A DNA stretch of 64,000 bases. Source: Escherichia phage S143_2. How positions within the stretch are numbered: position 1 is the first letter of the stretch; each line of letters opens with the position of its first letter. The notes below the pieces were generated by a model, which ran no database searches, had not been told where the DNA came from, and saw only the letters and a program-made list of their open reading frames with translations. Where the stretch lies: the sequence record MZ189261.1; one strand, written 5' to 3'. Below, one piece after another: positions 1 through 64,000 of this stretch. The translations under genes and the position numbers were made by a program.

Positions 1-2214
1 TTATTTGGCCGCTTCCACGGCCTTCATGAATTTAACGATTTGAGCGACCTGTTCTTTAGAAAGAGTACCACGTCGTCCCATGTATTCTGACACAATATGA
101 TAATTGGTTTCAAATTCAATAACCATTTTATCATCATTATCGTAAGCATTATCTTTAAGCTTATCGAAAATTTTAGCACACAATTCTAACTTCCTGTTCA
201 GGTCTCTGTTATCAGCACCTGCGAATCGATTCCATCCCCAACGATTATTTACTGTTGAAAGTTTTGCAAAATCTTTACTGATTTCTTTGTTCTTAGAGCT
301 AAAATACTTACTAAGGAAGTTAAGCTCTTCATTACGAGTAATATGATTCAAATAAGGCTGTGCTCTACGACTTGGTGATACATACTCATCATAATCCACT
401 TTATCAATTAGCGTAATATAGTCATTAATTGATTTTTCGAACAAGCATTCTACTTCACCAAGTTTACGAACTTTCTTAGCAATCTGTGGACGGACTACAG
501 TGAACTCTTTAATACCTGACAAATCAGCAATACGAGTCAAGAAACTAGAATCATAGTTCAACCAACCTTTATCTGCGTCAAGACATTCAGCGTTAGAACG
601 ATTACGAATTACAACATAACCTTGAATCTCATCAGCTTTACCTGCTGGAATAAAGAGATCTTCTGATACCCAAACATCGTTTTCATTCTTAAAGAACCGA
701 TGAGCACTTGGGGATTTAGGACGAGGCCCATTAGAACGAGTCTTGACTTCAATCCATGGCTTAACGATTTGTAAAAGCTCTGAAGTCTTGTACATGTTAA
801 TGTTGTCGCCATCAAAGATAACTTTAAGACGTTCCAGAAGTTTCATTGCATCTTCGTCTGTAGGGTCAACGAATAGTACGCTTTTACCAAAACCGCGTGG
901 AACTTTACCGTTTAATTTAACCTCGTCTTTAGACATTTCAATTGAATTAAGAGCTCGCATTAATGGAACGCGTCCCTTAACGTCGTCAATAACAATTTCA
1001 ACGTTTTTAATGTTAATGCCAATCAGACTGTTAATTGAAATGGTTGATGATGAGCTACCACTTTCACGAATACGACGAAGACGAGGGTCTTCAATGATAT
1101 CGTATACGACGCCAAGATTACACCACTCAGGCCCCATTTTAAAACGTTTGTACAACTCGGAATAAGTTAGTTGTTCTTTAGAGTATTTCAGTGATTCAAT
1201 ATTAGACCCAGCCTTTTCCATGTATTTACGAGCGGTATAGCCAAGAGAATCAATTTCACGGAACACATGACGTGGGTATTTACAATCAATCCATTTCTTA
1301 GAATCTTCAGCGAACAATTTAGCATCGATTTCTGCAACGCGTTTATGGATATTTGCTACTGTACGTTTATCAAATGACAATGCTTCACGAGACGGGGCTA
1401 CATCTAGTTCACCCATAGGGAATTTAATATAAGCTGTAGTGCATCGCGTCATCATCCATGTTTGTTCTTTAATAACACTTCCGATTGGATATACAATACC
1501 ACCATAAACAGCCATGATATTACCACGTTCACCCCATGGAGCTTCCTTGGCTAAATAAACATCATCGAATTCCGGGAAGTATTTGATATCTTTAACACCA
1601 CGAACTTCTGCAATGTCACCTAGAGGACGCATAACATAAGCAATTTCGGATGCGAACTTTTCAAAATCTTCTGGGTTAACAGGCACAACTACTTCAACGC
1701 CGGTCCGGTCATCAGGACCCATCTTATCTACGAAGGTTGGCTTAATTTGTGGGCCTGTGTCATCTTGGTAGATTACGTAACCACGAACTTCACCATTGTG
1801 ATAAGACGTAAGGTTAAACGTATCAGTATATGCTAATGGAGCTTTAGAGCCGAGCCCGAATCCACCAATGAAATCGTTACTCGATGTTTTAGTTGAAGCA
1901 AAATATGAGTTATAGATTCCTGGCTCTTCATCATTACCTCGAATGGTGAAATCACTCATACCCGGACCAAAGTCTCGAACTACAAAACGTGGGTCTAAAC
2001 GACCTGGAGCCTGAACAATAAACTTATCAGTGCAACCATTAAGAATTTGTCCATCAATACAGTTTGTGATTAATTCACGTACACAAGCCAATTCTTTGTT
2101 TGTATAAAGGTCATTAGACAAAATCTTATAAACTTTGCTATTGCCTTGAATAGTAAATGCTGTGCTCTTACCGCCTGAACCAATAATCGTTTCTTTAGCC
2201 GTTTCAATAATCAT
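1..2214 (-). CDS. rIIA: rIIA protein (complete, 737 aa)
   Basis: N-terminal GHKL-like ATPase motif (ELITNCIDG), length and position match T4 rIIA; stop codon at window position 1-3. Confidence 0.85.
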   Translation of the reverse strand: MIIETAKETIIGSGGKSTAFTIQGNSKVYKILSNDLYTNKELACVRELITNCIDGQILNGCTDKFIVQAPGRLDPRFVVRDFGPGMSDFTIRGNDEEPGIYNSYFASTKTSSNDFIGGFGLGSKAPLAYTDTFNLTSYHNGEVRGYVIYQDDTGPQIKPTFVDKMGPDDRTGVEVVVPVNPEDFEKFASEIAYVMRPLGDIAEVRGVKDIKYFPEFDDVYLAKEAPWGERGNIMAVYGGIVYPIGSVIKEQTWMMTRCTTAYIKFPMGELDVAPSREALSFDKRTVANIHKRVAEIDAKLFAEDSKKWIDCKYPRHVFREIDSLGYTARKYMEKAGSNIESLKYSKEQLTYSELYKRFKMGPEWCNLGVVYDIIEDPRLRRIRESGSSSSTISINSLIGINIKNVEIVIDDVKGRVPLMRALNSIEMSKDEVKLNGKVPRGFGKSVLFVDPTDEDAMKLLERLKVIFDGDNINMYKTSELLQIVKPWIEVKTRSNGPRPKSPSAHRFFKNENDVWVSEDLFIPAGKADEIQGYVVIRNRSNAECLDADKGWLNYDSSFLTRIADLSGIKEFTVVRPQIAKKVRKLGEVECLFEKSINDYITLIDKVDYDEYVSPSRRAQPYLNHITRNEELNFLSKYFSSKNKEISKDFAKLSTVNNRWGWNRFAGADNRDLNRKLELCAKIFDKLKDNAYDNDDKMVIEFETNYHIVSEYMGRRGTLSKEQVAQIVKFMKAVEAAK

Positions 2215-2226
2215 ATTTTTCTCTCA

Positions 2227-2427
2227 TCACAAGTTACGTTTAAAAATTTCTGCCACTTCAAGAAGTTCTTCTTTAGTAGCTGTATCGGTTTGTATTTTAT
2301 ATCGAATTTCTTTAAAGCGTTCTTTAAAGGCTTCAGCTGATTCGATATCAAAAAATCTTTGGATAAGCCGGAATTCCCGGAGCACAGCTTTATCAAAAAG
2401 TTCCAAGTCCACGTTATATGTTCTCAT
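2227..2427 (-). CDS. small protein downstream-adjacent to rIIA (rIIA.1-like)
   Basis: 66-aa ORF with GAAGAG SD; position equivalent to T4 rIIA.1. Confidence 0.5.
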   Translation of the reverse strand: MRTYNVDLELFDKAVLREFRLIQRFFDIESAEAFKERFKEIRYKIQTDTATKEELLEVAEIFKRNL

Positions 2428-2519
2428 AATATTCTCTTCAGTAGATTCCTAGGGCACTATTACTAAAGACCATATAATCTATCATCTTATGTGTAATAGT
2501 GCCTCAGGCTATTCAGGAT

Positions 2520-3620
2520 TTATGCTGTGAAGATTTTATCCCACATCGCAACAACTGCATCTCGGTTATACTTCTTCCATACTGCTTCAGCACGTTTAAC
2601 TCGAGCTTCGTATGTATCAGTGAATTCTAATACAGCTTTTGTGTAAAGCGCAACTACTTCTTTCTTAGGAGTAGAGGAATCAATTTCTACACGCACAGTA
2701 TCTGGGTCGTATTCAAATGTCGCATGAGGATAATCCTTAAAAACTAACTGGATTACAGGGACACCTTTAGAGATGGCTTCAATAGAACTATTCTCTACTG
2801 TACCTGTGTCAGGACAAGTATTAATAAGTGCTTTAGCTGTTTTAAGACGTTCCATGATTTCACTGTGTGGAGCATCAATAATAACAGGATATTTAGCTGG
2901 TGGTGCCCATTTGCTTGGACAGTATCCTACACCATTTTCGCCTAGTGCTTTAATTGCTTCAAGAGCAACATCAGTGCGACGCATTTTAGTGTCATAACGT
3001 TGTGCACTAATAATCAGATCAGTCGCCGGAAGAACTTCAGGTTTCTCATTCAAACAAATAACCGGATAATCTTCGGCTTCAAACAACGGATTTGCTCGCC
3101 AATAATCATAATCAATTTTGTCAGTCAGACCTGAAGTCATATAACAATATTTGCGTTCAAATTCACGGAAGGCTTTAGTAGGAGCATAACTCTTACCACC
3201 ATTCTTATGAATTTGAATAGTCTGGTCCCAAATTTGAACAATGCCACGAGATACTGGTTCAAATGGTGTTGCCATAAAATTCTTATGAACTTTAGAGAGA
3301 CCTGCGTCTTTAATTGCCTGAACGGTTAGTTTAGTCGGTTCCATAGTAACAACAAAATCGTATTCATGGATGCCGGCTAGTTCAACAATCTTACGAGCCA
3401 TAGTATAACTCATACCTAGACTGAATTTAGTCAGATGACCAACAGGATGATGTGTAACTTTCCAGTCACCAAACGTGTCATTATCAAAGCCGATATAATC
3501 AATATCAGCACCGATGGACACAAGATATTTCAACACATTTAAATGTACTGCTTCAAGGCCACCTTGTACACGGTCAGGATTAAATGGGACTGCGCGAGAT
3601 GGGATAAACATAACTTTCAT
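2520..3620 (-). CDS. GT-B fold glycosyltransferase (GT4-like), candidate DNA glycosyl/arabinosyltransferase
   Basis: N-terminal MKVMFIPS...GG Rossmann start and C-terminal E-x7-E motif (ENSSIEAISKGVPVI); sits between rIIA.1 and gene 39. Confidence 0.6.
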   Translation of the reverse strand: MKVMFIPSRAVPFNPDRVQGGLEAVHLNVLKYLVSIGADIDYIGFDNDTFGDWKVTHHPVGHLTKFSLGMSYTMARKIVELAGIHEYDFVVTMEPTKLTVQAIKDAGLSKVHKNFMATPFEPVSRGIVQIWDQTIQIHKNGGKSYAPTKAFREFERKYCYMTSGLTDKIDYDYWRANPLFEAEDYPVICLNEKPEVLPATDLIISAQRYDTKMRRTDVALEAIKALGENGVGYCPSKWAPPAKYPVIIDAPHSEIMERLKTAKALINTCPDTGTVENSSIEAISKGVPVIQLVFKDYPHATFEYDPDTVRVEIDSSTPKKEVVALYTKAVLEFTDTYEARVKRAEAVWKKYNRDAVVAMWDKIFTA

Positions 3621-3629
3621 AATTAAGCC

Positions 3630-3663
3630 TTATTAAAATTAAAATGAAGCTCCCGAAGGAGCT
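3630..3663 (-). terminator. UUCG-tetraloop hairpin plus U-rich tail after gene 39
   Basis: minus-sense aagctcc-ttcg-ggagctt followed by cattttaatttt. Confidence 0.5.
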
Positions 3664-5480
3664 TAGGACATCCATTCTTTACGAAGTTCAGAATCATCAC
3701 CCAACAACATTTCAAAGAGTTCTTTCCAATTTTCAGGAAGTTTAACTACGTCGTACACAGGGTTCTGAATCATTTCACGATATTCTGACTTTTCAAGGGA
3801 GCCCAATCCCTTGATGTATCGAATACTATGCTTAGGCAGTGTATCTTTAGCTTCTTCATACTCAGCTACAGTATAAAACCATTTTTGAGTTTTGCCAATT
3901 TGTGCAATAATTACAGGCGTTTTAACAAAGCGAATACGTCCTTGTTCAAACAATTCAGGCCAATTACTAAAGAAAGCAAGCAAAGCCGGATAAATACTTC
4001 CAAGACCGTCATGATCGGCATCGGTCATAATTGCAATATTACGATAGTTCGTATTCTCTGCCTTTTCACCAAGAATAAGACCTGTGATAGCACAGATATC
4101 AAAGAGCTCTTTGTTCTTCATCATATCAGCATATGACATACCCCAGCTATTCATCACCTTACCACGTAATGGGAATCCGCCGTGTAGTTCACGGTCACGA
4201 ACATCAATGAGATAACCAATTGCCGAATCACCTTCTGTTAAAAACAATGTCGTATCTGCATCTTTACCACATTGGTTAGCTTTAATATGCTTATGAACCT
4301 TAGCTTTAGTTGCCTTTTTAGCTGCTTTAGTTTCTGCAGCCTTTTCTGCTGCCAATTTACGAGCTAATGCTGCTTCAACAATAGGCATAATCAAAGCTTC
4401 ATTTTTAAGAAGTGCCTGAGCAATTTTCTTAGCATCTAATTGGATATGATTACGAATATCACCATACGTTGACGTTAAACGTTCTTTAGTCTGAGAATCA
4501 AAACGCATGTTGCTCATGTCTCTAATAAACATCAACATTGTGAGACATTCTTTAACACGAGCTTTAGTGACTTCAATACCCTTATATTTCTTTTTAATGC
4601 CGGGCAAAAGATGTTCGCAGATATCATCCATTACACATTCAACATGATGACCACCATTTTTAGTATGAATGTTATTCACATAAGTTAAATGACGGAAGCC
4701 GTCTGGTGATGTTGTGAATGCTATAGAGACTTTATCATTTTCTTGAATGATGTTATCTTCACCAAATTGTTTAGCAAATCGTTTAAAATTACCATCAACC
4801 TTTTTACCATTAAATGTGAACTTGATATCAGGATAAACGACTGCCAATGTTTGAAGTCGGTCTAAAGTAATATCTAAATAAATTTGAGATAAATTATGCT
4901 CTTCAAATGAAGAGAAATCAGGAGTGAAGATTACTTTAGTGCCTTTACCTTTAGATTTCTTAGAAGACCATGATTTGTTTTCCATTCCGTTTGAACAGTT
5001 AACAGTGATTTCATTTTCGCCATCTGACGTGATGCCTGTAAACAACGTAGAGAAGATATTAGTTAAACTACTCCCGACGCCGTTCATACCACCAGTCTTA
5101 CGTTCAGAGTCATCGCCAAAGTTACCGCCAGCCTTTGGAATAGTCCAGGCTGCTACAGGCCCAGGAATTTGTTCACCTGTTTGATCGGTAACTAAACCTT
5201 GAGGAATACCACGTCCGTTATCTTCCACCGAAACTTGATTATTTTTAATTTGCACATCGATTTTATTTGCAAACTTAAATGATGTACGAATAGCTTCATC
5301 AACCGAGTTGTCAATAATCTCATCGATTAATTTAACCAGACCGGGAACATATTCAACTTGTTGATATTTACCAAACAAAAAACGCTCGTGGGCTTCTTTA
5401 GCCGAAGATCCAATATACATACCACTACGTTTCTTAATATGTTCTACATCTGATAATACCTTAATTTCATTTTTAATCAT
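3663..5480 (-). CDS. 39: DNA topoisomerase II large (ATPase) subunit, fused gp39+gp60 form
   Basis: 605 aa, MIKNEIKVLSDVEHIKKRSGMYIGS start, GyrB-like; length matches the unsplit 39/60 form. Confidence 0.9.
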   Translation of the reverse strand: MIKNEIKVLSDVEHIKKRSGMYIGSSAKEAHERFLFGKYQQVEYVPGLVKLIDEIIDNSVDEAIRTSFKFANKIDVQIKNNQVSVEDNGRGIPQGLVTDQTGEQIPGPVAAWTIPKAGGNFGDDSERKTGGMNGVGSSLTNIFSTLFTGITSDGENEITVNCSNGMENKSWSSKKSKGKGTKVIFTPDFSSFEEHNLSQIYLDITLDRLQTLAVVYPDIKFTFNGKKVDGNFKRFAKQFGEDNIIQENDKVSIAFTTSPDGFRHLTYVNNIHTKNGGHHVECVMDDICEHLLPGIKKKYKGIEVTKARVKECLTMLMFIRDMSNMRFDSQTKERLTSTYGDIRNHIQLDAKKIAQALLKNEALIMPIVEAALARKLAAEKAAETKAAKKATKAKVHKHIKANQCGKDADTTLFLTEGDSAIGYLIDVRDRELHGGFPLRGKVMNSWGMSYADMMKNKELFDICAITGLILGEKAENTNYRNIAIMTDADHDGLGSIYPALLAFFSNWPELFEQGRIRFVKTPVIIAQIGKTQKWFYTVAEYEEAKDTLPKHSIRYIKGLGSLEKSEYREMIQNPVYDVVKLPENWKELFEMLLGDDSELRKEWMS

Positions 5481-5502
5481 GTTGTCTCCTCGTTATGAAG
5501 GT

Positions 5503-5529
5503 ATTCTATCATCCGAAATCTAAAGCAAA
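5503..5529 (-). promoter_or_regulatory. MotA-box middle promoter candidate for gene 39
   Basis: minus-sense TTTGCTTTA, 12 nt, TAGAAT, then GAGGAGA SD and ATG. Confidence 0.5.
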
Positions 5530-5546
5530 AAGGGCCGAAGCCCTTA
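5520..5546 (-). terminator. UUCG-tetraloop hairpin
   Basis: minus-sense aagggc-ttcg-gccctt followed by tttgcttt. Confidence 0.45.
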
Positions 5547-5969
5547 TTTAAATTTAATTTTCTGAAGTGCATCAATTGCAGCCAAACGCCCTTGTTCACT
5601 TTTAACTGTAATGACCACATCGCCTGATACGATCACCGAACCATCAACAAATTCTATAGAGCCTTTTTTGAAATCGACAGCTGTATCTGGTTCCGGAACT
5701 TCTTCAAAGAATTTAAATTCTGCACCATAAAGCAGAATATCACCTTGCATACTATGAATAGTTCGGCCATAATCGCCTACGGCTTCTACAGCAATCACCG
5801 AAACGCCGTAACCAATCATCTCTTCCACAATAAAATCTTTGGACAATAAAGTAGTATGCAGATTAGTATTAAGACGTTTACCAGTCGTATTAAGAATTCT
5901 CAAGAAATTATCTTCCTGTCCTTTGATAATACGATATTTCTTACCAACTTCAAAACCTTTAAAAGCCAT
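5544..5969 (-). CDS. hypothetical protein (141 aa)
   Basis: ORF track; compact spacing. Confidence 0.5.
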   Translation of the reverse strand: MAFKGFEVGKKYRIIKGQEDNFLRILNTTGKRLNTNLHTTLLSKDFIVEEMIGYGVSVIAVEAVGDYGRTIHSMQGDILLYGAEFKFFEEVPEPDTAVDFKKGSIEFVDGSVIVSGDVVITVKSEQGRLAAIDALQKIKFK

Positions 5970-5971
5970 AA

Positions 5972-6151
5972 TTAACCCTTCTTAAGTAAGTCGTAAAAAC
6001 CACCGTTCACATGTTTAGGAGCAGAAACCCGACGAGTAGACAGACGATGACATTCAGGGCAAACATCGTTTTCTCGTTCAGAAATTCTTTTAATTTTTTC
6101 ATATTCATGGCCACAATCTTCAGATTGACATTTATAGTCGTATAATGGCAT
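5972..6151 (-). CDS. small zinc-ribbon protein, FmdB-like (59 aa, below ORF-track cutoff)
   Basis: hand translation MPLYDYKCQSEDCGHEYEK...CPECH; CxxC...CxxC pattern; ATG 2 nt after upstream stop. Confidence 0.45.
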   Translation of the reverse strand: MPLYDYKCQSEDCGHEYEKIKRISERENDVCPECHRLSTRRVSAPKHVNGGFYDLLKKG

Positions 6152-6153
6152 TA

Positions 6154-6564
6154 TTATTCCTTAAAATGTGTTTTCAACATTTGATACAAAGACCATGCCT
6201 GGTCGTTATTTTCGATAGTAATCGTCATCACCGGAAATTCAGACAATTCACCAAGTTCACCAGAATCTTGCTCTTCAGACGCTTGATACGGATTTTCAAC
6301 TTCGTCAAAGAACTCTGCTTCATTCGTGGAGAGCCAGATAAAGTTTTCATCAAGGATATCACCGCCTGTTGCGTATCCAACCGTGCCAGTAGATGTTAAA
6401 ATTTTAGTAGGACGTCCGAGATGGTCAACATCTAAAATTTTAAAAGGTTCCATGCCAAGACGTCGTGCATAAATCCCATTATCAGTGTGGTCTTTAATAA
6501 ACTCTTCTTGGGCACGTTTATCTATAAATTGGTACCATGAGTTAACGCGGAATTTATTAGCCAT
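6154..6564 (-). CDS. hypothetical protein
   Basis: ORF track; start moved to ATG (MANKFRV) behind GGAAGGAAA SD. Confidence 0.5.
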
Positions 6565-6791
6565 TAGTAAGTTTCCTTCCAATAAGTTGTACCATTTTCA
6601 GTGATTTCACGGAAGATACCATAGATAGGCATTTCATCGCCGAGTTTTTCGTAAACGTAAACCACTTCGGTGTAGCATAAAAATTCGGTCCAGTTTTTCT
6701 GTACAACAACTAAATCAGGATTAAACAGAACATCTTCAAACTCATCGATGTTTGAATCAGTAGTTACGTTTTTAATGATTTGACGTTTCAT
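6564..6791 (-). CDS. hypothetical protein
   Basis: ORF track 6564..6836 trimmed to ATG (MKRQIIK) after AAGAGGAGAA SD; upstream part is a promoter element. Confidence 0.45.
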
Positions 6792-6810
6792 AATATTCTC
6801 CTCTTGTTTT

Positions 6811-6850
6811 GATAGGTCTATAGTATCATAGACCATAGTTGTTGTACATC
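6811..6850 (-). promoter_or_regulatory. early promoter with stem-loop (variant -35)
   Basis: gataggtctatagtatcatagacc inverted repeat around -10 TACTAT; -35-like TGTACA. Confidence 0.4.
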
Positions 6851-7373
6851 ATTTTAGCAAAATAAAATCAACTTGTTCTGCCAATGAACGTCTAAACATT
6901 AATTGACAACTTCCGAGGATGAAATCAGGTGCTTCATAGACCGCGATGTAGTATCCTTTAGCTTTCAAGAGTTCAACATCCACCTGGTCATCAAACCATG
7001 CATAAACCGCGTCAACACTTTCAAATCCAAAATAGAACCCTTGAGCCCAATCTTCACTCAATTCAAATGTGTGATCAATTCTATAGTATCTTAAGATATT
7101 TTGTTCAAGGAGTTTGTCTTCATTTACTGTAGGACGATTAGGGACATTATAGTTGTCGCCATGATGGTAGAAGTTACCTGAGAGTATTCCATGCTTATCA
7201 AGGAACTCCCATGTTTCTTCAGAGTTGTCGGTGCCCGACCAGCCGTATGGCGAGCGAGGTTCTTTATTCCAAGAGGTTTCCCAAATTCTGACGGCTTTAC
7301 CGTCTTCGATAGCAATTCCTGGTAATGATTCACGTTGAGTACAAAAACTACGTTCTACGCGGTAAACTAACAT
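6849..7373 (-). CDS. hypothetical protein (174 aa)
   Basis: ORF track. Confidence 0.55.
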   Translation of the reverse strand: MLVYRVERSFCTQRESLPGIAIEDGKAVRIWETSWNKEPRSPYGWSGTDNSEETWEFLDKHGILSGNFYHHGDNYNVPNRPTVNEDKLLEQNILRYYRIDHTFELSEDWAQGFYFGFESVDAVYAWFDDQVDVELLKAKGYYIAVYEAPDFILGSCQLMFRRSLAEQVDFILLK

Positions 7374-7377
7374 ATTA

Positions 7378-7428
7378 TTCTCCTCTGGTTGATATGGTTA
7401 TAATATCAAAACCGGAGGAGAAGTAAAC
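7378..7428 (-). promoter_or_regulatory. early promoter with stem-loop enclosing -10
   Basis: minus-sense GTTTAC, 17 nt, TATTAT; arms ttctcctccggttttg / caaccagaggagaa, second arm carries the SD. Confidence 0.55.
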
Positions 7429-7432
7429 AACT

Positions 7433-7852
7433 TTATGCAAAAGATGCTGGACAATATTTTTTGATTTGGAACTCAGGAACTACCATGAACTGTCCAGCGA
7501 AAACGATGTTATAAAGCTTAACACCATCTTCTACCCATTGGTCCGAAATAAAACCAGCAACTTGCTTAGTTTTCCACGGTGTTCCATCAGTTGCCGCAGC
7601 AATAGTGAATTCATGGTCTTTTACAACTAAAACAGACCTGCACAGTTTCCATTTGAACACACGTTCTTCTGGCTCAATGAATTGGCTTTTAACATAACCA
7701 ATGTTACCATCAACGTCACGAACTTTAACTTCGTTACGTCCAAAAACCGGATCACTCACAGAAAGAACTTCAACCAACTTCCCGGCAACTTTAGAGCGAG
7801 AAGCAACAGATACATATACGTAATCACCTGTAGAGAGATTTACAATATTCAT
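7433..7852 (-). CDS. KOW-like small protein, MotB-like paralog 1
   Basis: shares SRSK(A/V)AG(K/R)LVEV and GFISDQWVEDG.KLYNIVF blocks with next ORF; lies upstream of dexA as motB does in T4. Confidence 0.5.
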   Translation of the reverse strand: MNIVNLSTGDYVYVSVASRSKVAGKLVEVLSVSDPVFGRNEVKVRDVDGNIGYVKSQFIEPEERVFKWKLCRSVLVVKDHEFTIAAATDGTPWKTKQVAGFISDQWVEDGVKLYNIVFAGQFMVVPEFQIKKYCPASFA

Positions 7853-7861
7853 AATAATTCC

Positions 7862-8392
7862 TTAAGCTTTACGAGGAGACACATAGCGAGTGATTTCAGA
7901 TTCTTTAACAACTCGGAAGTCACCTAAGAATACGATATTGTATAACTTTTCGCCATCTTCAACCCATTGGTCACTAATGAAGCCACACATGGTATCAGTT
8001 GTGCTTGGATAACCGTATTCGTCGATGTAATCAAATTCTTTATCGGTTATAAATTCAACGCCTTTGCAAAGGGCCCATTTGAACTGTACATTAGGCTCAG
8101 TGGATTCACATACGTATCCATCACATGATTCAACTTCTTCAACAGAAGAAAAGTGTGCAGGTGCAACTTCTTCGCTTGAAGCAAATTGGACTCGTATATG
8201 TTTTTCCAGGAATTTAGGACTTACGTAAGCATACTGGGCATCTTGTCCGCCAAAACTGGGCATGATTCGAACTTTAACTTCTTTAACACGTCCCATGCCG
8301 TTAGTACGAAGCCCTGCGACTTCAACCAGACGACCTGCAGCTTTAGAACGAGAAGCAGGAGATACACGAAGGATTTCACCAATAGTAATCAT
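7862..8392 (-). CDS. KOW-like small protein, MotB-like paralog 2
   Basis: paralog of 7433..7852; ORF track start (TTG) trimmed to ATG (MITIGEILRV). Confidence 0.5.
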   Translation of the reverse strand: MITIGEILRVSPASRSKAAGRLVEVAGLRTNGMGRVKEVKVRIMPSFGGQDAQYAYVSPKFLEKHIRVQFASSEEVAPAHFSSVEEVESCDGYVCESTEPNVQFKWALCKGVEFITDKEFDYIDEYGYPSTTDTMCGFISDQWVEDGEKLYNIVFLGDFRVVKESEITRYVSPRKA

Positions 8393-8422
8393 ATTTTTTC
8401 TCTCTTTGTTTAAGTTGAATTC

Positions 8423-8452
8423 ATTATACTCCAACCATCCTTGGTTGTAAAC
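8423..8452 (-). promoter_or_regulatory. early promoter cassette class A
   Basis: minus-sense GTTTAC, 18 nt with caaccaaggatggttg hairpin, TATAAT; same cassette at 49593 and 50613. Confidence 0.55.
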
Positions 8453-8457
8453 TGGTT

Positions 8458-9135
8458 TTATCGCTGTTTTACACTTAACGGATCAGGATTCTCAGGGACA
8501 TCTTCAAGGCCAAGCGCATAACGCTGGGCATATTTTAACATCAAAATATCTTTAGCACAATCATGAATACTATCATGGGCAACGAATCCTTTTAGCGTAC
8601 CCATTGGTAATGGACACATACTTAATCCTCGTGTCAACGAGTAAGCTTCGATTGCCGTACGAATATCGCGTTGAGCCCAGAATTTAACCGGTTCTAATTT
8701 ATCAGTATCAATCTCTGGTTCAGGAACACCTTCATCACGATAGAGGTCACGAATCAAATCAACCAAGATCGGGAAGTCAAAGCTCATACCACGGCACCAC
8801 ATCTGTGATTTCCATTGGTCAACTTTATTAGCTCGACAATAATCTAAAAAGATTTTAATGCCTTCAAGCGTAGTGACATCGTCTTCAGACGGAGCCAAGT
8901 TTTTACGTGCTTCAGCCGATTGTTCTTTCCACCATTTCATAGTGGATTTAGCGAAAACTCGCTTCCCTTTCTGAGAAGCTAAATTAAATTTAATTCGCTT
9001 ACCTCGTTGAACAAGTTCTTCAAATGATTCAACAACTTCAGGGTCGGAATTATATGCAATAACCGCAAGGTCAATAACAGCCGCTTTTGATGTATTGCCG
9101 AATGTTTCAAAATCTATAATAACATCAGTGCTCAT
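8458..9135 (-). CDS. dexA: exonuclease A (DnaQ-like 3'-5' exonuclease)
   Basis: IIDFETFG exo motif, 225 aa, synteny with dda. Confidence 0.8.
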   Translation of the reverse strand: MSTDVIIDFETFGNTSKAAVIDLAVIAYNSDPEVVESFEELVQRGKRIKFNLASQKGKRVFAKSTMKWWKEQSAEARKNLAPSEDDVTTLEGIKIFLDYCRANKVDQWKSQMWCRGMSFDFPILVDLIRDLYRDEGVPEPEIDTDKLEPVKFWAQRDIRTAIEAYSLTRGLSMCPLPMGTLKGFVAHDSIHDCAKDILMLKYAQRYALGLEDVPENPDPLSVKQR

Positions 9136-9144
9136 AATTTTCTC

Positions 9145-10458
9145 TCAAATAAAATGGACGTCAAACCGACCACGAGTTGTGCCGACATACAATAACTGTT
9201 TAGCTAATTCTGAATCAGCGTAATGGATACACGGTGTATAAACAAAGGCCGTGTCAACAGACATACCCTGGGCCTTATGGAAGGTTGATACTGGTAGTGC
9301 CTTCACCTTAGTGAACATACGTTTAGCATCCCAGAATTCGCTCCATGGAGCTTTACCACCTTTATTCCAAAATTTGTATGTTTCTGCGGTCTTAGCCAAA
9401 AACAAATTGAACTTATAAAGCTCTTCTTCAGAAGAAATAACCTTTATATCTTCGCGGATGTATTCTTCATCATCCCCGTATGTTTCTACTGTAAGATTCC
9501 AGTATCGTATCATATATTCGCCTGAAACACCACGTGCTTTAACAAATGTAGACGTTTCTACAGCATCTCGAATACGAACGAATTGGCCGTTATTGAAAAG
9601 CATTTCGGTCATATTTTTACCATCTAGCTTATATGTCTTAGTAAATGGCTCTTGTAGAACAATGACTTCGTCTTTAATAAATGGTTTTTCTGTTTCAAGA
9701 AGTTTTCGGCGAATAATTGAATTTAACTTGTCCACCGACTTATTTGTGAATGCCATCATTCGATTTTCGAAAAGGTCTTCAGGAGTTTTAACGACGTTAA
9801 AATAGTTCATCATATACGATTTAAGGTCTGTATATCCATGAACACCGTGCCCATCAACTACTTTATCATAAATCCATTTCCCATTACGAATATCAGTCGC
9901 AACATCAATAATTGGTGCATTGCTACGTTTAACTTCTGTAAGGTTGCATTGCACGAAGTCTTTGTGGGTGAAGAAAGGACTTAGATACGCAGTTGATTCG
10001 CCTGGGTCTACCGGACGAATCTGGCAACGGTCGCCGATTCCAATTACTGTACACCATTTAGGGATACTAGCTAACATTATTTTAAACAGAGAACGGTCGC
10101 ACATTGACGCTTCATCAAATAACAGTACACGACACAAGGCTAAGTCTGGAACCTTTTTCTGTTCAAACAATACGTTTTCTTCGTATGTAGTTGGGTTGAT
10201 TTTAAGAATGCTATGAATAGTCGATGCTTCTTGACCAGCAAGTTTACTTAGAACCTTTTTAGCGGCATGTGTAGGGGCTGCTAAAATAATACCTGATTCT
10301 CCAGAAGAAATAAGGGCTTCAACGATGAATCTAGTAAGGGTTGTTTTACCTGTACCAGCAGGCCCATTAATAGTTACGTGATGTTTCTTTTCTTTAATAG
10401 CGTTCATAACAACGTTGAAGGCGTTTTTCTGGCCTTCAGTCAAATCATCAAATGTCAT
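9145..10458 (-). CDS. dda: Dda DNA helicase (SF1B)
   Basis: Walker A GPAGTGKTT, 437 aa, MTFDDLTEGQKNAF start typical of T4 Dda. Confidence 0.9.
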   Translation of the reverse strand: MTFDDLTEGQKNAFNVVMNAIKEKKHHVTINGPAGTGKTTLTRFIVEALISSGESGIILAAPTHAAKKVLSKLAGQEASTIHSILKINPTTYEENVLFEQKKVPDLALCRVLLFDEASMCDRSLFKIMLASIPKWCTVIGIGDRCQIRPVDPGESTAYLSPFFTHKDFVQCNLTEVKRSNAPIIDVATDIRNGKWIYDKVVDGHGVHGYTDLKSYMMNYFNVVKTPEDLFENRMMAFTNKSVDKLNSIIRRKLLETEKPFIKDEVIVLQEPFTKTYKLDGKNMTEMLFNNGQFVRIRDAVETSTFVKARGVSGEYMIRYWNLTVETYGDDEEYIREDIKVISSEEELYKFNLFLAKTAETYKFWNKGGKAPWSEFWDAKRMFTKVKALPVSTFHKAQGMSVDTAFVYTPCIHYADSELAKQLLYVGTTRGRFDVHFI

Positions 10459-10766
10459 CGTAAAGTCCCTGCAATTGGAATACTAACAATACGGCCTGTG
10501 TCCAGGATTCGTTGATACAATTTTTGCGTCTCCGCATCTAGTTTAACGTGTTTCATTTCAAGCTTATTAAACCAGAACTTACGCGGAGTTTCAACCATTC
10601 TTAGAACTCCCATTTTTAAATCTGTTTTATACTGTGTTTTCAAAGTATCGAAAACTTTATCTGCAATATCCTTTCTAAAAAATACTGCAGGACGATGCTC
10701 ATCAAGTGGAACCGGGACAGTAAATCCTTCCATATCTCGATAAACTATTGCATATACATAAACCAT
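10455..10766 (-). CDS. hypothetical protein (dda.1 position)
   Basis: ORF track; start overlaps dda stop. Confidence 0.5.
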   Translation of the reverse strand: MVYVYAIVYRDMEGFTVPVPLDEHRPAVFFRKDIADKVFDTLKTQYKTDLKMGVLRMVETPRKFWFNKLEMKHVKLDAETQKLYQRILDTGRIVSIPIAGTLR

Positions 10767-10768
10767 AA

Positions 10769-11515
10769 TTAACCTTTAATCAGTTGGAATAATGATGCGC
10801 TAAGTGGTAAGCCACGTTTCAATTTTAATTTACCAATGAAACCAATCTTTTCAAAACGTTGCAGACCTTGGATAACTTTATCATATGTATCGAAAAGCGA
10901 TTCAGCGTCAGTTAATTTAGTTTTAGTTTTCCAGTCAGAGCCTTTAAGAAGAACGTTGAGTTTAGTAAGTTCATGGCCTTCTGCTTGATGTGAGCCATTA
11001 ATGCGTGCTTTCAAAGCAACAATTCTAAGTTTAGATTCGTTAGATAAAGGTTGATTTTTCATCATGTTCGCCATATGCTTAACACGATTTTCACGTTTTG
11101 CTCGGATTTTTAAAATAGTACCATAAACCTTTTTAATTTGGGCCCATTTCTTCTCATCGAGATTAAGTTTCTCTACTTTACGGGCAGAAGGATTAGCAAT
11201 ACGTCTTGCAACAGCGTCACGTTTCTCAATAAGTTCTTCTAATGTTAAATCAGAACGAGCCGTGTTATATTTTTTCTTAACCGGGATAACATTACCTTTA
11301 ATGTAGCCGATATCGTTATTAAAACGTTCTAAGGATAATTTCTCACCTTCAACAGAGTTATTGAAAGATTCACCTGAGTAAGCGCAGACCTTTTGATCAA
11401 GAATGTTTTTAAGGTAATTAAAGTCTAAGTTAAAATCCTTAGAGCGTCTCTTCGCAGAAGCTCTGGTGTGGTCAAGACGACGATTGATTTTGTTAATTTT
11501 ATTATTTGATAACAT
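10769..11515 (-). CDS. hypothetical basic protein (Srd position); degenerate HNH-like motif
   Basis: 248 aa, CAYSGESF...NDIGYIKGNVIPV; synteny only. Confidence 0.45.
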   Translation of the reverse strand: MLSNNKINKINRRLDHTRASAKRRSKDFNLDFNYLKNILDQKVCAYSGESFNNSVEGEKLSLERFNNDIGYIKGNVIPVKKKYNTARSDLTLEELIEKRDAVARRIANPSARKVEKLNLDEKKWAQIKKVYGTILKIRAKRENRVKHMANMMKNQPLSNESKLRIVALKARINGSHQAEGHELTKLNVLLKGSDWKTKTKLTDAESLFDTYDKVIQGLQRFEKIGFIGKLKLKRGLPLSASLFQLIKG

Positions 11516-11555
11516 AATATTTTCCTCTGTCTTACGGACGTTAGGCCATTTAGCT

Positions 11556-11593
11556 GATAGGTCTATAATATCATGCCCTCAGGTAGTGTACAC
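11556..11593 (-). promoter_or_regulatory. early promoter element (variant -35 GTGTAC)
   Basis: gataggtctataata core, 17 nt, GTGTAC. Confidence 0.4.
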
Positions 11594-11666
11594 TCTTTTT
11601 CATAAAATGCTTTAATTTTTTATGTGTTATAATGGTTCTGAGTTCCATCCGGTTATTCCAATCCAG

Positions 11667-12275
11667 TCAGTAACCAACAATAGACAGATTCCAGATTGTA
11701 TAACGTCCATCTTGAATAATAGAATCTACACGCAGTGTAGTCCCTATAGGGAGCATAAATTCACATTCGTCAGATATAAGTCTAGCATTAGACCGTCTTG
11801 TCGCTTCAGGGAAAGCTCCATTGAACTCACAAGATGGCGCAGCCAGAATCATATTAAGCATATGTTCACGGAAGTTGAAAGCAAATGGTGCATCTTTGAT
11901 GCAGAACATATTAAATGTTCCGTAAAAATTATACGAAGCAAAGTTACGTGCTACACCGAACACTGGGCTGAAGCTCATTACTCTGTCAAATTTAATAATA
12001 CTACCAATGCCTTTATCATCGAGTGTGGCCATAGTTTTCTTAGAGATTCCACGATACATTGTCTCAGGAACAGAAGACGTCCAATTTCTACGAACGATTG
12101 AACTTAACTCCTGTTGAATACAGTCTGGCTTGTTTTCCATACATTGCCACAGTACACTTTGTTCAATGTCGCTGAATTGACTATCAATTTCGTACTGCAA
12201 TACATCTTGATATTCGGGGTTTTGAGCACGACGAACCATTTCTTCAATTTCACACTCGTTATACGGCATAAACAT
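11667..12275 (-). CDS. modA: ADP-ribosyltransferase, ModA/ModB-like
   Basis: R-S-E type motifs (MYRG, ECEF), 202 aa, position after the Srd-like gene. Confidence 0.6.
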   Translation of the reverse strand: MFMPYNECEIEEMVRRAQNPEYQDVLQYEIDSQFSDIEQSVLWQCMENKPDCIQQELSSIVRRNWTSSVPETMYRGISKKTMATLDDKGIGSIIKFDRVMSFSPVFGVARNFASYNFYGTFNMFCIKDAPFAFNFREHMLNMILAAPSCEFNGAFPEATRRSNARLISDECEFMLPIGTTLRVDSIIQDGRYTIWNLSIVGY

Positions 12276-12282
12276 TTAGGTT

Positions 12283-12333
12283 TCTCCTGTGGTTGATAAA
12301 AGTATAATATCATCGTCAGTAGAGTTTGTACAC
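12283..12333 (-). promoter_or_regulatory. early promoter element proximal to the ModA-like gene
   Basis: minus-sense TGTACA, 17 nt, TATTAT, then GGAGAA SD. Confidence 0.4.
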
Positions 12334-12424
12334 TAAAAATTCAACATTTTCAAATGAATGATTTTGTTAGGTATTCGCGTTCTTGAAGTTCAGATTGACA
12401 TGTCATGATAGACCTCCATTTAAA

Positions 12425-12462
12425 GATAAGCCTATCATAACACGAGAGGAGGGAATGTAAAC
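12425..12462 (-). promoter_or_regulatory. early promoter
   Basis: minus-sense GTTTAC, 17 nt, TATGAT, then GATAGGCTTATC. Confidence 0.45.
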
Positions 12463-12626
12463 TACTTTTTAAGCTTTCCTACTAAAGGTCCATCAGGACC
12501 TGGTTGTTCTAACATGAATAATGATGCTTTAAAAAGCAATGTCAACCCTTTCACCATTCGATACCATGTCTCAAAGTCTTTTTCCTTGATTTCTAGTAAG
12601 AATTTCTCTTTAAATTTCTCTTTCAT
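12462..12626 (-). CDS. small ORF (54 aa, below cutoff)
   Basis: ATGA start/stop overlap with upstream gene; hand translation MKEKFKEKFLLEIK... Confidence 0.3.
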   Translation of the reverse strand: MKEKFKEKFLLEIKEKDFETWYRMVKGLTLLFKASLFMLEQPGPDGPLVGKLKK

Positions 12627-12811
12627 TTCCAAGGACTCCATGGTGGAGGGTCGTCATAATAAGAGGCAAGGTCTTTCAGGGCTTCGACAGGTAAACTAAA
12701 GCCGTGACGTTGTATAATACTATCTAGTTCATCAACAAGTTCACTACGATGCACTTTAGGAGCCTCAACTTCGGGCTCATCAAACATACTCATCAAGTCC
12801 ATATTATTCAC
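12623..12811 (-). CDS. hypothetical acidic small protein
   Basis: ORF track. Confidence 0.45.
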   Translation of the reverse strand: MNNMDLMSMFDEPEVEAPKVHRSELVDELDSIIQRHGFSLPVEALKDLASYYDDPPPWSPWK

Positions 12812-13268
12812 CGAGATAAAAACTAGCAGGTTCAGAGAATGTTTCTAGCGCTACACCTTTTGTCTTAAAAAATTTCCAAATAGCTCGTTGCAAATGGACT
12901 AAATCTGCTAATGATGTAATAAAGTATTTTTTGGCAAAATACTTATGGTCTCGCTTTTCAAACAAGTCTAAACGCTTTTCAGGATTCACATAAACTGCAT
13001 TTTCCGTAGATTCATAACCTAAGTCCTTTATGCCTTCTTCAAGACTAAACGGAGAATTTTTAGAACGAGTAATAGCTCCAACTCGCTCTACACGAATTTT
13101 GTAACCTTTAGGAATCTGCAATTTGCAGAATTCTTCTACGATATATTGCGGATTATTTAGACTTTTGTTAATTAGAATAGCTATTTCTAGTGGAGTCTTA
13201 TCTTCCACTGGTATATGTTTAAATGACTTGGCTTCAAGCAAATACATTTTAAATAGCATAGCATCCAT
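12804..13268 (-). CDS. hypothetical protein (154 aa)
   Basis: ORF track. Confidence 0.55.
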   Translation of the reverse strand: MDAMLFKMYLLEAKSFKHIPVEDKTPLEIAILINKSLNNPQYIVEEFCKLQIPKGYKIRVERVGAITRSKNSPFSLEEGIKDLGYESTENAVYVNPEKRLDLFEKRDHKYFAKKYFITSLADLVHLQRAIWKFFKTKGVALETFSEPASFYLGE

Positions 13269-13447
13269 TATAATTTCCTCGATGGTTCACCCATATAAAG
13301 TTTTACAATACGTTCGCCTTCATCTTCGACGAGCTTTTCTTCATGTTTCTGGAATTCTTTAGCCATATTCTCTTCAAGAACATCCAGCCAATCTTCTGGA
13401 CCGACACCATCGTCCCAGCTTTTAAACCATTTAACTATCTTGTTCAT
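13268..13447 (-). CDS. small ORF (59 aa, below cutoff)
   Basis: ATGA overlap with upstream stop, TAATG overlap with downstream start. Confidence 0.35.
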   Translation of the reverse strand: MNKIVKWFKSWDDGVGPEDWLDVLEENMAKEFQKHEEKLVEDEGERIVKLYMGEPSRKL

Positions 13448-13630
13448 TCGCAGCTCCCTGAGCTTGAATCACAATCAGAATAACTTGACCCAGAATCACC
13501 AGACCAAGACGATACGTATGAATGATTATAACTTGAAGAGCTTGAAGCAGACTTTGGACGAATAACTTCTTCCATCATGCCGTCACCAATGTATTCCCAA
13601 GCCTTTTCACGTGTATCAGGAATAGGCATC
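13444..13630 (-). CDS. small Ser-rich acidic protein (start uncertain)
   Basis: ORF track 13444..13755 trimmed to internal ATG; overlaps next gene in another frame. Confidence 0.3.
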
Positions 13631-13645
13631 ATACCTTCGCCTGGT

Positions 13646-13873
13646 TTAACAGCAAACAACTTCTTCAGCATCGTAAGCATTAATTGTTCCTCGAACAAAA
13701 CGAACACCACCATCATCCCAACGGATTTCGGCATTAAATTTGACGTCTTCACCATCCATCATGAATGAGTGTACGACTACGTCGTCATAATATCCAAGAC
13801 CATATTTCAACGAAACTTCTTGAGCAATCAAAGCACCTAATGTGTTATTAGGTTTAATCCAACGATTTAACAT
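13646..13873 (-). CDS. hypothetical protein (75 aa)
   Basis: ORF track 13646..13942 trimmed to ATG behind GAGGAGAA SD. Confidence 0.4.
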   Translation of the reverse strand: MLNRWIKPNNTLGALIAQEVSLKYGLGYYDDVVVHSFMMDGEDVKFNAEIRWDDGGVRFVRGTINAYDAEEVVCC

Positions 13874-13879
13874 ATTGTT

Positions 13880-13930
13880 CTCCTCTTGAGTAAGTAATAA
13901 TATCTTAACACAGTTTTTAGTGGTTGTAAA
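13880..13930 (-). promoter_or_regulatory. early promoter
   Basis: minus-sense GTTTAC, 17 nt, TAAGAT, then GAGGAGAA SD. Confidence 0.45.
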
Positions 13931-13937
13931 CTGTAGA

Positions 13938-13966
13938 AACAAAAAAAGGAATCCCGAAGGATTCCT
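13938..13966 (-). terminator. UUCG-tetraloop terminator after soc
   Basis: minus-sense aggaatcc-ttcg-ggattcct followed by T7. Confidence 0.6.
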
Positions 13967-13974
13967 TAAATTAT

Positions 13975-14211
13975 TTAACCACTTACTGGTGTAGGGGTAA
14001 ACATTGCAGCGTTCTTAGTTTTCCAAGTTGCTGCATCAGAAACGACATCAGAATAAGCTGCCTTTTCTGATGGAAAGATTTGGTAATGAGAATCTGCAAT
14101 CCGATGTTCGTTTGAATAAATCTCAAACGGTACAGAAACTTCCATACCTTTAACTTCTTTGCCTTCACCTGCAGGATGCGTAAAGGTTTTGATATTAACG
14201 TAACCACCCAT
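13975..14211 (-). CDS. soc: small outer capsid protein Soc
   Basis: 78 aa, GYVNIKTF...HYQIFPSEKAAYS matches Soc. Confidence 0.8.
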   Translation of the reverse strand: MGGYVNIKTFTHPAGEGKEVKGMEVSVPFEIYSNEHRIADSHYQIFPSEKAAYSDVVSDAATWKTKNAAMFTPTPVSG

Positions 14212-14242
14212 AATTAACTCCTTTGTTGTTTAATTACAGGTG

Positions 14243-14250
14243 TATTTATA
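14243..14250 (-). promoter_or_regulatory. late promoter TATAAATA upstream of soc
   Basis: exact TATAAATA on minus strand about 30 nt before soc ATG. Confidence 0.55.
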
Positions 14251-14256
14251 ACTTAA

Positions 14257-14778
14257 TCAGTAACCATTATCCTGGCGTTCAAAGTTGTGTTGGTTTTTCA
14301 AGTAGTAAAGTTTAAAGATTTCTTCAGCAGAAAGACCCAGACCTTGGAACATGTTCAGAACGAAGTGCAGAATATCAATCATCTCAAATTTAATTTCAAG
14401 CTGGTCTTCAGGAGACAGTTCATCGATACGACGATTACGATATTCAGCATGTTGTGCTTTCCACGGCTTCCATACACTGCTGGCGGCTTTTTCACCATTG
14501 CTCATACCACCAAGTGAAGTCAGCAGTTCACGGAATTCATCATCAATATAATCTTTCTGATTACGCAGCCAATCAACAACGTCGCCTGCAGTGGCCAATT
14601 CATCAGGATGTTTGTTATGTTCAGGCTTGTCATTTGCCAAACGAACCTGTAAAGATTTCTGCATATCAAGCATTACCTGAAGTGGGTCTTTATCTTCGTG
14701 AATCAGAGCATTAAAATAAGCTTCTTCTGCTTTATCAACACCAGAAATAAGTTGTGAACATTCGTTAAAGTGTGCCAT
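14257..14778 (-). CDS. 56: dCTP pyrophosphatase (dCTPase) gp56
   Basis: MAHFNEC start, MazG-like, conserved LANDKPEH / ETAGDVVDW blocks; start set to ATG behind GGAAA SD. Confidence 0.85.
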   Translation of the reverse strand: MAHFNECSQLISGVDKAEEAYFNALIHEDKDPLQVMLDMQKSLQVRLANDKPEHNKHPDELATAGDVVDWLRNQKDYIDDEFRELLTSLGGMSNGEKAASSVWKPWKAQHAEYRNRRIDELSPEDQLEIKFEMIDILHFVLNMFQGLGLSAEEIFKLYYLKNQHNFERQDNGY

Positions 14779-14866
14779 TATTTTTCCTTTCAATTCAGTA
14801 TAAGAGAGTTAATTCTAACATTAATTTTATAAAGCGTAATAAATAATAGGTAACTAAGGAGATATT

Positions 14867-15064
14867 ATGTTTAAACTTCCATCGTTAATCAATGCTATTA
14901 AAGGCAATAAAAAGAAAACTGCTATCGCCGCAATAGTTGTAGGTGGCATTATTTCATGGAACTTCGGTATCGCACCATTATTAGTTGCTAATGGTATTAT
15001 AGTTCCTTCTGTTCCATTGGATACTGTAGTTGATTTAGCCTTTGCTATTATAGGGCTTGTTTAA
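14867..15064 (+). CDS. small hydrophobic membrane protein (only convincing plus-strand gene)
   Basis: AAGGAG SD 7 nt before ATG; two hydrophobic segments; fills the gap between genes 56 and 61. Confidence 0.5.
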   Translation: MFKLPSLINAIKGNKKKTAIAAIVVGGIISWNFGIAPLLVANGIIVPSVPLDTVVDLAFAIIGLV

Positions 15065-16083
15065 ATCTTCGAATAACGAGATAATCTCATTTTAGCATGC
15101 AACCCACTTGAAATATTCTGTTTCATATATTCTAAAATTTCTTGTGGTGTTGCATTTTCTTTCATTACCATATCATTCACATCCTTTGAACTCCATGGAG
15201 CTCGGTCCCAGAACATGACACGTTCGCCTGCATCAACTAATCGCTTCATGCGAGCTATAGTATCCGGATGCCTAGGTTCATTATCCATTACCCATACCCG
15301 ACGTTCTTTAAATGGTACCACATCTAAATCTATTGAGCCGCCTGTAATAGCGATTGCATTGGGTATGAATAAACTATCAATAGGGCCTTCCATTACCCAG
15401 ACGTCTCCTTCCTTAACACGTTCAACACCATAAATTTTTGTTGCAGACTCGAACGCTTTAATAGTGATATATTTCTGAGGAGCATCTTTACGAAGTGCAC
15501 GTCCTTGGAATGACTCAGCCTTCCCGTCTTTATTAAAAATAGGAATCACTAAACGTGGTTCGGGAATCTCTTTCTTATACGTACCAGGTTGAATCTTGTT
15601 GACCAATTTAGGCCATTCTAATGTGAACCATAATCTGTTCCACGATTCTTTAGGAATACACCGAGACTTAACATATTTCACAATAGGATGCTCTTCGGGC
15701 AGCTTGTCCAGACGAGAACAAGACGGCAAAGAATTTATAGTCTTTTTCTCCGGTTCTGGTTTATGTTCAGGAACCTTTTCAATCTTTGGTTCCATTCTAG
15801 CTTTTTCTTTACGAACTTCCATTAGATATTCGCGATAAAGCTCTTCATCATACTCTTTTAAGTATCCGGAAATTGTATTGTGGTATTGGCAATTATAACA
15901 ATGTACATTACCAGGAGTACCGCCATAATACCATCCGCGAGCTTTCATTGCATCTGTCTGGGAGTCGCCACAAACTGGACATCGAAATGTTAATTTAAAT
16001 GTGCTTGAATTATTGATTTGTCTAAAACGAGGTAGGTGAGAAAACGCGCGATAAGCAAATTCATTATCTATCCATTCAGCCAT
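15061..16083 (-). CDS. 61: DNA primase gp61
   Basis: zinc ribbon CPVCGDS...HCYNC, Toprim motifs (VMEGPIDSLF, VMDNEPRHPD), 340 aa. Confidence 0.9.
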   Translation of the reverse strand: MAEWIDNEFAYRAFSHLPRFRQINNSSTFKLTFRCPVCGDSQTDAMKARGWYYGGTPGNVHCYNCQYHNTISGYLKEYDEELYREYLMEVRKEKARMEPKIEKVPEHKPEPEKKTINSLPSCSRLDKLPEEHPIVKYVKSRCIPKESWNRLWFTLEWPKLVNKIQPGTYKKEIPEPRLVIPIFNKDGKAESFQGRALRKDAPQKYITIKAFESATKIYGVERVKEGDVWVMEGPIDSLFIPNAIAITGGSIDLDVVPFKERRVWVMDNEPRHPDTIARMKRLVDAGERVMFWDRAPWSSKDVNDMVMKENATPQEILEYMKQNISSGLHAKMRLSRYSKI

Positions 16084-16122
16084 AGTATTCTCCAGAGGCC
16101 TTAAATTAATAAGGCCATCTTA

Positions 16123-16590
16123 TCACAACTTATTAATATTTACTTTAATTCGCTTTCTTTTCTTGGAAGGAATTTGTTCTGGACCTTTATTTACTACTGC
16201 ACCTGTAGTTGTTCCTGATGCAATAGCTTGAGGGCTGCCACCTGAATCACCAGCAACCATATCCTCAAATAAAGGGAGTTCTTTAAATATTTCTTTCTGC
16301 TGTTCTTCCGTAATGTTATAGCGTGAAGCTACAGCACTCCAGGCAGACATCATTGAGGCCATTCCATTAAGACCTGGAACAGTGCTCATCATTCGCTTCA
16401 TTGAACGAACTGAAGCATGAAAAGGTGTATAAGCCGCTTTCTCTTCAGGAGTGGAAGGACGTTTAAGAACACTTCCACGTTCATCGATGATTTTGGCTTC
16501 GTATGCTTTCCATTCGGTAAAAGGTTTTTGCATTAGTCGAATAAACTTATATGCGTAAACAGAATCTATTGCAGTGTTAATAATACCCAT
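16123..16590 (-). CDS. hypothetical protein with basic C-terminal tail
   Basis: ORF track trimmed to ATG (MGIINT) behind AGGAGG SD. Confidence 0.5.
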   Translation of the reverse strand: MGIINTAIDSVYAYKFIRLMQKPFTEWKAYEAKIIDERGSVLKRPSTPEEKAAYTPFHASVRSMKRMMSTVPGLNGMASMMSAWSAVASRYNITEEQQKEIFKELPLFEDMVAGDSGGSPQAIASGTTTGAVVNKGPEQIPSKKRKRIKVNINKL

Positions 16591-16609
16591 AGGTACCTCC
16601 TGAGTATAT

Positions 16610-16807
16610 TTAATCAATTACAAAGATTGCTTTGTCACCATTTATATCCGTGACTTCATATGTAGTGCCTTCATACTGTGGAATATTCCAAATTACACCA
16701 TCATTAGCTTTTACGCTAATATGGCATTGGTGTTTTGAAACAACTTCGTAATCTTCAAAACTTGTAAAAACACTAATTTTAGAACCAGTGCAAATTGCAG
16801 TAGTCAT
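16610..16807 (-). CDS. hypothetical protein (65 aa)
   Basis: ORF track. Confidence 0.45.
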   Translation of the reverse strand: MTTAICTGSKISVFTSFEDYEVVSKHQCHISVKANDGVIWNIPQYEGTTYEVTDINGDKAIFVID

Positions 16808-16808
16808 T

Positions 16809-17468
16809 TTAACCTCGATTCATAAATGCATTAAATATTTGGTCATCAACAGAAATTTCTAATTCAGCTTCAATTGTTTCAGCCTTTTCTTCAGGTGGTA
16901 ATTCGTATCCACACACTACAATTTTTTCATCGATATCAAAATATACAGAAGCAATACGATTAATGTTATTTTCAGTTAAGTCTAAATCAACATCAACATC
17001 TTTTTGACCTTCACTTAAAGGATAACTAATACGGGTTATTTTATTATCTTTAACAAAGAGTCCACCAACATACTCTGTACTACGTTTGAAGTTTACACGT
17101 TTCCGAATTGAAAGATATGATGCATCTTTACCGTGAGCTCGGCTCATAGGACATAATGAATAGCTAGAATAAGAGATGTCAAATCCTACACCTTCAATAT
17201 GAGCCAACGTGTCATGATTAAACCAATTATAATCATATGCCAAATCCATTATATTGTAATATGTGAAAGGCACCGGATTAACATCATACGTTGTACCTTT
17301 AAAATCTGCCCAGGCAATGATTTCGTTATCTTTAACAATTACAAAAATTACACCAATATGATATCCGTTATTATTTTCGTTCGGCGTTATATTATAACAT
17401 TGTGCATTAGGAAATTTACCATATTTAAATGGCGCATTTTTGTGCATATAATAAATCATATTATTCAC
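16809..17468 (-). CDS. hypothetical protein (219 aa)
   Basis: ORF track. Confidence 0.55.
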   Translation of the reverse strand: MNNMIYYMHKNAPFKYGKFPNAQCYNITPNENNNGYHIGVIFVIVKDNEIIAWADFKGTTYDVNPVPFTYYNIMDLAYDYNWFNHDTLAHIEGVGFDISYSSYSLCPMSRAHGKDASYLSIRKRVNFKRSTEYVGGLFVKDNKITRISYPLSEGQKDVDVDLDLTENNINRIASVYFDIDEKIVVCGYELPPEEKAETIEAELEISVDDQIFNAFMNRG

Positions 17469-17754
17469 CTGTGATTTCGGTTACGATATCTTTGTTATCG
17501 AAATTAGGGTCACAATACAAAACATAATTGTACTGCATGATACCGCCAGACTTAAGTTGTTCAACAACTTTATTAACCATATTAGGACGGTCTCGTTTAG
17601 TGATGTTCATGATATCAGAGAAGATTTGTTGTTCAACATCTTCTTGATTTGCAGTCATTGACCACTCACAGAGGTCTTTATCATAACCTGCCGTAACTGG
17701 AGCTGGTGCACATGATACTGCGAGTAAGATTGCTGCCAATGATAACCTTTTCAT
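17461..17754 (-). CDS. sp: periplasmic protein with signal peptide, Spackle (Sp)-like
   Basis: 97 aa, N-terminal signal sequence; size and Cys pattern fit T4 Sp. Confidence 0.5.
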   Translation of the reverse strand: MKRLSLAAILLAVSCAPAPVTAGYDKDLCEWSMTANQEDVEQQIFSDIMNITKRDRPNMVNKVVEQLKSGGIMQYNYVLYCDPNFDNKDIVTEITGE

Positions 17755-17774
17755 TTTAACTCCTTAGTTGATTT

Positions 17775-17813
17775 GATAGGACTACTATACTATAGTCCAT
17801 CTATAATGTAAAC
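17775..17813 (-). promoter_or_regulatory. early promoter with stem-loop
   Basis: minus-sense GTTTAC, 18 nt, TATAGT; ggacta...tagtcc hairpin around -10. Confidence 0.5.
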
Positions 17814-17817
17814 AAGT

Positions 17818-18066
17818 TTATTCTTTTTCGCGAATAATAATTACTTGTTGAGGCTGTAGAGCAGATTTCTTTTCGGCAACGATAGACCAAATTAAAGTTC
17901 CAATCCAACCAACCATCGTCCAGTTAAAGAGTAAAGATACGAAGAAGATTGCTGTTGTGCTTTTTGTGCCACGAATAAGTGCGATTACCCAAGGCAACAT
18001 GTAAATGATGATTGAACCAATACCTGCGATTAAAACTGCTACTGAACTAGCTACGAATAATTCCAT
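17818..18066 (-). CDS. imm: superinfection immunity (Imm)-like membrane protein
   Basis: two TM segments, IALIRG...WT.VGW motif typical of the Imm family. Confidence 0.55.
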   Translation of the reverse strand: MELFVASSVAVLIAGIGSIIIYMLPWVIALIRGTKSTTAIFFVSLLFNWTMVGWIGTLIWSIVAEKKSALQPQQVIIIREKE

Positions 18067-18080
18067 GTTAATTTCCTCTT

Positions 18081-18124
18081 GATTTGTTATGTTTATAGTA
18101 TCTTGGTTTAACTTTAGTGTAAAC
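18081..18124 (-). promoter_or_regulatory. early promoter
   Basis: minus-sense GTTTAC, 18 nt, TACTAT, GAGGAA SD. Confidence 0.5.
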
Positions 18125-18127
18125 CAA

Positions 18128-18496
18128 TTAATTAAATTTGTTTAAACGTTCAATACACTGGATGTAGTTATTCGCGATTTGTTTCTGGGTAGGCTCTTTA
18201 CCAGTTGTTTCAACATAGCGAATGAATGCGATTTCAGTAGCCTGTAAGCAATGTTCTTTAACGCGCTGTTCTTTTGACATAGCTACAGTATCAGAATCAC
18301 GATAACGTTGAGCATGAGCATCAGCTTGAATCATTCGATTACCTACAGTAACCGGGTCTTCCACTTCAACTTTAGGTTGTTCATACTGTTTAACATTCGG
18401 ATTGTAAATCAGTTGGCCGACGTTATTAGGAATAAAGCCATGGGCACCACATCCTGTTAATCCAAATACCATTGCTAAAGCGATTAATTTTTTCAT
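18128..18496 (-). CDS. putative lipoprotein (122 aa)
   Basis: signal peptide with LTGC lipobox. Confidence 0.55.
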   Translation of the reverse strand: MKKLIALAMVFGLTGCGAHGFIPNNVGQLIYNPNVKQYEQPKVEVEDPVTVGNRMIQADAHAQRYRDSDTVAMSKEQRVKEHCLQATEIAFIRYVETTGKEPTQKQIANNYIQCIERLNKFN

Positions 18497-18502
18497 TTCA
18501 AT

Positions 18503-18554
18503 TTCCTCTGTAGTTGATAGAAAGATAGTAACACAGTATGTGGTGCTTGTAAAC
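18503..18554 (-). promoter_or_regulatory. early promoter
   Basis: minus-sense GTTTAC, 18 nt, TACTAT, GAGGAA SD. Confidence 0.5.
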
Positions 18555-18556
18555 AG

Positions 18557-18769
18557 CTATTTTAAACTTTTGCGAAATTTGCGTTTTTCTTGACGAATCT
18601 GTCGTTTAGTCGGACGTACAGCAAATTTAACGAAGTCCACTTTGCCGTGTGGAAACTTTTCAGATGCTTCACAGTCCATCATTAGTTCCCATCCTTCCAG
18701 AATAAGAGCTTTCCATTGTGTAGTTGATGCAAATTCGTATGTTGATGGTTTAAACACAGTTGAATACAT
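18557..18769 (-). CDS. small protein with basic C-terminal RPTKRQIR tail
   Basis: trimmed to ATG (MYSTVF); C-terminal motif shared with 46987..47157. Confidence 0.45.
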   Translation of the reverse strand: MYSTVFKPSTYEFASTTQWKALILEGWELMMDCEASEKFPHGKVDFVKFAVRPTKRQIRQEKRKFRKSLK

Positions 18770-18770
18770 A

Positions 18771-18962
18771 TTATCCTCTGAAATCAGCTTCAAAAACTTT
18801 CTCGTCATTAACAAATGCTTTAACTAATGCTTTGTTCACTTCAGCAAGTTGTACCGCAACCCACTCGATTTCTTCACGGTCACCTGATAACATGATATCT
18901 TTAGTGAACGTATTATCATTTTTAAACCAGCCAATAAAAGTAACTTTAGTTAATTTGCTCAT
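18771..18962 (-). CDS. dmd: Dmd-like antitoxin (discriminator of mRNA degradation)
   Basis: 63 aa, FIGWFKNDNTFTK...AEVNKALVKAF...FRG pattern; start trimmed to ATG (MSKLTK). Confidence 0.6.
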   Translation of the reverse strand: MSKLTKVTFIGWFKNDNTFTKDIMLSGDREEIEWVAVQLAEVNKALVKAFVNDEKVFEADFRG

Positions 18963-19276
18963 ATTTCCTCGCAAAATGCCCATTCAGCGTGATAAACTGT
19001 AGCACCTTTAGTATTATTCATTTGAACTACATCTACCGGAGAAATTACTCGATAGAGACGTGGTTCACCTCCATAAGAGCGTGCTGCTCGTCCTGCATAA
19101 ATCTTTGCTAAACCGATATCTTCGGTAAAGAATACACGATCCAAGTTTTTCTTACGTCCTGTTTCAGACAGAACTCCTGTTTCTTCAGGAGGACAAAGCA
19201 TGTTTTCGATGTTAGCTGAACTACTTGAACCGTGATAAAAAATCTTAAATTCTGCTTTACAATCGATGGTTTTCAT
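18959..19276 (-). CDS. hypothetical protein (105 aa)
   Basis: ORF track. Confidence 0.5.
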   Translation of the reverse strand: MKTIDCKAEFKIFYHGSSSSANIENMLCPPEETGVLSETGRKKNLDRVFFTEDIGLAKIYAGRAARSYGGEPRLYRVISPVDVVQMNNTKGATVYHAEWAFCEEI

Positions 19277-19280
19277 TTTG

Positions 19281-19331
19281 TTCTCCAGTAGTTGATAGGT
19301 CTATAATAACACAACTACTGGAGAAGTAAAC
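19281..19331 (-). promoter_or_regulatory. early promoter with perfect stem-loop enclosing -10
   Basis: minus-sense GTTTAC, 17 nt, TATTATAGACCTATC; arms ttctccagtagttg / caactactggagaa. Confidence 0.6.
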
Positions 19332-19706
19332 TTAAAAACGTAATTTAGATATATCTGCGTTGATTTCGTTTTGGTTTGCGTCGTATGCAATTAAACGAAC
19401 CGCTTTAGATGGGTCATTCAATGCATAGAAATGATGGAACATTGCTCGAACGATATCACCATTTACGAGTTCTACCTGGATAGGAGAACCTTTTTCGAGT
19501 TGGAAATGTTCATAAGCTTTGATGGTTCGTAGATAATCAAGTTTTTGATTTCCAGCTCCAACTATTTGTACGATACGTTTGCCTGTGTTTTCCATACGAG
19601 ATACAATAGTTTTAGGAGCAAGAATAACGTAGGTTGCCAGCGGAGAAACTACTTCAACAGTTGTGTTTTCGGTGATTGCAGTAAAAATTGCTTGAGACAT
19701 ATTCAT
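19332..19706 (-). CDS. hypothetical protein (124 aa)
   Basis: ORF track. Confidence 0.5.
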   Translation of the reverse strand: MNMSQAIFTAITENTTVEVVSPLATYVILAPKTIVSRMENTGKRIVQIVGAGNQKLDYLRTIKAYEHFQLEKGSPIQVELVNGDIVRAMFHHFYALNDPSKAVRLIAYDANQNEINADISKLRF

Positions 19707-19735
19707 AATGTTTTCCTCTTGGTTGGTGTAAGTTC

Positions 19736-19765
19736 ATCATATCATGCCTAGAGGAAGATGTAAAC
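19736..19765 (-). promoter_or_regulatory. early promoter
   Basis: minus-sense GTTTAC, 18 nt, TATGAT. Confidence 0.45.
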
Positions 19766-19767
19766 CC

Positions 19768-19794
19768 CGAAAGGAGACCGAAGTCTCCTTTTTA
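19768..19794. terminator. hairpin ggagac-cgaa-gtctcc after gene 41
   Basis: perfect 7-bp stem with tetraloop; T-run on plus side, weaker U-tract on minus. Confidence 0.4.
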
Positions 19795-21237
19795 TTAAAA
19801 TTTTAACTCATTGGCTAAGCTATCTAGGTCAGCCCGTGTTGTTTTGGCTTTACCTACGCGTTCCGTACGATTCACCTCTGCCTGACGCATCTGAGCACCT
19901 GCGTTTTCATTTACCGTGTTAGGTGTGTTCATTCCTTCTTGCTCAATCTCAATCCATTTCTGGTTGCCTTTACGTACACCCATCAGGAATTTATTCCATT
20001 TATTCTTATCACCATATCGTGATTTGATTTGTTTGATAAGTTGTTGTTCAGCTTGTGCAAGTTCTTCGGTTTCAATTACAGCCAACATGAAATCTGCCGT
20101 TGCCGGTAAACCTGCTGATTCTGCAATATCGCTCATGTTCATATCCGAAGCATCCCATGCTGCACGTCCTACTTGAGCTGCAGTCCATAGAACTGTTTCA
20201 GATTCTACTGCTAATGCACGAAGTTCTTCTGCGATAGCTTTAACTAATGTGTAGCTATTTTCAGTATAAACTCTGATACGACAAGACCCACAAATACCTA
20301 AGTAATCAACCATGATTACGGATGGCACAAAGTTCTTCTTAAGTTTTAACTCATTAAGCAATGCACGAAATGTATTAGCATTAGCTCCACCAGTAGGATA
20401 CTGTTTAACTACTAAACGTCCTAATGTGGATTTTGAACGCCATTTTTCCATCTTGGCTTTATATTCAGCATAAGATACGTTGCCATCATCGATATCATCG
20501 AGCGATACGTCAAGCATGTTTGCATCTATACGCTTAGCACAAACTTCTTCAGCCATTTCCATGGAAATATAAAGAACATTATGACCTGTTTGAAGATAAT
20601 CTGCAGCAAGTGAACAAAGGCCTAAAGATTTACCAACGTTAACACCGGCCATTAAAACATTCAGTGTACCGGTTTCAGCACCACCTTTAGTGATTTTATT
20701 CAAAATGTTTAATTTGAACGGGACCTTACGTGCTTTGTTCAGATAAGAAAGCCAGCGTGCTTCGTAGTCTTCCATCCAGTCATGTCCAACATAACTATCA
20801 AACGAAATTGAAAGTGCTTGACGCATAATATCAGGAATAGCTCCTACGTCAGGCATTTTCTTGTTACGTTGTTCTGGAGGTAATTCAGCATTAGACTGAA
20901 TCTCAATGATTTTGGATGTAGCATTATACATCGCTTTTTGCTGGACATATTTCTCAGTTTCTTTAACCAACCATTCGTGGTCTTCAGGAGTATCAGCCAA
21001 TTTTTCAATTAGGTCTGAAGTTCCTTTATATTCGACTTCAGTTAAAGAACTGTTATCTAAAGCCACCTTTAACGCATTGATAGACGGCATTGCATTATAT
21101 TCGTTAACGTGGCTCTTTATAATTTTAAAGACATTTTTTGCCGGTCCACGCTCAAAATACTCAGAATCCATATAAGGCCAGACCTTAGAAAAATAAGCCT
21201 GGTCGTATACTAGATGAGACAAAATAATTTCTACCAC
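19795..21237 (-). CDS. 41: replicative DNA helicase gp41 (DnaB-like)
   Basis: 480 aa, Walker A GVNVGKS, DnaB-family architecture. Confidence 0.9.
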   Translation of the reverse strand: MVEIILSHLVYDQAYFSKVWPYMDSEYFERGPAKNVFKIIKSHVNEYNAMPSINALKVALDNSSLTEVEYKGTSDLIEKLADTPEDHEWLVKETEKYVQQKAMYNATSKIIEIQSNAELPPEQRNKKMPDVGAIPDIMRQALSISFDSYVGHDWMEDYEARWLSYLNKARKVPFKLNILNKITKGGAETGTLNVLMAGVNVGKSLGLCSLAADYLQTGHNVLYISMEMAEEVCAKRIDANMLDVSLDDIDDGNVSYAEYKAKMEKWRSKSTLGRLVVKQYPTGGANANTFRALLNELKLKKNFVPSVIMVDYLGICGSCRIRVYTENSYTLVKAIAEELRALAVESETVLWTAAQVGRAAWDASDMNMSDIAESAGLPATADFMLAVIETEELAQAEQQLIKQIKSRYGDKNKWNKFLMGVRKGNQKWIEIEQEGMNTPNTVNENAGAQMRQAEVNRTERVGKAKTTRADLDSLANELKF

Positions 21238-21246
21238 GATAACTCC

Positions 21247-21588
21247 TTAAAAGAATTTAAATTTTTTCTTGGTCCGTTCATTAAAAGCTTGTTGTACTTG
21301 CATTGTAACACATTTTTCAACATGTGGTGCAAGTTCTGCTTTTCTGTCTTGGTCAAGAACTGCAAAGTCCATTACGATTTTACCATCAACCCAGTCTAGT
21401 TTTGTAATATAGACTATATGATGAGAACCATCTTCAAGTGTAATCAGAATCTCTTGAATGACATTTTCCATTGCTGAACGGATAATTTTAAGAGATTCAT
21501 TAAACACTCGTTCTTTGCGAATGTCTTCCCCTTCCGAAGAAGGGGATTCATCAACGATTTCTAGATTTAAATCATCAAGATTATTCAT
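21247..21588 (-). CDS. small protein at gp40 position
   Basis: ORF track; start probably at ATG overlapping the uvsX stop. Confidence 0.4.
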   Translation of the reverse strand: MNNLDDLNLEIVDESPSSEGEDIRKERVFNESLKIIRSAMENVIQEILITLEDGSHHIVYITKLDWVDGKIVMDFAVLDQDRKAELAPHVEKCVTMQVQQAFNERTKKKFKFF

Positions 21589-22753
21589 CGAAATCTTCCA
21601 TTTCGTCAAGGTCGTTTTCTATATCTGCTGCAGACGGAGCATCAGAAGTTTTAACCGGAACTTTAGTTGTTGCTTTGCAATTAATAAGGTCGTTAACAGC
21701 GTCATCAACTTCTTTAATAGAAGAGATAGCACCTAGTTTATATTTAGTTTCAATTGCATCTCGGAAAGGTTTGTGTTTAAACAAAGGTCCCCAGAATTCT
21801 ACACAATCAGTAGCTTTAGCACGCCACGATTTCTCTTCACGAATCATTTCGCCTGTTTCTTCGTCAAGGAATTCACGAGCATACCAACCGGCTTTAGGCT
21901 TAACCACAAAACCGATTTCAGTTGCCATTTCTAACAAGCCACTGAATGGGTCAATACCACCATCGAAATTAACCGTGATTGGGAAAGTAGATTTCTCTTT
22001 AACTGTACGAGATTTTTCTGCTTTCAACGTGAAATCATAACCGGTCAATTCTGTACCTTCTTTAACCTGACGTTTAGAGATAAAGAATACAGTGTTAGCA
22101 GAATAAAGAATACCTGTACCACCACCCATAATCTCTTTAGGATATAGTCCGCCGATTTCCATTGCTGTATGGTTGATTGCAACACATGGAATATCTTTAA
22201 TAGTCAGATAAGGAGTCACAATGCGGAACAGAGATTTAAGTGCCTTAGCACGAGACATATCACCTACAACTTTCTCGTTCAACGCATCTTCGGTTTCTTT
22301 CTTAGATGCAGTATTACCGATTGAATCGATAAAGATAATAACTTTATCACCACGTTCAATCGCGTCAAGCTGATTAGTCATATCAACTTTAAGTTGTTCG
22401 ACAGATTGAATCGGAGTATGAACTACACGGTCTAAATCAACACCCATTGAACGAAAATAAGATTCTGAAGCACCAAATTCTGAATCATAGAACAAACAAA
22501 TTGCATCTTTATATTTCTTCATATATGCTGCAACCATGGTCAGCCCAAACAACGTTTTAAAGTGTTTAGAAGGAGCAGCAAAAATAGTTAAGCCTGATTG
22601 CAACCCGGCATTCAGTGCACCACCTAATGCAATATTCAACATCGGAATACGAGTAGGGACTTCATCGCGATTATTAAACAACTTAGACTTAGTCAAGTCT
22701 GCAGTCATTTTAGAAGTAGAAGCTTTAATCAGACGAGATTTTAAATCAGACAT
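21581..22753 (-). CDS. uvsX: UvsX recombinase (RecA-like)
   Basis: 390 aa, RecA-fold P-loop region, acidic C-terminus. Confidence 0.9.
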   Translation of the reverse strand: MSDLKSRLIKASTSKMTADLTKSKLFNNRDEVPTRIPMLNIALGGALNAGLQSGLTIFAAPSKHFKTLFGLTMVAAYMKKYKDAICLFYDSEFGASESYFRSMGVDLDRVVHTPIQSVEQLKVDMTNQLDAIERGDKVIIFIDSIGNTASKKETEDALNEKVVGDMSRAKALKSLFRIVTPYLTIKDIPCVAINHTAMEIGGLYPKEIMGGGTGILYSANTVFFISKRQVKEGTELTGYDFTLKAEKSRTVKEKSTFPITVNFDGGIDPFSGLLEMATEIGFVVKPKAGWYAREFLDEETGEMIREEKSWRAKATDCVEFWGPLFKHKPFRDAIETKYKLGAISSIKEVDDAVNDLINCKATTKVPVKTSDAPSAADIENDLDEMEDFDE

Positions 22754-22806
22754 TGTATTTTTCCATAGGCATCATTATATTTTACTCATGTTTAAAAGAT
22801 AAGACG

Positions 22807-22834
22807 ATTATATACTAAGGGTTATACAGCATTT
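22807..22834 (-). promoter_or_regulatory. possible MotA-box middle promoter upstream of uvsX
   Basis: minus-sense TGCTGTA, 12 nt, TATAAT. Confidence 0.3.
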
Positions 22835-22853
22835 AAAAACTTTAAACAGGCTC

Positions 22854-23402
22854 TTAACGAGCCCATTTGATAATTTCTGTAATCAAATTATTACGTTCGC
22901 TTGCATTAAATCCTATAACTTTGTTAGCACCATCATGATTAAGTAATTGATACGTTTGGATTTTGTTATGAATTGCAAACTCTTCAAAATATGAAATGAC
23001 TGTATTAAAACCAAATGAAGACAAAGTAATAAGGTCGTCTTCAAAACTTTCAGTCATTTCGTTACGTGTTAAAATAATTGTGAACACATCATGGTTTTGG
23101 CAAAGACGAACATAATCCTGTTCATAAACGTCAAGAACCGAGTCCACATCTTGTCGAATACGTCCATAAACCCAGTTACTAATATATCCACGGTCTAACA
23201 GATAAATCTTAGTAGGGTCTAAATAATTCAACATCGTTTCGAAACAGCCAACTTCATTTCGAGACTTAACATCGAAACGTCCATCAACTGTTCGTTTAGG
23301 GAAATCAATCTTTACATATCTTTCACTAATTTCCATTATGTCATTAATGAAAGTTGTTTTACCAGCATTATCCGGGCCATCTACTAAAATAATTTTAGCC
23401 AT
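22854..23402 (-). CDS. P-loop nucleotide kinase, thymidylate-kinase-like
   Basis: Walker A DGPDNAGKTT and LLDRGYIS (DRY-like); 182 aa; at the bgt position. Confidence 0.5.
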   Translation of the reverse strand: MAKIILVDGPDNAGKTTFINDIMEISERYVKIDFPKRTVDGRFDVKSRNEVGCFETMLNYLDPTKIYLLDRGYISNWVYGRIRQDVDSVLDVYEQDYVRLCQNHDVFTIILTRNEMTESFEDDLITLSSFGFNTVISYFEEFAIHNKIQTYQLLNHDGANKVIGFNASERNNLITEIIKWAR

Positions 23403-23403
23403 T

Positions 23404-24303
23404 TTATTCCTCGATTACGACATCTTCATATTTAGGTATATTATACGGTGAAGAAATTAAAGCATTAAAGTAGATGAACTCACCAAGACCTGGATGGAAT
23501 ACTTCTTCAGGATTTTCGAAATATTGAATCTTCGGACGTCCTTTAAGAATTTGATAGTACTCAGTTTTAGTTGGTTTAAAAATTCGAATCAACGCTTCTT
23601 CAGGATACTTATTTCTGTCGAAGCTATTATTTGGATCGGTTATATAAAGCGGTTGGCCTAATTGAATTGCACATTCAACCACTTGTTCAAAACGATAGCA
23701 CGGGTCACTAATTCGAAATGGATGAAAAATACCATCTAGATGAATAGGAGCCAAATCACCTACAAGACGCTGCATGATGGAAGGACGTATAACTTTCTGC
23801 GTTACGATAATCTTATTACCATCTGCACCTGCGTTAACCAGCACTTCTTTTTGACGTTCATTCAACACAGTAGTTTGAAGTGAACGATTAACCGACAACA
23901 TATCAGTTTTTAAGAATTCGTCAATATAAAAACGTGGTTTATTAGGGTCTGCAGTGATATTGAAATTGAATTCCACATCAAAAGCGCCGTCATATCCGGT
24001 GATATCTGTGATTAGAAAATCACAATCATAATAAGCAATTAATGAATCAACCACAAATTCATTTTCAGACCAGAAATATTTACGAGTGTTATACGCGTTA
24101 TCTTTATACCATAATGGAACAAACTTAAATTCTGGGAAAAGACGTTCACATTCTTTAATATCAGATGCATTACGTGGATATGTAATCACATCACCAGGAT
24201 TAGCACGGTGCAAATGAAGTTGGAAGTTGCCATCCTTAAGGATAGCGTACTGTCCAGTTTCATAAGACCGCATACTCAAGATAGGTACGCGGAAAATAGC
24301 CAT
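23404..24303 (-). CDS. hypothetical protein (299 aa) at the bgt position
   Basis: start overlaps stop of gene 42 (TAATG); no motif recognised. Confidence 0.5.
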   Translation of the reverse strand: MAIFRVPILSMRSYETGQYAILKDGNFQLHLHRANPGDVITYPRNASDIKECERLFPEFKFVPLWYKDNAYNTRKYFWSENEFVVDSLIAYYDCDFLITDITGYDGAFDVEFNFNITADPNKPRFYIDEFLKTDMLSVNRSLQTTVLNERQKEVLVNAGADGNKIIVTQKVIRPSIMQRLVGDLAPIHLDGIFHPFRISDPCYRFEQVVECAIQLGQPLYITDPNNSFDRNKYPEEALIRIFKPTKTEYYQILKGRPKIQYFENPEEVFHPGLGEFIYFNALISSPYNIPKYEDVVIEE

Positions 24304-25019
24304 TAGTCAAGGAATCCTTTAACATAATCAAAATCACGTTCAAACACATGGGCACTTACCATGGTATGAGTATAATCACCAACTTCTACACCGCATTCGT
24401 TAGCGATATAATGAAGTAATTTTCCTTGGAGATAAAAATCCAACTGCATAACAACAGCACAGTTCTGAGAACGCATATGACAGTGGGTATAAAGCTTACC
24501 ATCACGAATATAATAAGTTACTGAGTCAGTACATGGATATTCAAGCGTTTCGTCTGAATCAAGCAAAGCCTGATCAGAACTTTCTAGAATTTGGAACACA
24601 ACTCTTCGAGAGTTAGGCTTCTCTTTAAGTTCTTTTAGAAGAGCTGGTAATTGGGCCGCAATGCGAGGACCATAGAAAGTGTTGAAGTTCGCCGGCAAAA
24701 CATCTGATTTTGGTTTAGAAATAAATTTAGCGACATTAGGATATGCCTTAAACGCTTCTTCTGCGTTGGTACCACCAGAAATCATAAACTTCCAGAAGTC
24801 TTCGGCATATTCATAAGAGATGCGGTTAATACGTGGGTCAGTCATTTTGAATGATGACGGAGTGTCAACAACTACTGTCATAGACCCAATTTCATTACAA
24901 CGTCCAATACGAGAATCAGTTACGAATTCCGGGTTTTCTAAAATTTCACGATTGACTGCTTTAAATGCGGTTTGAAAATCTGCGGCTTTGATATATTTCA
25001 TTGTGTTATGTTTTCCCAT
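24303..25019 (-). CDS. 42: dCMP hydroxymethylase-like (thymidylate synthase family)
   Basis: 238 aa; EYPCTDSVTYYIRD...MRSQN resembles the catalytic-Cys region of T4 gp42; synteny. Confidence 0.65.
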   Translation of the reverse strand: MGKHNTMKYIKAADFQTAFKAVNREILENPEFVTDSRIGRCNEIGSMTVVVDTPSSFKMTDPRINRISYEYAEDFWKFMISGGTNAEEAFKAYPNVAKFISKPKSDVLPANFNTFYGPRIAAQLPALLKELKEKPNSRRVVFQILESSDQALLDSDETLEYPCTDSVTYYIRDGKLYTHCHMRSQNCAVVMQLDFYLQGKLLHYIANECGVEVGDYTHTMVSAHVFERDFDYVKGFLD

Positions 25020-25038
25020 GTTTACCTCAATACAATTT

Positions 25039-25064
25039 ATTATATACTCAATTCGTAAAGCTTA
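25039..25064 (-). promoter_or_regulatory. possible MotA-box middle promoter upstream of gene 42
   Basis: minus-sense AGCTTTA, 11 nt, TATAAT, GAGGT SD. Confidence 0.3.
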
Positions 25065-25200
25065 TTTGAATTTCTTGACAATGTTGATATAACGTAAAGC
25101 TTCAGCATCGATACTTCCAAGAACACTATGAAGAAATGCATCAGCGTAGTATTCCAATTAAACAGGTTCTTTAATCACTTTAGCCGCTTTAGTTTCAAAC

Positions 25201-25221
25201 AGGCCCATCAGGGCCTTTTTA
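25201..25221 (+). terminator. plus-strand hairpin plus T5
   Basis: aggccc-atca-gggcct followed by ttttt on plus strand. Confidence 0.3.
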
Positions 25222-25297
25222 AGAATTTGTTCGATGCTGTTAATTTTCATAGCCAAAATCTCTTCGTTAAGTTGGTGGTTAAAAGTTTTTCTAGAAA

Positions 25298-26458
25298 TCA
25301 TTCTGGGTACCTCAAAGCGTCGTCAGAGTTAGTTATATCAATAATAGATATAGAATTTTCTGATAACCCATTTTTAGATAACTGACGTTTATAATATCTT
25401 TCACAATATGTACACGTCGTCCCGCAGATTTCATTAGCACAATCGAAATCCGGATGTTTGAACCACCTTTTTTCTAAAAAGCCATCTAACAAAGAGGTTT
25501 CAATATTTACCGTATGTGAAAACTCGGTCTCATTTTCAAGAGTGAAAATGGTCTCTAAAGGCTTCCACAATTCCAACAAATTACCTTCAAATTTTTCAGA
25601 AGCATAAGCTTCAAGAACTTTCAAAATGTAGTCTGTGCTACCTGTACGTCCTGAAACTTTGAATTGAGTGATACCGATATCATTATAAAGTTTCAAATCT
25701 TGAGGACGAACAAAACGAGTTCTCAACCAGTTAAATGGGTCTGTATCACGAGCTTTAATACAGTGCTGCATTGGATATCCATTTAAGGATTTGGCATCAT
25801 CTACTGTAACATCGGTGCTATGGAAAATATAGCAAGAGTCACGATAGCTACAATGTGTTGTATACCCTTTACCAGCATTAGAGCAGAATTCATTTACGAG
25901 AACTTCAAATATTATATTGTTCTTATTACAAAACTCTGCTGCACGCTTCAGGAAAGAAACTGAACGGTTCTTATGAATTCCACAGCAGACCTTTTTGATA
26001 TTATATTGGTCATGCAAGTATTTGATTTGAGTTACAGCATCGACATGTAGAATTGTTGAAACTTCAATCTCAATGTCTTTATTGACTTCACGAACAATTT
26101 CCATAACAACAGGGTTAGCGATAGTAATACGCCATACGCCTATTGACCAAAGATACTGAACATAATCCTGAATAGCTTTCTTCTTCCACTCAACTAGTTC
26201 TCTTTTTGAACCAGGATTTATCGTGTTGAGTGTATAGTTAAAGCAAATACCTAATTCGTTACAACGTTTAACGTAATCTTCTAACATCTTTTTGTCAACG
26301 TCGGGAAGCCTAAAATCAGGTCTGGCTGCTACAAAAGCCATTTCTCTTGTAGAGCCGTATACTTCGTTTATCAAGCTATTAGGATAAGTTTTATTGAGCT
26401 CTACGATTTTATCAAGAAGAGCTAAATCAAAATTCGTTCCGATTTTAAAGGTATTCAT
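25298..26458 (-). CDS. U32-like protein with C-terminal CX3CX2C cysteine cluster
   Basis: 386 aa; EVLVNEFC...C...C resembles U32 core; C-terminal CANEICGTTCTYC. Confidence 0.5.
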   Translation of the reverse strand: MNTFKIGTNFDLALLDKIVELNKTYPNSLINEVYGSTREMAFVAARPDFRLPDVDKKMLEDYVKRCNELGICFNYTLNTINPGSKRELVEWKKKAIQDYVQYLWSIGVWRITIANPVVMEIVREVNKDIEIEVSTILHVDAVTQIKYLHDQYNIKKVCCGIHKNRSVSFLKRAAEFCNKNNIIFEVLVNEFCSNAGKGYTTHCSYRDSCYIFHSTDVTVDDAKSLNGYPMQHCIKARDTDPFNWLRTRFVRPQDLKLYNDIGITQFKVSGRTGSTDYILKVLEAYASEKFEGNLLELWKPLETIFTLENETEFSHTVNIETSLLDGFLEKRWFKHPDFDCANEICGTTCTYCERYYKRQLSKNGLSENSISIIDITNSDDALRYPE

Positions 26459-26513
26459 TTTTGCATCTCGCGTTAATTGTTGCGATGGTTTTTTGCAGGT
26501 CTTACTTAAATTA

Positions 26514-26900
26514 TTATAGATTCGGTTTATATGATTTAAATGTTTCGAATTCGCCTTTATTCATAAGAGCTTTGAATTCGTCAGGACGCATAGCTTTGTC
26601 GTCGATAATCCAATCATATACTGGTTTATGTGTTAGCAAATTATGGTACTTCAATCCAATGTTTGCCAAGTTCTGAATCAGACTTGGGAGAATGTCAATT
26701 GCTATACGACCAGGACCGACTGACTTCATACCGCGAGCAGTGTAAAGCGTTATGGTATGCCCTGCATCATACAGGGCATTAATGGCAGACACCATTTCGA
26801 CGTCTGGTTTGAAGTTCACGTAATCACGATTGTTATTCCACTCTGTTATACAATCATCGACATCAAAACAAAGATTAAGCATGTTTTTTACACGGTGCAT
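26514..26900 (-). CDS. HAD-superfamily phosphatase-like protein
   Basis: FDVDDCIT near N-terminus, TLYTARG, WIIDDKA; start overlaps upstream stop. Confidence 0.45.
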   Translation of the reverse strand: MHRVKNMLNLCFDVDDCITEWNNNRDYVNFKPDVEMVSAINALYDAGHTITLYTARGMKSVGPGRIAIDILPSLIQNLANIGLKYHNLLTHKPVYDWIIDDKAMRPDEFKALMNKGEFETFKSYKPNL

Positions 26901-28585
26901 TAGATTCGTTCCCATTGATGAGTGATATCGCCACCGATTGGACGATAAGAAACACCAGTTTCTTTATCAGTTAGTACCCATTTACCAGGATTTTTTGTAA
27001 TCAGAGTAGCCGTTACAGGTTCTGCTACATCATAACTAATAGTGCCGTCCTGAAGTACACGGCCCATGTTACGTAATTGCTTAGTCAGAAGTTCCATACC
27101 TTTATAATATGCGGCTACCGCTTTAAGTGGATTATTCTTGAAATAACCACCTAATGCAATCCAGATAATTGCCACTGCCAAATGATGATACTCGTTAAAC
27201 GAACTCATCTTTCCATATTTGTAAACTAATGGATTGATGTTAATAGTCACATTACAAGTTGTTTCATCAATAGTAAACTGACCCCAGGTCGGATTAGCGT
27301 TGAATTCATCATAACCTGAAACAGCGTAAAGCACTTTAGCTTCATCATACAATTTTGGCCCGTAAATCTTGGTTTCACCAAAATATCCACGAGGGTCAAT
27401 AAACTTGACTTCGCCGTTATCAGTAATCATAGTATTACTGAAGTTCGGGTCACCATGAATAACAGAGTACTGTCCCTGAGAACGGTTATGATAACGAATA
27501 AGGTGTTCTAAAGCTTGTTTCAGCATTGGCTTCAGACGCCCAATCTTAGTGTAGTTCACATGTGTGATTTTACCAAATGAATCAATCAATGGTTGAATAC
27601 TTTCACAACGATCAATAACTTTCGTATAGAACTCTTTAGTGAAATCACGACGAACAGTTTCAGGACTTACAAAATAAGTGTCTGTGCTGAATTTCAGTGC
27701 GTCTAAAATTGCATCAACAATTTGTGGACGAGCAAGACTTGATTTGGATTTAATATATTCAAATGCCGGCTTACCTTTAATGCGTTCCATTTCAAAGTTA
27801 TTTTCATTAACAGAAACTAACTGAGGAACTGAATCTGATTTCACTTTAAGATACCATGAAATCTCATCTTTCTGAAGAGCTCGGCCCTGTTCGGTTAATG
27901 CGAATTTAGTTACAGTTTCTTCACCAATTTCAACTGCATTAAAACTACGATTAAGTTCACGAACTTCATGAGCTTTTTCAAGTTTAGGCATATCACCTAA
28001 ATCAATTAGATTCATAAGCTCTGATTTATTGAATGCGCTGCCGTAAAGGAATTCTACGAAATCGCGTCCTTTGCAGTATTCATGAATTTCCTCATCAGTA
28101 GAACCCATATAGAATTCCCAGTCTTTGAACTGATAAATTCCTACAACATTACCACCTGTTGAACCTACGTTAGTGATATTTTCACCGTCGAAATTATATC
28201 GACATTCGTCGCCCTTAACATAGATTGCGTTAACATTCCAAGACCATGAACCAAAATCAGGAATAATATCACACCAGTTAACAATTACATTATGGCCGTC
28301 TAAATCTTTGTGTAATTTAGCAAGAGCATAAGCGGAACCATACGCTTCATCAACTGTACGAATAGTCACATTGAACCCTTCTTGCTCACAATAAGCTCGA
28401 ACAGTTTCAGCAAATTTTGAATGAACTACTACAATAATTTCATCTGCGCCAAGGTCAGAATAAATTGTATACAAATTGCTCAGAATAGTGTCTTGTTTAT
28501 AGTTAACAAGCACCTTAGGAATATGATGCGTTATTGGATACAAACGAGTTGCCAGTCCAGCACCAAGAATAACAGCTTTTTTCAT
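26900..28585 (-). CDS. bifunctional sugar-1-phosphate nucleotidyltransferase (N) / sugar kinase (C)
   Basis: N-terminal MKKAVILGAGLATRLYPIT...PK NTase signature; C-terminal HGDPNFSN...IDPRG Brenner motif; 561 aa. Confidence 0.7.
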   Translation of the reverse strand: MKKAVILGAGLATRLYPITHHIPKVLVNYKQDTILSNLYTIYSDLGADEIIVVVHSKFAETVRAYCEQEGFNVTIRTVDEAYGSAYALAKLHKDLDGHNVIVNWCDIIPDFGSWSWNVNAIYVKGDECRYNFDGENITNVGSTGGNVVGIYQFKDWEFYMGSTDEEIHEYCKGRDFVEFLYGSAFNKSELMNLIDLGDMPKLEKAHEVRELNRSFNAVEIGEETVTKFALTEQGRALQKDEISWYLKVKSDSVPQLVSVNENNFEMERIKGKPAFEYIKSKSSLARPQIVDAILDALKFSTDTYFVSPETVRRDFTKEFYTKVIDRCESIQPLIDSFGKITHVNYTKIGRLKPMLKQALEHLIRYHNRSQGQYSVIHGDPNFSNTMITDNGEVKFIDPRGYFGETKIYGPKLYDEAKVLYAVSGYDEFNANPTWGQFTIDETTCNVTININPLVYKYGKMSSFNEYHHLAVAIIWIALGGYFKNNPLKAVAAYYKGMELLTKQLRNMGRVLQDGTISYDVAEPVTATLITKNPGKWVLTDKETGVSYRPIGGDITHQWERI

Positions 28586-28626
28586 GTTGTGGTCCTCATT
28601 GGTAAGTAGGAGTATTGTACACTATT

Positions 28627-28770
28627 CTAGTTAAAGCATTCATACTTTGCTTGTAGTCCAATCATAATCCATCCGGTTATAAGAGTCGGAATCATTACTG
28701 GAGCCGTTAAGCTCCAGTAGATAGTCATGACAAGCATCAATAGTAAAAGTCCTATTGTTATTGCTTTCAT
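28627..28770 (-). CDS. small hydrophobic protein (47 aa, below cutoff)
   Basis: ATGA overlap with upstream stop; hand translation MKAITIGLLLLMLVMTIYW... Confidence 0.3.
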   Translation of the reverse strand: MKAITIGLLLLMLVMTIYWSLTAPVMIPTLITGWIMIGLQAKYECFN

Positions 28771-29402
28771 TGTTCGCCTCGTAACATGGCACCTAGTGCA
28801 CCGCCAGGGTGGAACTTAAGGAAGTCATTAGAGGTAAATCCACGTTCAGACGAAAGGTTGATAGCAAACGTATCGATAAGCGCTAACAACAATGTAGTGG
28901 ACATAGTCGGAGCCAGAGAATTCTCATCAACCTCTACTGCGATGCCTGTACAGAAAGAGTAATCAAAAAGGGCTTCATTTTCTTGTGGAATGTCTGGGTT
29001 ACAATGCAACAGAATCTGTTTGACGTTCGGACGAATCATTTTAAGATGCTTAGCCACGCCTATCATTTCTTCAGTTTTACCAGAACGACTAATATGAATC
29101 AACACATCATTAGGCGCAATGAATCCTGCATCACCGTGAGAATAATGCCCGGTGTTCAAGTACATACTCGGGATACCAAGTGAAGCAAATGTCTCAGAAG
29201 CTTTAGTTGCAATATTAGCATTCTTACCCACACCTGTAATAATTACACGACTTTCATAATTACTAAGTCCAGGGCGTCGAAGAGTTTCTAGAATAGCATT
29301 ATAACGAGCAGGGTTTTGACTAATTACTTTGGCCATAGCGGCCAAAGAAGAAGCTTGTTTTATGATTGCGTCAATAGCGATAGTAATAGGAGTAGTTTTC
29401 AT
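28767..29402 (-). CDS. SIS-domain sugar-phosphate isomerase, KdsD-like arabinose-5-phosphate isomerase
   Basis: VIITGVGKN, HGDAG, APTMSTT, FHPGGALG motifs line up with the KdsD SIS domain; 211 aa. Confidence 0.7.
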   Translation of the reverse strand: MKTTPITIAIDAIIKQASSLAAMAKVISQNPARYNAILETLRRPGLSNYESRVIITGVGKNANIATKASETFASLGIPSMYLNTGHYSHGDAGFIAPNDVLIHISRSGKTEEMIGVAKHLKMIRPNVKQILLHCNPDIPQENEALFDYSFCTGIAVEVDENSLAPTMSTTLLLALIDTFAINLSSERGFTSNDFLKFHPGGALGAMLRGEQ

Positions 29403-29442
29403 ATTTCTCTCATTTAATTAGTTTACCGTCCATGTCATTATA

Positions 29443-32154
29443 TCAAAAATCGAACATATCGAACAGAGATGCTTTCTTCTCGTAATCGAGTTTCGCTGCT
29501 GATGTGAATCCTTCAAGTGGTTTAATAAATGTCTTCTCAAGGAGAACAGTGTAGTCCATCCAATGAAGTACATCGTCTTTAATTAAATCTGTGATTTCAG
29601 TGCCAGAAGGCCATGCGATACATTTATCACCGAATGGGTTTCCTTCACGTAAAGGCAGAACATATACTTTTTCACCTTCTACAACTTGCGGTGCATCGAT
29701 ATTACCTTTGATAGCCCGGTTATACGTCAGAATTCCACGAATATGGAATGGGCATTTGGGACCAGGGAATCCACCTACATCATATTTAGCAATGTTATTC
29801 GCAGAAGATACCGACGCGATGCTAATATAATTCAATTGACGGAATTCTTTTTCAAACTCTTTAAAATATTCTTGTAATGATTCTTCACCTTCTTGAAGCA
29901 TACGACGAATACATTCTTTAAGAGCTTTCTGTACTGCTTTAGGAGTCGAAGATTTCTGAGTCTCTAGACCCATGATTTTGAGTTTAGGCTCAGCGTAACG
30001 AGTACCTTCCATATCCCACACGTTTAATGCATAACGTTTCTTACCAGTCCAGAATCCACCAATACCTTTAGAACCGAGTGGAGGCCCAGCGATAGCTTCT
30101 CGGTCCATGAACATTAAGTGTTGTTTATTGTTCATGTATTCACACATTTCACGGAAACCTCTATCAATAGCTGGTTCCATACGTTCACGTGCAAACTTAT
30201 CTAAGAAGTCTACCCAATGGTTGGTATCACGGAATTTAGATTCACCAACCTTATCGATAATTTTATCAGCAGATACGTAAATAGAGTCTGTATCACCATA
30301 AAGAACGAAAGCTTCACCTTCCGTACCACAAACTTCATTCAGATATTCATTAACTTTACGTTCAATCCACTGTAAAGCCATTTGTCCGAATGTTGTGATT
30401 GCAGTAGCATTACGCAAATCATAATAACGGAACCAAACGTTGCCAAGTGCACCATAAAGTGAGTTGATAAGCAATTTACGGTTAATTTGGGCAGTCATAC
30501 CTGCAACTTCAGTACGTTGAGCTCTAAACAACATTTCATTAAGAGATTTAGCAGACAACTTTTTAATCTTTTCTTTAATCTCATCGCTGAAGTCGAAACG
30601 ATAATCAACATCTAATGGTTCGTCAACAGAAAGATTAGGATTATGCAATGCCTCTTTAATTATTTCACCATTACGTTGAGCTGCAAGCATGTAACCTTTA
30701 TGTTCTTTACGTTGATTAAAGACCTTAGTGATTTCAGTTGGAACTACACCATCACGGTCTTTATAATACATCATGCCGTTAGGAGAACAACTGTACACAT
30801 CAGAAGGACGTTCAGCAACAGCGTTAATATAATCATGCAATGGAGCTACTTTAAACGTTCCTGCTATTGTTTCTGGGCTAATATTCACTTGGCGAATAAT
30901 ACTTGGATACAGAGATGTAAGGTCGAAACTCATTACATATTTGTATCGATTTGGAATAGGTTCCTTAACAAAAGCGCCAGGATAAGGTTGAACCGGGTGA
31001 GAACGACCTTGTGGAATCACCTTGTTCTGCTCTTTAAGGCTATTAAAAATAATAGCATCCCATGTTTTAATTGGACTAAACACAGATTGAATCTGTATCT
31101 TAGCATAATAACCCATGTCCAAACTCAAGTTGATGAACTGACGCTTAGCATCAATTTGCAATACACGATACACGTCGATAATGTTATAAGAAATATATCG
31201 TTGGTGATTGCTTTCACGAAGCTTAGAAATAGGGCCGTCATATTTCAGTTTACCAACGTTCAATTCAAATTCTGAAATGTAATCCAGAGAATACGACGGT
31301 TGATTGGTAAAAGAGAATTTTTTGTAAAGGTCAATGTAATCAAGAACAGATATACCGAACAATGTAATGATTTCACGAGAACCATACATGTTTTCGATAA
31401 CTTTAACACGAGTTTTACGATGCGGTGATAAACGTTTCGCAGTAGATTCGCCAAAAATATTCTTGATTCGGTTATACACATACGGAATATCAAATGACTC
31501 AACGTTCCATCCAGTCAAAATGACAGGAGTTTTCTGTTGCCAGAAGTTGAGATATTCCATCAACAATTCTTTTTCGTTATCGAACGGCATATAAATGATT
31601 TTATCGATAATTTCGGATGGAACTTCATCACCGCCCTGTTCTTGAAGCTTAGCAGCGATTTCAATAGACCATTCTTCCACATTACCGTATGGAGAATTCA
31701 ATAGATCAAATACGTAGAACCTGTCGTCAATTGAGTCATAATGGGTGATAGCATCAATCGGATGTTTTGCTTGTGACGGCTCAGGGAACCCATCGGGAGA
31801 TGTTACTTCGATGTCGAAGTTAGCCACACGAATTTTTGTATGGTCGTATTTGATTTCATAGTTATAAGTGTCAGACAAATACGCCAATTTGAAATCGTCC
31901 ATGCCAAGTGCTTCAAGACCGATATCTTCCATGCGTTTAATCCATTGGGAGGCATCACGCATATTGGCGAACAACTTACGAGTACACGGCTTACCGTAGA
32001 TATCGAAATATTTCGTAGCCTGACTTTCCGGACAATGAGCAAACAGTGATGGTTTATATTCTACTTCACGAGTACGTTCACGGCCATTAGAATCGATGTA
32101 ACGTTCAAAAATTGAATCACCAATCTGTTCAACCGTTAAGTAAAATTCTTTCAT
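29443..32154 (-). CDS. 43: DNA polymerase gp43 (family B)
   Basis: 903 aa, exo motifs (FDIE), pol motifs (SLYPS, YGDTDS), MKEFYLT start. Confidence 0.95.
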   Translation of the reverse strand: MKEFYLTVEQIGDSIFERYIDSNGRERTREVEYKPSLFAHCPESQATKYFDIYGKPCTRKLFANMRDASQWIKRMEDIGLEALGMDDFKLAYLSDTYNYEIKYDHTKIRVANFDIEVTSPDGFPEPSQAKHPIDAITHYDSIDDRFYVFDLLNSPYGNVEEWSIEIAAKLQEQGGDEVPSEIIDKIIYMPFDNEKELLMEYLNFWQQKTPVILTGWNVESFDIPYVYNRIKNIFGESTAKRLSPHRKTRVKVIENMYGSREIITLFGISVLDYIDLYKKFSFTNQPSYSLDYISEFELNVGKLKYDGPISKLRESNHQRYISYNIIDVYRVLQIDAKRQFINLSLDMGYYAKIQIQSVFSPIKTWDAIIFNSLKEQNKVIPQGRSHPVQPYPGAFVKEPIPNRYKYVMSFDLTSLYPSIIRQVNISPETIAGTFKVAPLHDYINAVAERPSDVYSCSPNGMMYYKDRDGVVPTEITKVFNQRKEHKGYMLAAQRNGEIIKEALHNPNLSVDEPLDVDYRFDFSDEIKEKIKKLSAKSLNEMLFRAQRTEVAGMTAQINRKLLINSLYGALGNVWFRYYDLRNATAITTFGQMALQWIERKVNEYLNEVCGTEGEAFVLYGDTDSIYVSADKIIDKVGESKFRDTNHWVDFLDKFARERMEPAIDRGFREMCEYMNNKQHLMFMDREAIAGPPLGSKGIGGFWTGKKRYALNVWDMEGTRYAEPKLKIMGLETQKSSTPKAVQKALKECIRRMLQEGEESLQEYFKEFEKEFRQLNYISIASVSSANNIAKYDVGGFPGPKCPFHIRGILTYNRAIKGNIDAPQVVEGEKVYVLPLREGNPFGDKCIAWPSGTEITDLIKDDVLHWMDYTVLLEKTFIKPLEGFTSAAKLDYEKKASLFDMFDF

Positions 32155-32214
32155 TTAATTTCCTTTAGACGAGTTATTGTCTTTTGTTTGTTGATGAACT
32201 TATTATACTCCAAA

Positions 32215-32230
32215 TGGGACCGAAGTCCCA
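32215..32230 (-). terminator. UUCG-tetraloop hairpin after regA
   Basis: minus-sense tgggac-ttcg-gtccca, followed by a TATAAT for gene 43. Confidence 0.4.
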
Positions 32231-32235
32231 TTGCT

Positions 32236-32604
32236 TTAATTACCAATTGTATATTTTGCTTTCAAAGTCCAGTCATCTTTCTGTTTAAAAGAGATAACAC
32301 GGAAGTTATTAGTCAGGCTAAATAGATCTTCACGAGCAGAGTCTTCAATAACAATCAATCCCCAGTCTTCAAGCAACTGGGCAATCGAATCACGTCGCTG
32401 ATAGTCTTCACCATCAATATCAACCTGACGCCCGTCCATACGCAGCATTTCTTTAAAGTGGACGATATAGTACTTACCTTGCTTTTGGAGGATATGACAA
32501 GACTGGTAAAGGACTTTATCCTTGTTATTAGCGATGCCCATACGGGTCAAAGTCTCTTTGACTTTCAGAAAATCTTCAGGGTTCTTCAATTTAATTTCAA
32601 TCAT
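32236..32604 (-). CDS. regA: translational repressor RegA
   Basis: MIEIKLKNPEDFLKVKETLTRMGIANNKDKVLYQSCHILQK matches RegA. Confidence 0.85.
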   Translation of the reverse strand: MIEIKLKNPEDFLKVKETLTRMGIANNKDKVLYQSCHILQKQGKYYIVHFKEMLRMDGRQVDIDGEDYQRRDSIAQLLEDWGLIVIEDSAREDLFSLTNNFRVISFKQKDDWTLKAKYTIGN

Positions 32605-32606
32605 TT

Positions 32607-33170
32607 TTACCATTCCAATGCTAATTTTTTAAATTGTTTTTGTTCTTTCACATTTTTTGTAACTTCTTTGAGAAACTCATCAGTGACCATGGCCTTCAGT
32701 TCTTTAAGGACTATTGGCAACTTGTTATTTTTTTCAAGGAGCCTCTTATACTCGGTAGCATCATTCATGTTGATTGTGTAATGTTTCATCAACAGTTTGA
32801 TAACTAGTAACTCTGAAGTGTCTTCGACTAGTTTAGCCCATTTAGAGAATCGACGTCCACGCGGAATTGCAGCCATCATATAGTTGAAGTGCGCTTCATC
32901 ACTTAATTCAGAACCGACTAAGTTCATCATGTAAACGGCTGGCATACATTCTGGGAACTGGGATAATGAGTTCTCAACCATAAATTTTGAGTAGTCGACC
33001 TGAGCAATTGACATAGATTTCTTTTCATTAATAGCATTAATGATTTTAAAGAATTCATTCTCAGGTTTTTCTTTAAACATATCAGCACATTTTTGAATCG
33101 CATCGGCGTCATTAGACTTCCATGCAATTTGGTGCTCGTTAAGCCGGACGTCATCATCGAATAAGTTCAT
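32607..33170 (-). CDS. 62: clamp loader small subunit gp62
   Basis: 187 aa, between regA and gp44. Confidence 0.8.
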
Positions 33171-33171
33171 A

Positions 33172-34134
33172 TTATTTCCAAGTCAGTTCGCAGGTCAGTT
33201 GAAGAAGCATATACATAACATGTAATTCAATATTACTTGCTAATCCATGAAACTTATTGTTTTCGCCTGCAATTTCATAAAGCGAAATAATACTTTTACC
33301 AGGTGCAACTTGGTCATAACATTCTGAAACTAATTTATCGATGAACCATGAATAATCTGCGGCATATTTTGGAGCTAATGCACGAAGCTGTTTGATATCT
33401 TTGTTCTTCATTGCTTCGATAACATCAGAGACTGTGCCACGGTCATTAGTTACGATAGACAGAATACCTGCATCAAGAACACCTTTAGACGAGTACTGGT
33501 CTAATTGTCCAATTGTACGACGAAAGTCCGGGAAGTTCTTTTTAACCAGAGCTGCAACAACTTTCATATCAGCGATTTCGATATTTTCGTTCTTACAGAT
33601 TTCAACCATACGATGAATCATTTTCTTCATCATCGAGATTTTATCTTCTTCGGTTGGACGTCCGAATTCGATAACTCGACAACGACTACGTAATGGTTCA
33701 ATAATTCCATCGATGTTGTTAGCAGTAATAATAATAGAACAGTTACTAGAGAATTCTTCCATAAACGTACGAAGGTGACGTTGTGATTCGGCGAGGCCAC
33801 TACGGTCAAATTCATCAATAACAATAACTTTAGGCTTGCCTTCCATTGAGACTGAACGAGCGAATGCAGTTAACGGACCACGCACAAAATCAATCTTACA
33901 ATCAGAACCGTTGACGAACATCATTTCGGCATTGATATCATTACATAATGCTTTTGCTACGGTTGTTTTACCTGTACCAGGAGAAGGAGAGTGCAAAATA
34001 ATATGAGGAAGTTTTCCTTTAGATACTAAAGACTTGAATGTTTCATGGTCATACGCAGGCAGAATACATTCGTCAATGGAAGAAGGACGATATTTCTGTT
34101 CTAGAATGTGTTCTTTGGAATTGATAGTAATCAT
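33172..34134 (-). CDS. 44: clamp loader large subunit gp44 (AAA+)
   Basis: Walker [10 protein letters not shown], Walker B IVIDEFD, 320 aa. Confidence 0.9.
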
Positions 34135-34209
34135 GTAATTTTCCTCATTATCATTAAACTGGAGGATTTCTCCTCCATAATCGTATCACAATAAACGTAA
34201 AGCTTTGAC

Positions 34210-34896
34210 TTAGAAGTCGTGAGTAGAATCGGCTTCCATCGCAATAACATAACTTACTTGAGAGCTTTCAAACTTGGCTGCAACTTTATCACCAGCTCCC
34301 CACAACATTACTTTATAGTTACCTGGCTGGATTTTCATATTAGCCATATTGATTACGAAGTTAAAGTTGTTAGAACCATCATAATCGGTAAGAGTCAAAG
34401 AATACTTAGGACGAGTTAGTCCAGAATCTTCAACTTTATTATAGCCGTTGATAACAATTTTACCATCTTTATTTGTAATAGCAATTGTATCAATCTGAAG
34501 ACCACGTGAAACTCGAAGCAATTGTTGAAGGTCTTCAGCTTTAATTTCAGTAATCACAGAAGCCACTGGGAATTGAATTGGCTTATTAGGAAAAACAATG
34601 GTGCTCTTGTCAGCGGCAGGCCAATAAACCGTGGAACGTGTATCTGCAATTTTAATATTGCCATCGGTGTGCATTGAAATTTCAGCATCATCAGACACTA
34701 GACTCAAAATGCTTAAGAAGCTATTCAAATCATAAAGTGCTACGTCAAAATCAATTTCATCAGAGATATTTGCTTCCGCATAAGTGGTGCCATTAACTGC
34801 ACGAGTCATAATAAATTTACCTTGACTCAGCAGAATGCCTGAGTTAATAGAGGCAAAGTTTTTCAGAATAGCGATAGTATCTTTAGACAGTTTCAT
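34210..34896 (-). CDS. 45: sliding clamp gp45
   Basis: start at ATG (MKLSKDT); 228 aa; C-terminal ALEADSTHDF. Confidence 0.9.
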   Translation of the reverse strand: MKLSKDTIAILKNFASINSGILLSQGKFIMTRAVNGTTYAEANISDEIDFDVALYDLNSFLSILSLVSDDAEISMHTDGNIKIADTRSTVYWPAADKSTIVFPNKPIQFPVASVITEIKAEDLQQLLRVSRGLQIDTIAITNKDGKIVINGYNKVEDSGLTRPKYSLTLTDYDGSNNFNFVINMANMKIQPGNYKVMLWGAGDKVAAKFESSQVSYVIAMEADSTHDF

Positions 34897-34938
34897 TTTA
34901 TTTCCTTTCAAGACAATTCAAAGTTTATAACAAATTTA

Positions 34939-35355
34939 TTATGCAGCAACCATCTGCTTTTTAATAGCTTCAGGCAGTGATTCAATATATTCTGGAATTT
35001 TAGAAGCAACAATTTCGCCAGCTGCAATTAGTTGTTCGTCGGCATCAACACAGTAGAAATCTTCCAGACGCTCAGAACCGTCTTTATCAAGAACGATTTT
35101 TCCGCCAGCTTCAATAGAATCTTTATAGTGCTTACGCATCAGATGAATCCACATATCAGATACATCGTTATCAATAAAACCATAAATCATAAAACGAGTT
35201 TCTTGTGGCAAAGATTGGAGTTTTTTAGCACTTGCGTCATCACAATGCAGGACCCATGCTTTACGAACACGATTATGGTTATGTGGGTTAGCGTCAGTAC
35301 GGATAGAAGTAACTTTCAGATCAGCAGCAGTGAAACCTTTAGCAGTAGTAAACAT
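34939..35355 (-). CDS. rpbA: RNA polymerase binding protein RpbA-like
   Basis: 138 aa, position downstream of gene 45. Confidence 0.45.
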   Translation of the reverse strand: MFTTAKGFTAADLKVTSIRTDANPHNHNRVRKAWVLHCDDASAKKLQSLPQETRFMIYGFIDNDVSDMWIHLMRKHYKDSIEAGGKIVLDKDGSERLEDFYCVDADEQLIAAGEIVASKIPEYIESLPEAIKKQMVAA

Positions 35356-35367
35356 ATTATTTCTCTC

Positions 35368-35568
35368 TTATTCGTAGAAGTCGGTAACTGTCCATGCGGA
35401 ATTGCGATTAGACATTATTTTATTATACTCATCTTTAAAAGCAGATTTGAGCATTTGTTCAGTAACAATATGTTCTTCACCTGAAAACGTATTGGTCAAA
35501 ACATATTTTTTAATTTCAGGGACAACAAGAAGATGTTGTCCGGTTGAATACTCCATGTTGTTCTCCAT
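35368..35568 (-). CDS. hypothetical protein (66 aa)
   Basis: ORF track. Confidence 0.45.
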   Translation of the reverse strand: MENNMEYSTGQHLLVVPEIKKYVLTNTFSGEEHIVTEQMLKSAFKDEYNKIMSNRNSAWTVTDFYE

Positions 35569-35610
35569 TTAATTTGATGTGGTCATTATAACCACATCGT
35601 GTTAAAGCGT

Positions 35611-37299
35611 TTATGAAACAGTCATTACCGTAAATCGTCCAACTTTGCTCATCTGAAGATGTTGTCCATAACGTTGAGGGTCATGGTCTCGATGAGAGAT
35701 AATGAACACATTAGTATTTTGTAAACTTCCAAGAATGGTATCTATAGCCTTAACAGCCTCAGAATCGACAGCACCATCAAAAACCTCATCAAGAATCAGA
35801 GTGTTGATTTTAACACCAGAGACCTTTTCAGCAATATCTCGCCATGTAAACAACAATGCGATATCGATACGTGCCTTTTCACCTTGACTAAATGAAGCAT
35901 AACTAAAATCTTCACGACCACGTGATTTTATAGATTCATTGAATTCTTCGTCAATAGAAAACACGTAATCAGCTTCCATGATTTTAAGATAATAGTTAAT
36001 CTGCTTGTTGAACAGAGGCACATATTTTTTAATGATAGCACCTTTAATACCAGAATCTTTTAACATATCTGTGATAATACCACGATGGTATTTTTCAAGA
36101 ACGATATCAGATTTTGTTTTAATGATTTTATCAAGTTCTTTTTGAAGCAAAGCTATCTCATCAGCATGGTCGATAAATTCCGCCGAGGCTTGTTCTATTG
36201 CAGCTTTAACTTTCTTAGCTTTATCAATAGTGGCAATCATTGCTTGTTTTTTGGTACGAATATCAGATGCAAGGTCCTGTTTAGTCTTAACATTAGCTCT
36301 ATATTCGTCCACTAGGACACTCAGATTATCTCTGTGGCAGGTAAGTTGCTCGAATGAGTGATTACATTCATGAAGCTTATCGGTAATCTTAGAGACAATA
36401 GGATCACCCTGGTGCAACTGTGATGCACAAGTAGGACATGTACCACCATCATGATACATCTTAATAACTTTGTTATATGAGTCAATTTTAGATTTAATCA
36501 AGAATGCTTCTTGTCCGATCTTGTTGAACGCCTCAGTAGGGTCTTCGTCAAGAACGATATTAAGTAGACGCTCGTTAGCTTCTTCGATTTCTGCTTTTAA
36601 TGAACGAGCTTCTTTGGCTAGGTCGTCATACATATTCTGTAGACGCGCTACATTATCACCAGATAATTTCTTTTGACGTTCGATATTCTCGTTATAAATC
36701 TTAATTTGTTGGATAATACCATCTTTCTTGGCATCGAGAACTTGTCCCTGGGAATTAAGTTCTCGAACTTGAGACTTATTGATTTTATCCATTTCAGCGA
36801 GTGTGCCGACTTCTAAAAGGTCTTCGACAAGTTTTCTACGAGCAGGGGTGCTAAGAGCCATGAAAGGGGTATACCCTGCCGTCCCAAGCACAACGATTTG
36901 TTTAAAAGACGCGTATGACATTCCGATGCTACGTTCAAATTCTTCTTGGAAGTCACGACTGCTGGCAGATTCATCAAGACGAACACCGTCAACGGAGATT
37001 TCGAAAATATTGGGCTTTTGGCCACGTTTAATGAAGTATTTTTTACCATCGAATTCCATCCAAAGCTCAACTAAGAGCTCTTTCTTGTTCGTGCTATTAA
37101 TGATTTGCCCTTTCTTAACATCACGAAATGGTTTACCGAAAAGTCCGAAAGTAATGGCTTCTAACATCGTAGATTTACCACCACCATTTTTACCGGTGAT
37201 TAATGTCTTTTGGACTTTATCTAATTGGATATCAATAGGATTCCCACCTACCGACATGATGTTTTGATAACGAACACGATTTAATTTAAATGATTTCAT
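35611..37299 (-). CDS. 46: recombination endonuclease subunit gp46 (SbcC/Rad50-like)
   Basis: Walker A GKNGGGKST, coiled coil with CPTC hook, 562 aa. Confidence 0.9.
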   Translation of the reverse strand: MKSFKLNRVRYQNIMSVGGNPIDIQLDKVQKTLITGKNGGGKSTMLEAITFGLFGKPFRDVKKGQIINSTNKKELLVELWMEFDGKKYFIKRGQKPNIFEISVDGVRLDESASSRDFQEEFERSIGMSYASFKQIVVLGTAGYTPFMALSTPARRKLVEDLLEVGTLAEMDKINKSQVRELNSQGQVLDAKKDGIIQQIKIYNENIERQKKLSGDNVARLQNMYDDLAKEARSLKAEIEEANERLLNIVLDEDPTEAFNKIGQEAFLIKSKIDSYNKVIKMYHDGGTCPTCASQLHQGDPIVSKITDKLHECNHSFEQLTCHRDNLSVLVDEYRANVKTKQDLASDIRTKKQAMIATIDKAKKVKAAIEQASAEFIDHADEIALLQKELDKIIKTKSDIVLEKYHRGIITDMLKDSGIKGAIIKKYVPLFNKQINYYLKIMEADYVFSIDEEFNESIKSRGREDFSYASFSQGEKARIDIALLFTWRDIAEKVSGVKINTLILDEVFDGAVDSEAVKAIDTILGSLQNTNVFIISHRDHDPQRYGQHLQMSKVGRFTVMTVS

Positions 37300-37550
37300 A
37301 TGTATTCTCTTCGAATGAAGTCCTCTACATATTTTAACATGTCATCCCTATCAGCAAAATATTCATCTAGTTCTGCATACATAACAACACCTGGTGCGTA
37401 CTCACAGGTAACATACATTGTTCCAAAGAAACGAGGAGTTGATTCCTCGTAATTCTCAGTCCATTCAACGATACCAATATAACCGTCACCAATACTAAAT
37501 TCATGACGATGGATTTCATAATCAGTCTTCGTCATTATACGCGTCCTCAA
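37296..37550 (-). CDS. hypothetical protein (84 aa)
   Basis: ORF track. Confidence 0.5.
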   Translation of the reverse strand: MRTRIMTKTDYEIHRHEFSIGDGYIGIVEWTENYEESTPRFFGTMYVTCEYAPGVVMYAELDEYFADRDDMLKYVEDFIRREYI

Positions 37551-37779
37551 TACATGCTTCAGCCATTTTAAGAATAGAGCCAGGAGTATCGTTGTCCATT
37601 ATATTAAAGCTAAATTCGATAGCCCAGTCGGTGCAGACATGAACTGCTTTAACTTCATTGCCTTCAATGCGTAATGGCTCAATCCAATACTTGATAGTGT
37701 TCTCGAATCCATCATCATCTTTAATGTCCATTTCAACTTCAAGCCTGAGTCCAGCATTGTTAAATTCATCTAAAGTCAT
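37522..37779 (-). CDS. hypothetical protein (85 aa)
   Basis: ORF track. Confidence 0.5.
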   Translation of the reverse strand: MTLDEFNNAGLRLEVEMDIKDDDGFENTIKYWIEPLRIEGNEVKAVHVCTDWAIEFSFNIMDNDTPGSILKMAEACIEDAYNDED

Positions 37780-38795
37780 TGTGTTGCCTCAATATAAAGT
37801 TCGTTGGAATATTTGACCAGCGCTTCTCTGTCTTCGTCTGAGATATCTGGAATCGCGTCAATATATTCTTTAATGATATCTTGAAGTGATTTAATCTCGA
37901 TTTCCTGGTCGTCATCAGATTCAACACTGTTATCAACTTTAGAAACCATACGAAGAGAGTGAACTACTTTTTCAAGTTCAGATTCAAACTTAGTCAACTC
38001 TGAATCAATTTCTGATACTATAACACGTAAGGCTAGATTAGTATAATCAGAATAATTGATTTTGCCTTTAAACGGATAAGTGATTCGTCGATGCCATGTT
38101 GTTTCATTAGGAATAAATTCCATACGTTCAACATCAGTGTCAAATACCCAGAATCCGCGCGGGTCGTTCTCATCGCCTGCAGTAAGGGTCCATGGTGTCC
38201 CAATATATTTGACGTTAGCAGCTTCAGAGATTGTGTGGAAGTGGCCGGACCAGACTTGTTTATAGGTCTTTAAGAAATCAGGTTCAAGCCCATGAGACTT
38301 CATTCCTTTATAGAAATAAAAGCCATTCAGTTCCCAGTGCCCAACACAATAAGCGGCAGAAGAAGTCTTGATGTGCTCTAAGATTTCACCTGTATTTTCT
38401 TCACACATCCATGGAACGATATCAATCAGACATCCGTCAAAATCTACAGTAGTTGGATGCTCGTAAATAGTAAAGTTTTCAAATTGAGTTAACAATTCAG
38501 AAACAGTGTTAGGTGTTATTGTATTCTTAAACGCCATGTCATGATTTCCTATCGTGACATGAACGTGAATGCCTGCTTTAGAAATCATATCAACGATTTC
38601 ACGATTGAATTCCATTGTACGATGTGTTATTGCTTTACGGACGTCAAACCAATCACCGTACTGAATCCAAGTTTTAATCCCGTGTTTCTTAGAGTATTCA
38701 ATTGCTTGACGAATACCATCACGTTGAATATCTTGAACCCATGGGTCATCTTGTTTGACTCCGATATGGAAGTCGCCTAAGTGCAAAATTTTCAT
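37776..38795 (-). CDS. 47: recombination endonuclease subunit gp47 (SbcD/Mre11-like)
   Basis: MKILHLGDFHIG phosphoesterase motif I, GNHD, 339 aa. Confidence 0.9.
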   Translation of the reverse strand: MKILHLGDFHIGVKQDDPWVQDIQRDGIRQAIEYSKKHGIKTWIQYGDWFDVRKAITHRTMEFNREIVDMISKAGIHVHVTIGNHDMAFKNTITPNTVSELLTQFENFTIYEHPTTVDFDGCLIDIVPWMCEENTGEILEHIKTSSAAYCVGHWELNGFYFYKGMKSHGLEPDFLKTYKQVWSGHFHTISEAANVKYIGTPWTLTAGDENDPRGFWVFDTDVERMEFIPNETTWHRRITYPFKGKINYSDYTNLALRVIVSEIDSELTKFESELEKVVHSLRMVSKVDNSVESDDDQEIEIKSLQDIIKEYIDAIPDISDEDREALVKYSNELYIEATQ

Positions 38796-38841
38796 ATTAT
38801 TTCCTCATTAGTTAATTCATTCTATCATCCGTTTATAAAGC

Positions 38842-38872
38842 AAAAAAAAAAAAAGGAACTCCGAAGAGTTCC
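38842..38872 (-). terminator. strong intrinsic terminator (UUCG hairpin plus U13)
   Basis: minus-sense ggaactc-ttcg-gagttcc followed by 13 T. Confidence 0.7.
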
Positions 38873-39045
38873 TATCCACATAGTACACCGTACAGAGGCT
38901 CATTTGAACTTTTAAATCGAATGGGCTTGTATGTAATAGTTCCTTCGGCTTTAGCTTTATCATAAGACTCTTTAAAACGTCTCATTCTTTCTGCTTTGCC
39001 TTTACGGATTTTATCGAAATTTTCAGAGGTCAGGTCGTTCGTCAT
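38872..39045 (-). CDS. small ORF (57 aa, below cutoff)
   Basis: GAGAGGTGA SD before ATG; ends at the terminator hairpin. Confidence 0.35.
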   Translation of the reverse strand: MTNDLTSENFDKIRKGKAERMRRFKESYDKAKAEGTITYKPIRFKSSNEPLYGVLCG

Positions 39046-39087
39046 GCATAATCACCTCTCAGAAAATACCTAAATCGATTTCTCTCA

Positions 39088-39306
39088 TCATTTCCACCAT
39101 TTCTTAACTTGAAATGAATCAACCCATACGAGTTGTTTTGGGTCTGCCTTTACAATAGGTGGACAAATTTCTGTAATAGAACCGTCGTGATATTCCTTTT
39201 CAGAGATTTTAACACAAAGAGGACCTCCCAATTTAAGGGTGAACCCTGCGTTCAGCTTCAGACGTTTAAACTTTGTTTGAACTAGCGCCATTAATGATGT
39301 CCTCAA
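39088..39306 (-). CDS. hypothetical protein
   Basis: ORF track. Confidence 0.4.
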   Translation of the reverse strand: MRTSLMALVQTKFKRLKLNAGFTLKLGGPLCVKISEKEYHDGSITEICPPIVKADPKQLVWVDSFQVKKWWK

Positions 39307-39589
39307 TAGCCTGACGAGTAGTAACCCACTGGATTTTAATTAACTTGTCATTATATGGTTGTCGTAGAATATCCCGAGATTTCTTAATAGCATATTCGTA
39401 AGCTTCGAAGTTGTTTTGAATTGCTGCTTCTTGAGCATGAGCATAAAGACGGTTTAGTTCAAAACGATTCTTTTTAAGAATCTTTTCGGATTTTTTACGT
39501 GCTTCAGCTTCATTTTTCTTTTGGATTTCTTGTAGCATTTTAGCTACTGCATCTTCTGCTTCTTTATTTTCAATAATCTCGGTAGTCAT
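39266..39589 (-). CDS. hypothetical protein (107 aa)
   Basis: ORF track. Confidence 0.45.
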   Translation of the reverse strand: MTTEIIENKEAEDAVAKMLQEIQKKNEAEARKKSEKILKKNRFELNRLYAHAQEAAIQNNFEAYEYAIKKSRDILRQPYNDKLIKIQWVTTRQAIEDIINGASSNKV

Positions 39590-39590
39590 A

Positions 39591-39806
39591 TTATCTCATT
39601 AAATTAAAATAAAAACGTCCATCCTCTTCAATACAGAACTCATACTCAACCGGAGTCCCATTTATTGAAAATGACACGTCATGTGGGTTCAAAGGGTCGA
39701 TGTCAAAATTAATTTTAAATTCACGACCCAACAGTTTTACCAAATAAGGGATTGCTTCGTCAAAAGGTTCTTCTAAGTAGTTAGAGATGTCAATTGTCAT
39801 CCTCAT
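39591..39806 (-). CDS. hypothetical protein (start uncertain)
   Basis: ORF track 39591..39884 trimmed because it overlaps the gp55 end. Confidence 0.35.
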
Positions 39807-40347
39807 ATAAAAAATCCAAACTAGGCGAATCGCTAACAACTTCCTTCTTTTCAGCCCCAGGAGCTTTATAAGCGGATTCTTCATAATGCGTCATTTTATC
39901 GTAGATGTCTTGAATAAACGTTTCATCTACCAACGCTACCATATCATCGTCATGACTGTCGTAGACATTATGAACGAAGTAACTATATTTCTTTGCAACT
40001 TCCTTACGTTCTTTTTTGATACGTTGGACAAAAGCATTAAAACAAGCTCGAGTTATGTATGCATGTGGGTTATTGTACTTAGTTTCGTCGAAATTATGAA
40101 GTCCCTTAATAGAGGCTTCAATCCCATCTGCAATCATCTCCTGCTTCCAAGACTGGGTATATCCTGAAAAGTTGAAACGTTTGGACAGGCCTTCGGCGAT
40201 AAGCATAATTGCTAAACCGATGGTATCATTCTGACGAATAATTTTGTTTGGGTCTTTATTATTTAAGAGCTCCTTTTTCCACTCGATTATAGCGGCGAGA
40301 AGCTCTTTATTATTCACATAGTTATTTTTAGGTTTTTGTTCAGTCAT
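39790..40347 (-). CDS. 55: late-transcription sigma factor gp55
   Basis: 185 aa, sigma region-2-like block [24 protein letters not shown]. Confidence 0.9.
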
Positions 40348-40368
40348 AAGTACCTCTTAGCTCAATTC

Positions 40369-40412
40369 ATAGGTCTATTATATCATAATATTTAGAGACC
40401 TATCTTAAAGCA
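40369..40412 (-). promoter_or_regulatory. promoter region upstream of gene 55 with MotA-like box and palindrome
   Basis: minus-sense TGCTTTA then aggtct...agacct inverted repeat enclosing TATTAT/TATAAT. Confidence 0.35.
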
Positions 40413-40419
40413 CGAGATA

Positions 40420-40689
40420 CTATCGGAGCAAACAATAAGCCTGAAACACTTTTTCCATTAAACGTTTGAACTCATGGATATCGATATAAAGCTCAGTAAG
40501 ACCGGCATTATAAAGAAAATCTAAAAAGTTCTCATGTGTTTCGTTATAGTCGCCTTCGTTTAATTGAGATACATGAGTTTCCCAAAAACCAACACCTTTA
40601 ACGAATGGAAAATACGTGACTTTCATGTATTCGTCAACATAAAATTCGCCCAGCTTTTCTTCAGTTATACTGATTCGAGTTAATTTCAT
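40420..40689 (-). CDS. hypothetical protein (89 aa)
   Basis: ORF track. Confidence 0.45.
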   Translation of the reverse strand: MKLTRISITEEKLGEFYVDEYMKVTYFPFVKGVGFWETHVSQLNEGDYNETHENFLDFLYNAGLTELYIDIHEFKRLMEKVFQAYCLLR

Positions 40690-40913
40690 TCTAGTTCCTT
40701 TGCTGCTTCAAGAGCAGCATCCAGCGAATCAAATTGGTCAACGAAATCAATATTCAACGCATCGTCAACCGTAGCATATAACCACCATTGTTTGAATTCG
40801 TATTCTAGAATAAATCCAGGACCTTCAATCTGAGGAAGACCTAGACTATTTGTACCAACTTCGTAACCAGCTAGACGCAGGTCATTAATCAAAGTTTCTG
40901 TTAATACGCTCAT
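40686..40913 (-). CDS. hypothetical acidic protein (75 aa)
   Basis: ORF track. Confidence 0.45.
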   Translation of the reverse strand: MSVLTETLINDLRLAGYEVGTNSLGLPQIEGPGFILEYEFKQWWLYATVDDALNIDFVDQFDSLDAALEAAKELE

Positions 40914-40937
40914 TTTACCGCCTTAACAATTTTAAGG

Positions 40938-41243
40938 TCAACGAATTTTTTTCTTACGTTGATTTTTCATACGACGGATAGTCTTTTCAGAGATTTCATG
41001 TTTCTGATAAGCTTTAGATTCAACACCAAATGCAGCAACGTCAAATTCAGAAAGAATATATTGTACTAGAATTTCACGAATAGAATTACGTCCAATTTTC
41101 TGGTCGTGTTTTTGCATGATTTCATAAAGACGGAATTCCCACGCGTCAAGAACTTGAGGAGTAACAATATTGCCGGATTCCAGAAGAGCAACAACTTTAT
41201 CGAAAGCGAAAGAATTAACTACGTTTTTGATTTTAGTAGACAT
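40938..41243 (-). CDS. hypothetical protein
   Basis: ORF track trimmed to ATG behind GAGGAAA SD. Confidence 0.45.
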   Translation of the reverse strand: MSTKIKNVVNSFAFDKVVALLESGNIVTPQVLDAWEFRLYEIMQKHDQKIGRNSIREILVQYILSEFDVAAFGVESKAYQKHEISEKTIRRMKNQRKKKIR

Positions 41244-41274
41244 ATTATTTTCCTCGGTTATTTTATTATCCAAC

Positions 41275-41296
41275 GAGAGAATTATACTCATCTCTC
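41275..41296 (-). promoter_or_regulatory. stem-loop enclosing a TATAAT
   Basis: gagaga-attatactca-tctctc hairpin; minus-sense loop reads TGAGTATAAT. Confidence 0.35.
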
Positions 41297-41309
41297 AAGA
41301 GTTTGTATA

Positions 41310-41549
41310 TTATTTTTTAAGCATGAAAAGTAAGTAATTTGTATCACGTGGAGTAATATCAACACCCATATCAAAGATGCCTTTATAGATTGGGTATTTG
41401 TTTTCGGTTGTATCGAAGCTGAAACTATTTCCATCACAACTAACAGTAATAGCATCTGTTAAAATGTCATACTCAATCCTAACAATTGAATCCCCAATTT
41501 TAACGTCGAGGTGTTTTTTGAATTTGATAAAATCTAATTCTTGGGCCAT
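41310..41549 (-). CDS. hypothetical protein (79 aa)
   Basis: ORF track. Confidence 0.45.
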   Translation of the reverse strand: MAQELDFIKFKKHLDVKIGDSIVRIEYDILTDAITVSCDGNSFSFDTTENKYPIYKGIFDMGVDITPRDTNYLLFMLKK

Positions 41550-41612
41550 GATATTTTACTCATTTTAAGACGATAGGAAGATAATAACATGTCTTCCTAT
41601 CGTTGTACATTA

Positions 41613-41825
41613 TTAACCGAACTTTTTAGCGCCTTTCCAGCCTTCGTACATAACTGCACAAGTCAATAGTACAGCGTGCTGGCATTCTTTGTATTTGTAA
41701 ACCCAGAACCAGCGTAAGAAGTCTTCATCCTCAACGCCGTTGAGTTTCATATTGGCAAAGAATTCTGCACGTTCTTCACGAAGCTTTTGCGATAACATAG
41801 ATTCAGGATTCATTTTGTGTTCCAC
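41613..41825 (-). CDS. hypothetical protein (70 aa)
   Basis: ORF track. Confidence 0.45.
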   Translation of the reverse strand: MEHKMNPESMLSQKLREERAEFFANMKLNGVEDEDFLRWFWVYKYKECQHAVLLTCAVMYEGWKGAKKFG

Positions 41826-41951
41826 GCCCCATTTTCATCGATGAACTTAATCCAGTCATTTACAGACCATTTAGTTGTATCACCCTTTGGATTAACATTT
41901 AAAGTGTATAATCCCTGCTTAAAAAGCATTCGTTTGATATTCATAATTTCC

Positions 41952-42245
41952 TCAACTGTAACGATAACATTCGTTAGCTTTACGTTTGGCTTCAGTATGA
42001 GAAGTATTATAATCATACTCTTCTTTACTGTAAACATCTTTTTTCAACTTACGAACTTCTTTGCGGAGTTGTCGATTCATTTCGTTCTTGACTTCAGAAT
42101 CAACGCCTTTCATACGTTTCCATTTATCTGAGCGGAAGATGTTTTCAACCATGTCTTTGTGGCTAACACCGTCAGGAGCTTTACGCTTACCAAAATAGTC
42201 ATAATCACGAACTTTCAAATCTTTACGACGATATGTTTTACCCAT
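41952..42245 (-). CDS. hypothetical basic protein
   Basis: ORF track trimmed to ATG behind GAGGT SD. Confidence 0.45.
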   Translation of the reverse strand: MGKTYRRKDLKVRDYDYFGKRKAPDGVSHKDMVENIFRSDKWKRMKGVDSEVKNEMNRQLRKEVRKLKKDVYSKEEYDYNTSHTEAKRKANECYRYS

Positions 42246-42252
42246 AAGTACC

Positions 42253-42501
42253 TCAGAGGTTGATCGATACAACGCGTTTGATAAAATTCACTTCACTTAC
42301 TGAAAGGTCTTTAAGACCGATTGATTCTAAACGCTGAGTAAGCGTCAACATCGGGATATAATCCCAATGAGTTTTATTTGCTTGATAAGTACGAACGCCA
42401 TTAGCAATTTCAACATGCAAATCGGAAATGGTAATGAATACCGGATGCTCGTCATTAACTTTAAGGGTTAGAACAACCTTCTTTGAATCTAAACTAATCA
42501 T
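42253..42501 (-). CDS. hypothetical protein (82 aa)
   Basis: ORF track. Confidence 0.45.
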   Translation of the reverse strand: MISLDSKKVVLTLKVNDEHPVFITISDLHVEIANGVRTYQANKTHWDYIPMLTLTQRLESIGLKDLSVSEVNFIKRVVSINL

Positions 42502-42680
42502 GGCTTAATTTCCTTCGCAATTGAACAGAAGATACTACGGTCACAAAGCATTTCACCAATTTCTGGATATTTGATTGAACGGTACCAAACATCCAGGCTT
42601 GAAATTCTGGTTATCCGTACTGCATTACCATTGACAGAATAATACCGGTCAACCTTAATTTCTTTATCTTCAATTGTCAT
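42498..42680 (-). CDS. hypothetical protein (about 60 aa)
   Basis: ORF track 42498..42842 trimmed to ATG (MTIEDKEIKV); upstream part holds a promoter. Confidence 0.4.
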   Translation of the reverse strand: MTIEDKEIKVDRYYSVNGNAVRITRISSLDVWYRSIKYPEIGEMLCDRSIFCSIAKEIKP

Positions 42681-42694
42681 TTTGTTTTCCTCTA

Positions 42695-42737
42695 TAGCAG
42701 ATGGTTTAATCTTAACATATCTATCGAGGATGTAAAC
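42695..42737 (-). promoter_or_regulatory. early promoter
   Basis: minus-sense GTTTAC, 17 nt, TAAGAT, then GGAAA SD. Confidence 0.45.
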
Positions 42738-42811
42738 TGTTTTATGAAAAATATTTTTGATTTGAGAGGGGCACAAGGAGATAGTGAAGTGAAGATTCCA
42801 ATGGTTTATAT

Positions 42812-42848
42812 TAGAAATGAGATAAAGAAGACCAGGCGGCACCTGGTC
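42812..42848 (-). terminator. hairpin after the nrdH-like gene
   Basis: gaccagg-cggca-cctggtc, then U-rich on minus strand. Confidence 0.4.
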
Positions 42849-43170
42849 AATCTTCTATGATATCAGAGTCGTATCCTAATGAAATCAAGGACTTTTTAAA
42901 CTCTGCAATATTCTTTTGTTTCTTATCATTTAAAAATATGACAGGATAACGAATATTAAGTGAAGTGAATCCTGCACGTTTAGCAAGAGATACGATTAAA
43001 GGACGGTCGTATTCAATCTTACCATTATTAGTGAGGACTTTATAAAATGTATAAGGAGCATTGAGCTCCTTTAAAAGTTTTGTAACAGCATAACATCCTG
43101 GACAACGTCCTACTTCTTCAGGGATGCCATAGATTTCAATCTTGTTCTTTAAGTTCGAGTTTTGTTCCAC
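42847..43170 (-). CDS. glutaredoxin-like (NrdH-type) redoxin
   Basis: CPGC active-site motif; probable GTG start, overlaps upstream ORF. Confidence 0.5.
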   Translation of the reverse strand: MEQNSNLKNKIEIYGIPEEVGRCPGCYAVTKLLKELNAPYTFYKVLTNNGKIEYDRPLIVSLAKRAGFTSLNIRYPVIFLNDKKQKNIAEFKKSLISLGYDSDIIED

Positions 43171-43453
43171 GAGAAATAATTCCTTGGTAAGCCCAATAAG
43201 GAGGATTAACAGAATCCTCACCAGAGTTTTCTTCAGGAAAATAAACCTGGATAACGAAGCCGGATTCATCAAATGTAAAATAAACTGTAGGCAGTTCACC
43301 TAACAATTCGACACGAGCATTAATTTCTTCGAGATCTCGTTCACGTCCAGCCCAAAAACTAGGATTTAGATTACATTCGTAAAAATAATAGTCATTACCG
43401 AACATATCAAACCCCTTCCAACTCTCTACCACGTACCGCTCAAAACTAATCAT
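43136..43453 (-). CDS. hypothetical protein (105 aa)
   Basis: ORF track. Confidence 0.45.
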   Translation of the reverse strand: MISFERYVVESWKGFDMFGNDYYFYECNLNPSFWAGRERDLEEINARVELLGELPTVYFTFDESGFVIQVYFPEENSGEDSVNPPYWAYQGIISRGTKLELKEQD

Positions 43454-43455
43454 AA

Positions 43456-43671
43456 TTAAGCCTTTTTATCAAGAACAGAATTCAGTTTGTTAGTAATTTT
43501 GTCCAGACGCTCATTGAACTCACTAGAAGATAAACCCTTTTCTGGAGAAATTAAACTAATCACGAAAAATACACCAGTAAAAGGAATAAGAAAAATAGCT
43601 CCAACTGCCATAAACAAAAAGAACGTTACAGTTGTAAGAAAATCAGCTAAACCTTTACGAAATTTGTACAT
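43456..43671 (-). CDS. small membrane protein (71 aa)
   Basis: ORF track; hydrophobic core. Confidence 0.45.
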   Translation of the reverse strand: MYKFRKGLADFLTTVTFFLFMAVGAIFLIPFTGVFFVISLISPEKGLSSSEFNERLDKITNKLNSVLDKKA

Positions 43672-43781
43672 ATTTACCCTTAATTAACTAAGCATTGATA
43701 ATCATTAAACTATATTGCGAATAAAATTCTGGACCAAAACGAAAAATCATATCATTTATAGTATCCATAATGTAATTCAAT

Positions 43782-44252
43782 TTAATCATGTTTCCACACC
43801 CCATCGGTATTTGACCAAAGTCGCTGATTATCTGATCCTCGCCACAGCTTTTTAGTCGGAAGATTTTTCTCATACTTCCCATCAATAATAACATCAACAT
43901 ATTTAAGCATTTCTAGTTGTTTAATATCTTCAAACTTATATCCTGTCCACAACCAAATGCTTTTATTGGGATAAAGATTTTTTACTGTTTGAGCAATGCG
44001 ATGAATAACATCTCGGTTATCAGGATAGAGAGGGTCTCCTCCGGTTATAGTTAATCCTTCTATATAATCATTATTCAAACATTCAATCAATTGTTCTAGT
44101 GTTTCACCAGTGAATGGAATACCATTTCTAGCATTCCATGTTGATTTATTATAACACCCTTCGCATTTATGCAAACAACCCGTAACGAAAAGAACGACCC
44201 TGCAACCAGGGCCATTCACAAAATCGCAAGGATAAAATCTATCATAATTCAT
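43782..44252 (-). CDS. nrdG: anaerobic ribonucleotide reductase activating protein NrdG (radical SAM)
   Basis: CLHKCEGC (CX3CX2C), 156 aa, adjacent to nrdD. Confidence 0.9.
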   Translation of the reverse strand: MNYDRFYPCDFVNGPGCRVVLFVTGCLHKCEGCYNKSTWNARNGIPFTGETLEQLIECLNNDYIEGLTITGGDPLYPDNRDVIHRIAQTVKNLYPNKSIWLWTGYKFEDIKQLEMLKYVDVIIDGKYEKNLPTKKLWRGSDNQRLWSNTDGVWKHD

Positions 44253-46066
44253 TGGTGTTTAACCCTATGCATGATTTCTTTATTTTTGCCGAGATTAAAT
44301 CCGCGTTCGTTCGGATTTCCCAAATAACCACAAGTTCTTCTTATTGTGTTCATCTTTTTAGGGTCAGTTTCTCCGCAAACTGAACAAACAAATCCGTTTT
44401 CAGTAGGAGTCATTTCATGGGTACTTCCACATGTAAAACATTTATCTACTGGCATATTAACACCAAAATAATCTAAATGTTGTGCGGCATAATCCCATAC
44501 AGCCTCAAGACCTTTTAAGTTATTTTTCATATCAGGAAGTTCAACATAAGAAATGTGTCCGCCAGTCGCAATGAAATGATATGGGGCTTCGCGAGAAATC
44601 TTTTCAAACGGAGTGATATTTTCTTCTACTGAAACATGGAAACTATTAGTGTACCAGCCTTTATCAGTAACATCCTTTACACTTCCATATTTTTCAGTAT
44701 CAAGTTTACAGAAGCGATAACAAAGGTTTTCAGCAGGTGTAGAATACAAACTAAAAGCAAAACCGGTTCTTTCAGTCCACTGTTTAAGATGAGCATTCAT
44801 TTTAGTTAAAATTTCTTGTCCAATATCACGACCGACAAGAATATTCAATTCGTGAATACCAATGTATCCTAGGGACACTGAACTTCTACCGTTTTTAAAT
44901 AACTCAATTATATCGTCATCAGGTTTAAGACGAACCCCGAATGCACCTTCTTGGTAAAGAATAGGAGCAACAGTCGCTTTAACTCCTTTTAAGGAACTAA
45001 TTCTACACATCAAAGCTTCAAAACACAAATCCATTCGTTCATTGAACAATTCGGCAAATTTCTGTTCATTGAATTGTGTTCCAATATAAGAATCTAACGC
45101 AATGCGAGGAAGATTCAGTGTTACAACACCAAGATTATTGCGTCCATCAAGAATTTCATTACCAGTCGAATCTTTCCATACACTCAAGAAACTACGGCAA
45201 CCCATTGGAGAAACTGGAACTGAAGAACCAGTAATAGCTTTATTATTCTTAACCGAAATAATGTCAGGATACATTCTTTTGCTTGCACATTCTAACGCAA
45301 GTTGTTTAATATCATAGTTCGGATCATCTTTATAAAGATTAACACCTTCTTCAACGAACATAACAAGCTTAGGGAAAATAGGAGTTATTCCATCACGACC
45401 AAGGCCTTTAATGCGGTTTTTAAGAATTGCTTTCTGAATCATTCGTTCAGTCCAGTCGGTTCCTGTACCAAATGTAATTGTTACAAAAGGAGTCTGTCCG
45501 TTTGAACTAAAGAGAGTATTTACTTCATATTCATAAGCTTGGAATGCATCGTATACGTCTTTTTCTGTTTTAGATTGAGCATAATTCAACGCATCAGCGA
45601 TTTGCCATTTTTCTGCATCTTCAACATGTTTAGCGTATGTGCGTTTAACATAAGGAGAAAGAACTTTATCGACATTCGCAAATGTAGTTCCGCCATATTG
45701 GTGTGAAGCAACTTGTGCGGTAATTTGTGCCATAATTGCAGTAGCAACGCCAATAGATTTAGGCGTTTCAATTTGAGCATTGCCTAATTTAAATCCATTC
45801 TCAAGCATCCCCTTTAAATCGACTAAACAGCAATTAGTAAATGGAAGAGCAGGAGAATAATCAATATCATGCATGTGAATGATTCCGCTTTCATGCGCAT
45901 TCATAATAAAAGACGGGACCATATTTTTGGCAATGTGCTTAGACACAATACCAGCCATAAGGTCCCGTTGAGTTGGAAAAACACGAGAATCTTTATTAGC
46001 ATTCTCGTTTAAAAGGTCTTTATTAGTTTTATGAATTAATCCTTCAATTTCTTTTTCAATTTTCAT
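44249..46066 (-). CDS. nrdD: anaerobic ribonucleoside-triphosphate reductase NrdD (class III), uninterrupted
   Basis: 605 aa, C-terminal glycyl-radical motif RTCGYLG, Zn site CFTCGSTHE...CSVCG. Confidence 0.95.
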   Translation of the reverse strand: MKIEKEIEGLIHKTNKDLLNENANKDSRVFPTQRDLMAGIVSKHIAKNMVPSFIMNAHESGIIHMHDIDYSPALPFTNCCLVDLKGMLENGFKLGNAQIETPKSIGVATAIMAQITAQVASHQYGGTTFANVDKVLSPYVKRTYAKHVEDAEKWQIADALNYAQSKTEKDVYDAFQAYEYEVNTLFSSNGQTPFVTITFGTGTDWTERMIQKAILKNRIKGLGRDGITPIFPKLVMFVEEGVNLYKDDPNYDIKQLALECASKRMYPDIISVKNNKAITGSSVPVSPMGCRSFLSVWKDSTGNEILDGRNNLGVVTLNLPRIALDSYIGTQFNEQKFAELFNERMDLCFEALMCRISSLKGVKATVAPILYQEGAFGVRLKPDDDIIELFKNGRSSVSLGYIGIHELNILVGRDIGQEILTKMNAHLKQWTERTGFAFSLYSTPAENLCYRFCKLDTEKYGSVKDVTDKGWYTNSFHVSVEENITPFEKISREAPYHFIATGGHISYVELPDMKNNLKGLEAVWDYAAQHLDYFGVNMPVDKCFTCGSTHEMTPTENGFVCSVCGETDPKKMNTIRRTCGYLGNPNERGFNLGKNKEIMHRVKHQ

Positions 46067-46536
46067 TTTAAACTCTTTCTAAGCTGCTTTTTGAATGAAG
46101 CTATTAATTGTGTTTTAGTATCTGATTCATTATATTCAAATCCTCTTTGAAGCATCTCGGTCATCATTTCCTCTTTACCTAGTCTTGAGAACTCTTTAGT
46201 TTTGTCTGGAACAAAATTAGGATGGATATTATTATCAGAATAATCTTGTTTCAAATAAGCGAGAAGAGCTTCAAGCCATTCTAGGTAGTCGACATCACGG
46301 CCTTTAAGACCAGAACGGTTGAACTTATGCTTCATTTGACCTTCTGCTGCGTTGCACAGATTACAGAGTAATCCACGAACTCTACCGGCTTTTGGCCCGT
46401 TTAATTCATGGTCGTGGTCAAGATGGTTACCTTGAACATCAGGGTCTAATTCACGGTGGCAAATAGGACACTTACCGTTCTGTGCATCATAAAATTTTTG
46501 TTTTTCTTCTTTATATTTTGCGCCTGATAATAACAT
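46063..46536 (-). CDS. 49: endonuclease VII (Holliday junction resolvase) gp49
   Basis: 157 aa, CPICHREL...HLDHDHELNGPKAGRVRGLLCNLCN zinc/HNH-like core. Confidence 0.9.
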   Translation of the reverse strand: MLLSGAKYKEEKQKFYDAQNGKCPICHRELDPDVQGNHLDHDHELNGPKAGRVRGLLCNLCNAAEGQMKHKFNRSGLKGRDVDYLEWLEALLAYLKQDYSDNNIHPNFVPDKTKEFSRLGKEEMMTEMLQRGFEYNESDTKTQLIASFKKQLRKSLK

Positions 46537-46571
46537 GATAAACCCTTACCTTAAATAGATAAGGGTATTTA

Positions 46572-46985
46572 TTAACTTAAACGTCTTTCTAAATATTCAA
46601 TGTATTCTGCGGCTGCTTGCATCAGGTTACCTTCATAGCCGTCGTTATTTTCTTGTCCGGCTAATTTAGCTAAAGCATAAGAAATACGTTCACCTTCGAA
46701 TTCGCCAAGTCCACCATCACAAACTACTTGGTCAATTTCTTCGAGTTCATCTATTGAATGGGATTCCCAGAAGCACCAAAGAGAAGTATCACGGTCATAG
46801 ATGCAAAGTTTCTCACCTGTGTTCAACATCACTTCGATAATGCCATGGTCGCCATAACCATCTTCGGTAGTAGTACCAATTACCTTGATGATCGTATCTT
46901 TCTTTAATTCAGGAAACTTGACTTGTAGTTCTTCATCTTCTTTAACAATCTTGAACCATTTACCGCGAGTTTCAGAAATATTCAT
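46572..46985 (-). CDS. hypothetical protein (start uncertain)
   Basis: ORF track 46572..47123 trimmed to ATG (MNISETRG). Confidence 0.4.
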   Translation of the reverse strand: MNISETRGKWFKIVKEDEELQVKFPELKKDTIIKVIGTTTEDGYGDHGIIEVMLNTGEKLCIYDRDTSLWCFWESHSIDELEEIDQVVCDGGLGEFEGERISYALAKLAGQENNDGYEGNLMQAAAEYIEYLERRLS

Positions 46986-46986
46986 A

Positions 46987-47157
46987 TCAATATTCTCTAT
47001 AAAAGTTACGATGAGAACGTTTAGCTTTGCGAAGCTGACGTTTAGTAGGACGAACTGTAAATGGTTGTCCAGAGAAAAAATTCGGATCGGTTTTAATAAG
47101 CAAATACCAATCATGTTTGCCATTTTTTAATAAACGGTACAATAATTTAACTTGCAT
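46987..47157 (-). CDS. small protein with basic C-terminal RPTKRQLR tail
   Basis: trimmed to ATG behind GGGAAGAG SD; motif shared with 18557..18769. Confidence 0.4.
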   Translation of the reverse strand: MQVKLLYRLLKNGKHDWYLLIKTDPNFFSGQPFTVRPTKRQLRKAKRSHRNFYREY

Positions 47158-47285
47158 AATAATCTCTTCCCATTTCCATATCAATTAATTCATTTATTGA
47201 AGGTTCATCATAACACGTTTCTTCGTCGTTGTAAACTGTTTCAACGTCTGGCTCGACAGTCTCCCAACGAGCAGAATACCACGGT

Positions 47286-47642
47286 TTAACCCCGGAGTTT
47301 ATTGAGCTCTTCATAATCAATCCAGGATTCTAGCCCTGACGGTAGGTCACATTCAATGTTCCACAGAAGCTCTTCAATGGCTTGCAGGCGATTATATTCT
47401 TCAACGGTAATGGTAACCATTGGTGCAACCGGTTCTGCCTTTTTAACCATCATATCGTTCATCAGGACGTAAAGGTCATCACGAACGACAGTGTCGTTCC
47501 AACCCCATGATTTGGCTTCGTAAGCTAATGATGAAGGGAGCACATTTAAAACTTCAATAATAGTTGGAGCATCAGGACCAAGTTCATTGGCACAAACTTC
47601 GTATACATCTTGGAAATCTTTAAGATTTAATGAATATGTCAT
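47286..47642 (-). CDS. hypothetical protein (118 aa)
   Basis: ORF track. Confidence 0.5.
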   Translation of the reverse strand: MTYSLNLKDFQDVYEVCANELGPDAPTIIEVLNVLPSSLAYEAKSWGWNDTVVRDDLYVLMNDMMVKKAEPVAPMVTITVEEYNRLQAIEELLWNIECDLPSGLESWIDYEELNKLRG

Positions 47643-47902
47643 TTAAAATATTCTCGCAGTTGGTCAAATCCACCAATGTGACTTCCATCAGGAGCAAACA
47701 CTTGAGGCATAGTCAATCCGACTTGTGATTCACGTCCAAGCTTAACCAGAAGCTCAGCAATTTTCTCATCATCGAACACACCTTTTTCTGGCATAACATT
47801 AATGAATTCAAATGGCTGTTTCTTAACAGTCAGCAATCGTTTCGCATTATCACAATAAATGCATTTATGAATAGTAGAGTCGTACCCGTACACTTTAAAC
47901 AT
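47639..47902 (-). CDS. nrdC: thioredoxin NrdC
   Basis: MFKVYGYDS..HKC.YCDNAKRLL thioredoxin active site; 87 aa after trimming. Confidence 0.85.
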   Translation of the reverse strand: MFKVYGYDSTIHKCIYCDNAKRLLTVKKQPFEFINVMPEKGVFDDEKIAELLVKLGRESQVGLTMPQVFAPDGSHIGGFDQLREYFK

Positions 47903-48308
47903 TATTTTTCCTTTCATCGATTAAATATGCAATGCCAAATACAATACATGTAATAAAACCTGTGATACAGATAGAAACCAACAACACTGTACCAAAGAAC
48001 CAAATAAGGTTATCTTTAGTAGTTTGTTTGATATCCATCTCACGAATTTCTATAGCTATCGTATCACCTTTATTCAGAAGCGTATAAAACGATGGCGATA
48101 CACGCCTGTCAAAAACTCGTCCTTGCTCATCTTTATAGACTGCAATAAATTCTAATTTAGAATATTTTCCTGTAGATTGGCCTGAGATTAATTCCACTAC
48201 CTCCACAGGAATTACTTTAGTTTCCATGTAAGTATTCTGGCTGTTCCAAATGAACGGAACGATGGCAAAAACTAAAGCTGCAATAAAACAACGAAGGCTG
48301 TATCTCAT
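47895..48308 (-). CDS. membrane protein (137 aa)
   Basis: two hydrophobic segments. Confidence 0.5.
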   Translation of the reverse strand: MRYSLRCFIAALVFAIVPFIWNSQNTYMETKVIPVEVVELISGQSTGKYSKLEFIAVYKDEQGRVFDRRVSPSFYTLLNKGDTIAIEIREMDIKQTTKDNLIWFFGTVLLVSICITGFITCIVFGIAYLIDERKNNV

Positions 48309-48613
48309 TATAATGTTCTCTCAAATTTGTGGAAGCATTTACGGCATTTCAATTTCAAGTTATCGGTGGTCCAGTTAACCAGTTGGACTTGGATAGTTCC
48401 ACATTCCGGACATGGATGTTTTGCTGCCGATTTGGCAGCATTTTCACGTCGTTCAACCATTTTCATTATTTCGTTCCATGCCGGAGGAACGAACTCTTCT
48501 TCACCGTGGATTTTATCTCGCTGAACAAATTCAATCTTTGAACTATCGTCAATAAACTTAACCAAGCCATGATTAGTGCTCATATCAATATCCTCTAAAA
48601 GACGTAGTTTCAT
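48308..48613 (-). CDS. zinc-ribbon protein (101 aa)
   Basis: CPEC...CRKC. Confidence 0.5.
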   Translation of the reverse strand: MKLRLLEDIDMSTNHGLVKFIDDSSKIEFVQRDKIHGEEEFVPPAWNEIMKMVERRENAAKSAAKHPCPECGTIQVQLVNWTTDNLKLKCRKCFHKFERTL

Positions 48614-49563
48614 TATAACACCTCAATGGCATTTCGTAAGCCATCCGCTTTCGCATTCAGAGCTTTTAACGATTTAGTTTGTTCTGCAATCTGGGCTTCG
48701 ACTTCTTTCAGACGAGATTTGAGATATTCGCGTTCTTCTCTTAAGTTATCAACTTTTTCTGCTTTAGGCTCTTTAATAGGCTTAGGTTTATACGTATTAG
48801 GGTTCTTCAGCTTAATTTGAATACGAGAACTGAATAACATTGAACCATTATCTTCAGTTTCGCTGAACATTTCAACAACATCCATAGTCTGTAACATCAT
48901 ACGAAGTTTATAAGACAGCGAACGAACGGTTTTGTTGCGCTTATTAATTTCTTCGGCTTTCATGGTACCGAGATTACGTGAGTAGTAATAAGGAACCTGG
49001 ATATCAATTGACAATGATGCGTTACCATTACCAGTTGGTTTGAATACTGCAGTAACCCAATCTTTAACATGAACTTTATTTGTACGACCATCACCGCCTG
49101 TGAATAATTTACGTGAATGTTTAAAAAGCATATTCACTTGGTTATTGAATTCACAAGCAAATTTATCAGCAAATTTAGTTTCAGGAATGGTAGATAACCA
49201 ATCAGCCAAATGAGTCTTTTTAACATCGTTAATAATAGTAAATTCAACTAAATCAGTTTTAGATGTCACAGATTTAATAAAGCTCGGCTTCATAAAGTTT
49301 TTAATGTTATCACGAGCTACAGTAGAAGATAATAAACGAGAACGTTTGAACCATTGAAGCAGTGTCCCTAATGAATGAGAATACGCATTCTGAGTATCTT
49401 TACAGATATGATTTTCTTGGCCTGTGTATGTACCAAAATCGCGAAGAATACCACTTACTACAACTCGGTGTGGAACATCAAATCCTAATGAACCAGAAGC
49501 ACGTTGGGCATGAACGTTAGCGATAAGACCTGCAAAATAATCAATGTAATGTGAACGTGTCAT
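48613..49563 (-). CDS. hypothetical protein with C-terminal coiled coil (316 aa)
   Basis: heptad-rich C-terminal about 60 aa; first of three similarly built genes. Confidence 0.55.
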   Translation of the reverse strand: MTRSHYIDYFAGLIANVHAQRASGSLGFDVPHRVVVSGILRDFGTYTGQENHICKDTQNAYSHSLGTLLQWFKRSRLLSSTVARDNIKNFMKPSFIKSVTSKTDLVEFTIINDVKKTHLADWLSTIPETKFADKFACEFNNQVNMLFKHSRKLFTGGDGRTNKVHVKDWVTAVFKPTGNGNASLSIDIQVPYYYSRNLGTMKAEEINKRNKTVRSLSYKLRMMLQTMDVVEMFSETEDNGSMLFSSRIQIKLKNPNTYKPKPIKEPKAEKVDNLREEREYLKSRLKEVEAQIAEQTKSLKALNAKADGLRNAIEVL

Positions 49564-49592
49564 AATATTTTCCTCTCGTTAAGATAGAAAGA

Positions 49593-49621
49593 TTATACTC
49601 CAACCATCCTTGGTTGTAAAC
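49593..49621 (-). promoter_or_regulatory. early promoter cassette class A
   Basis: minus-sense GTTTAC, 17 nt with caaccaaggatggttg hairpin, TATAAT. Confidence 0.55.
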
Positions 49622-49625
49622 TGAT

Positions 49626-50585
49626 TTATGATTTTAATGCATTCATTGCGTTAAAAAGTTTAGAGTACTGCAACTGGAGCTTGGTAACTACTTGTTGAGC
49701 ATCACGAAGCTTAGCTTGTGCTTTGTCAAGTTCAACAGACAGTTGGTCCACAGTGGCTTTAATTTGATTATAATAGTAATCTTCGGCCGGAAGAAGGTCA
49801 TTAGAAACATTTAGTTTTACTGCAGACAGTTTGCACACATTTGGCAAACCTTTAAACATTGATTTACCCGAAGTAGAATAAGCACTTAGGACTTCGGCCT
49901 GTTCAATTGGGGTCCCAGTAAGCGATGCTTCAAACAATGCATTTTCCTTTTTAAGATTTTGATAGTATTCAGAGTCTTTGTGCCACCATGGCGCAGGAAC
50001 CTTTTTACCAATAGATACACGAGCCTGGATAGCGATATGGCCCTTATTCTTGATAGGGTCGATAATATTAAGCTCACGAGAATAAATTGCTTTAATCTGG
50101 TGAATATTATCACCTAACACTTCCAACGCTCGGTGGAATACACGAGCAACGTTATCATTCTTAGGTTTATACGTAAGAGTGAACTCGTTCTCACTGATAA
50201 CCATGATTTCCAACTTATCGTAAGTATATTTCAAATGTTTCATGTTAATTGCTTGAGGACGAATACGAGAAGCAATGGCCATCAGATTGTTAAGGTTATT
50301 CCGGAACTGCTTAGCGAAATATTGTCCTTCACCACCAATACAAAAATTACGAAGTTTCTGTTTGGCTAATAAACGGCTGAACTCACCATTTTTAATGAAC
50401 TCTTTAACGGGTGTGTTAGTAACGCATTCAAATTGAGTAAACTTACGAGAAGTAATCCCATAATACGAACAGATTTCCTCAATCTCTTCAGGAGTCTTTA
50501 CAGGCATACGGATAGGATTAGGACCTGGGGTATATGCGTTCGAGGTAAATTCTTTGATAAGTTCTCTACGTGTAATAAAAGCCAT
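49626..50585 (-). CDS. hypothetical protein with C-terminal coiled coil (319 aa)
   Basis: ORF track. Confidence 0.55.
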   Translation of the reverse strand: MAFITRRELIKEFTSNAYTPGPNPIRMPVKTPEEIEEICSYYGITSRKFTQFECVTNTPVKEFIKNGEFSRLLAKQKLRNFCIGGEGQYFAKQFRNNLNNLMAIASRIRPQAINMKHLKYTYDKLEIMVISENEFTLTYKPKNDNVARVFHRALEVLGDNIHQIKAIYSRELNIIDPIKNKGHIAIQARVSIGKKVPAPWWHKDSEYYQNLKKENALFEASLTGTPIEQAEVLSAYSTSGKSMFKGLPNVCKLSAVKLNVSNDLLPAEDYYYNQIKATVDQLSVELDKAQAKLRDAQQVVTKLQLQYSKLFNAMNALKS

Positions 50586-50612
50586 TTTATATTCCTCATG
50601 TTGAAAAATTTA

Positions 50613-50641
50613 TTATACTCCAACCATCCTTGGTTGTACAT
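50613..50641 (-). promoter_or_regulatory. early promoter cassette class A (variant -35)
   Basis: same ctccaaccatccttggttg core, TATAAT, -35 TGTACA. Confidence 0.5.
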
Positions 50642-51636
50642 CATTCCTTAAGAAGTTTTACTACCTGAATAAGATTAGCTCGTTCTGTTTTATTTTTACC
50701 GTTTAAGCCTGCTAATCGTGAGATTTCATCGTCAGTCTGTTGAATAGTTACATTAAGTTCGTTAATCAAAGCTTCAAAGTATTTGATTTGCTCAGCATGT
50801 TTTGATTCAAATTTCTGAACTGGAATAACGTCTTGGTTTAGTTCATCAATAAGGTCTTTAAGAGCATCTTCTTGGTTGATATCATATTCAACTTCTTTTA
50901 TTTCTTCAACGAGCTCGTCTTTATATCTAACGTCTTTTAGTCCTGGTGCTGGTCCTGAAATCTCTTCTTTAAGAGTACAAACATATCCAATACGATATCC
51001 AATGCCGTCTCGCTTGATATCAACTTCGTCAATAAATCCACAATGTTTAAGACCAGAGCCGATTAAGTCAAAATATCCTTGACGTCGTCCTTCAAACGTT
51101 ACACGAACTACTAAGACAGTTTTACCTGCAACCTTTTGAAGCTCACATTTATAAAAGTCTGTTGAACCTGAATAACGTGGATGAGTTTTAAAGTTCATCT
51201 GACGATCTAGGCCCATTTGTAAGCGTGCTGATACGGCCATAAAACGTGTTTGGTTCTCGTTAAGATGAGCAACAATCCATTTCAAAGGCATTTTACACTG
51301 TTCACGACCGAACAAATCAGTATATCCTAGATTACGCAGAATGTTGTTAGAGTTAATCATCGACAGAACGTTAAGTTTATTCAGCGCGCTGAAGATTCCA
51401 TCGGCCATTGATTTTCCGTAACCTTTACACGCTTTAATAAGCGCTCGCGGTAGATTAGTATAGATTTCAGACGGCATATGAAAATCAAATTTACTAGTCA
51501 GTAATTGATGAACTTGGATAGCAATTTGCTCATAATTAAGCGCTCTGCGATCATTATGGTCTTTAAACCACACTTTAATCTGTGAAGCACATAAACCGTT
51601 AATTTCATGTTTTACCGCATCAGATGTAATGCTCAT
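50641..51636 (-). CDS. hypothetical protein with C-terminal coiled coil (331 aa)
   Basis: ORF track. Confidence 0.55.
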   Translation of the reverse strand: MSITSDAVKHEINGLCASQIKVWFKDHNDRRALNYEQIAIQVHQLLTSKFDFHMPSEIYTNLPRALIKACKGYGKSMADGIFSALNKLNVLSMINSNNILRNLGYTDLFGREQCKMPLKWIVAHLNENQTRFMAVSARLQMGLDRQMNFKTHPRYSGSTDFYKCELQKVAGKTVLVVRVTFEGRRQGYFDLIGSGLKHCGFIDEVDIKRDGIGYRIGYVCTLKEEISGPAPGLKDVRYKDELVEEIKEVEYDINQEDALKDLIDELNQDVIPVQKFESKHAEQIKYFEALINELNVTIQQTDDEISRLAGLNGKNKTERANLIQVVKLLKE

Positions 51637-51698
51637 AACTATTTCCTCAGATTGAATTGGAACTCAAAACCATTATAACCCTTCCTTGGGTAAAGCGT

Positions 51699-52226
51699 TT
51701 ATGCGTGAACCGTCTTTAAACGTTCTTCAAATTTCCGAAGAGTACTAATACGTTCTGCTTTCTGTTTTGTATAGTTTGCAATACGTTCTGAAGTGAGAGC
51801 GTATCGTTCGTTTACTGTTTCTTTCATGAAGTCAGGGATTTCACGAGAAGCTTTAATTTCATCAAACTTATCGAGTACTGCCTGGTCTTCAGCGATTAAA
51901 TTTTCGTACATCTCGATATCTTTCTTGATAAACTCGATATCTTCCTGGGTTACTTTGGATAAACGAGATGCTTTATCCTTTTTGTACTGCTCGTTAGTTT
52001 CACGAGACCAGAATAATGTACGTTTTTTGTTAGTGTTTTTGTAGACTTCCACAATTCCAACTGAATCGATGATAGCAATCCAATTCCAGCGAGATTTGAA
52101 AATCTGACCTCCGTCCACGGTAATCTCGTTACCATAAGCAACGTCATTAAAGAACTTGCTTTGTGCTTCAGATTTAAATTTACCGTCGTTATAATTTACC
52201 AGGTTGAAAATATCTTTAGCGTTCAT
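51699..52226 (-). CDS. hypothetical protein (175 aa)
   Basis: ORF track. Confidence 0.5.
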   Translation of the reverse strand: MNAKDIFNLVNYNDGKFKSEAQSKFFNDVAYGNEITVDGGQIFKSRWNWIAIIDSVGIVEVYKNTNKKRTLFWSRETNEQYKKDKASRLSKVTQEDIEFIKKDIEMYENLIAEDQAVLDKFDEIKASREIPDFMKETVNERYALTSERIANYTKQKAERISTLRKFEERLKTVHA

Positions 52227-52244
52227 GTTTTACCTCCAGTAGTT

Positions 52245-52282
52245 GATAGGTCTATAATAACATAACCATAGACCTTGTAAAC
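52245..52282 (-). promoter_or_regulatory. early promoter with stem-loop
   Basis: minus-sense GTTTAC, 17 nt, TATTATAGACCTATC; aggtcta...tagacct arms. Confidence 0.55.
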
Positions 52283-52284
52283 AA

Positions 52285-52572
52285 CTAAAAGAAACTTTTT
52301 TCGGTATTTTTTCCACTGAACCAAACAGACTTCGGGATTTTTTGTAATTTTTCAGATTTAAGTTTCTCTTCCTGTTCTTTCTTATATACACTCTTGTCGT
52401 ACTGGAGCATCTCTATGGCATTCTTTTGCAAATGATCTAAGGTAATTAAGGCTTTAGTTTTTCCTTTCAAGGAAGAGTCCTGGCGAACTTCCTCGCTATA
52501 TTGCATCGTAGAACTAACCATACGATGTGCATACAGTTCGACTGCGGCTTTGATTTTTTGCATAAAATCCAT
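52285..52572 (-). CDS. hypothetical protein (95 aa)
   Basis: ORF track. Confidence 0.45.
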   Translation of the reverse strand: MDFMQKIKAAVELYAHRMVSSTMQYSEEVRQDSSLKGKTKALITLDHLQKNAIEMLQYDKSVYKKEQEEKLKSEKLQKIPKSVWFSGKNTEKSFF

Positions 52573-52710
52573 AACATATCCTCTTTGATTTGTACATCAT
52601 TATTTTTAAATATTTCTATGCCCTCAGTAAGTTCCTAGTGTCCTTCTTTGAGGTAAGCCATATGATTATTCATCTTTATGGCTTTTGTTACCTCAGGACT
52701 TCCTGTAAGC

Positions 52711-53712
52711 TTATTTCAGTAAAGTTACTTCAGAGATTTCCTCCCAACCATCTTTATCAGTTGAAATAAAATCTGCCACATAAAGAGCCGTACGTAATGA
52801 TACATTGCGAAGACGAGATACGTTAGCCTTCATCCAGGACAATGCTTTGTACGTTTCAGCATCAGTCAGACCACGTTTCTGCATCATGTCAGTAGATAAT
52901 ATTACATCTTCAACTCGAACCATAATCTCTTCATTAGAGTGTACTCCAAGATCGAGATATACTGAACGAGATACTAAAGCTTGAAGGTGAGGAGCAAGTT
53001 TCGAACCACGTTCTAACTCTTTATCAATATCAACGTTTGTAATGAAAACGATAGTACCTTCAAACTCAAATTCTTTATCAATACCCTTATCATCGAGATA
53101 AGATGACGCAGTGCTCCAACAAACTTTGCGTTTATCACCGGTATCTAATGCTGCTTTAAGAAGGTTCAAGATGTCCATATCCGAGAATACGTCAACGTCG
53201 TCGATTAAGAGAACGCTGTCTGCATCACGGTTGAGCCAAAGTTGTTCGTAAAGGCCAATACCAGAGATTTTACCATTAATACTTTTGTATTTGATGAAAC
53301 CATTATCATTAGCATTATTAAGTGCTTTATCCAGAGAATACGTCTTACCAATACCTGCTGCACCTGAAATAATGAGTGAACGAATTTTGCCATCGATAAT
53401 ACCATTCGTCATCATGTTCATTACTTTAAAGCGTTTGTTGATACGAGTTTTCATATCTTCAGTGCTTTCAACAACTGCAACTGGTGACGTCTCAACTCCT
53501 TCCATTACGATGTCTGATTTGAAGACCCATACTCCACGTTCAGAACCGTCAATCATAACGAAAATTTTACCATCACCTAAGTGGGAACATTCAGGATTAA
53601 GCTTTGCCGGGAACCAGGTCTTTGTGGCAACATAAGAACCAGAGATTTCGTTATTACGATAGATACCTTTTTTGATTTGAACGTTGAACATTTTATTCTC
53701 CAATTTACTCAT
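52711..53712 (-). CDS. P-loop ATPase (AAA-like) with N-terminal unknown domain
   Basis: Walker A GAAGIGKT, Walker B VLLIDDVD, 333 aa. Confidence 0.6.
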   Translation of the reverse strand: MSKLENKMFNVQIKKGIYRNNEISGSYVATKTWFPAKLNPECSHLGDGKIFVMIDGSERGVWVFKSDIVMEGVETSPVAVVESTEDMKTRINKRFKVMNMMTNGIIDGKIRSLIISGAAGIGKTYSLDKALNNANDNGFIKYKSINGKISGIGLYEQLWLNRDADSVLLIDDVDVFSDMDILNLLKAALDTGDKRKVCWSTASSYLDDKGIDKEFEFEGTIVFITNVDIDKELERGSKLAPHLQALVSRSVYLDLGVHSNEEIMVRVEDVILSTDMMQKRGLTDAETYKALSWMKANVSRLRNVSLRTALYVADFISTDKDGWEEISEVTLLK

Positions 53713-53720
53713 TTCGTTTC

Positions 53721-53758
53721 GATAGGTCTATAATAACATGTTTAAAGCAAAAGTAAAC
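53721..53758 (-). promoter_or_regulatory. early promoter
   Basis: minus-sense GTTTAC, 17 nt, TATTATAGACCTATC. Confidence 0.55.
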
Positions 53759-53760
53759 AA

Positions 53761-53979
53761 TTATTTGCGACGAGATTTTTTGGTAAGAGGTTGAAAGAAC
53801 ACTGCTTTACCGGCTGGGGTTAAGGTGACTCGTAATGCATTACCGATTCCTAAGGATGCTTTAACTAGACCTTTAGCTTTCAGTTCACCGAATGCTTGAC
53901 GTTGGTCTGCGTCACGAGTGTTAACCATAAGACCTTTATCACCTGCTTCACGAATCATTTCTAACATTTTGGTTTTCAT
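53761..53979 (-). CDS. small basic protein, possible DNA-binding
   Basis: ORF track 53761..54036 trimmed to ATG (MKTKMLEMI) behind GAGGAGAA SD. Confidence 0.45.
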   Translation of the reverse strand: MKTKMLEMIREAGDKGLMVNTRDADQRQAFGELKAKGLVKASLGIGNALRVTLTPAGKAVFFQPLTKKSRRK

Positions 53980-53998
53980 TTTGTTCTCCTCTTGTTTT

Positions 53999-54036
53999 GA
54001 TAGGTCTATAGTATCATATCCTAAAAGCATGTACAC
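53999..54036 (-). promoter_or_regulatory. early promoter (variant -35 GTGTAC)
   Basis: minus-sense GTGTAC, 18 nt, TACTATAGACCTATC. Confidence 0.45.
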
Positions 54037-54054
54037 TACTTTTTAAAAATATTT

Positions 54055-54083
54055 TAACCCCCTAAAGGGACCCGAAGGTCCCC
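54055..54083 (-). terminator. UUCG-tetraloop hairpin
   Basis: minus-sense gggacc-ttcg-ggtccc. Confidence 0.45.
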
Positions 54084-54087
54084 ACAT

Positions 54088-54369
54088 TTACTTATCGCAC
54101 TTAGCAACATAATTAGGCATATCACAGAATACGGAGCGAGTAACTACTCGGCCCTTTGACCATGCTTCAGTTGCTTGTCCGGCCGTGCTATTAATATAGC
54201 TTGATCTAATGTTCTCAATACCCTGAGAATGTGATGCATTTACCGAACCATTAGAAGGCCCAGAAGACTGGTTACCACCAGCTCCTGCACTACCACCAGC
54301 AGCACCCGTGGTAGCACCAACAGAGAATGCCATCATTACTGCGAATAAACCAATTACTAATTTTTTCAT
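54088..54369 (-). CDS. secreted Gly/Ser-rich small protein
   Basis: signal peptide MKKLVIGLFAVMMAFSVGA; exact late promoter just upstream. Confidence 0.5.
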   Translation of the reverse strand: MKKLVIGLFAVMMAFSVGATTGAAGGSAGAGGNQSSGPSNGSVNASHSQGIENIRSSYINSTAGQATEAWSKGRVVTRSVFCDMPNYVAKCDK

Positions 54370-54400
54370 ATTTACCTCAAGTTAATGGTTATTTATCTAC

Positions 54401-55390
54401 TTATTTATAGTAAGAATTATGATTTTCGAGATAGACTTGTTCAAGGAAGTCATCCCAGAAACTCATATCTACTTTTTGTTGCATACCGTTCTTGGCAGCT
54501 TGTTCTGACGCATGTTCAACTTGGTCAACGATATCTTCTAGGAATTCTTGTACAGTTTTAAAAGTATGTTTACCAAGCTTAACATCGAGAATAAATGGAG
54601 CATCCTGAAGTGGGTAAACCAGGTCGCCTGTTTTGTAAATTTCCAATAATTGAAGTCCACCACGGCATGCATGACTCAATGCTTTCCAGTCAATACCTTC
54701 GTTAGCTTCTGCTTTACGAGCACGTTCGCCATAGTTCTCTTCTAGTTTAACAAGGATGGCATTGAACTCTTTATTGGTTAACGTGTCTTGGAATTTACGG
54801 TCTAACAGATTATAGAATGTTTGCTTACCTGTTTTCTCGTTTTCGGTTTCAACCCATGAAGCAAATTCACCTACAGGCAGAACATTCTTCATATGTGATA
54901 AACGAATTACTGCACCATTATCAAAGTATTGTCCCCATTCATTAGAACGTTTAAGGGCTTGACGAAGAACAGCCAGTCGAGAACCCTTGACACCGTATTT
55001 AGAAGCTTGCTTACGGACATACCCTAAATAAGATTTCATGTTAGTGGTATAGAAACGAGACCTGTTATCTTGAATATACTTCCATACATCAGGCAAATCA
55101 GATTTAACTACTAGACTTGGTGGAGTGTGAAGCATATCTAATGCGACGGTTTCACCATCCGCAGCTAGTTTAAAGAAATATTTGAGACTATACAACTCAT
55201 GGTCCACGTCGTCTTTTGTGTTCTTAGAAGATGTGTTATTCGTGTTCTTGCTCATATGTTCTTTAACGTTACCGGTCAAAATATCACGAGCATGAGGGAC
55301 ATAAATTTCTTTAAAATCGACGTCAGATTCAGGAGTAGACGTTCCATAAAGGTGGCTACCAAAGTAGCCTTTCATAATTGTTTTCATCAT
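54401..55390 (-). CDS. nucleotidyltransferase-fold protein (Pol-beta superfamily)
   Basis: GS-x9-SDVD signature (YFGSHLYGTSTPESDVDF), 329 aa. Confidence 0.55.
   Translation of the reverse strand: MMKTIMKGYFGSHLYGTSTPESDVDFKEIYVPHARDILTGNVKEHMSKNTNNTSSKNTKDDVDHELYSLKYFFKLAADGETVALDMLHTPPSLVVKSDLPDVWKYIQDNRSRFYTTNMKSYLGYVRKQASKYGVKGSRLAVLRQALKRSNEWGQYFDNGAVIRLSHMKNVLPVGEFASWVETENEKTGKQTFYNLLDRKFQDTLTNKEFNAILVKLEENYGERARKAEANEGIDWKALSHACRGGLQLLEIYKTGDLVYPLQDAPFILDVKLGKHTFKTVQEFLEDIVDQVEHASEQAAKNGMQQKVDMSFWDDFLEQVYLENHNSYYK
54402..54409 (-). promoter_or_regulatory. late promoter TATAAATA
   Basis: exact TATAAATA on minus strand about 30 nt before ATG of 54088..54369. Confidence 0.5.
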
Positions 55391-55860
55391 TTAGCCTTAT
55401 ATTCAAGAGTAGGACAGACTTTTTCTTTACGAGCTTTAAGGTATTCACCTATTAATGATTTCTTACGTTCAATAGGCCCAAGTCCATTTTTAATTCGTTC
55501 TTGGTTTTGCGCAATGAGCTCAATTTCTTTATAATATTTTCTGTCGTTATATTTGTCTAACAGCCAAGACGGACCAATTATCAATCCGGCAGAAATAAAA
55601 GCCATGACTGCTACCATTAAAATGCCTACACCAATTGAGGCCGGAACTAATGTCCATAGACTGCTAAAAACAAAGAATTTAGTTAAAATTTCCTGGCCAA
55701 TGATTGTGACTGCTGCTAAAATCGCAAATACAATAATTGAAACAGCCAATACAGGGATTAACGTTTTCCAAAAATAAGCACACAACGTTTTCGGACGATT
55801 CCATGTACTATTGAACGCGGCATAAATTTTAAAGTGCCAAGAGTTTTCATTGATAATCAT
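55387..55860 (-). CDS. membrane protein (157 aa)
   Basis: two long hydrophobic segments. Confidence 0.5.
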   Translation of the reverse strand: MIINENSWHFKIYAAFNSTWNRPKTLCAYFWKTLIPVLAVSIIVFAILAAVTIIGQEILTKFFVFSSLWTLVPASIGVGILMVAVMAFISAGLIIGPSWLLDKYNDRKYYKEIELIAQNQERIKNGLGPIERKKSLIGEYLKARKEKVCPTLEYKAK

Positions 55861-55869
55861 AATAATTCC

Positions 55870-56400
55870 TTATTTCAAAGTTGGGATAATGGAATCGAGA
55901 TAAGCTTTAAGAGCTACAGCTTCGTCTTTGGTAAATGTAGTAACATGTGAACGTAAATCATCATTTTGGCGAATAGTTACGACATCACCATCTTCATAAG
56001 AATTCATGACTGCCAAAGTCGTGGTATAGTTTGGAGCTATTGGATTAATAATGTAAGCACCACGACTGATACCCCATTTAAGTTTAGCCTTTTCAGGTGG
56101 TTCGGATTCCAAGAATTCTTTCACCTTAGCAACGAATGTTTTCCAGTTATCGATAGAAAGGCATTTGTCTTCAGTTTCGATATTAGCACCGTTATAAAGC
56201 CCATGATAAAAACGAGCCTGAAGGTCTCCACCAATATTAATTGCCGATGCATGACCAGGCGGATTGAGTTTCAAAATCTCGTCTAGTTCCATAGGACAAA
56301 TAGTAATACCATCATCTTCCTGAGTCAGAACGTATACATTACCACGTTTTTCGATAGTCAAATCACCGAACAGTTCGGTTGTTTCAATTACAGTTTTCAT
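55870..56400 (-). CDS. hypothetical protein
   Basis: ORF track trimmed to ATG (MKTVIETT). Confidence 0.5.
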   Translation of the reverse strand: MKTVIETTELFGDLTIEKRGNVYVLTQEDDGITICPMELDEILKLNPPGHASAINIGGDLQARFYHGLYNGANIETEDKCLSIDNWKTFVAKVKEFLESEPPEKAKLKWGISRGAYIINPIAPNYTTTLAVMNSYEDGDVVTIRQNDDLRSHVTTFTKDEAVALKAYLDSIIPTLK

Positions 56401-56401
56401 A

Positions 56402-56581
56402 TTATTCACCAATTAAAGTTTCAACAAAATTCACCAAATCATTCTGACGAGAATCAACTTGTTTTTCATAAAAGTCTCCACAGTCATTTACTGCATGATA
56501 AGCTACATCATTTAAATCTGAATCAGCTTCACGTAAGTCATGGATAAGGTCCATCAATTTATTAGCTTGTTCACGGGTCAT
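56402..56581 (-). CDS. small acidic ORF (59 aa, below cutoff)
   Basis: hand translation MTREQANKLMDLIHDLREAD...; tight spacing. Confidence 0.3.
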   Translation of the reverse strand: MTREQANKLMDLIHDLREADSDLNDVAYHAVNDCGDFYEKQVDSRQNDLVNFVETLIGE

Positions 56582-56707
56582 TTTACCATACTCGTTTCAA
56601 TAAGATTCACTATGCCGTTTACCATGTTATAAGTAAACATCGGATAATTGTATTGTACTACAACATAAGCGATAAGCAAAAGTTTCATTTTGTTCTCCGT
56701 TTGTTTT

Positions 56708-56746
56708 GATAGGACTACTATAACATAGTCCTACCAAGATGTAAAC
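56708..56746 (-). promoter_or_regulatory. early promoter with stem-loop
   Basis: minus-sense GTTTAC, 17 nt, -10 in ggacta...tagtcc hairpin, GGAGAA SD. Confidence 0.5.
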
Positions 56747-56982
56747 TACCGATTGTGTTTTAAATGTTGATAAAGTTCTTCAACTTGTTTAGGGTCCAAA
56801 ACAATTAGGTCATTTTCTTGGCGAAGATAAATCCATCCCTTATCCCCAGGACCATTTTTACAAAACATCACCGTCGTCATATCGTCATCTTCAGCGCTTT
56901 CAGGTAAAAGTTCAAGTACACCGTCTTCAGATTTTCCAGTATAATCGTAAAGCATAATATCCTCACATAATCTCGTTAACAT
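56746..56982 (-). CDS. hypothetical protein (78 aa)
   Basis: ORF track. Confidence 0.45.
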   Translation of the reverse strand: MLTRLCEDIMLYDYTGKSEDGVLELLPESAEDDDMTTVMFCKNGPGDKGWIYLRQENDLIVLDPKQVEELYQHLKHNR

Positions 56983-57142
56983 ACATTTGCAATTCGGAGT
57001 GGGCTTCGGCCATCTTTTTCATAGCTCTGTTAATGTCGATGTCTCCATCTTCGCAACCATGAGCATTTTCCCAATCAGATACCGCATTAGCGTACTCTTC
57101 AATCAAAAACATTAACTTAGAAATTTTTTCTTTACGTGACAT
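56963..57142 (-). CDS. hypothetical small protein
   Basis: ORF track 56963..57211 trimmed to ATG (MSRKEK) behind GAGGAGAA SD. Confidence 0.4.
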   Translation of the reverse strand: MSRKEKISKLMFLIEEYANAVSDWENAHGCEDGDIDINRAMKKMAEAHSELQMYVNEIM

Positions 57143-57146
57143 AACG

Positions 57147-57198
57147 TTCTCCTCTAGTAAGTAAGGACTACTATAACACAACCTGAGGAGAAGTAAAC
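57147..57198 (-). promoter_or_regulatory. early promoter with stem-loop
   Basis: minus-sense GTTTAC, 17 nt, TATAGT; arms ttctcctc / gaggagaa. Confidence 0.55.
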
Positions 57199-57243
57199 TG
57201 ATAGATGCCAAAAAGCCCCAACCATAAGGAAGGGGCTAGTAAA

Positions 57244-57546
57244 TTAGATAGATGTAGGCTCTAATTTTATTTTCATGAACTCGGCAAATTGTCTGGCAGT
57301 TTTTATGCCTTGTTCATGACATTCAAATGCATCATCACAGGGGCTATTTTTGTAATGCTTTGCCATATACTTATAGAATTTTTCAGAATTCTCTACATTT
57401 TGAATTTCAAACAAAGTATATACGTTTTTAATCCCTGATTCCATAAAGTTATCAAAATATGGGTCGGTGTACGCAGTACCAACGATAGGAGTTGTTGCTG
57501 CAAAAAACCCCAGCATCGCCATGACAGCTATCGCTCTTAAGGCCAT
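57244..57546 (-). CDS. rI: lysis-inhibition regulator RI-like (signal-anchored)
   Basis: 100 aa, MALRAIAVMAMLG signal, DPYFDNFMESGI and conserved Cys pair; position upstream of tk. Confidence 0.55.
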   Translation of the reverse strand: MALRAIAVMAMLGFFAATTPIVGTAYTDPYFDNFMESGIKNVYTLFEIQNVENSEKFYKYMAKHYKNSPCDDAFECHEQGIKTARQFAEFMKIKLEPTSI

Positions 57547-57558
57547 ATAGGCCTCCTG

Positions 57559-57771
57559 TTAATTTTGGCCAGTATTTATTTTTCGCCTTTGGACGGCCTT
57601 AACATCTGTGAGGTATTTTTCCAGCTTGCGCTTGCGTGTATAATCAGCTTTAGAACCAGTTTGACGGATATCCTCGTTTAAATGAGAAATAGAATGTCCT
57701 AATTCTCTTCGGATTTCATCCAATTGGGCTACAGTAAGATTACGAAGTTGTCTTTCGTTTAATTGCTGCAT
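57559..57771 (-). CDS. hypothetical basic protein (70 aa)
   Basis: ORF track. Confidence 0.45.
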
Positions 57772-57798
57772 ATATACCTCTTGGTTAGATATTAGTAT

Positions 57799-58380
57799 TT
57801 ATAACAACCCTGTCAAATCATTCCAATGCTTCCGGCATAATGACACATATCTATCAGTATCACCAATTTCAATTTGACTGCCATCTGTAATTGGAAGTCC
57901 GTCTTCCGTGACTCTAGCTACCATTGTGGCCTTTTTACCACAATGACAGACACCTTTAAGTTCAACAAGCTTATCGGCAATAGCCATTAATGCTTGAGAA
58001 CCTTCAAATAGATTACCTTTAAAATCTGTTCGTAGTCCATATGCCATTACCGGCACATTGTATACGTCAACAATACGACTAAGTTGATACACCTTTTCAG
58101 TAGTTAAGAATTGAGCTTCGTCAACAAATACACAATGAATATCCTTTTGTGCTGCAGCCCATTTATAGAATTCAAAGATATCCATGTCTTTTGTAATTAT
58201 ATTGGCGTCCTGACGAATACCAATACGAGAGACTATTTCACCTTTTGAATCGCGAGTATCAATAGCCGGTTTAAGAACTAATACACCCATGCCACGTTCT
58301 TTATAGTTATGAGCGGCAGTAAGTAATGAAGCAGACTTACCAGCGTTCATAGCGGCATATGTAAAAATTAAACTAGCCAT
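57799..58380 (-). CDS. tk: thymidine kinase
   Basis: Walker A AAMNAGKS, zinc-ribbon Cys pairs, 193 aa. Confidence 0.9.
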   Translation of the reverse strand: MASLIFTYAAMNAGKSASLLTAAHNYKERGMGVLVLKPAIDTRDSKGEIVSRIGIRQDANIITKDMDIFEFYKWAAAQKDIHCVFVDEAQFLTTEKVYQLSRIVDVYNVPVMAYGLRTDFKGNLFEGSQALMAIADKLVELKGVCHCGKKATMVARVTEDGLPITDGSQIEIGDTDRYVSLCRKHWNDLTGLL

Positions 58381-58570
58381 AAGAGTCCTTAGTTAAATTT
58401 TCTAAATATGTTTCTAAATCATTTTCAGCTTTATCGATAGATTTTACTAATTCGTAGTATGTTTCAGCATCTCCATAATCCGAAGCCAATTCAAAAGATA
58501 AATCTCGTTCTAAACTAATAATTTCGCTGATTAAAAATCGTATTTCATTCTTTTGTTCGCGAGTAATCAT
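58373..58570 (-). CDS. hypothetical protein (65 aa)
   Basis: ORF track. Confidence 0.4.
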   Translation of the reverse strand: MITREQKNEIRFLISEIISLERDLSFELASDYGDAETYYELVKSIDKAENDLETYLENLTKDSYG

Positions 58571-58773
58571 AAGGAATTTATATAATCAATAAGTTCTTGT
58601 TCTTTATCGTCGAAATCTTTACACAGTTCTTCGTATTCGTCGGTATTAAAAGGACCGCATTCATCGCAAACTTTTTCCAATTCACTATTTTTATCCATAA
58701 CTTCGTGAATAAGAGAAAATAGTATGTCTTTTTGTTCTTTACTTAAACTCATAACCATGTAACCTTTAAGCAA
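58567..58773 (-). CDS. hypothetical acidic Cys-containing protein
   Basis: ORF track; start may be internal ATG. Confidence 0.4.
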   Translation of the reverse strand: MLKGYMVMSLSKEQKDILFSLIHEVMDKNSELEKVCDECGPFNTDEYEELCKDFDDKEQELIDYINSL

Positions 58774-58976
58774 TATTCTTCTACATGTTGTTTACGACCT
58801 TTCTTATCAATAAAGGTATATTCAACGAATGTTCCGATGTAGTCTTTATCTACATCATGTGGACTATTAATTGGACATTTAGTACGACAAATGCGTTCCC
58901 ATTGACGAATAATTACTGCTTTATTTTTAGGATCAAACGGATGTGGGTAATGCACATTCATAATAATGGTTCCCAA
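58749..58976 (-). CDS. hypothetical protein (75 aa)
   Basis: ORF track. Confidence 0.4.
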   Translation of the reverse strand: MGTIIMNVHYPHPFDPKNKAVIIRQWERICRTKCPINSPHDVDKDYIGTFVEYTFIDKKGRKQHVEEYCLKVTWL

Positions 58977-59455
58977 TCAACAATCACAATTTCTAGTTTA
59001 GTGGAATATGTATCAAGAATTTCTTCAATGATATCCCAGTTTCCACCACCTATACCTGCACCAATTCTTGGCATATAAATTACAGGCTTTGTTATCTTAT
59101 TTTTTCCGAATTCATTTAATTCTATTATACAATTCGTTAAAGCATAGTACTCAAAATTAGGTCCCGGCTCAAACTGTGTATAAAGATTAAAGCAATAAGC
59201 TTTATGGGTCTTAAAATATTTTTCATAAACCGAATAAGTCCCGAGTTTAGACTCGTCTCCGAATTCGGTTTGAAGTTTATCGGCTTCTAGAATTTTTGGA
59301 TAAGCCTTTGCTAATTGTCCTGCCACACCGGCGCCCATTGTATGAAAACAATTACACCCATGAGCTATATTATTACCTTTAGAAAACAGGGCGACAATAT
59401 CGCCCTTGATATAGTTTTTAATCACTTGCTGCAAGTCCTCTAGTATAAGAGTCAA
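58958..59455 (-). CDS. macro-domain protein (ADP-ribose binding/hydrolase fold)
   Basis: HGCNCFHTMGAGVAG and IGAGIGGG glycine-rich loops, 165 aa. Confidence 0.55.
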   Translation of the reverse strand: MTLILEDLQQVIKNYIKGDIVALFSKGNNIAHGCNCFHTMGAGVAGQLAKAYPKILEADKLQTEFGDESKLGTYSVYEKYFKTHKAYCFNLYTQFEPGPNFEYYALTNCIIELNEFGKNKITKPVIYMPRIGAGIGGGNWDIIEEILDTYSTKLEIVIVDWEPLL

Positions 59456-59765
59456 CTAGACGGTCCACCATAGAATTGCATGCTGCCTTATCTTTAGGTT
59501 CCGCCACCGAGCATTCTAATATTTGCCATTTTTTATAGTATCTTTTAATTAAGGTAGACGCCTTGAACCTACTAGACGCCCCATCTTTTTCTCCGTCTTT
59601 ATACGCATATAACAATTTTTGTGAAAAATCTACTTTACACTCTTGACTTTTACCACAATAATCAGACGCCGTTCTGTTTGTATACTCCGTTACATCAGTA
59701 TATGTAGTATTAGCAAGAGCGCTAAATGAAACCAAGCCAACTATTAAAGCCAACATTTTGGTCAT
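59418..59765 (-). CDS. secreted protein (115 aa)
   Basis: signal peptide MTKMLALIVGLVSFSALA. Confidence 0.45.
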   Translation of the reverse strand: MTKMLALIVGLVSFSALANTTYTDVTEYTNRTASDYCGKSQECKVDFSQKLLYAYKDGEKDGASSRFKASTLIKRYYKKWQILECSVAEPKDKAACNSMVDRLVDSYTRGLAASD

Positions 59766-60304
59766 TCTTTTATTTCCAGTAGTTTATTTGATTTAAGGTA
59801 ATTAGCCTTTTCTAGGACTTCAGAAGCATATTTACTTCCAGCACTTGTCTTCCATCCCGCATTATATGAGGATATAGCTTTTCTTATATCCCCGTTATGT
59901 ATATTTAACCAATAAGAAAATTCGATATAAGCCCATCTGGCTGAATTAGACCGCTTAGATAGCATTTTCTTAATTTGGGCATCAGTCATATTATAACCAA
60001 GCTGGTTAATTCTTGCCCTCATTGTTGGTAGATAATTTTGGAACATTCCATACGCATGGTGACCTTTCTTATTTTTAAGATTAATACCGGCAGATGATTC
60101 CTGCCATAGTATTGCGGCCATTATGTATCCAAGTCCTTTCTTATGCATATTTTCATGCGTTTTAAATTTTCCATCCTTAGAAAACTGTTCCCCAAACTGA
60201 TAAGCATAATTCAAGTTATCGAGTTGGACATTACTAAAAGTATGCTCGGAGCTATGTGCTGATAACGAAAGAGCAAATAGACCAGCGAGTAGTGCTTTTC
60301 TCAT
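59762..60304 (-). CDS. soluble lytic transglycosylase-like protein with signal peptide
   Basis: SLT motifs WQESSAG and GMFQ; 180 aa. Confidence 0.6.
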   Translation of the reverse strand: MRKALLAGLFALSLSAHSSEHTFSNVQLDNLNYAYQFGEQFSKDGKFKTHENMHKKGLGYIMAAILWQESSAGINLKNKKGHHAYGMFQNYLPTMRARINQLGYNMTDAQIKKMLSKRSNSARWAYIEFSYWLNIHNGDIRKAISSYNAGWKTSAGSKYASEVLEKANYLKSNKLLEIKE

Positions 60305-60312
60305 GTTTACCT

Positions 60313-60771
60313 CTAGATTTTAATCACTGCTTTAGAAGCTTTTCCTGGTAGTCGTTTACTGTTAATAATAGCCATTCTGCATTGAAGAGTCTTCATTTTG
60401 AATGCTGGATTTTCGCGACAAACTGTAAGTCCTAACCAAAGATTTCCATCAGTTATTTCTAAACGGCCTGGACGATATTCGACACCTTCGACAAAATCTT
60501 CATCAACATCTGGACGTGCCGGCATTGATAAAAATTCTGCAACTTCTTTAACATGATTTTTTACTTTACGAAATAATTCAAAAACGTAGTTCTCATCTAT
60601 TTCTCTCTGGATAGCACGATCTAAGAGATGTTGAGAATACTTGATATGAAAGCCTGGTAGTCCAAGAGACTTTGCAGCATCTTTTATACCGGCATTTATT
60701 TTGCGGAACTCCGTTTCAAAGATTCGACGGAGTTTATTACGGCGGATAAAAACGTCAGAATTGATAGTCAT
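60313..60771 (-). CDS. regB: endoribonuclease RegB
   Basis: 152 aa, MTINSDVFIRRNKLRR start and HLLDRAIQREIDE block match RegB. Confidence 0.85.
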   Translation of the reverse strand: MTINSDVFIRRNKLRRIFETEFRKINAGIKDAAKSLGLPGFHIKYSQHLLDRAIQREIDENYVFELFRKVKNHVKEVAEFLSMPARPDVDEDFVEGVEYRPGRLEITDGNLWLGLTVCRENPAFKMKTLQCRMAIINSKRLPGKASKAVIKI

Positions 60772-60777
60772 TTTGAT

Positions 60778-60828
60778 TTCTCCTCTAGTTGACAGGTCTA
60801 TAGTAACACAACTAGAGGAGAAGTAAAC
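60778..60828 (-). promoter_or_regulatory. early promoter with perfect stem-loop
   Basis: minus-sense GTTTAC, 17 nt, TACTATAGACCTGTC; arms ttctcctctagttg / caactagaggagaa. Confidence 0.6.
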
Positions 60829-60832
60829 TACT

Positions 60833-61048
60833 TTATTGATAAAATGGAGTTAAAGCCCAAGATTCTTTAGATACCATATCGGCGAAATGCCTCATCTCTT
60901 CGATTTGGCGACGACGCTGGTCAGCATAGTCTTCTTCGCCTTCTTCCTTACAATCTTCAAGGTCTTCTTCAAGATACTTTAAGTATTCACTACAAATTTT
61001 GTTGACCTTTTCTTGAAAGTCCAATAACCCAGTAATAGTAGAAGCCAT
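60833..61048 (-). CDS. hypothetical acidic protein (71 aa)
   Basis: ORF track. Confidence 0.45.
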   Translation of the reverse strand: MASTITGLLDFQEKVNKICSEYLKYLEEDLEDCKEEGEEDYADQRRRQIEEMRHFADMVSKESWALTPFYQ

Positions 61049-61314
61049 TAGTATTTTTCCTCAGGTCGAAATACTGCACGACATGCCCACATGCTGGCTT
61101 CTTTTAGATGTTGCTTAGCATACTTAAGAGCCTGCACTGCATCCATATCTTCTTTGGTTTGTTGCTCTGATTCATTTTCTTTCAAGATATATGCTTCTTC
61201 AATCAGAGCATCAAACATCAATCCAAGACGGACTTCTGCGTCTTTAATAGCGTTCACTTTACTGATTTTATCATCGGTATGTGGCTTGTAGCCTTTGATG
61301 TCTTCAATCGACAT
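61048..61314 (-). CDS. hypothetical protein (start uncertain)
   Basis: ORF track 61048..61482 trimmed to ATG behind GAGGAA SD. Confidence 0.4.
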   Translation of the reverse strand: MSIEDIKGYKPHTDDKISKVNAIKDAEVRLGLMFDALIEEAYILKENESEQQTKEDMDAVQALKYAKQHLKEASMWACRAVFRPEEKY

Positions 61315-61528
61315 AAGGAATTTCCTCATCGGTGGCAAGGTCATATTCGACCAATTGGATAGGCTCATTAATACCATATCCGCGTACAGTGATATCGGTT
61401 GACGGATATTTTCCAGTAATATCACCCGTTCTAAATGCTTCAATGAATGATTGCTCGCCTGAGCAACTAAACCAGGCGGCAAAACATTTTAAAACATCTT
61501 CAGACCCTTCTATAATCAATTTAGCCAT
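61304..61528 (-). CDS. hypothetical protein (74 aa)
   Basis: ORF track; GAGAG SD. Confidence 0.4.
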   Translation of the reverse strand: MAKLIIEGSEDVLKCFAAWFSCSGEQSFIEAFRTGDITGKYPSTDITVRGYGINEPIQLVEYDLATDEEIPYVD

Positions 61529-61890
61529 TATAGACTCTCAGTAAAGGTACGAGCTATAACGTCGCGCTGCTGTTCTGGAGTCAGAGAGTTAAAGCGAACT
61601 GCATAACCGGATACACGGATGGTCAGCTGCGGATATTTTTCTGGATGCTTAACTGCATCTTCCAGAATTTCACGACGCAGAACGTTAACGTTCAGGTGTT
61701 GACCACCTTCAATTTTAACTTTAGGTTGATGTTCAATTTCAATTTCACGGGCATTCAAACCGTAGAAAATTTCCGGGTCTACAATAGCGTCTTCTTTAAA
61801 AGTCTTAGAGACGATAATCCGGGCTTGAGTACCGTCTTCAAAATAAATAGTGCCTTTATGTGCACCTTCAAGAATTTGATATGCTTTCAT
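61528..61890 (-). CDS. autonomous glycyl-radical cofactor (GrcA/YfiD-like)
   Basis: C-terminal glycyl-radical motif RVSGYAV; 120 aa. Confidence 0.65.
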
Positions 61891-61896
61891 ATAACC

Positions 61897-62205
61897 TCAA
61901 TTAGAAAATAAATTTATCCAAGATTTTTCTTTAATCAAAAATGGGTCGGAATTAAACGCCATTAAACTTTGAGTGATTAATCCCTTAAATGGCCCATCAA
62001 TAAATTCCATTTTGAAATGCGGAATACTAGTCATCAACCGTGCATTAGGAGCAGTACAAAGAACCTGCTGCCCTGCGAACGGACCTTTAGTCAAACGATA
62101 TCGTTTAGGTTTAAAATGGTAAATCTCATAATTTTCTACAAGAGCCCTTTTATTGCATACTGGGCTGTTATAACAATACTCAAAAACTTCAATAGTGGTC
62201 ATCAT
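61897..62205 (-). CDS. hypothetical protein
   Basis: ORF track trimmed to ATG overlapping upstream stop (ATGATGA). Confidence 0.4.
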   Translation of the reverse strand: MMTTIEVFEYCYNSPVCNKRALVENYEIYHFKPKRYRLTKGPFAGQQVLCTAPNARLMTSIPHFKMEFIDGPFKGLITQSLMAFNSDPFLIKEKSWINLFSN

Positions 62206-62741
62206 TGCATTCCAATCACAAAAAATTGAGGACGAGCAATACCGCCGATGCAATATTTGCTTTTGCAGCAGTGCTGTACTGATTTAATATGGACATTGTA
62301 AATCTTATCCATATCAGGAGCTTTAATAGGCTCGTCAATTATATACAGAATACGAGAAAGCGTTAATCCACGGAATTTAGAACCTTCATTACCAATAAAA
62401 CTACGGACAGAATCAGTAAATAAACGGAATCGAATATCATCGCTAGAATAACGAGAAAATTCTTTTTTAATGTTGCCAGCAGAAATTTTAGCATAAGCTG
62501 AAGTATTAGAAAGAACAATAACTGTTCCACCATCGAGCAGCCAATTAGCGGCAAAATTAGTTACTGCAGTTGATTTACCAGATTGTCTGCCACCATCTAA
62601 ACGAAGTGTACAGTACTGCTTGAGTACGTCTTCAAATGGTGGGGCATAACCGTTCTTACAAATTTCTTCTACTCTAGCATCAGAATGGTGTGTAAAAGCA
62701 TTCATCAGGGATAGATAAGGTCCAGTTAAAAATGTTCTCAT
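62202..62741 (-). CDS. small P-loop protein (179 aa)
   Basis: Walker A GGRQSGKST, Walker B-like ILYIIDEP. Confidence 0.5.
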   Translation of the reverse strand: MRTFLTGPYLSLMNAFTHHSDARVEEICKNGYAPPFEDVLKQYCTLRLDGGRQSGKSTAVTNFAANWLLDGGTVIVLSNTSAYAKISAGNIKKEFSRYSSDDIRFRLFTDSVRSFIGNEGSKFRGLTLSRILYIIDEPIKAPDMDKIYNVHIKSVQHCCKSKYCIGGIARPQFFVIGMQ

Positions 62742-62914
62742 TTAGTTTCTCTTAAGGTTGGGGCCATTCCGTGGCACATGTTAGGTCCTTCGACTCGCTA
62801 TGTAAACCCATTACCGCACTTGGGCTCGACCTTATTACAGGTTGGAAAAGGTACATCACTCAGAGGACTCGACGTTCATAAGGAGAGGTTGCGTTTCCCT
62901 TTATTAGGCAAGAA

Positions 62915-63244
62915 TTATACTCTAGGCTTTTGAGCTTGTTTGGTATTGGATTCCCATGCGGCTTTGGTAATTTTGTTAGCGGCATAACCAAAGGCACTAG
63001 ATAGAACACCTTTAGAGTTGAATACATCCAATCCAATAAGTACACCGGCTGTGTTAAATTTAGGAGCAAAGTACGCATTAGTTTTAGAAAGAGCTTTTTT
63101 CAATTCAGGGTCTTGAACCAAGCCATCAAAAACGCCTTTACTATTTACTTTATATGTTACTTTGGGATTTTTAGCTTCTTCGATAGCAGCTTTCTGTTCC
63201 GCAGATAATGTAACTTCAGTGATAAACTCTTGATATGTTTTCAT
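62915..63244 (-). CDS. ipII: internal protein, IPII-like
   Basis: N-terminal MKTYQEFITE capsid-targeting consensus, basic, 109 aa. Confidence 0.6.
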   Translation of the reverse strand: MKTYQEFITEVTLSAEQKAAIEEAKNPKVTYKVNSKGVFDGLVQDPELKKALSKTNAYFAPKFNTAGVLIGLDVFNSKGVLSSAFGYAANKITKAAWESNTKQAQKPRV

Positions 63245-63282
63245 ATGTTTCCTTTAAATGTAAATAGGCCTAAGTATCGGCC

Positions 63283-63861
63283 TTAATTACCACGGGCTGC
63301 ATTAGCAACGGCATAAGCGTACTGAACATTAGCGTCTTTAAACGTACCTTTAGAGGTATCTATTTCTGCCTTAAAGCCGCCTTTAGCCATAACATCGGCA
63401 AATTCTTTACGGAAGGCCATTGCATCAAGACCTTTCCATGATGATTTATGCTTGGCAAATTCAAGACCTGCGAAGTTGACAGCTTTAGCCAATTTATTAT
63501 CAATGACCCATTTACCGGCTTTAGGCACAAACTTCGGTCCTTTTTGTTTAGAGAACAGTTTTAAATTCCAGCGACGAAGATCACTGTCGGCTTTAACAAA
63601 AGCTGCGTCTAAGTTACTAGCAACAACATCTTCAATATGAGCAAATTTAAGTCCGTCAACTTCAATATTTAGATCGTTACGCCAGCGAAGTCCTTCCCAA
63701 GCGAAGGCTTTAAAATCAGAAGCCTTTGTGGCTAGATATCGTTCAATTGGAGCAGTTTTAGGGTCAAAGCCGTTTCCACCACGATAAGTCCACTCGTCCT
63801 TATTAATGCCTTGAGCTTTTCCTGCAAAGGCCTCGGCGATAAATTCTTTATACGTTTTCAT
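63283..63861 (-). CDS. ipIII: internal protein, IPIII-like
   Basis: N-terminal MKTYKEFIAEA capsid-targeting consensus, basic, 192 aa. Confidence 0.6.
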   Translation of the reverse strand: MKTYKEFIAEAFAGKAQGINKDEWTYRGGNGFDPKTAPIERYLATKASDFKAFAWEGLRWRNDLNIEVDGLKFAHIEDVVASNLDAAFVKADSDLRRWNLKLFSKQKGPKFVPKAGKWVIDNKLAKAVNFAGLEFAKHKSSWKGLDAMAFRKEFADVMAKGGFKAEIDTSKGTFKDANVQYAYAVANAARGN

Positions 63862-64000
63862 TTTTGTTCCTATTGTTTTAATTTATGTTATTCTTTAGGG
63901 AAGTTTTTAGAGTATGCGTCGTAAAGTTTATTGCCGATGCGACGGAAGACTTTAGCTGCAAAACGGTTTTCAGGGTTTTTAATCATGATTTGCATCATGT

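What the first reader, a model, noticed from the sequence alone, without database searches (positions are those of the whole stretch)
2520..3620. GT-B glycosyltransferase at the rIIA.1-gene 39 junction, candidate hmC arabinosyltransferase
A 366-aa GT4-like glycosyltransferase (E-x7-E motif) sits where T4 carries gene 60 and mobA, and gene 39 here is the unsplit 605-aa form. It is unrelated in sequence to T4 alpha-gt or beta-gt as far as I can judge, and no alpha-gt lies between genes 47 and 55. It is the most likely acceptor-side enzyme for the sugar cassette. It follows the gene-39 terminator with no own promoter seen, so its expression route is unclear.
Basis: partly seen in the sequence, partly recalled or inferred. 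Interest (0 to 1): 0.7.

Follow-up and report, generated by a model that had tools for sequence, protein, structure and literature searches.

The report
Known phage DNA arabinosyltransferase gene
This gene is the already published RB69 ORF003c-type glycosyltransferase, whose crystal structure is solved; it most likely adds the second arabinose to the sugar-coated cytosines of RB69-like phage DNA, so the finding is real but not new and its proposed "hmC" acceptor is out of date.

Summary
The 366-aa ORF at 2520..3620 (-) is real. It lies at the same coordinates as RB69p003/ORF003c and is 363/366 identical to it. It is about 99% identical to the crystallised "phage HY126 glycosyltransferase" (PDB 9IQZ; 9IR0 with UDP). 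Thomas et al. 2018 already proposed it as RB69's arabinosyltransferase.

The "hmC" acceptor is outdated. RB69-like DNA carries arabinosyl-5-hydroxycytosine (Lee 2026), and the window's thymidylate-synthase homologue has the 5-hydroxy-dCMP synthase signature (Asn186).

The cassette holds a second, unrelated GT (299 aa, 23404..24303). That GT occurs in 348 phage records, including mono-pentosylated Thanatos. The 366-aa family occurs in 211 records only: once in di-arabinosylated Mosigviruses and twice in tri-arabinosylated Acinetobacter phages. There, homologues gp76+gp77 (41-44% identical) added the third arabinose to DNA in vitro.

Best reading: a UDP-arabinofuranose-dependent enzyme that extends the DNA-bound sugar. 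Already known; low interest.

The parts
2520..3620 (-). 366-aa GT-B glycosyltransferase (RB69 ORF003c/gp3 orthologue); proposed second DNA arabinosyltransferase
3628..3631 (-). Shine-Dalgarno-like AAGG, 7 nt upstream of the ATG
   Evidence: Read directly from the sequence. It is unpaired in the predicted RNA fold.
3647..3664 (-). Hairpin (7-bp stem, UUCG loop) overlapping the gene 39 stop codon, followed by an interrupted U-tract (CAUUUUAAUUUUAAU); probably a leaky terminator or RNA-stabilising element
   Evidence: Terminator scan and RNA fold. Read-through is inferred, not shown.
3663..5480 (-). Gene 39, unsplit 605-aa topoisomerase II large subunit, immediately upstream in the same orientation
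   Evidence: ORF. RB69 annotation. T4 has the split 39/60 arrangement.
2227..2427 (-). rIIA.1, the downstream neighbour
   Evidence: ORF; RB69 annotation.
23404..24303 (-). 299-aa cassette glycosyltransferase (RB69 gp46:47 orthologue, intact here); proposed first, base-proximal arabinosyltransferase
   Evidence: ORF. It matches RB69 ORF046c and ORF047c in two pieces. It has no similarity to the 366-aa GT. It occurs in 348 phage records, including Thanatos. Its role is proposed in Lee 2026.
24303..25019 (-). 238-aa thymidylate-synthase homologue with the 5-hydroxy-dCMP synthase signature (Cys163, RSQN with Asn186, Asp194)
   Evidence: Pfam Thymidylat_synt. Near-identical to PDB 9IQC/9IR2/9IQU; alignment to classical ThyA places Asn at the D169-equivalent position. 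The signature is defined in Lee 2026.
22854..23402 (-). 182-aa nucleotide (thymidylate-like) kinase of the cassette
   Evidence: 98% identical to RB69p045, annotated thymidylate kinase. Conserved in the Acinetobacter cassettes.
25298..26458 (-). 386-aa U32-peptidase-like protein inside the Mosigvirus cassette; role unknown
   Evidence: Pfam Peptidase_U32. Absent from all six Acinetobacter-type cassettes examined.
26514..26915 (-). 133-aa phosphatase-like protein (RB69 gp51; analogue of HY126 AfhF)
   Evidence: 98% identical to RB69p051. Function as described in Lee 2026, citing He 2026.
26900..28585 (-). 561-aa bifunctional sugar kinase / UDP-sugar pyrophosphorylase (RB69 gp52:53; analogue of HY126 AfhE)
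   Evidence: Pfam NTP_transferase plus weak kinase-family hits. Function as described in Lee 2026, citing He 2026.
28767..29402 (-). 211-aa SIS-domain arabinose-5-phosphate isomerase (RB69 gp55)
   Evidence: Pfam SIS. RB69 annotation.

Best explanation
The ORF encodes a soluble GT-B glycosyltransferase. It is the Mosigvirus orthologue of RB69 gp3/ORF003c and of the crystallised HY126 glycosyltransferase. It binds a UDP-sugar in the cleft between its two Rossmann-like domains.

The proposed donor is UDP-D-arabinofuranose made by the phage cassette at about 22.8-29.4 kb. After replication, the enzyme would transfer a second arabinofuranose, in beta-1,3 linkage, onto the alpha-arabinofuranose that the 299-aa cassette GT has already attached to O5 of 5-hydroxycytosine in phage DNA. 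The product would be the beta-D-Araf-(1->3)-alpha-D-Araf-5-hydroxy-dC that predominates in RB69-like virions.

Expression is most simply explained by read-through from gene 39 transcripts across a leaky hairpin, followed by translation from the gene's own Shine-Dalgarno sequence.

Shown:
- the identity of the gene;
- the fold;
- UDP binding by the ~99%-identical crystallised protein;
- the product chemistry in RB69 and NP phages;
- DNA sugar-chain extension in vitro by the homologues DLP3 gp76+gp77.

Inferred:
- that this protein performs the second step;
- the donor and the linkage;
- the expression route.
For: Identity:
- Same coordinates as RB69p003 and 99% identical to it.
- ~99% identical to PDB 9IQZ/9IR0, 'phage HY126 glycosyltransferase' and 'with UDP'.

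Fold:

Conserved residues, invariant across members of 35-44% identity:
- G20-G21;
- R208 and R214, with the 6-residue spacing I recall for the GT4 phosphate-binding pair (from memory);
- E276 and E281;
- the GVPV motif.

Pathway context:
- The full cassette is in the window.
- The ThyA homologue has the 5hodCMP-synthase Asn signature.

Distribution:
- The cassette GT is in 348 phage records. This family is in 211.
- It is absent from Thanatos, which the literature reports as mono-arabinosylated with a single GT.
- There is one copy in Mosigviruses, which carry mono- plus di-arabinosyl cytosine: RB69, NP at a 1:4 ratio, Bas46/47.
- There are two tandem copies inside the cassette in Acinetobacter phages. 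Of these, DLP3 is reported as tri-arabinosylated.

Biochemistry of homologues:
- DLP3 gp77 and gp76 are 44% and 41% identical. Together they added a third arabinose to RB69 DNA from UDP-Araf in vitro.

Published proposals:
- The same role is proposed in Lee 2026 and in the Durham-collection paper.
Against: - No direct assay or knockout of this protein was available to me. Lee 2026 tested only the DLP3 enzymes, and neither worked alone.
- The first arabinosylation step has not been reconstituted by anyone I could read. DLP3 gp79 was inactive on 5hoC DNA, so the division of labour between the two GTs rests on comparative genomics.
- The nearest folds are retaining enzymes, yet the two linkages differ in anomeric configuration (alpha, then beta). 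One of the two GTs must therefore behave atypically, and this is unresolved.
- He et al. 2026 and Mahler et al. 2025 could not be read. They probably contain direct data and could revise the step assignment.
- Read-through expression is untested.
Confidence: 0.75

Rival explanations
1. It is the base-proximal transferase: it puts the first arabinose directly on the modified cytosine.
For: - It was the only GT-like protein that HMM methods recognised in RB69 in 2018.
- The first step has not been reconstituted with the other GT. DLP3 gp79 was inactive on 5hoC DNA.
Against: - The family is absent from about 137 cassette-bearing phage records, including mono-pentosylated Thanatos, which still modifies its cytosines.
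- The 299-aa GT is universally adjacent to the 5hodCMP synthase.
- The homologues gp76+gp77 act on already arabinosylated DNA.
- The acceptor base is 5hoC, not hmC.
Confidence: 0.1
2. It acts on both steps or before DNA synthesis. For example, it could be a processive or partner-dependent enzyme working with the 299-aa GT, or it could modify nucleotides rather than polymerised DNA.
For: - DLP3 gp76 and gp77 were active only together, which hints at cooperative action in this family.
- The cassette has a dedicated nucleotide kinase.
Against: - Mosigviruses have only one member of the family, so the gp76/gp77-type pairing is not available.
- Extension by the homologues was shown on virion DNA.
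- Mixed mono and di products (1:4 in NP) fit an incomplete post-replicative second step.
Confidence: 0.1
3. It is a glycosyltransferase for a non-DNA acceptor (lipid, polysaccharide, protein or small molecule) and is unrelated to DNA modification.
For: All the closest structural neighbours act on non-DNA acceptors: sucrose-phosphate synthase, BshA, PimA, LPS and O-antigen GTs.
Against: - In all six Acinetobacter-type loci the homologues are embedded in the DNA-arabinosylation cassette.
- Homologues modify DNA in vitro.
- The family is confined to phages that make poly-arabinosylated cytosine.
Confidence: 0.03

Closest known systems
RB69 ORF003c / gp3 (NP_861693.1) and the phage HY126 glycosyltransferase (PDB 9IQZ apo, 9IR0 with UDP)
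   Different: Only three substitutions relative to RB69 and a few relative to HY126. Nothing functional is expected to differ.
Acinetobacter phage DLP3 gp77 and gp76 (tandem paralogues)
   Same: Same family (44% and 41% identity), same invariant residues, same cassette partners. Together they extend the arabinose chain on DNA from UDP-Araf in vitro.
   Different: In DLP3 there are two copies inside the cassette and both are required for the third sugar. Here there is one copy, located about 20 kb from the cassette at the rIIA.1-39 junction, and the chain stops at two sugars.
Cassette glycosyltransferase (RB69 gp46:47; window 23404..24303)
   Same: Encoded by the same phage in the same pathway. 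Lee 2026 also predict it to be a GT-B enzyme.
   Different: It has no detectable sequence similarity. It is present in all cassette-bearing lineages (348 records versus 211). It is the proposed first, alpha-linking transferase, acting on the base.
T4 alpha-glucosyltransferase (AGT, PDB 1Y6F/1XV5)
   Different: - 10% identity, with no HMMER-level similarity.
- It ranks only 35th among PDB folds.
- It lies at a different genomic site.
- Its sugar is glucose.
- Its acceptor is the hydroxymethyl group of hmC rather than a sugar on 5hoC.
Retaining GT4-type GT-B enzymes (sucrose-phosphate synthase 6KIH, BshA, PimA, WaaG and others)
   Different: - No Pfam or NCBIfam GT4 model matches.
- The E-x7-E motif is replaced by E-x4-E.
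- The acceptor is a DNA-borne sugar.
- The proposed product linkage is beta, whereas GT4 enzymes retain configuration. Retention has not been checked against the donor's anomer.
T4 beta-glucosyltransferase (BGT)
   Same: A phage GT-B DNA glycosyltransferase.

Membership tests
RB69 ORF003c / HY126 glycosyltransferase orthologue group | Near-identical full-length sequence at the rIIA.1-gene 39 junction of a Mosigvirus | tested here: met
   363/366 identity at identical coordinates. ~99% identity to 9IQZ. 155 Mosigvirus records at >=95% identity.
RB69 ORF003c / HY126 glycosyltransferase orthologue group | Binds UDP | not testable with these tools
   The PDB entry 9IR0 title, 'phage HY126 glycosyltransferase with UDP', shows it for a ~99%-identical protein. 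Coordinates and the paper were not readable here.
RB69 ORF003c / HY126 glycosyltransferase orthologue group | Transfers arabinofuranose onto arabinosylated 5hoC in DNA | not testable with these tools
   Shown only for the homologues DLP3 gp76+gp77. For this protein it is inferred from distribution and synteny.
GT-B fold glycosyltransferases | Two Rossmann-like alpha/beta domains with strong structural matches to solved GT-B enzymes | tested here: met
CAZy GT4 / Pfam Glycos_transf_1, Glyco_trans_1_4, Glyco_trans_4-like N | Match to a GT4 sequence model above its curated threshold | tested here: not met
   No Pfam hit even at E<=10 and no NCBIfam hit. Divergent family members give only sub-threshold hits: GT4-conflict at 12.6-17.1 bits against a cut-off of 26, and Glyco_trans_1_4 at 16.2 against 27.
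CAZy GT4 / Pfam Glycos_transf_1, Glyco_trans_1_4, Glyco_trans_4-like N | E-x7-E motif in the C-terminal domain | tested here: not met
   The canonical site reads E276-x4-E281, with Gly273 at the position of the first Glu. The only literal E-x7-E is at residues 86-94 in the N-terminal domain. The marginal relative P0015 does have E-x7-E at the canonical site.
CAZy GT4 / Pfam Glycos_transf_1, Glyco_trans_1_4, Glyco_trans_4-like N | Closest structural neighbours are GT4 enzymes | tested here: met
   BshA, PimA, PimB', WaaG, WlaC, PglA, the tll1591 enzyme and MshA-like enzymes fill ranks 2-34.
CAZy GT4 / Pfam Glycos_transf_1, Glyco_trans_1_4, Glyco_trans_4-like N | Retaining stereochemistry | not testable with these tools
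   The second sugar in the product is beta-linked. The anomeric configuration of the donor was not available to me.
T4 alpha-glucosyltransferase family | Detectable sequence homology to T4 AGT | tested here: not met
   The family profile finds no PDB sequence other than its own at E<=10, although AGT structures are in the PDB. Thomas 2018 needed custom HMM and HHpred searches to see any link.
T4 alpha-glucosyltransferase family | Gene located between genes 47 and 55 | tested here: not met
   Only ORFs of 57-107 aa lie between 38795 and 39790.
T4 alpha-glucosyltransferase family | Acceptor is 5-hydroxymethylcytosine made by a dCMP hydroxymethylase | tested here: not met
   The window's thymidylate-synthase homologue has Asn186 at the ThyA D169-equivalent position and is near-identical to 9IQC. 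Lee 2026 show that such enzymes make 5-hydroxy-dCMP and that RB69 DNA has no hydroxymethyl bridge.
T4 beta-glucosyltransferase family | Sequence or close structural similarity to T4 BGT | tested here: not met

The most novel reading that the evidence does not exclude
The alpha-linked first sugar and the beta-linked second sugar presumably come from one UDP-Araf donor. If so, one of the phage's two GT4-like enzymes must invert configuration.

If the donor is the usual alpha-D-type nucleotide sugar, this protein would be an inverting beta-1,3-arabinofuranosyltransferase built on a scaffold whose nearest structural relatives all retain configuration. Its E-x4-E variant of the E-x7-E motif might then mark that switch.

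A second open possibility is that the hairpin between gene 39 and this gene throttles its expression and so sets the mixed mono:di sugar ratio seen in virions.

Both points may already be settled in He et al. 2026, which I could not read.
Probability: 0.25. Interest if true: 0.4.

Novelty: already known. Interest (0 to 1): 0.12.

Why it matters
Poly-arabinosylated cytosine shields RB69-like and Acinetobacter phages from restriction enzymes, CRISPR-Cas and DNA glycosylases. The length of the sugar chain appears to change which defences work. That is relevant to choosing and engineering therapeutic phages.

This gene is the likely determinant of the second sugar. The gene, its structure and its proposed role are all already published, so the scan adds no discovery.

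There is one practical point. Nearly all GenBank records still call it "hypothetical protein" or mislabel the homologues as "DNA alpha-glucosyltransferase". No Pfam or NCBIfam model covers it. Annotation therefore lags the literature.

Tried and rejected
- **Family libraries.** Pfam, NCBIfam and PHROGs gave no informative name. There were no hits apart from a PHROG of unknown function.
- **PDB by sequence.** Single-sequence and family-profile searches found only the protein's own structure.
- **Key papers not held.** I tried to read Mahler et al. 2025 (Cell Host Microbe) and He et al. 2026 (Nat Chem Biol, the HY126 Afh pathway and presumably the source of 9IQZ/9IR0) by DOI, PubMed id and text search. 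Neither is held.
  - Their content is cited only through other papers.
  - I could not confirm that the 'Aat' deleted in Bas46 is this gene. From memory I believe Aat denotes the extra-arabinose transferases.
- **Promoter search.** Sigma-70-like matches were fewer than in shuffled sequence (8 versus 13.8). There was no TATAAATA late motif and no full MotA box within 580 nt upstream. I rejected the lone TTGGCA-17-TATACT site at 3898..3870 as evidence.
- **IMG/VR scan.** It returned only Mosigvirus and Acinetobacter-type loci and no new lineages.
- **Divergent family members.** P0007-P0010 have no close match in GenBank phages, and their genomic contexts could not be fetched.
- **Remnant or paralogue hypotheses.** There is no trace of the gene at the JS98 or T4 junction, and no paralogue elsewhere in the window.
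- **Recent foreign acquisition.** GC content of 0.37-0.41 matches the neighbouring genes.

Full report
**Observation.** The ORF exists exactly as described: 2520..3620 on the minus strand, 366 aa, ATG start. An AAGG Shine-Dalgarno-like sequence lies 7 nt upstream. It sits between rIIA.1 (2227..2427) and an unsplit 605-aa gene 39 (3663..5480). T4 has genes 60, 60.1 and mobA in the same interval. A 7-bp hairpin with a UUCG loop (3664..3647) overlaps the gene 39 stop codon and is followed by an interrupted U-tract. Between gene 47 (37776..38795) and gene 55 (39790..40347) there are only ORFs of 57-107 aa, so there is no alpha-gt (the RB69 annotation agrees). GC content matches the neighbouring genes.

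One detail fails. The only literal E-x7-E is at residues 86-94 in the N-terminal half, where about 1.4 such pairs are expected by chance. The canonical C-terminal site reads E276-x4-E281 (VENSSIEAISKGVPVI).

**Identity.** The window is a Mosigvirus (RB69-like), about 97.5-97.9% identical to many isolates over its first 8 kb. The ORF occupies the same coordinates as RB69p003 (RB69ORF003c) and is 363/366 identical to it. About 155 Escherichia and Shigella phage records carry it at >=95% identity. Fifty-five Acinetobacter phage records carry homologues of about 42% identity, two per genome. It is about 99% identical to PDB 9IQZ and 9IR0, titled "phage HY126 glycosyltransferase" and "...with UDP", released 2025-07-16. 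HY126 is one of the phages that match the window.

**Fold and family.** Sequence methods are blind to this protein.
- Pfam gives no hit at E<=10 and NCBIfam gives none. The only family match is a PHROG of unknown function.
- A family profile finds no PDB sequence other than its own.
- An exhaustive HMMER search of 1.84 billion representative proteins returns only 11 clusters at E<=0.001.

- T4 beta-glucosyltransferase is not in the top 60.

Across the nine family members of 35-44% identity, the following are invariant: G20-G21, R208, R214, E276, E281 and the GVPV motif. A marginal relative (P0015) has a true E-x7-E at the site where the core family has E-x4-E.

**Literature.**
- Thomas et al. 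2018 (PMC6024577) already singled out ORF003c as RB69's putative arabinosyltransferase with a GT-B fold.
- Lee et al. 2026 (PMC13326640) revised the chemistry. RB69 cytosines are mono- and di-arabinosylated 5-hydroxycytosine. The disaccharide form is beta-D-Araf-(1->3)-alpha-D-Araf linked by an ether to C5.
- Lee et al. propose RB69 gp46:47 as the first transferase and gp3 as "beta-arabinosyltransferase 2".
- They also show that DLP3 gp76+gp77 together add a third arabinose to RB69 DNA from UDP-Araf in vitro. Single enzymes, including the cassette GT gp79 on 5hoC DNA, were inactive.
[quoted passage not shown] It measured mono:di at 1:4 in phage NP, whose copy is 98.6% identical to this ORF.
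- Bas46 and Bas47 are described as doubly arabinosylated, and deletion of an arabinosyltransferase "Aat" in Bas46 changed defence sensitivity. These reports reach me through citing papers only.
- Mahler et al. 2025 and He et al. 2026 were not readable here.

**Tests run here on the interpretation.**
1. *Acceptor.* The window's 238-aa thymidylate-synthase homologue (24303..25019) is near-identical to PDB 9IQC/9IR2/9IQU. It aligns its RSQN to the RSxD of classical ThyA, which gives Asn186 at the D169-equivalent position. Lee 2026 use that residue as the signature of 5-hydroxy-dCMP synthases. The phage therefore makes 5hoC, not hmC.
2. *A second GT.* The cassette contains all of the following:
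   - kinase (22854..23402);
   - GT (23404..24303);
   - ThyA-like (24303..25019);
   - U32-like (25298..26458);
   - phosphatase (26514..26915);
   - kinase/pyrophosphorylase (26900..28585);
   - isomerase (28767..29402).

   Its 299-aa GT is intact and unrelated to the 366-aa protein.
3. *Distribution.* The 299-aa GT occurs in 348 phage records across Mosigvirus, Dhakavirus, Klebsiella, Serratia, Yersinia, Proteus, Edwardsiella, Shewanella and Acinetobacter phages. The 366-aa family occurs in 211 records, essentially Mosigvirus plus Acinetobacter phages. JS98 has the cassette GT but only two small ORFs at the rIIA.1-39 junction.
4. *Synteny.* In all six Acinetobacter-type loci examined, the two paralogues abut the cassette.
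5. *Dose and chemistry.* Zero, one and two family members correspond to reported chains of one sugar (Thanatos), two (RB69, NP, Bas46/47) and three (DLP3).

**Conclusion.** The best-supported reading (confidence about 0.75) is a UDP-arabinofuranose-dependent DNA glycosyltransferase that adds the second, beta-1,3-linked arabinose to arabinosyl-5-hydroxycytosine after replication. A cooperative or pre-replicative role (about 0.1) and a non-DNA acceptor (about 0.03) remain as minor rivals.

Expression is probably by read-through from gene 39 across a leaky hairpin. No convincing promoter was found, but this is inference only.

One mechanistic point is open. The two linkages differ in anomeric configuration, yet both GTs resemble retaining enzymes, so one of them must be atypical.

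**Verdict.** The feature is real and correctly recognised as a DNA-sugar glycosyltransferase. However, it has been a published candidate since 2018, it has a solved structure, and its role has been refined in 2025-2026 papers. It is already known and of low interest. The only practical residue is that public annotation and family libraries do not yet reflect the literature.

Noticed in passing
window 2448-2463 and 2493-2508: A 16-nt inverted repeat (88% complementary, 29-nt loop) lies between the stop of the GT gene (2520) and the start of rIIA.1 (2427). It could be a terminator, a processing site or a promoter-bearing element for rIIA.1/rIIA.
   Followed up: no
window 25298-26458: A 386-aa U32-peptidase-like ORF sits inside the Mosigvirus arabinosylation cassette but is absent from all six Acinetobacter-type cassettes examined. 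Its role in the pathway is unknown; Lee 2026 only guess a reductase.
   Followed up: partly
window 23404-24303 and 26900-28585; L004 4598-5498 and 8095-9781: The RB69 reference record splits the cassette GT (ORF046c/047c) and the kinase/pyrophosphorylase (ORF052c/053c) into two ORFs each. Both are intact single ORFs in this window (299 and 561 aa), consistent with sequencing errors in the old record.
   Followed up: yes
phage collection: One record labelled 'Tegunavirus' holds a homologue of the 366-aa GT at below 60% identity. Yersinia phage TG1 (H97), which I recall (from memory, not checked) as the Tegunavirus type phage, appears only in the list for the cassette GT. The record was never displayed, so its identity and context are unknown.
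   Followed up: no
L003 (JS98) 2423-2746 and 2821-2982: JS98's 588-bp unannotated gap between rIIA.1 and gene 39 contains minus-strand ORFs of 107 and 53 aa that are unrelated to the GT. This junction appears to be a hotspot for variable cargo: T4 has 60/60.1/mobA there, Mosigviruses have the GT, and JS98 has small ORFs.
   Followed up: partly
L012 8846-9951: In one Acinetobacter-type phage genome (169,947-bp contig), one of the two GT paralogues is split by a frameshift (8846-9412 and 9412-9951). Thomas 2018 also noted this for Acj9. If the frameshift is real, that phage should make a shorter sugar chain.
   Followed up: no
proteins P0007-P0010: Four divergent full-length family members (35-39% identity) come from unidentified sources and have no match above 60% identity in GenBank phages. 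This implies unsampled phage lineages with extended arabinosylation or related glycan-extending enzymes.
   Followed up: partly
window 3870-3898: A sigma-70-like site, TTGGCA-17-TATACT (10 of 12 matches), lies on the minus strand inside the 3' end of gene 39, about 250 nt upstream of the GT start. The region has fewer such matches than shuffled sequence, so it is not evidence of a promoter.
   Followed up: no

What the first reader, a model, noticed from the sequence alone, without database searches (positions are those of the whole stretch)
7433..8392. Tandem duplicated MotB-like genes
ORFs 7433..7852 and 7862..8392 share two conserved blocks (SRSK(A/V)AG(K/R)LVEV and GFISDQWVEDG.KLYNIVF) but differ in the middle. 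They sit where T4 has a single motB. Each has its own early promoter (7378 and 8423), suggesting independent expression.
Basis: seen in the sequence. Interest (0 to 1): 0.4.

Follow-up and report, generated by a model that had tools for sequence, protein, structure and literature searches.

The report
Two adjacent MotB genes, RB69-like phage
An RB69-like T-even phage carries two diverged, adjacent copies of the early DNA-binding protein gene motB; both copies look functional, but the pair is already annotated in many phages and has been noted in print for RB69, so it is ordinary.

Summary
Two adjacent minus-strand ORFs, 8392..7862 (176 aa, "long") and 7852..7433 (139 aa, "short"), are full-length homologues: 38% identity, E 4e-29. 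Both pass the Pfam motB model PF17613.

The long copy is the canonical MotB: a basic KOW-like N-domain, a disordered acidic linker of about 36 aa, and the conserved C-domain. The short copy is a divergent paralogue with a 5-aa linker and an uncharged N-domain. It is under strong purifying selection (dN/dS 0.08-0.22).

About 200 of about 750 MotB-bearing phage records carry this same pair. These include Mosigvirus and RB68-type Tequatrovirus. T4, Dhakavirus and a Klebsiella phage have one motB.

The promoter claim does not hold. Only one early promoter (8451->8423) lies upstream of the pair, and the genes are 9 bp apart. The second site (7427->7400) lies downstream of the short gene and would serve the motB.2 homologue.

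Patterson-West et al. 2021 already reported two motB copies in RB69, and RefSeq labels both genes MotB-like.

By-products of the check:
- The window has lost the motB.1-like gene by recombination between repeated promoter cassettes.
- The linker is an indel hotspot.
- Natural MotB domain-swap hybrids exist in public assemblies.

Interest is low.

The parts
8423..8452 (-). Early-type sigma-70 promoter cassette GTTTACAACCAAGGATGGTTGGAGTATAAT. It has -35 TTTACA, a 17-nt spacer containing the hairpin AACCA-AGGA-TGGTT, and -10 TATAAT. It is the only promoter-like site upstream of the motB pair.
   Evidence: Consensus scan gives 11/12. The same 30-mer recurs at 49592-49621 and 50612-50641, with 0 expected by chance. 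In relatives two copies flank the motB.1-like gene.
7862..8392 (-). MotB 'long' (176 aa), the canonical MotB orthologue. N-domain: residues 1-64 (8201-8392). Disordered acidic linker: residues 65-100 (8093-8200). C-domain: residues 101-176 (7865-8092).
   Evidence: PF17613 at 122.4 bits. 43% identity to T4 MotB, E 1e-40. The AF2 model shows two folded domains and a linker with pLDDT below 50. Net charges are +6 / -7 / -5.
8131..8188 (-). Imperfect 33-nt-spaced direct repeat inside the linker-coding region. It coincides with the in-frame length polymorphism seen among relatives.
   Evidence: Repeat family D2. Relatives differ here by 33-nt and 66-nt in-frame gaps: 176 aa in the window and ST0, 165 in AV111, 154 in HX01.
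7853..7861 (-). 9-bp intergenic gap. The Shine-Dalgarno AAGGA overlaps the long gene's TAA stop, giving an operon-like junction.
   Evidence: Sequence read directly.
7433..7852 (-). MotB 'short' (139 aa), a divergent linkerless paralogue. N-domain: residues 1-60 (7673-7852). C-domain: residues 66-139 (7436-7657).
   Evidence: PF17613 at 80.4 bits and phrog_1671 at E 1.4e-51. AF2 pLDDT 87.2, pTM 0.71, with no disordered segment. dN/dS 0.08-0.22. Orthologues of 84-97% identity occur in 207 phage records, and all those listed are 139 aa.
7400..7427 (-). Promoter-like site TTTACT-16-TATTAT (TG-extended). It lies downstream of the short motB gene and upstream of the motB.2 homologue, so it is context and not part of the pair's expression.
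6849..7373 (-). ORF174, a homologue of T4 motB.2 (context). It lies downstream of the motB genes here, but upstream of them in T4.
   Evidence: 34% identity to T4 MotB.2, E 1e-15. phrog_1106.

Best explanation
The locus encodes two functional, anciently diverged paralogues of the T-even early protein MotB. They are most likely co-transcribed as a two-gene unit from the single early promoter at 8451->8423, plus any read-through from dda/dexA.

The upstream 'long' gene is the canonical MotB. It has a basic KOW/Tudor-like SH3-barrel N-domain, a flexible acidic linker, and the conserved DQWVEDG C-domain. By homology with T4 MotB it should bind DNA without sequence specificity and interfere with the host nucleoid protein H-NS early in infection.

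The downstream 'short' gene has the same two domains joined almost directly, and it has lost the positive charge of the N-domain. It has probably specialised, with weaker or different nucleic-acid binding or partner binding through the shared C-domain, and is not a spare copy.

Shown here: homology, domain architecture, purifying selection, gene order, promoter positions and phylogenetic distribution. Inferred: DNA and H-NS activity, co-transcription, and any division of labour.
For: - Homology: full-length homology between the two. Both pass PF17613 and phrog_1671.
- Orthology: the long copy is 43% identical to T4 MotB and the short copy 39%.
- Selection: dN/dS is 0.08-0.22 for the short copy and 0.17-0.60 for the long copy across Mosigvirus and RB68 orthologues. 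Paralogue dS is about 1.3 and the longest shared exact DNA word is 14 nt, so there has been no recent duplication or gene conversion.
- Co-occurrence: 207 records carry a short-type orthologue and 201 carry a long-type one. Every sampled record of either kind has two places, while nearly all the others have one.
- Same order in another genus: RB68 (Tequatrovirus) has the same order, motB then short.
- Charge: canonical N-domains are +4 to +8 and short-type N-domains average -0.3.
- Expression signals: there is one upstream promoter, a 9-bp gap and an SD overlapping the stop codon.
- Function of T4 MotB: it is toxic, binds DNA non-specifically, copurifies with H-NS/StpA, doubles burst size, and relieves H-NS repression when overexpressed (PMC6070864, PMC7827196).
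Against: - No expression or biochemical data exist for either protein of this phage or of RB69.
- The long copy is acidic overall in this window (net -6, pI 5.1), unlike T4 MotB (+6, pI 9.2). T4's DNA-binding behaviour may therefore not transfer directly.
- The promoter call is a consensus match only. An internal start for the short gene, from a promoter type the scan does not cover, cannot be excluded.
Confidence: 0.72

Rival explanations
1. The short copy is not a local duplication product. It is a xenologue: a divergent MotB allele acquired from another T-even lineage and inserted next to the resident motB by recombination. In that case 'tandem duplication' describes the layout and not the origin.
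For: - The short type is about equally distant from every canonical MotB type (N-domain 42-47%, C-domain 45-51%). The canonical types are 55-71% and 47-96% identical to each other.
- The long+short module is shared between Mosigvirus and RB68-type Tequatrovirus, and RB68's motB is of the Mosigvirus type, not the T4 type. The module therefore moves horizontally.
- Promoter-cassette and domain-level recombination is demonstrably active at this locus.
Against: - Among 1.84 billion representative proteins the short type forms a single 50% cluster, with no independent lineage in which it is the sole MotB.
- In deposited phage genomes every sampled short-type record has a second MotB place.
- Faster evolution of one copy after duplication explains the same distances.
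Confidence: 0.25
2. The pair is a simple redundant or dosage duplication. Both proteins would do the same job, and the second copy only raises MotB output.
For: Both keep the invariant family residues (30 invariant columns across 119 sequences). They share a fold.
Against: - They are only 38% identical with saturated synonymous divergence.
- The architectural and charge differences are systematic and conserved. All 26 short-type sequences lack the linker and have an N-domain charge of -2 to +1, against +5 to +10 in the long type.
- Both are kept under purifying selection in about 200 genomes.
Confidence: 0.1
3. The short ORF is a decaying remnant, or the similarity is a chance or low-complexity match.
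For: It is shorter than canonical MotB, and some records annotate it as 'hypothetical protein'.
Against: - BLASTP E 4e-29 over both domains, and PF17613 at 80 bits.
- The listed 84-94% orthologues are 139 aa with one 145-aa exception, and dN/dS is about 0.1.
- The AF2 model is confident, with pLDDT 87.
Confidence: 0.02

Closest known systems
Bacteriophage T4 MotB (gene motB, 162 aa; Pfam PF17613)
   Same: - Same family by HMM, and the same position in the dda-dexA...cef early region.
- Same two-domain layout, with the SRSKAAG(K/R)LVEV and DQWVEDG.KLYN motifs.
- The long copy keeps the basic N-domain.
   Different: - T4 has one full-length motB.
- T4 MotB is basic overall (+6). The window's long copy is acidic overall (-6), with a longer acidic linker and an acidic C-domain.
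- The short copy has no linker and a neutral N-domain.
- Identity to T4 MotB is only 39-43%.
The two motB copies of phage RB69 and other Mosigvirus (HX01, JS09, ST0, AV111, AV114), and of RB68-type Tequatrovirus
   Same: - This is the same gene pair in the same order.
- The short copy is 84-97% identical and the long copy up to 97-98% identical to deposited genes. These are annotated 'MotB-like transcriptional regulator (x2)' in RefSeq.
- Patterson-West et al. [quoted passage not shown]
- AV114 has exactly the window's architecture.
   Different: - The window lacks the motB.1-like gene that most relatives carry upstream of the pair.
- It carries the longest linker variant (176 aa).
- No record in the phage collection is identical.
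T4 MotB.1 and its full-length homologues (164-182 aa)
   Same: It shares the MotB C-domain motif (GWVTDQWIEDGVELLNVV) and is adjacent to motB in most T-even phages (PMC7827196). It illustrates the same theme of one C-domain combined with different N-domains.
   Different: The N-domain is an unrelated LSm-like barrel (PMC12152347). The gene is absent from this window.
PeSL (promoter-early stem-loop) cassettes of T4-type phages (Arbiol et al. 2010; Comeau et al. 2014)
   Same: - It is a repeated early-promoter cassette matching the T4/PST-type consensus TTTACW-N17-TAYWAT.
- Two copies flank a dispensable gene in relatives. A single chimeric copy marks the clean deletion in the window, exactly as in the published RB49/phi1 ORF192 example.
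   Different: Here the small hairpin (5-bp stem) sits inside the -35/-10 spacer. It is not a separate terminator-like stem-loop next to the promoter. Terminator activity is not expected and was not tested.

Membership tests
MotB family (Pfam PF17613 / phrog_1671) | Sequence match to the family HMM above the curated threshold | tested here: met
   The long copy scores 122.4 bits and the short copy 80.4 bits against a cutoff of 25. phrog_1671 gives E 3e-62 and 1.4e-51.
MotB family (Pfam PF17613 / phrog_1671) | Two-domain architecture: a KOW-like SH3-barrel N-domain plus a conserved C-domain with the DQWVEDG core | tested here: met
MotB family (Pfam PF17613 / phrog_1671) | C-domain is an OB-fold (HHpred assignment in PMC7827196) | tested here: inconclusive
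MotB family (Pfam PF17613 / phrog_1671) | Located in the dexA-cef early, dispensable region of a Tevenvirinae genome | tested here: met
   The window order is dda, dexA, MotB-long, MotB-short, motB.2 homologue, cef, goF. The region is about 97% identical to Mosigvirus genomes.
MotB family (Pfam PF17613 / phrog_1671) | Basic N-domain / net basic protein, consistent with non-specific DNA binding | tested here: inconclusive
   The long N-domain is +6, but the whole protein is -6. The short N-domain is 0 and the whole protein is +1. T4 MotB is +6. The feature is met for the long N-domain only.
MotB family (Pfam PF17613 / phrog_1671) | Non-specific DNA binding, H-NS/StpA co-purification, toxicity in E. 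coli, burst-size benefit | not testable with these tools
   These properties are known only for T4 MotB (PMC6070864, PMC7827196).
PeSL recombination cassettes | Near-consensus early promoter of the T4/PST type (TTTACW-N17-TAYWAT) | tested here: met
   TTTACA-17-TATAAT at 8451->8423. The consensus is quoted from PMC4122927.
PeSL recombination cassettes | Adjacent stem-loop acting as a terminator | tested here: not met
   There is only a 5-bp hairpin inside the spacer. No terminator-like site was found on the minus strand.
PeSL recombination cassettes | Multiple copies per genome that flank genes variably present between close relatives, with a single chimeric copy at the deletion | tested here: met
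   There are 3 copies in the window against 0 expected. Two copies flank the motB.1-like gene in AV111, ST0 and HX01, and one copy remains in the window.

The most novel reading that the evidence does not exclude
The pair is a complementary, subfunctionalised system and not two stand-alone MotBs. The long copy would retain the DNA-binding basic N-domain, with an acidic linker and C-domain. The short copy would retain an uncharged-to-basic C-domain with a neutral N-domain. The two would act together, for example as a heteromer through the shared C-domain, to remodel H-NS-DNA complexes.

Three observations fit this reading. The two types co-occur almost one-to-one. Natural single-gene hybrids (canonical N-domain plus short-type C-domain: P0028 and P0029, net +9 and +7) restore a T4-like basic protein. 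In the one hybrid contig that spans the whole locus (L006), the hybrid is the only full-length motB there.
Probability: 0.12. Interest if true: 0.45.

Novelty: already known. Interest (0 to 1): 0.2.

Why it matters
MotB is one of the few T4 early 'host-takeover' proteins with a proposed target, the xenogeneic silencer H-NS. A conserved second paralogue with a different linker and charge, found in about a quarter of MotB-bearing coliphages, is a natural handle for dissecting which domain does what. The pair itself is already annotated and published for RB69, so the finding adds detail and not a new kind of system.

The locus is also a clean textbook example of two evolutionary processes. One is gene loss mediated by a repeated promoter cassette. 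The other is domain-level mosaicism among phage paralogues.

Tried and rejected
- **MotA-dependent middle promoter for the short gene.** The only TGCTT...TAnnnT match (8231->8211) has a box-to-(-10) spacing about 5 nt too short against the T4 consensus as I remember it. It lies in coding sequence and is treated as chance.
- **Structured RNAs.** No Rfam match at E<=0.1 in 5000-11000.
- **Solved structures by sequence.** None; the best hit has E 0.96.
- **Recent gene conversion between the copies.** Rejected: the longest shared exact word is 14 nt, and only 38 of 67 identical-residue columns share a codon.
- **Klebsiella phage 126-aa MotB as a relative of the short type.** Rejected: it is a MotB N-domain fused to a motB.1-type C-domain.
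- **The three ~320-aa ORFs behind the other two promoter cassettes as tandem paralogues.** There is no detectable sequence similarity between the two I compared (E 1.2), and all three fall in different PHROGs.
- **Hybrids P0028 and P0029 in isolate genomes.** Not found; the best matches are 80% and 76%. They are known only from run and metagenome assemblies. P0029 recurs in 5 contigs from at least 3 samples. Its junction microhomology is under 20 nt, which argues against an assembly artefact.

Full report
**1. What is in the sequence**

The interval holds two adjacent ORFs on the minus strand. The first runs 8392..7862 (176 aa from ATG; the mechanical ORF starts at TTG 8434). The second runs 7852..7433 (139 aa).

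BLASTP between them gives 38% identity, E 4e-29. The alignment covers both proteins almost end to end, with one 35-residue gap.

So is a third block, FKW.LC, and there is weaker similarity in between.

Both proteins pass the curated Pfam motB model PF17613 (122.4 and 80.4 bits; cutoff 25). Both also hit phrog_1671, 'MotB-like transcriptional regulator'.

**2. Genomic setting**

The window is from an RB69-like phage (genus Mosigvirus). The region 6500-9200 is 96-97.5% identical to phages ST0, AV111, HX01, DCP548 and others.

The minus-strand gene order is:
- dda (10458..9145)
- dexA (9135..8458)
- MotB-long
- MotB-short
- ORF174 (7373..6849), a homologue of T4 motB.2 (34% identity, E 1e-15)
- cef (6836..6564)
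- goF

.

T4 has dexA-motB.2-motB.1-motB-cef.

The long copy is the closer of the two to T4 MotB: 43% identity, E 1e-40, against 39% and E 3e-27 for the short copy.

**3. Expression signals**

The only good promoter-like site upstream of the pair is TTTACA-17-TATAAT at 8451->8423 on the minus strand (11/12 match).

The TTG at 8434 lies between its -35 and -10 elements. ATG 8392, which is conserved in all relatives and corresponds to the T4 MotB start, is therefore the real start codon.

The two genes are 9 bp apart, and an AAGGA Shine-Dalgarno overlaps the long gene's TAA stop. No minus-strand promoter-like or terminator-like site lies between them.

That site is downstream of the short gene's stop codon and upstream of ORF174. 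Position 7378 is ORF174's ribosome-binding site.

'Each has its own promoter' is therefore not supported. Co-transcription is the likelier reading, but this is inferred and not shown.

**4. Structure and chemistry**

With a 119-sequence family alignment, AlphaFold2 gives a confident compact model for the short copy: pLDDT 87.2, pTM 0.71, with four strands followed by five strands.

For the long copy it gives two folded domains (residues 1-64 and 101-176) with the same order of elements. They are joined by a linker (residues 65-100) with pLDDT below 50.

The charges differ systematically:
- Canonical MotB N-domains are basic (+4 to +8).
- The short type's N-domain is neutral (mean -0.3 over 26 sequences).
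- The long type's C-domain is acidic (about -4), while the short and T4 types are near 0.
- In the window the long protein is net -6 (N-domain +6, linker -7, C-domain -5). The short protein is +1. T4 MotB is +6.

.

**5. Are both genes functional?**

Nei-Gojobori dN/dS among the window, AV111, ST0, HX01 and RB68 orthologues is 0.08-0.22 for the short gene and 0.17-0.60 for the long gene. At the largest distance the long gene is about 0.25.

The listed full-length short orthologues of 84-94% identity are 139 aa, with one exception of 145 aa.

Between the paralogues dS is about 1.3, which is saturated. The longest shared exact DNA word is 14 nt. The split is therefore old, with no recent gene conversion.

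**6. Copy number in related phages**

tblastn with the short protein finds 766 phage records. Of these, 207 hold an orthologue of 80% identity or more. All 16 such records in the sampled listing have two places, whereas 42 of 44 sampled others have one.

With the long protein, 201 records hold a match of 60% or more, again all with two places in the sample. Identity here is depressed by linker indels.

The long-type allele and the short gene therefore co-occur almost one-to-one.

The pair is present in Mosigvirus (ST0, HX01, AV111, AV114, JS09, ATK47) and in a subset of Tequatrovirus. RB68 has dexA-motB.2-motB.1-motB-short-ORF89-cef, and ime09, PP01 and Sf24 also carry it. RB68's motB belongs to the Mosigvirus 'long' type and not to the T4 type.

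T4, T2, T6, Dhakavirus WG01 and a Klebsiella phage each have one motB.

Domain-wise, the short type is the outlier. It is 42-47% (N-domain) and 45-51% (C-domain) identical to every canonical type. The canonical types are 55-71% and 47-96% identical to one another.

This fits either accelerated divergence after an old duplication or acquisition of a divergent allele. I cannot separate the two.

In a library of 1.84 billion representatives the whole family amounts to 22 clusters, and the short type is one of them.

**7. Comparison with what is known**

T4 MotB is a toxic, sequence-non-specific DNA-binding early protein. It copurifies with H-NS/StpA, doubles burst size, alters H-NS footprints, and derepresses H-NS-silenced genes when overexpressed (PMC6070864; PMC7827196).

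[quoted passage not shown] RefSeq and PHROG-based annotations label both genes 'MotB-like transcriptional regulator' in HX01, RB68 and others.

The tandem pair is thus already known, though I found no study of the short copy itself.

**8. By-products**

(a) *Loss of the motB.1-like gene.* Most close relatives carry a 164-aa motB.1-like gene between dexA and the long motB. It is flanked by two copies of a ~30-bp early-promoter cassette.

The window has one cassette and no gene. The cassette's left part is of the upstream type and its right flank is of the downstream type. This is a clean deletion by recombination within the cassette, as described for PeSL elements (PMC2839356, PMC4122927). AV114 shares this architecture.

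The same 30-mer recurs at 49592-49621 and 50612-50641.

(b) *Linker indels.* The long gene's linker is an in-frame indel hotspot, giving 176, 165, 157 and 154 aa in different phages. It is associated with an imperfect 33-nt-spaced repeat. Part of the window's linker (VEEVES-DGYVCES) is shared with Dhakavirus MotB.

(c) *Natural mosaics.* Public assemblies contain three hybrid forms:
- P0029: a T4-type gene whose C-domain core is replaced by the short type. It occurs in 5 contigs from at least 3 samples, with junction microhomology under 20 nt.
- P0028: long-type N-domain plus short-type C-domain. In the contig that spans the locus (L006) it is the only full-length motB between motB.1 and cef.
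- P0031: the crossover lies in the DQWVEDG block.

. None occurs in the deposited phage genomes.

**9. Verdict**

The feature is a known, annotated gene pair, so interest is low.

The most novel reading still open is that the two proteins are complementary halves of one H-NS-directed system. I give that about a 12% chance.

Noticed in passing
window 8393-8457 (cassette 8423-8452); compare L003 2923-3483, L001, L005: The window lacks the 164-aa motB.1-like gene that AV111, ST0 and HX01 carry between dexA and motB. In those phages two copies of a ~30-bp early-promoter cassette flank the gene. The window has one chimeric copy, which indicates deletion by recombination within the cassette (PeSL-like). 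AV114 has the same deletion architecture, and PTE-Eco05 looks the same by match length.
   Followed up: yes
window 49592-49621 and 50612-50641 (minus strand): Two further copies (0 and 2 mismatches) of the promoter cassette GTTTACAACCAAGGATGGTTGGAGTATAAT. The copy at 49592-49621 precedes ORF 48613..49563 and the copy at 50612-50641 precedes ORF 49626..50585; a third ORF of similar size, 50641..51636, lies just upstream. The three ORFs (316-331 aa) belong to different PHROGs of unknown function. The two I compared (48613..49563 and 49626..50585) show no detectable similarity.
   Followed up: partly
window 8093-8200 (repeat 8131-8155 / 8164-8188): The linker-coding part of the long motB is an in-frame indel hotspot, giving 176, 165, 157 and 154 aa in close relatives, and it contains an imperfect 33-nt-spaced repeat. 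The VEEVES-DGYVCES segment is shared with Dhakavirus MotB linkers.
   Followed up: partly
L006 1373-1894; L007 4001-4492; L008; L009; protein P0031: Public assemblies contain natural MotB mosaics. P0029 is a T4-type motB with the short-type C-domain core (several samples). P0028 joins the long N-domain to the short C-domain and is the only full-length motB in its locus (L006). P0031 has its crossover in the DQWVEDG block. None occurs in the 50,697 deposited phage genomes.
   Followed up: partly
window 6154-6582 and 5544-5969 (minus strand): The goF homologue (74% identical to T4 GoF) and a second 141-aa ORF, sitting where T4 has the 65-aa 39.1, both hit phrog_622. They may be a second pair of related early genes, separated by the 39.2 zinc-ribbon gene. 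Direct BLASTP between them is not significant (E 0.45).
   Followed up: no
window 6849-7373 (minus strand): The motB.2 homologue (174 aa) lies downstream of the motB genes and has its own promoter-like site (7427->7400). In T4, RB68 and Dhakavirus, motB.2 lies upstream, right after dexA. This is a local gene-order rearrangement between genera.
   Followed up: partly
window 6564-6836 and 6154-6582: Start codons are ambiguous. cef can be read as 90 aa (as AV111 and HX01 annotate it) or 75 aa (ST0 RefSeq), and the Pfam match begins at residue 16. The mechanical goF ORF starts at a TTG that overlaps cef, while the ATG at residue 7 matches the T4 GoF start.
   Followed up: no

What the first reader, a model, noticed from the sequence alone, without database searches (positions are those of the whole stretch)
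14867..15064. Single plus-strand gene: small membrane protein between genes 56 and 61
All other credible genes are on the minus strand. This 65-aa ORF has a strong AAGGAG SD at ideal spacing, two hydrophobic segments, and fills the 56/61 intergenic gap without overlap. An imperfect late-promoter-like AATAAATA lies just upstream. It could be a late-expressed membrane protein of holin/antiholin or exclusion type.
Basis: seen in the sequence. Interest (0 to 1): 0.45.

Follow-up and report, generated by a model that had tools for sequence, protein, structure and literature searches.

The report
Conserved late small membrane-protein gene
The lone plus-strand ORF between the dCTPase and primase genes of this RB69-like phage is a real, already annotated gene for a 65-residue inner-membrane protein of untested function; it is conserved across T-even phages with a late-promoter motif, and its T4 counterpart is missing from the T4 reference annotation.

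Summary
ORF 14867..15064 (+) exists, with SD AAGGAG (14856-14861, 5-nt spacer) and AATAAATA (14838-14845). It is the only credible plus-strand gene in the window.

It is not new. The window is a Mosigvirus (98.8% identical to JS09), and the ORF is RB69ORF029w, the counterpart of T4T "dam.1", in PHROG 2024 (unknown function). The T4 RefSeq NC_000866 leaves the intact ortholog (17738..17938) unannotated.

It is truly coding. The reading frame is intact in 23 homologs from more than 7 genera, down to about 20-30% identity. dN/dS is 0.05-0.2, and the SD is conserved.

An NATAAATA motif lies 15-22 nt upstream of the start in nearly every lineage examined (perfect TATAAATA in IME523; TATTAAATA in the Moonvirus and Gelderlandvirus examples). 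The core heptamer is about 3-fold depleted in the window. A(-13) is the commonest accepted T4 late-promoter variant. The motif sits back-to-back with a MotA-type middle promoter for gene 56.

The protein is most likely single-pass and N-in/C-out: a basic N-terminus (+5), a TM helix at about residues 18-41 with an invariant W-N-x…P core, a proline-rich linker, and a short acidic amphipathic helix. The second hydrophobic stretch is too short and too polar to span a membrane.

Holin, antiholin and Imm membership tests fail or remain untested. The function is unknown. My best guess is a late accessory envelope protein. Interest is low to moderate.

The parts
14838..14845 (+). AATAAATA, a gp55-type late-promoter motif (A(-13) variant of TATAAATA). 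The predicted transcription start is near 14851-14853.
   Evidence: Sequence. NATAAATA (A/G/C/T at the first base) lies 15-22 nt upstream of the ATG in Mosig-, Tequatro-, Gapriver-, Dhaka- and Kanagawavirus and in Raoultella phage M21a; Moon- and Gelderlandvirus have TATTAAATA. ATAAATA is depleted in the window, 9 found against 29.5±6.4 expected. The A(-13) variant accounts for 9 of 50 listed T4 late promoters (PMC2988020). Promoter activity is inferred, not shown.
14856..14861 (+). Shine-Dalgarno sequence AAGGAG, 5 nt upstream of the ATG.
   Evidence: A strong SD (mostly AGGAGG/AAGGAGG; GGAGG in PEi26) is conserved ahead of the first gene of the locus in the examined genera, except IME523, whose start assignment is uncertain.
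14867..15064 (+). CDS of 65 aa plus stop. Ortholog of RB69ORF029w, JS09_0153, PhAPEC2 gp026 and T4T Dam.1; PHROG 2024.
   Evidence: dN/dS is 0.05-0.2 in the informative comparisons. The frame is open in all 23 homologs.
14867..14917 (+). Residues 1-17: basic N-terminal segment (net charge +5) with a short amphipathic helix. Predicted to be cytoplasmic.
   Evidence: Charge count. AlphaFold2 helix at residues 4-13. The cytoplasmic placement follows from the positive-inside rule and is an inference.
14918..14989 (+). Residues 18-41: transmembrane helix carrying the invariant W31-N32-(F/Y/L)33 … P37 core.
   Evidence: The best 19-mer is residues 18-36. TMHMM gave 21-41 for RB69ORF029w (PMC1524935 Additional File 2). 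AlphaFold2 helix at 15-41, pLDDT 88-91. Invariant columns.
14990..15016 (+). Residues 42-50: proline-rich non-helical linker with conserved G43 and P47.
   Evidence: AlphaFold2 coil at 42-50. Conservation.
15017..15061 (+). Residues 51-65: short amphipathic helix with an acidic face (D52, D56). Predicted to be periplasmic or interfacial, not a second span.
   Evidence: AlphaFold2 helix at 51-62 only. Crude insertion cost of +8 kcal/mol and a high hydrophobic moment. An acidic residue at position 52 is conserved as D or E in nearly all subtypes.
15061..15064 (.). TTAA: 4-nt overlap of the convergent stop codons of this ORF (+) and primase gene 61 (-).
   Evidence: The same arrangement occurs in T4, RB69, CF1, Melville, JS98 and PEi26. 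No terminator-like hairpin was found on either strand in 14200-16200.
14812..14835 (-). Neighbouring element, not part of the gene: a MotA-type middle promoter for gene 56. It has a MotA-box-like GCTTTA (14835-14830), a 12-nt spacer and a -10 TAGAAT (14817-14812), and lies back-to-back with the late motif.
   Evidence: The same layout, TGCTTTA + 11-12 nt + TATAAT, occurs in AR1, UPEC01, JS98 and ESCO47. The assignment rests on the established MotA-box consensus and is an inference.

Best explanation
This is a genuine, already annotated phage gene: RB69ORF029w, the counterpart of T4 'dam.1', in PHROG 2024.

Shown:
- It is protein-coding and under purifying selection.
- It is conserved as the lone plus-strand gene abutting the 3' end of primase gene 61 throughout the enterobacterial Tevenvirinae.
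- It always carries its own strong SD, and in nearly every lineage examined an NATAAATA motif 15-22 nt upstream of the start codon.

Inferred:
- It is transcribed late in infection by gp55/gp33/gp45-RNA polymerase from that motif. The window's version is the A(-13) variant of the T4 late promoter.
- That late promoter sits back-to-back with the MotA-dependent middle promoter of gene 56.
- With no terminator after the ORF, the late transcript runs convergently into gene 61.
- The 65-residue product inserts into the inner membrane as a single-pass N-in/C-out protein. It has a basic cytoplasmic N-terminus, one TM helix with an invariant W-N-(F/Y/L)…P core, a proline-rich turn, and a 12-15-residue acidic amphipathic helix at the periplasmic face.

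Proposed mechanism (speculative, about 25% for the specific role): like other bacterial and phage micro-membrane proteins, it works by binding and modulating a larger membrane protein or complex through the conserved intramembrane motif. It would then be a dispensable accessory factor of the late envelope programme, affecting lysis timing, lysis inhibition or membrane integrity. It is not itself a canonical holin.
For: Identity:
- The region is 98.8% identical to JS09.
- 100%-identical proteins are annotated as hypothetical in many Mosigvirus records.
- PHROG 2024 matches full length at E=1.4e-26.
- The T4T dam.1 ortholog is 52% identical, on the same strand and in the same position.

Coding:
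- Window vs RB69 shows 11 synonymous and 2 nonsynonymous changes; window vs ESCO47 shows 32 and 17, giving dN/dS 0.085.
- The frame is open in 23 of 23 homologs, whereas every other frame is interrupted in the distant ones.
- An in-frame 3-codon deletion is tolerated in OE5505.

Distribution:
- The family is found in Mosig-, Tequatro-, Gapriver-, Moon-, Gelderland-, Dhaka- and Kanagawavirus and in Klebsiella/Raoultella T4-likes.
- Only 20 clusters at 50% identity match among 1.84 billion representatives.

Promoter:
- The motif is conserved and the core heptamer is depleted in the window.
- Its distance to the ATG is constant while its position relative to the minus-strand MotA box varies.
- The literature accepts A(-13) as a late-promoter variant.
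- No sigma-70-like plus-strand promoter lies upstream.

Topology.
Against: - There is no direct expression evidence. No transcript, 5' end, ribosome footprint or peptide was available. The T4 dRNA-seq TSS table that could settle this is not held.
- The HMM of Nolan et al. 2006 did not call a late promoter at this RB69 position.
- T4 has G, and several genera have C, at -13. The activity of these variants in vivo is unquantified (PMC2988020).
- The topology rests on prediction only. A helical hairpin (N-in/C-in) is not excluded.
- Nothing found bears directly on function. There is no homology to any characterised protein, and the gene contexts outside T4-like phages are heterogeneous.
Confidence: 0.72

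Rival explanations
1. It is a holin, pinholin or antiholin that takes part directly in lysis.
For: It is a small membrane protein with a late-type promoter. UniRef/BFVD label the OE5505 ortholog 'Holin' and KP1079 is annotated 'putative holin', both by automated annotation. In uncultured non-T4 phages a family member lies two genes upstream of a T4-lysozyme-like gene on the same strand (L028/L029).
Against: - No Pfam holin or rI family matches, even at E<=10.
- The C-terminus is hydrophobic, with no charged tail. All basic residues are N-terminal.
- The gene is not adjacent to an endolysin or spanin gene in any T4-like phage examined.
- By established knowledge, T-even phages use holin T and t-null mutants do not lyse, so a second autonomous holin is unlikely.
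- The periplasmic part is about 24 aa, far smaller than the RI periplasmic domain.
- In L026-L028 the member is translationally coupled to a soluble 180-aa protein resembling a minor tail protein, not to the lysozyme.
Confidence: 0.1
2. It is a superinfection-exclusion or immunity-type membrane protein, like Imm or Sp.
For: It is a small inner-membrane protein in the same genome neighbourhood as sp and imm (17461-18066). In contig L032 a family member is the last phage gene before host genes, a typical position for a moron or exclusion gene.
Against: The profile comparison with the window's own Imm gave probability 0.2%. There is no PADLOC hit. By established knowledge, exclusion proteins of T4 are made early, whereas this gene lies on the anti-early strand with a late-type motif and no sigma-70 promoter.
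Confidence: 0.08
3. The functional unit is the late promoter, not the protein. Convergent late transcription would produce antisense RNA against primase (61) and early read-through transcripts, and the ORF would be incidental.
For: There is no terminator between the ORF and gene 61, and the stop codons overlap, so a plus-strand transcript must run antisense into gene 61. Both T4 strands are known to be transcribed at different times at several sites (PMC2988020).
Against: The amino-acid sequence is under purifying selection, and the start codon, SD, length and W-N-x…P…G…P motif are conserved down to about 20-30% identity. Some phages put a bidirectional hairpin (M21a) or about 100 nt (PSD2001) between the ORF and gene 61. 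Family members also occur in phages where the gene is not next to a primase gene. An antisense side-effect remains possible in addition to the protein's own role.
Confidence: 0.05
4. The true coding frame is on the minus strand: a read-through extension of primase gp61, or an antisense ORF. The frame in register with gene 61 stays open for the whole 65 codons.
For: That antisense frame has no stop beyond gene 61's own in all Mosig-, Tequatro- and Gapriver A-type sequences. It also shows low dN/dS, 0.09-0.17.
Against: - The frame shares wobble positions with the plus frame, so low dN/dS is expected there.
- Stops in that frame require Tyr, or His/Gln after a T-ending codon, in the plus frame. 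These residues are nearly absent from A-type proteins.
- In subtypes that contain Y, H or Q the antisense frame has 2-5 stops, while the plus frame stays open.
- Variable sites fall 18/3/38 at positions 1/2/3 in the plus frame. In the minus frame this would put the excess at codon position 2.
- The ORF is uncoupled from gene 61 in PSD2001 and M21a.
Confidence: 0.02

Closest known systems
RB69ORF029w / T4T Dam.1 (T4Tp032) / PHROG 2024, a family of uncharacterised small membrane proteins of T-even phages
   Same: It is 97-100% identical to RB69, JS09 and PhAPEC2 proteins and 52% identical to T4 Dam.1. It has the same length, the same strand and the same position abutting the 3' end of gene 61, and the same W-N-(F/Y/L)…P…G…P motif.
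   Different: Nothing of substance; this is the family the ORF belongs to. Unlike T4, this phage has no dam gene between the ORF and gene 56, so the ORF is directly divergent from 56.
Phage holins (class II/III, pinholin S21 type)
   Same: Small size, a membrane location and a predicted late promoter.
   Different: No sequence-family match, no charged C-terminal tail, only one credible TM, no linkage to endolysin or spanin genes in T4-like phages, and these phages already have holin T.
T4 Imm (superinfection immunity protein)
   Same: A small inner-membrane protein of T-even phages, encoded within about 3 kb in this genome.
   Different: No detectable homology (hhalign probability 0.2%). Imm lies on the early strand and has two clear TM segments. 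This gene has a late-type promoter on the opposite strand.
T4 soc, as an example of a late gene embedded in the early region
   Same: It has its own late promoter inside a block of early and middle genes. soc has a perfect TATAAATA at 14243-14250 (-), about 600 bp away.
   Different: soc is on the minus strand and encodes a soluble capsid decoration protein. This gene is on the plus strand, uses the A(-13) variant and encodes a membrane protein.

Membership tests
PHROG 2024 / RB69ORF029w / T4 Dam.1 family | Full-length match to the family profile | tested here: met
   phrog_2024 at E=1.4e-26, residues 1-65 against profile positions 1-65 of 65. tblastn finds it in 734 phage records, 690 of them covering at least 80% of the query.
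PHROG 2024 / RB69ORF029w / T4 Dam.1 family | Conserved synteny: plus strand, convergent with and abutting the 3' end of primase gene 61 | tested here: met
PHROG 2024 / RB69ORF029w / T4 Dam.1 family | Core motif W-N-(F/Y/L)-x3-P-x5-G-x3-P after a basic N-terminus | tested here: met
   W31, N32 and P37 are invariant; P47 is invariant in two of the three alignments and G43 is invariant or nearly so.
Holins | At least one transmembrane domain in a small protein | tested here: met
   One TM at about residues 18-41.
Holins | Hydrophilic, highly charged C-terminal tail | tested here: not met
   The C-terminus is …DLAFAIIGLV, with no basic residue after position 17 and a net charge of -2 over residues 42-65.
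Holins | Gene in a lysis cassette next to an endolysin or spanin gene | tested here: not met
   The neighbours are dCTPase (56) and primase (61) in all T4-like loci. Only in uncultured non-T4 contigs does a lysozyme gene lie two genes downstream.
Holins | Sequence match to a described holin family | tested here: not met
   No Pfam family matches at E<=10. There is no meaningful NCBIfam hit and no PDB or BFVD match other than its own orthologs.
Holins | Lethal hole formation, or collapse of the proton-motive force, on expression | not testable with these tools
   This needs an expression experiment.
T4 RI-type antiholin | N-terminal SAR or signal-anchor domain plus a folded periplasmic domain that binds holin T | tested here: not met
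   The periplasmic part is only about 24 residues, and no Pfam match was found. Binding to T is not testable here.
Imm superinfection-immunity protein | Homology to Imm | tested here: not met
   hhalign of family alignment A3 against the window's own Imm gave probability 0.2%.
gp55-dependent T4-type late promoter | 8-bp TATAAATA box (single deviations tolerated, A(-13) the commonest) about one helical turn upstream of the start, with an AT-rich stretch downstream | tested here: met
   AATAAATA lies at 14838-14845, followed by ATAGGTA. The A(-13) variant is documented. The motif is conserved across genera.
gp55-dependent T4-type late promoter | A late, gp55/gp33/gp45-dependent RNA 5' end in vivo | not testable with these tools
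   The T4 dRNA-seq TSS table (bioRxiv 10.1101/2024.04.04.588121, Table S9B) is not held. Nolan et al.'s HMM did not list this site for RB69.

The most novel reading that the evidence does not exclude
The Dam.1/ORF029w protein is an overlooked late component of the T-even envelope or lysis programme, for example a modulator of holin T, RI-mediated lysis inhibition, the spanins or membrane energisation. It would have escaped 60 years of T4 genetics and all modern T4 omics and knock-down screens because the T4 reference annotation (NC_000866) omits the ORF. A secondary possibility is that its late transcript also serves as antisense RNA against the primase message.
Probability: 0.15. Interest if true: 0.6.

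Novelty: already known. Interest (0 to 1): 0.27.

Why it matters
As a sequence feature it is ordinary: an annotated hypothetical gene. Its modest value is practical.

- It is one of the few genes conserved across the enterobacterial T-even phages that has no function assigned.
- It is the only gene on the 'late' strand in more than 50 kb of early region.
- It has a conserved late-promoter motif.
- It is absent from the T4 RefSeq annotation, so transcriptomic, proteomic and CRISPRi screens built on that annotation cannot have seen it.

Adding T4 17738..17938 (+) to the reference, and deleting the gene, would be cheap tests of whether T-even phages carry an unrecognised late membrane factor.

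Tried and rejected
- Literature searches for 'dam.1', RB69ORF029w, T4Tp032 and the protein accessions found nothing. Searches for T4 ribosome-profiling or small-ORF studies found nothing relevant.
- The Miller 2003 T4 genome review is not held.
- The T4 dRNA-seq preprint is held, but its TSS table is not.
- The search for related loci failed with the family alignment because no stretch was conserved enough. With single proteins it gave only 7 close loci.
- Pfam, NCBIfam, PADLOC, the PDB sequence profile and Foldseek against BFVD and PDB gave no informative match beyond orthologs.
- I considered a second TM segment (helical hairpin). I rejected it as the less likely topology.
- I considered a SAR-like TM, because the window's TM is rich in Ala and Gly. 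I rejected it because the Gaprivervirus orthologs have a strongly hydrophobic TM.
- I considered a minus-strand coding frame or gp61 read-through. I rejected it on composition and on the stops present in distant homologs.
- I considered that ATAAATA might belong to the minus-strand middle promoter of gene 56. I rejected this because its position relative to the MotA box varies, and because it persists where gene 56 is not the neighbour.
- The gene contexts of distant family members gave no consistent functional clue. They were: tail-tip/EndoVII/180-aa/lysozyme cassettes, the edge of a phage-derived region next to host genes, and a RelA_SpoT neighbour.

Full report
**What is there.**
- The window carries an ATG-initiated ORF at 14867..15064 (+) encoding 65 aa: MFKLPSLINAIKGNKKKTAIAAIVVGGIISWNFGIAPLLVANGIIVPSVPLDTVVDLAFAIIGLV.
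- AAGGAG lies at 14856-14861, 5 nt upstream of the ATG. AATAAATA lies at 14838-14845.
- On the left is gene 56 (dCTPase, 14257..14778, -). On the right is gene 61 (primase, 15061..16083, -).
- The ORF's stop codon overlaps the primase stop by 4 nt (TTAA), so the ORF does not strictly fill the gap 'without overlap'.

**Where the window comes from, and whether the ORF is known.**
- The region is 98.8% identical to Escherichia phage JS09. It matches 560 T-even-type phage records.
- The window is a Mosigvirus, the RB69 group. The 65-aa protein is 100% identical to annotated 'hypothetical proteins' in many such genomes.
- In RB69 it is RB69ORF029w, in JS09 it is JS09_0153, and in PhAPEC2 it is gp026, at exactly the window's coordinates.
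- It matches PHROG 2024 ('unknown function') over its full length at E=1.4e-26.
- It has no Pfam, NCBIfam or PADLOC family.
- Nolan et al. 2006 (PMC1524935) already listed RB69ORF029w with one predicted TM at residues 21-41.
- Tequatroviruses, T4 included, encode a 66-aa ortholog (52% identity) in the same place and orientation.
- That ortholog is annotated as 'dam.1' in T4T (HM137666).
- The T4 RefSeq NC_000866.4 has no feature between dam and gene 61, although the ORF is intact at 17738..17938 (+).
- No paper in the searchable library mentions it by any of these names.

**The 'only plus-strand gene' claim.**
- In PhAPEC2, 82 of the 83 CDSs in the stretch matching window 1-49,900 are on the minus strand. 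The exception is this ORF.
- My own tiling of the whole 64-kb window kept 111 ORFs, 5 of them on the plus strand. Only this one has an ATG start and an SD. The two largest others overlap minus-strand ORFs, i.e. they are shadows of those genes.

**Is it coding?**
- I collected 23 homologs from Mosig-, Tequatro-, Gapriver-, Moon-, Gelderland-, Dhaka- and Kanagawavirus and from a Raoultella T4-like phage.
- All have an open plus-strand frame of 61-73 codons, down to about 20-30% identity.
- Nei-Gojobori counts give the following:

| Comparison | Synonymous | Nonsynonymous | dN/dS |
|---|---|---|---|
| Window vs RB69 | 11 | 2 | 0.05 |
| Window vs ESCO47 | 32 | 17 | 0.085 |
| Window vs T4 | 34.3 | 51.7 | 0.19 |

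- Variable sites in the Mosigvirus set fall 18/3/38 at codon positions 1/2/3.
- One caveat had to be resolved. The minus-strand frame in register with gene 61 is also open across the ORF in the close relatives, and it also shows low dN/dS.
- That frame shares wobble positions with the plus frame. It acquires stops only where the plus frame has Tyr, or His/Gln after a T-ending codon, and these residues are nearly absent from these proteins.
- In the subtypes that do contain Y, H or Q, the antisense frame has 2-5 stops while the plus frame stays intact.
- The plus-strand ORF is therefore the gene.

**Family structure and distribution.**
- There are two main paralogous subtypes: A (this window, T4, Gaprivervirus first copy) and B (JS98, IME523), plus a Moonvirus/Gelderlandvirus/Klebsiella-phage variant.
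- UPEC01 carries A then B in tandem. ESCO47 carries B then A.
- The B copy is frameshifted in TH22 and deleted in PSD2001, so one copy suffices.
- W31, N32 and P37 are invariant in all three family alignments. P47 is invariant in two of them, and G43 is invariant or nearly so.
- A profile HMM search of 1.84 billion cluster representatives found only 20 clusters. It is a small, phage-restricted family.
- Outside T4-like genomes, distant members occur in uncultured phage contigs. There they sit between an endonuclease VII gene and a translationally coupled 180-aa protein weakly resembling a minor tail protein. In some contigs a T4-lysozyme-like gene lies two genes further on.
- Other distant members sit at the edge of a phage-derived region next to host genes, or directly upstream of a RelA_SpoT-domain gene.
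- These contexts are too heterogeneous to assign a function.

**Expression signals.**
- In nearly every lineage, the first gene of the locus is preceded by a strong SD and, 15-22 nt upstream of the ATG, by NATAAATA:

| First base | Motif | Lineages |
|---|---|---|
| A | AATAAATA | this window, AR1, JS98 |
| G | GATAAATA | T4 |
| C | CATAAATA | Gaprivervirus, ESCO47, PEi26, M21a |
| T | TATAAATA | IME523 |
| (variant) | TATTAAATA | Moonvirus, Gelderlandvirus |

- The surrounding intergenic sequence is otherwise diverged.
- The heptamer ATAAATA is strongly avoided in the window: 9 found against 29.5±6.4 expected. The only perfect TATAAATA nearby is the soc late promoter at 14243-14250 (-).
- According to Geiduschek & Kassavetis 2010 (PMC2988020), 32 of the 50 listed T4 late promoters are perfect, 9 have A(-13), and the rest mostly carry other single deviations.
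- Nolan et al. 2006 note that T(-13) is poorly conserved (A or T) in RB69 and its relatives.
- There is no sigma-70-like plus-strand promoter upstream.
- On the opposite strand the same 88-nt spacer contains GCTTTA, a 12-nt spacer and TAGAAT (14835-14812). This is the architecture of a MotA-dependent middle promoter for gene 56.
- That architecture is conserved as TGCTTTA + 11-12 nt + TATAAT in AR1, UPEC01, JS98 and ESCO47.
- The late motif's position relative to this MotA box varies, while its distance to the ORF's start codon does not. The motif also persists where the left neighbour is dam or another gene. It therefore belongs to the plus-strand gene.
- Late, gp55-dependent transcription is thus a well-supported inference. 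It has not been shown, and Nolan's HMM did not list this site.
- No terminator follows the ORF, so the transcript should continue antisense into gene 61. M21a has a hairpin there instead.

**The protein.**
- Residues 1-17 carry a net charge of +5.
- The best membrane-spanning 19-mer is residues 18-36. The C-terminal stretch 44-62 costs about +8 kcal/mol on a crude Hessa-scale sum because of D52 and D56 (+5 to +11 in the other subtypes).
- AlphaFold2, run with a 31-sequence alignment, gave a mean pLDDT of 81. It predicts helices at 4-13, 15-41 and 51-62 and a proline-rich coil at 42-50.
- Together with the published TMHMM call and the positive-inside rule, the likeliest topology is single-pass N-in/C-out, with a short acidic amphipathic helix at the periplasmic face. 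A hairpin topology is not excluded.
- Structure and sequence searches against PDB and BFVD return only the protein's own orthologs.

- Holin: one TM and small size fit. The charged C-terminal tail, the linkage to endolysin and any family match are all absent. T-even phages already rely on holin T (established knowledge).
- RI-type antiholin: the periplasmic part is too small.
- Imm: no homology to the window's own Imm (probability 0.2%), and the predicted timing is wrong.
- The 'Holin' labels on a few orthologs are automated annotations.
- The general idea of a late membrane protein is therefore supported. The specific classes are not.

**Verdict.**
- This is a real but already annotated gene of unknown function.
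- Its anatomy is now better defined: a conserved late-promoter variant placed back-to-back with the gene 56 middle promoter, a convergent stop-codon overlap with the primase gene, and a single-pass membrane product with an invariant intramembrane W-N-x…P motif.
- The most useful by-product is the observation that the T4 reference annotation lacks the ortholog.
- Interest is low to moderate.

Noticed in passing
T4 NC_000866.4 17738..17938 (+) = locus L003 2739..2939: The T4 RefSeq record has no feature between dam and gene 61, yet the 66-aa ortholog is intact there, with GATAAATA and an AGGAGG SD upstream. It is annotated as dam.1 in T4T. T4 omics and screens built on NC_000866 therefore cannot have reported it.
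   Followed up: partly
window 14812-14835 (-): A MotA-box-like GCTTTA, a 12-nt spacer and TAGAAT lie upstream of gene 56: a probable MotA-dependent middle promoter, back-to-back with the plus-strand late motif. It is conserved as TGCTTTA + 11-12 nt + TATAAT in AR1, UPEC01, JS98 and ESCO47.
   Followed up: partly
window 14243-14250 (-): A perfect TATAAATA lies just upstream of soc (13975..14211, -), presumably the soc late promoter. Two more perfect sites are on the minus strand at 54402-54409 and 57796-57803.
   Followed up: no
whole window: The late-promoter core ATAAATA is about 3-fold depleted (9 found against 29.5±6.4 expected), and TATAAATA occurs 3 times against 7.3 expected. This suggests selection against spurious late promoters in the early region.
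   Followed up: partly
window 14779-15060 compared with T4 (L003): This phage lacks the dam methyltransferase gene, and also segF, both of which T4 carries between gene 61 and soc. The region between 56 and 61 is a variable insertion site, with other ORFs inserted there in CF1, OE5505, IME523 and PEi26.
   Followed up: no
L005 2001-2407 (UPEC01); L017 1287-1680 (ESCO47); L008 2265-2423 (TH22); L006 (PSD2001): Some phages carry two paralogs of the family in tandem, in the order A-B or B-A. The B copy is frameshifted in TH22 and deleted in PSD2001. UPEC01's B copy is mislabelled 'DNA packaging ATPase'.
   Followed up: partly
L020 1501..1701 (JS98), L023 (IME523), L024 (PEi26): The family member is present but unannotated in the JS98 RefSeq record and in the IME523 and PEi26 records.
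   Followed up: no
L031 5798..5971 (PQ671644.1 Escherichia phage DCP80): There is an unannotated 57-aa family member in a cassette of tail-tip protein, EndoVII, 183-aa protein, 99-aa protein and endolysin. The cassette resembles uncultured non-T4 contigs (L026-L029). The record is only 141 kb yet is labelled Gaprivervirus, so it may be a chimeric assembly.
   Followed up: no
L033 129..1383: On a 2-kb metagenomic contig, a 59-aa distant family member sits 17 nt upstream of a 352-aa RelA_SpoT-domain protein.
   Followed up: no
window 14854-15060 (-): The antisense frame in register with gene 61 is open across the whole ORF. This is explained by the absence of Tyr, His and Gln in the plus-frame protein. 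It is a reminder that dN/dS cannot separate two frames that share wobble positions.
   Followed up: yes
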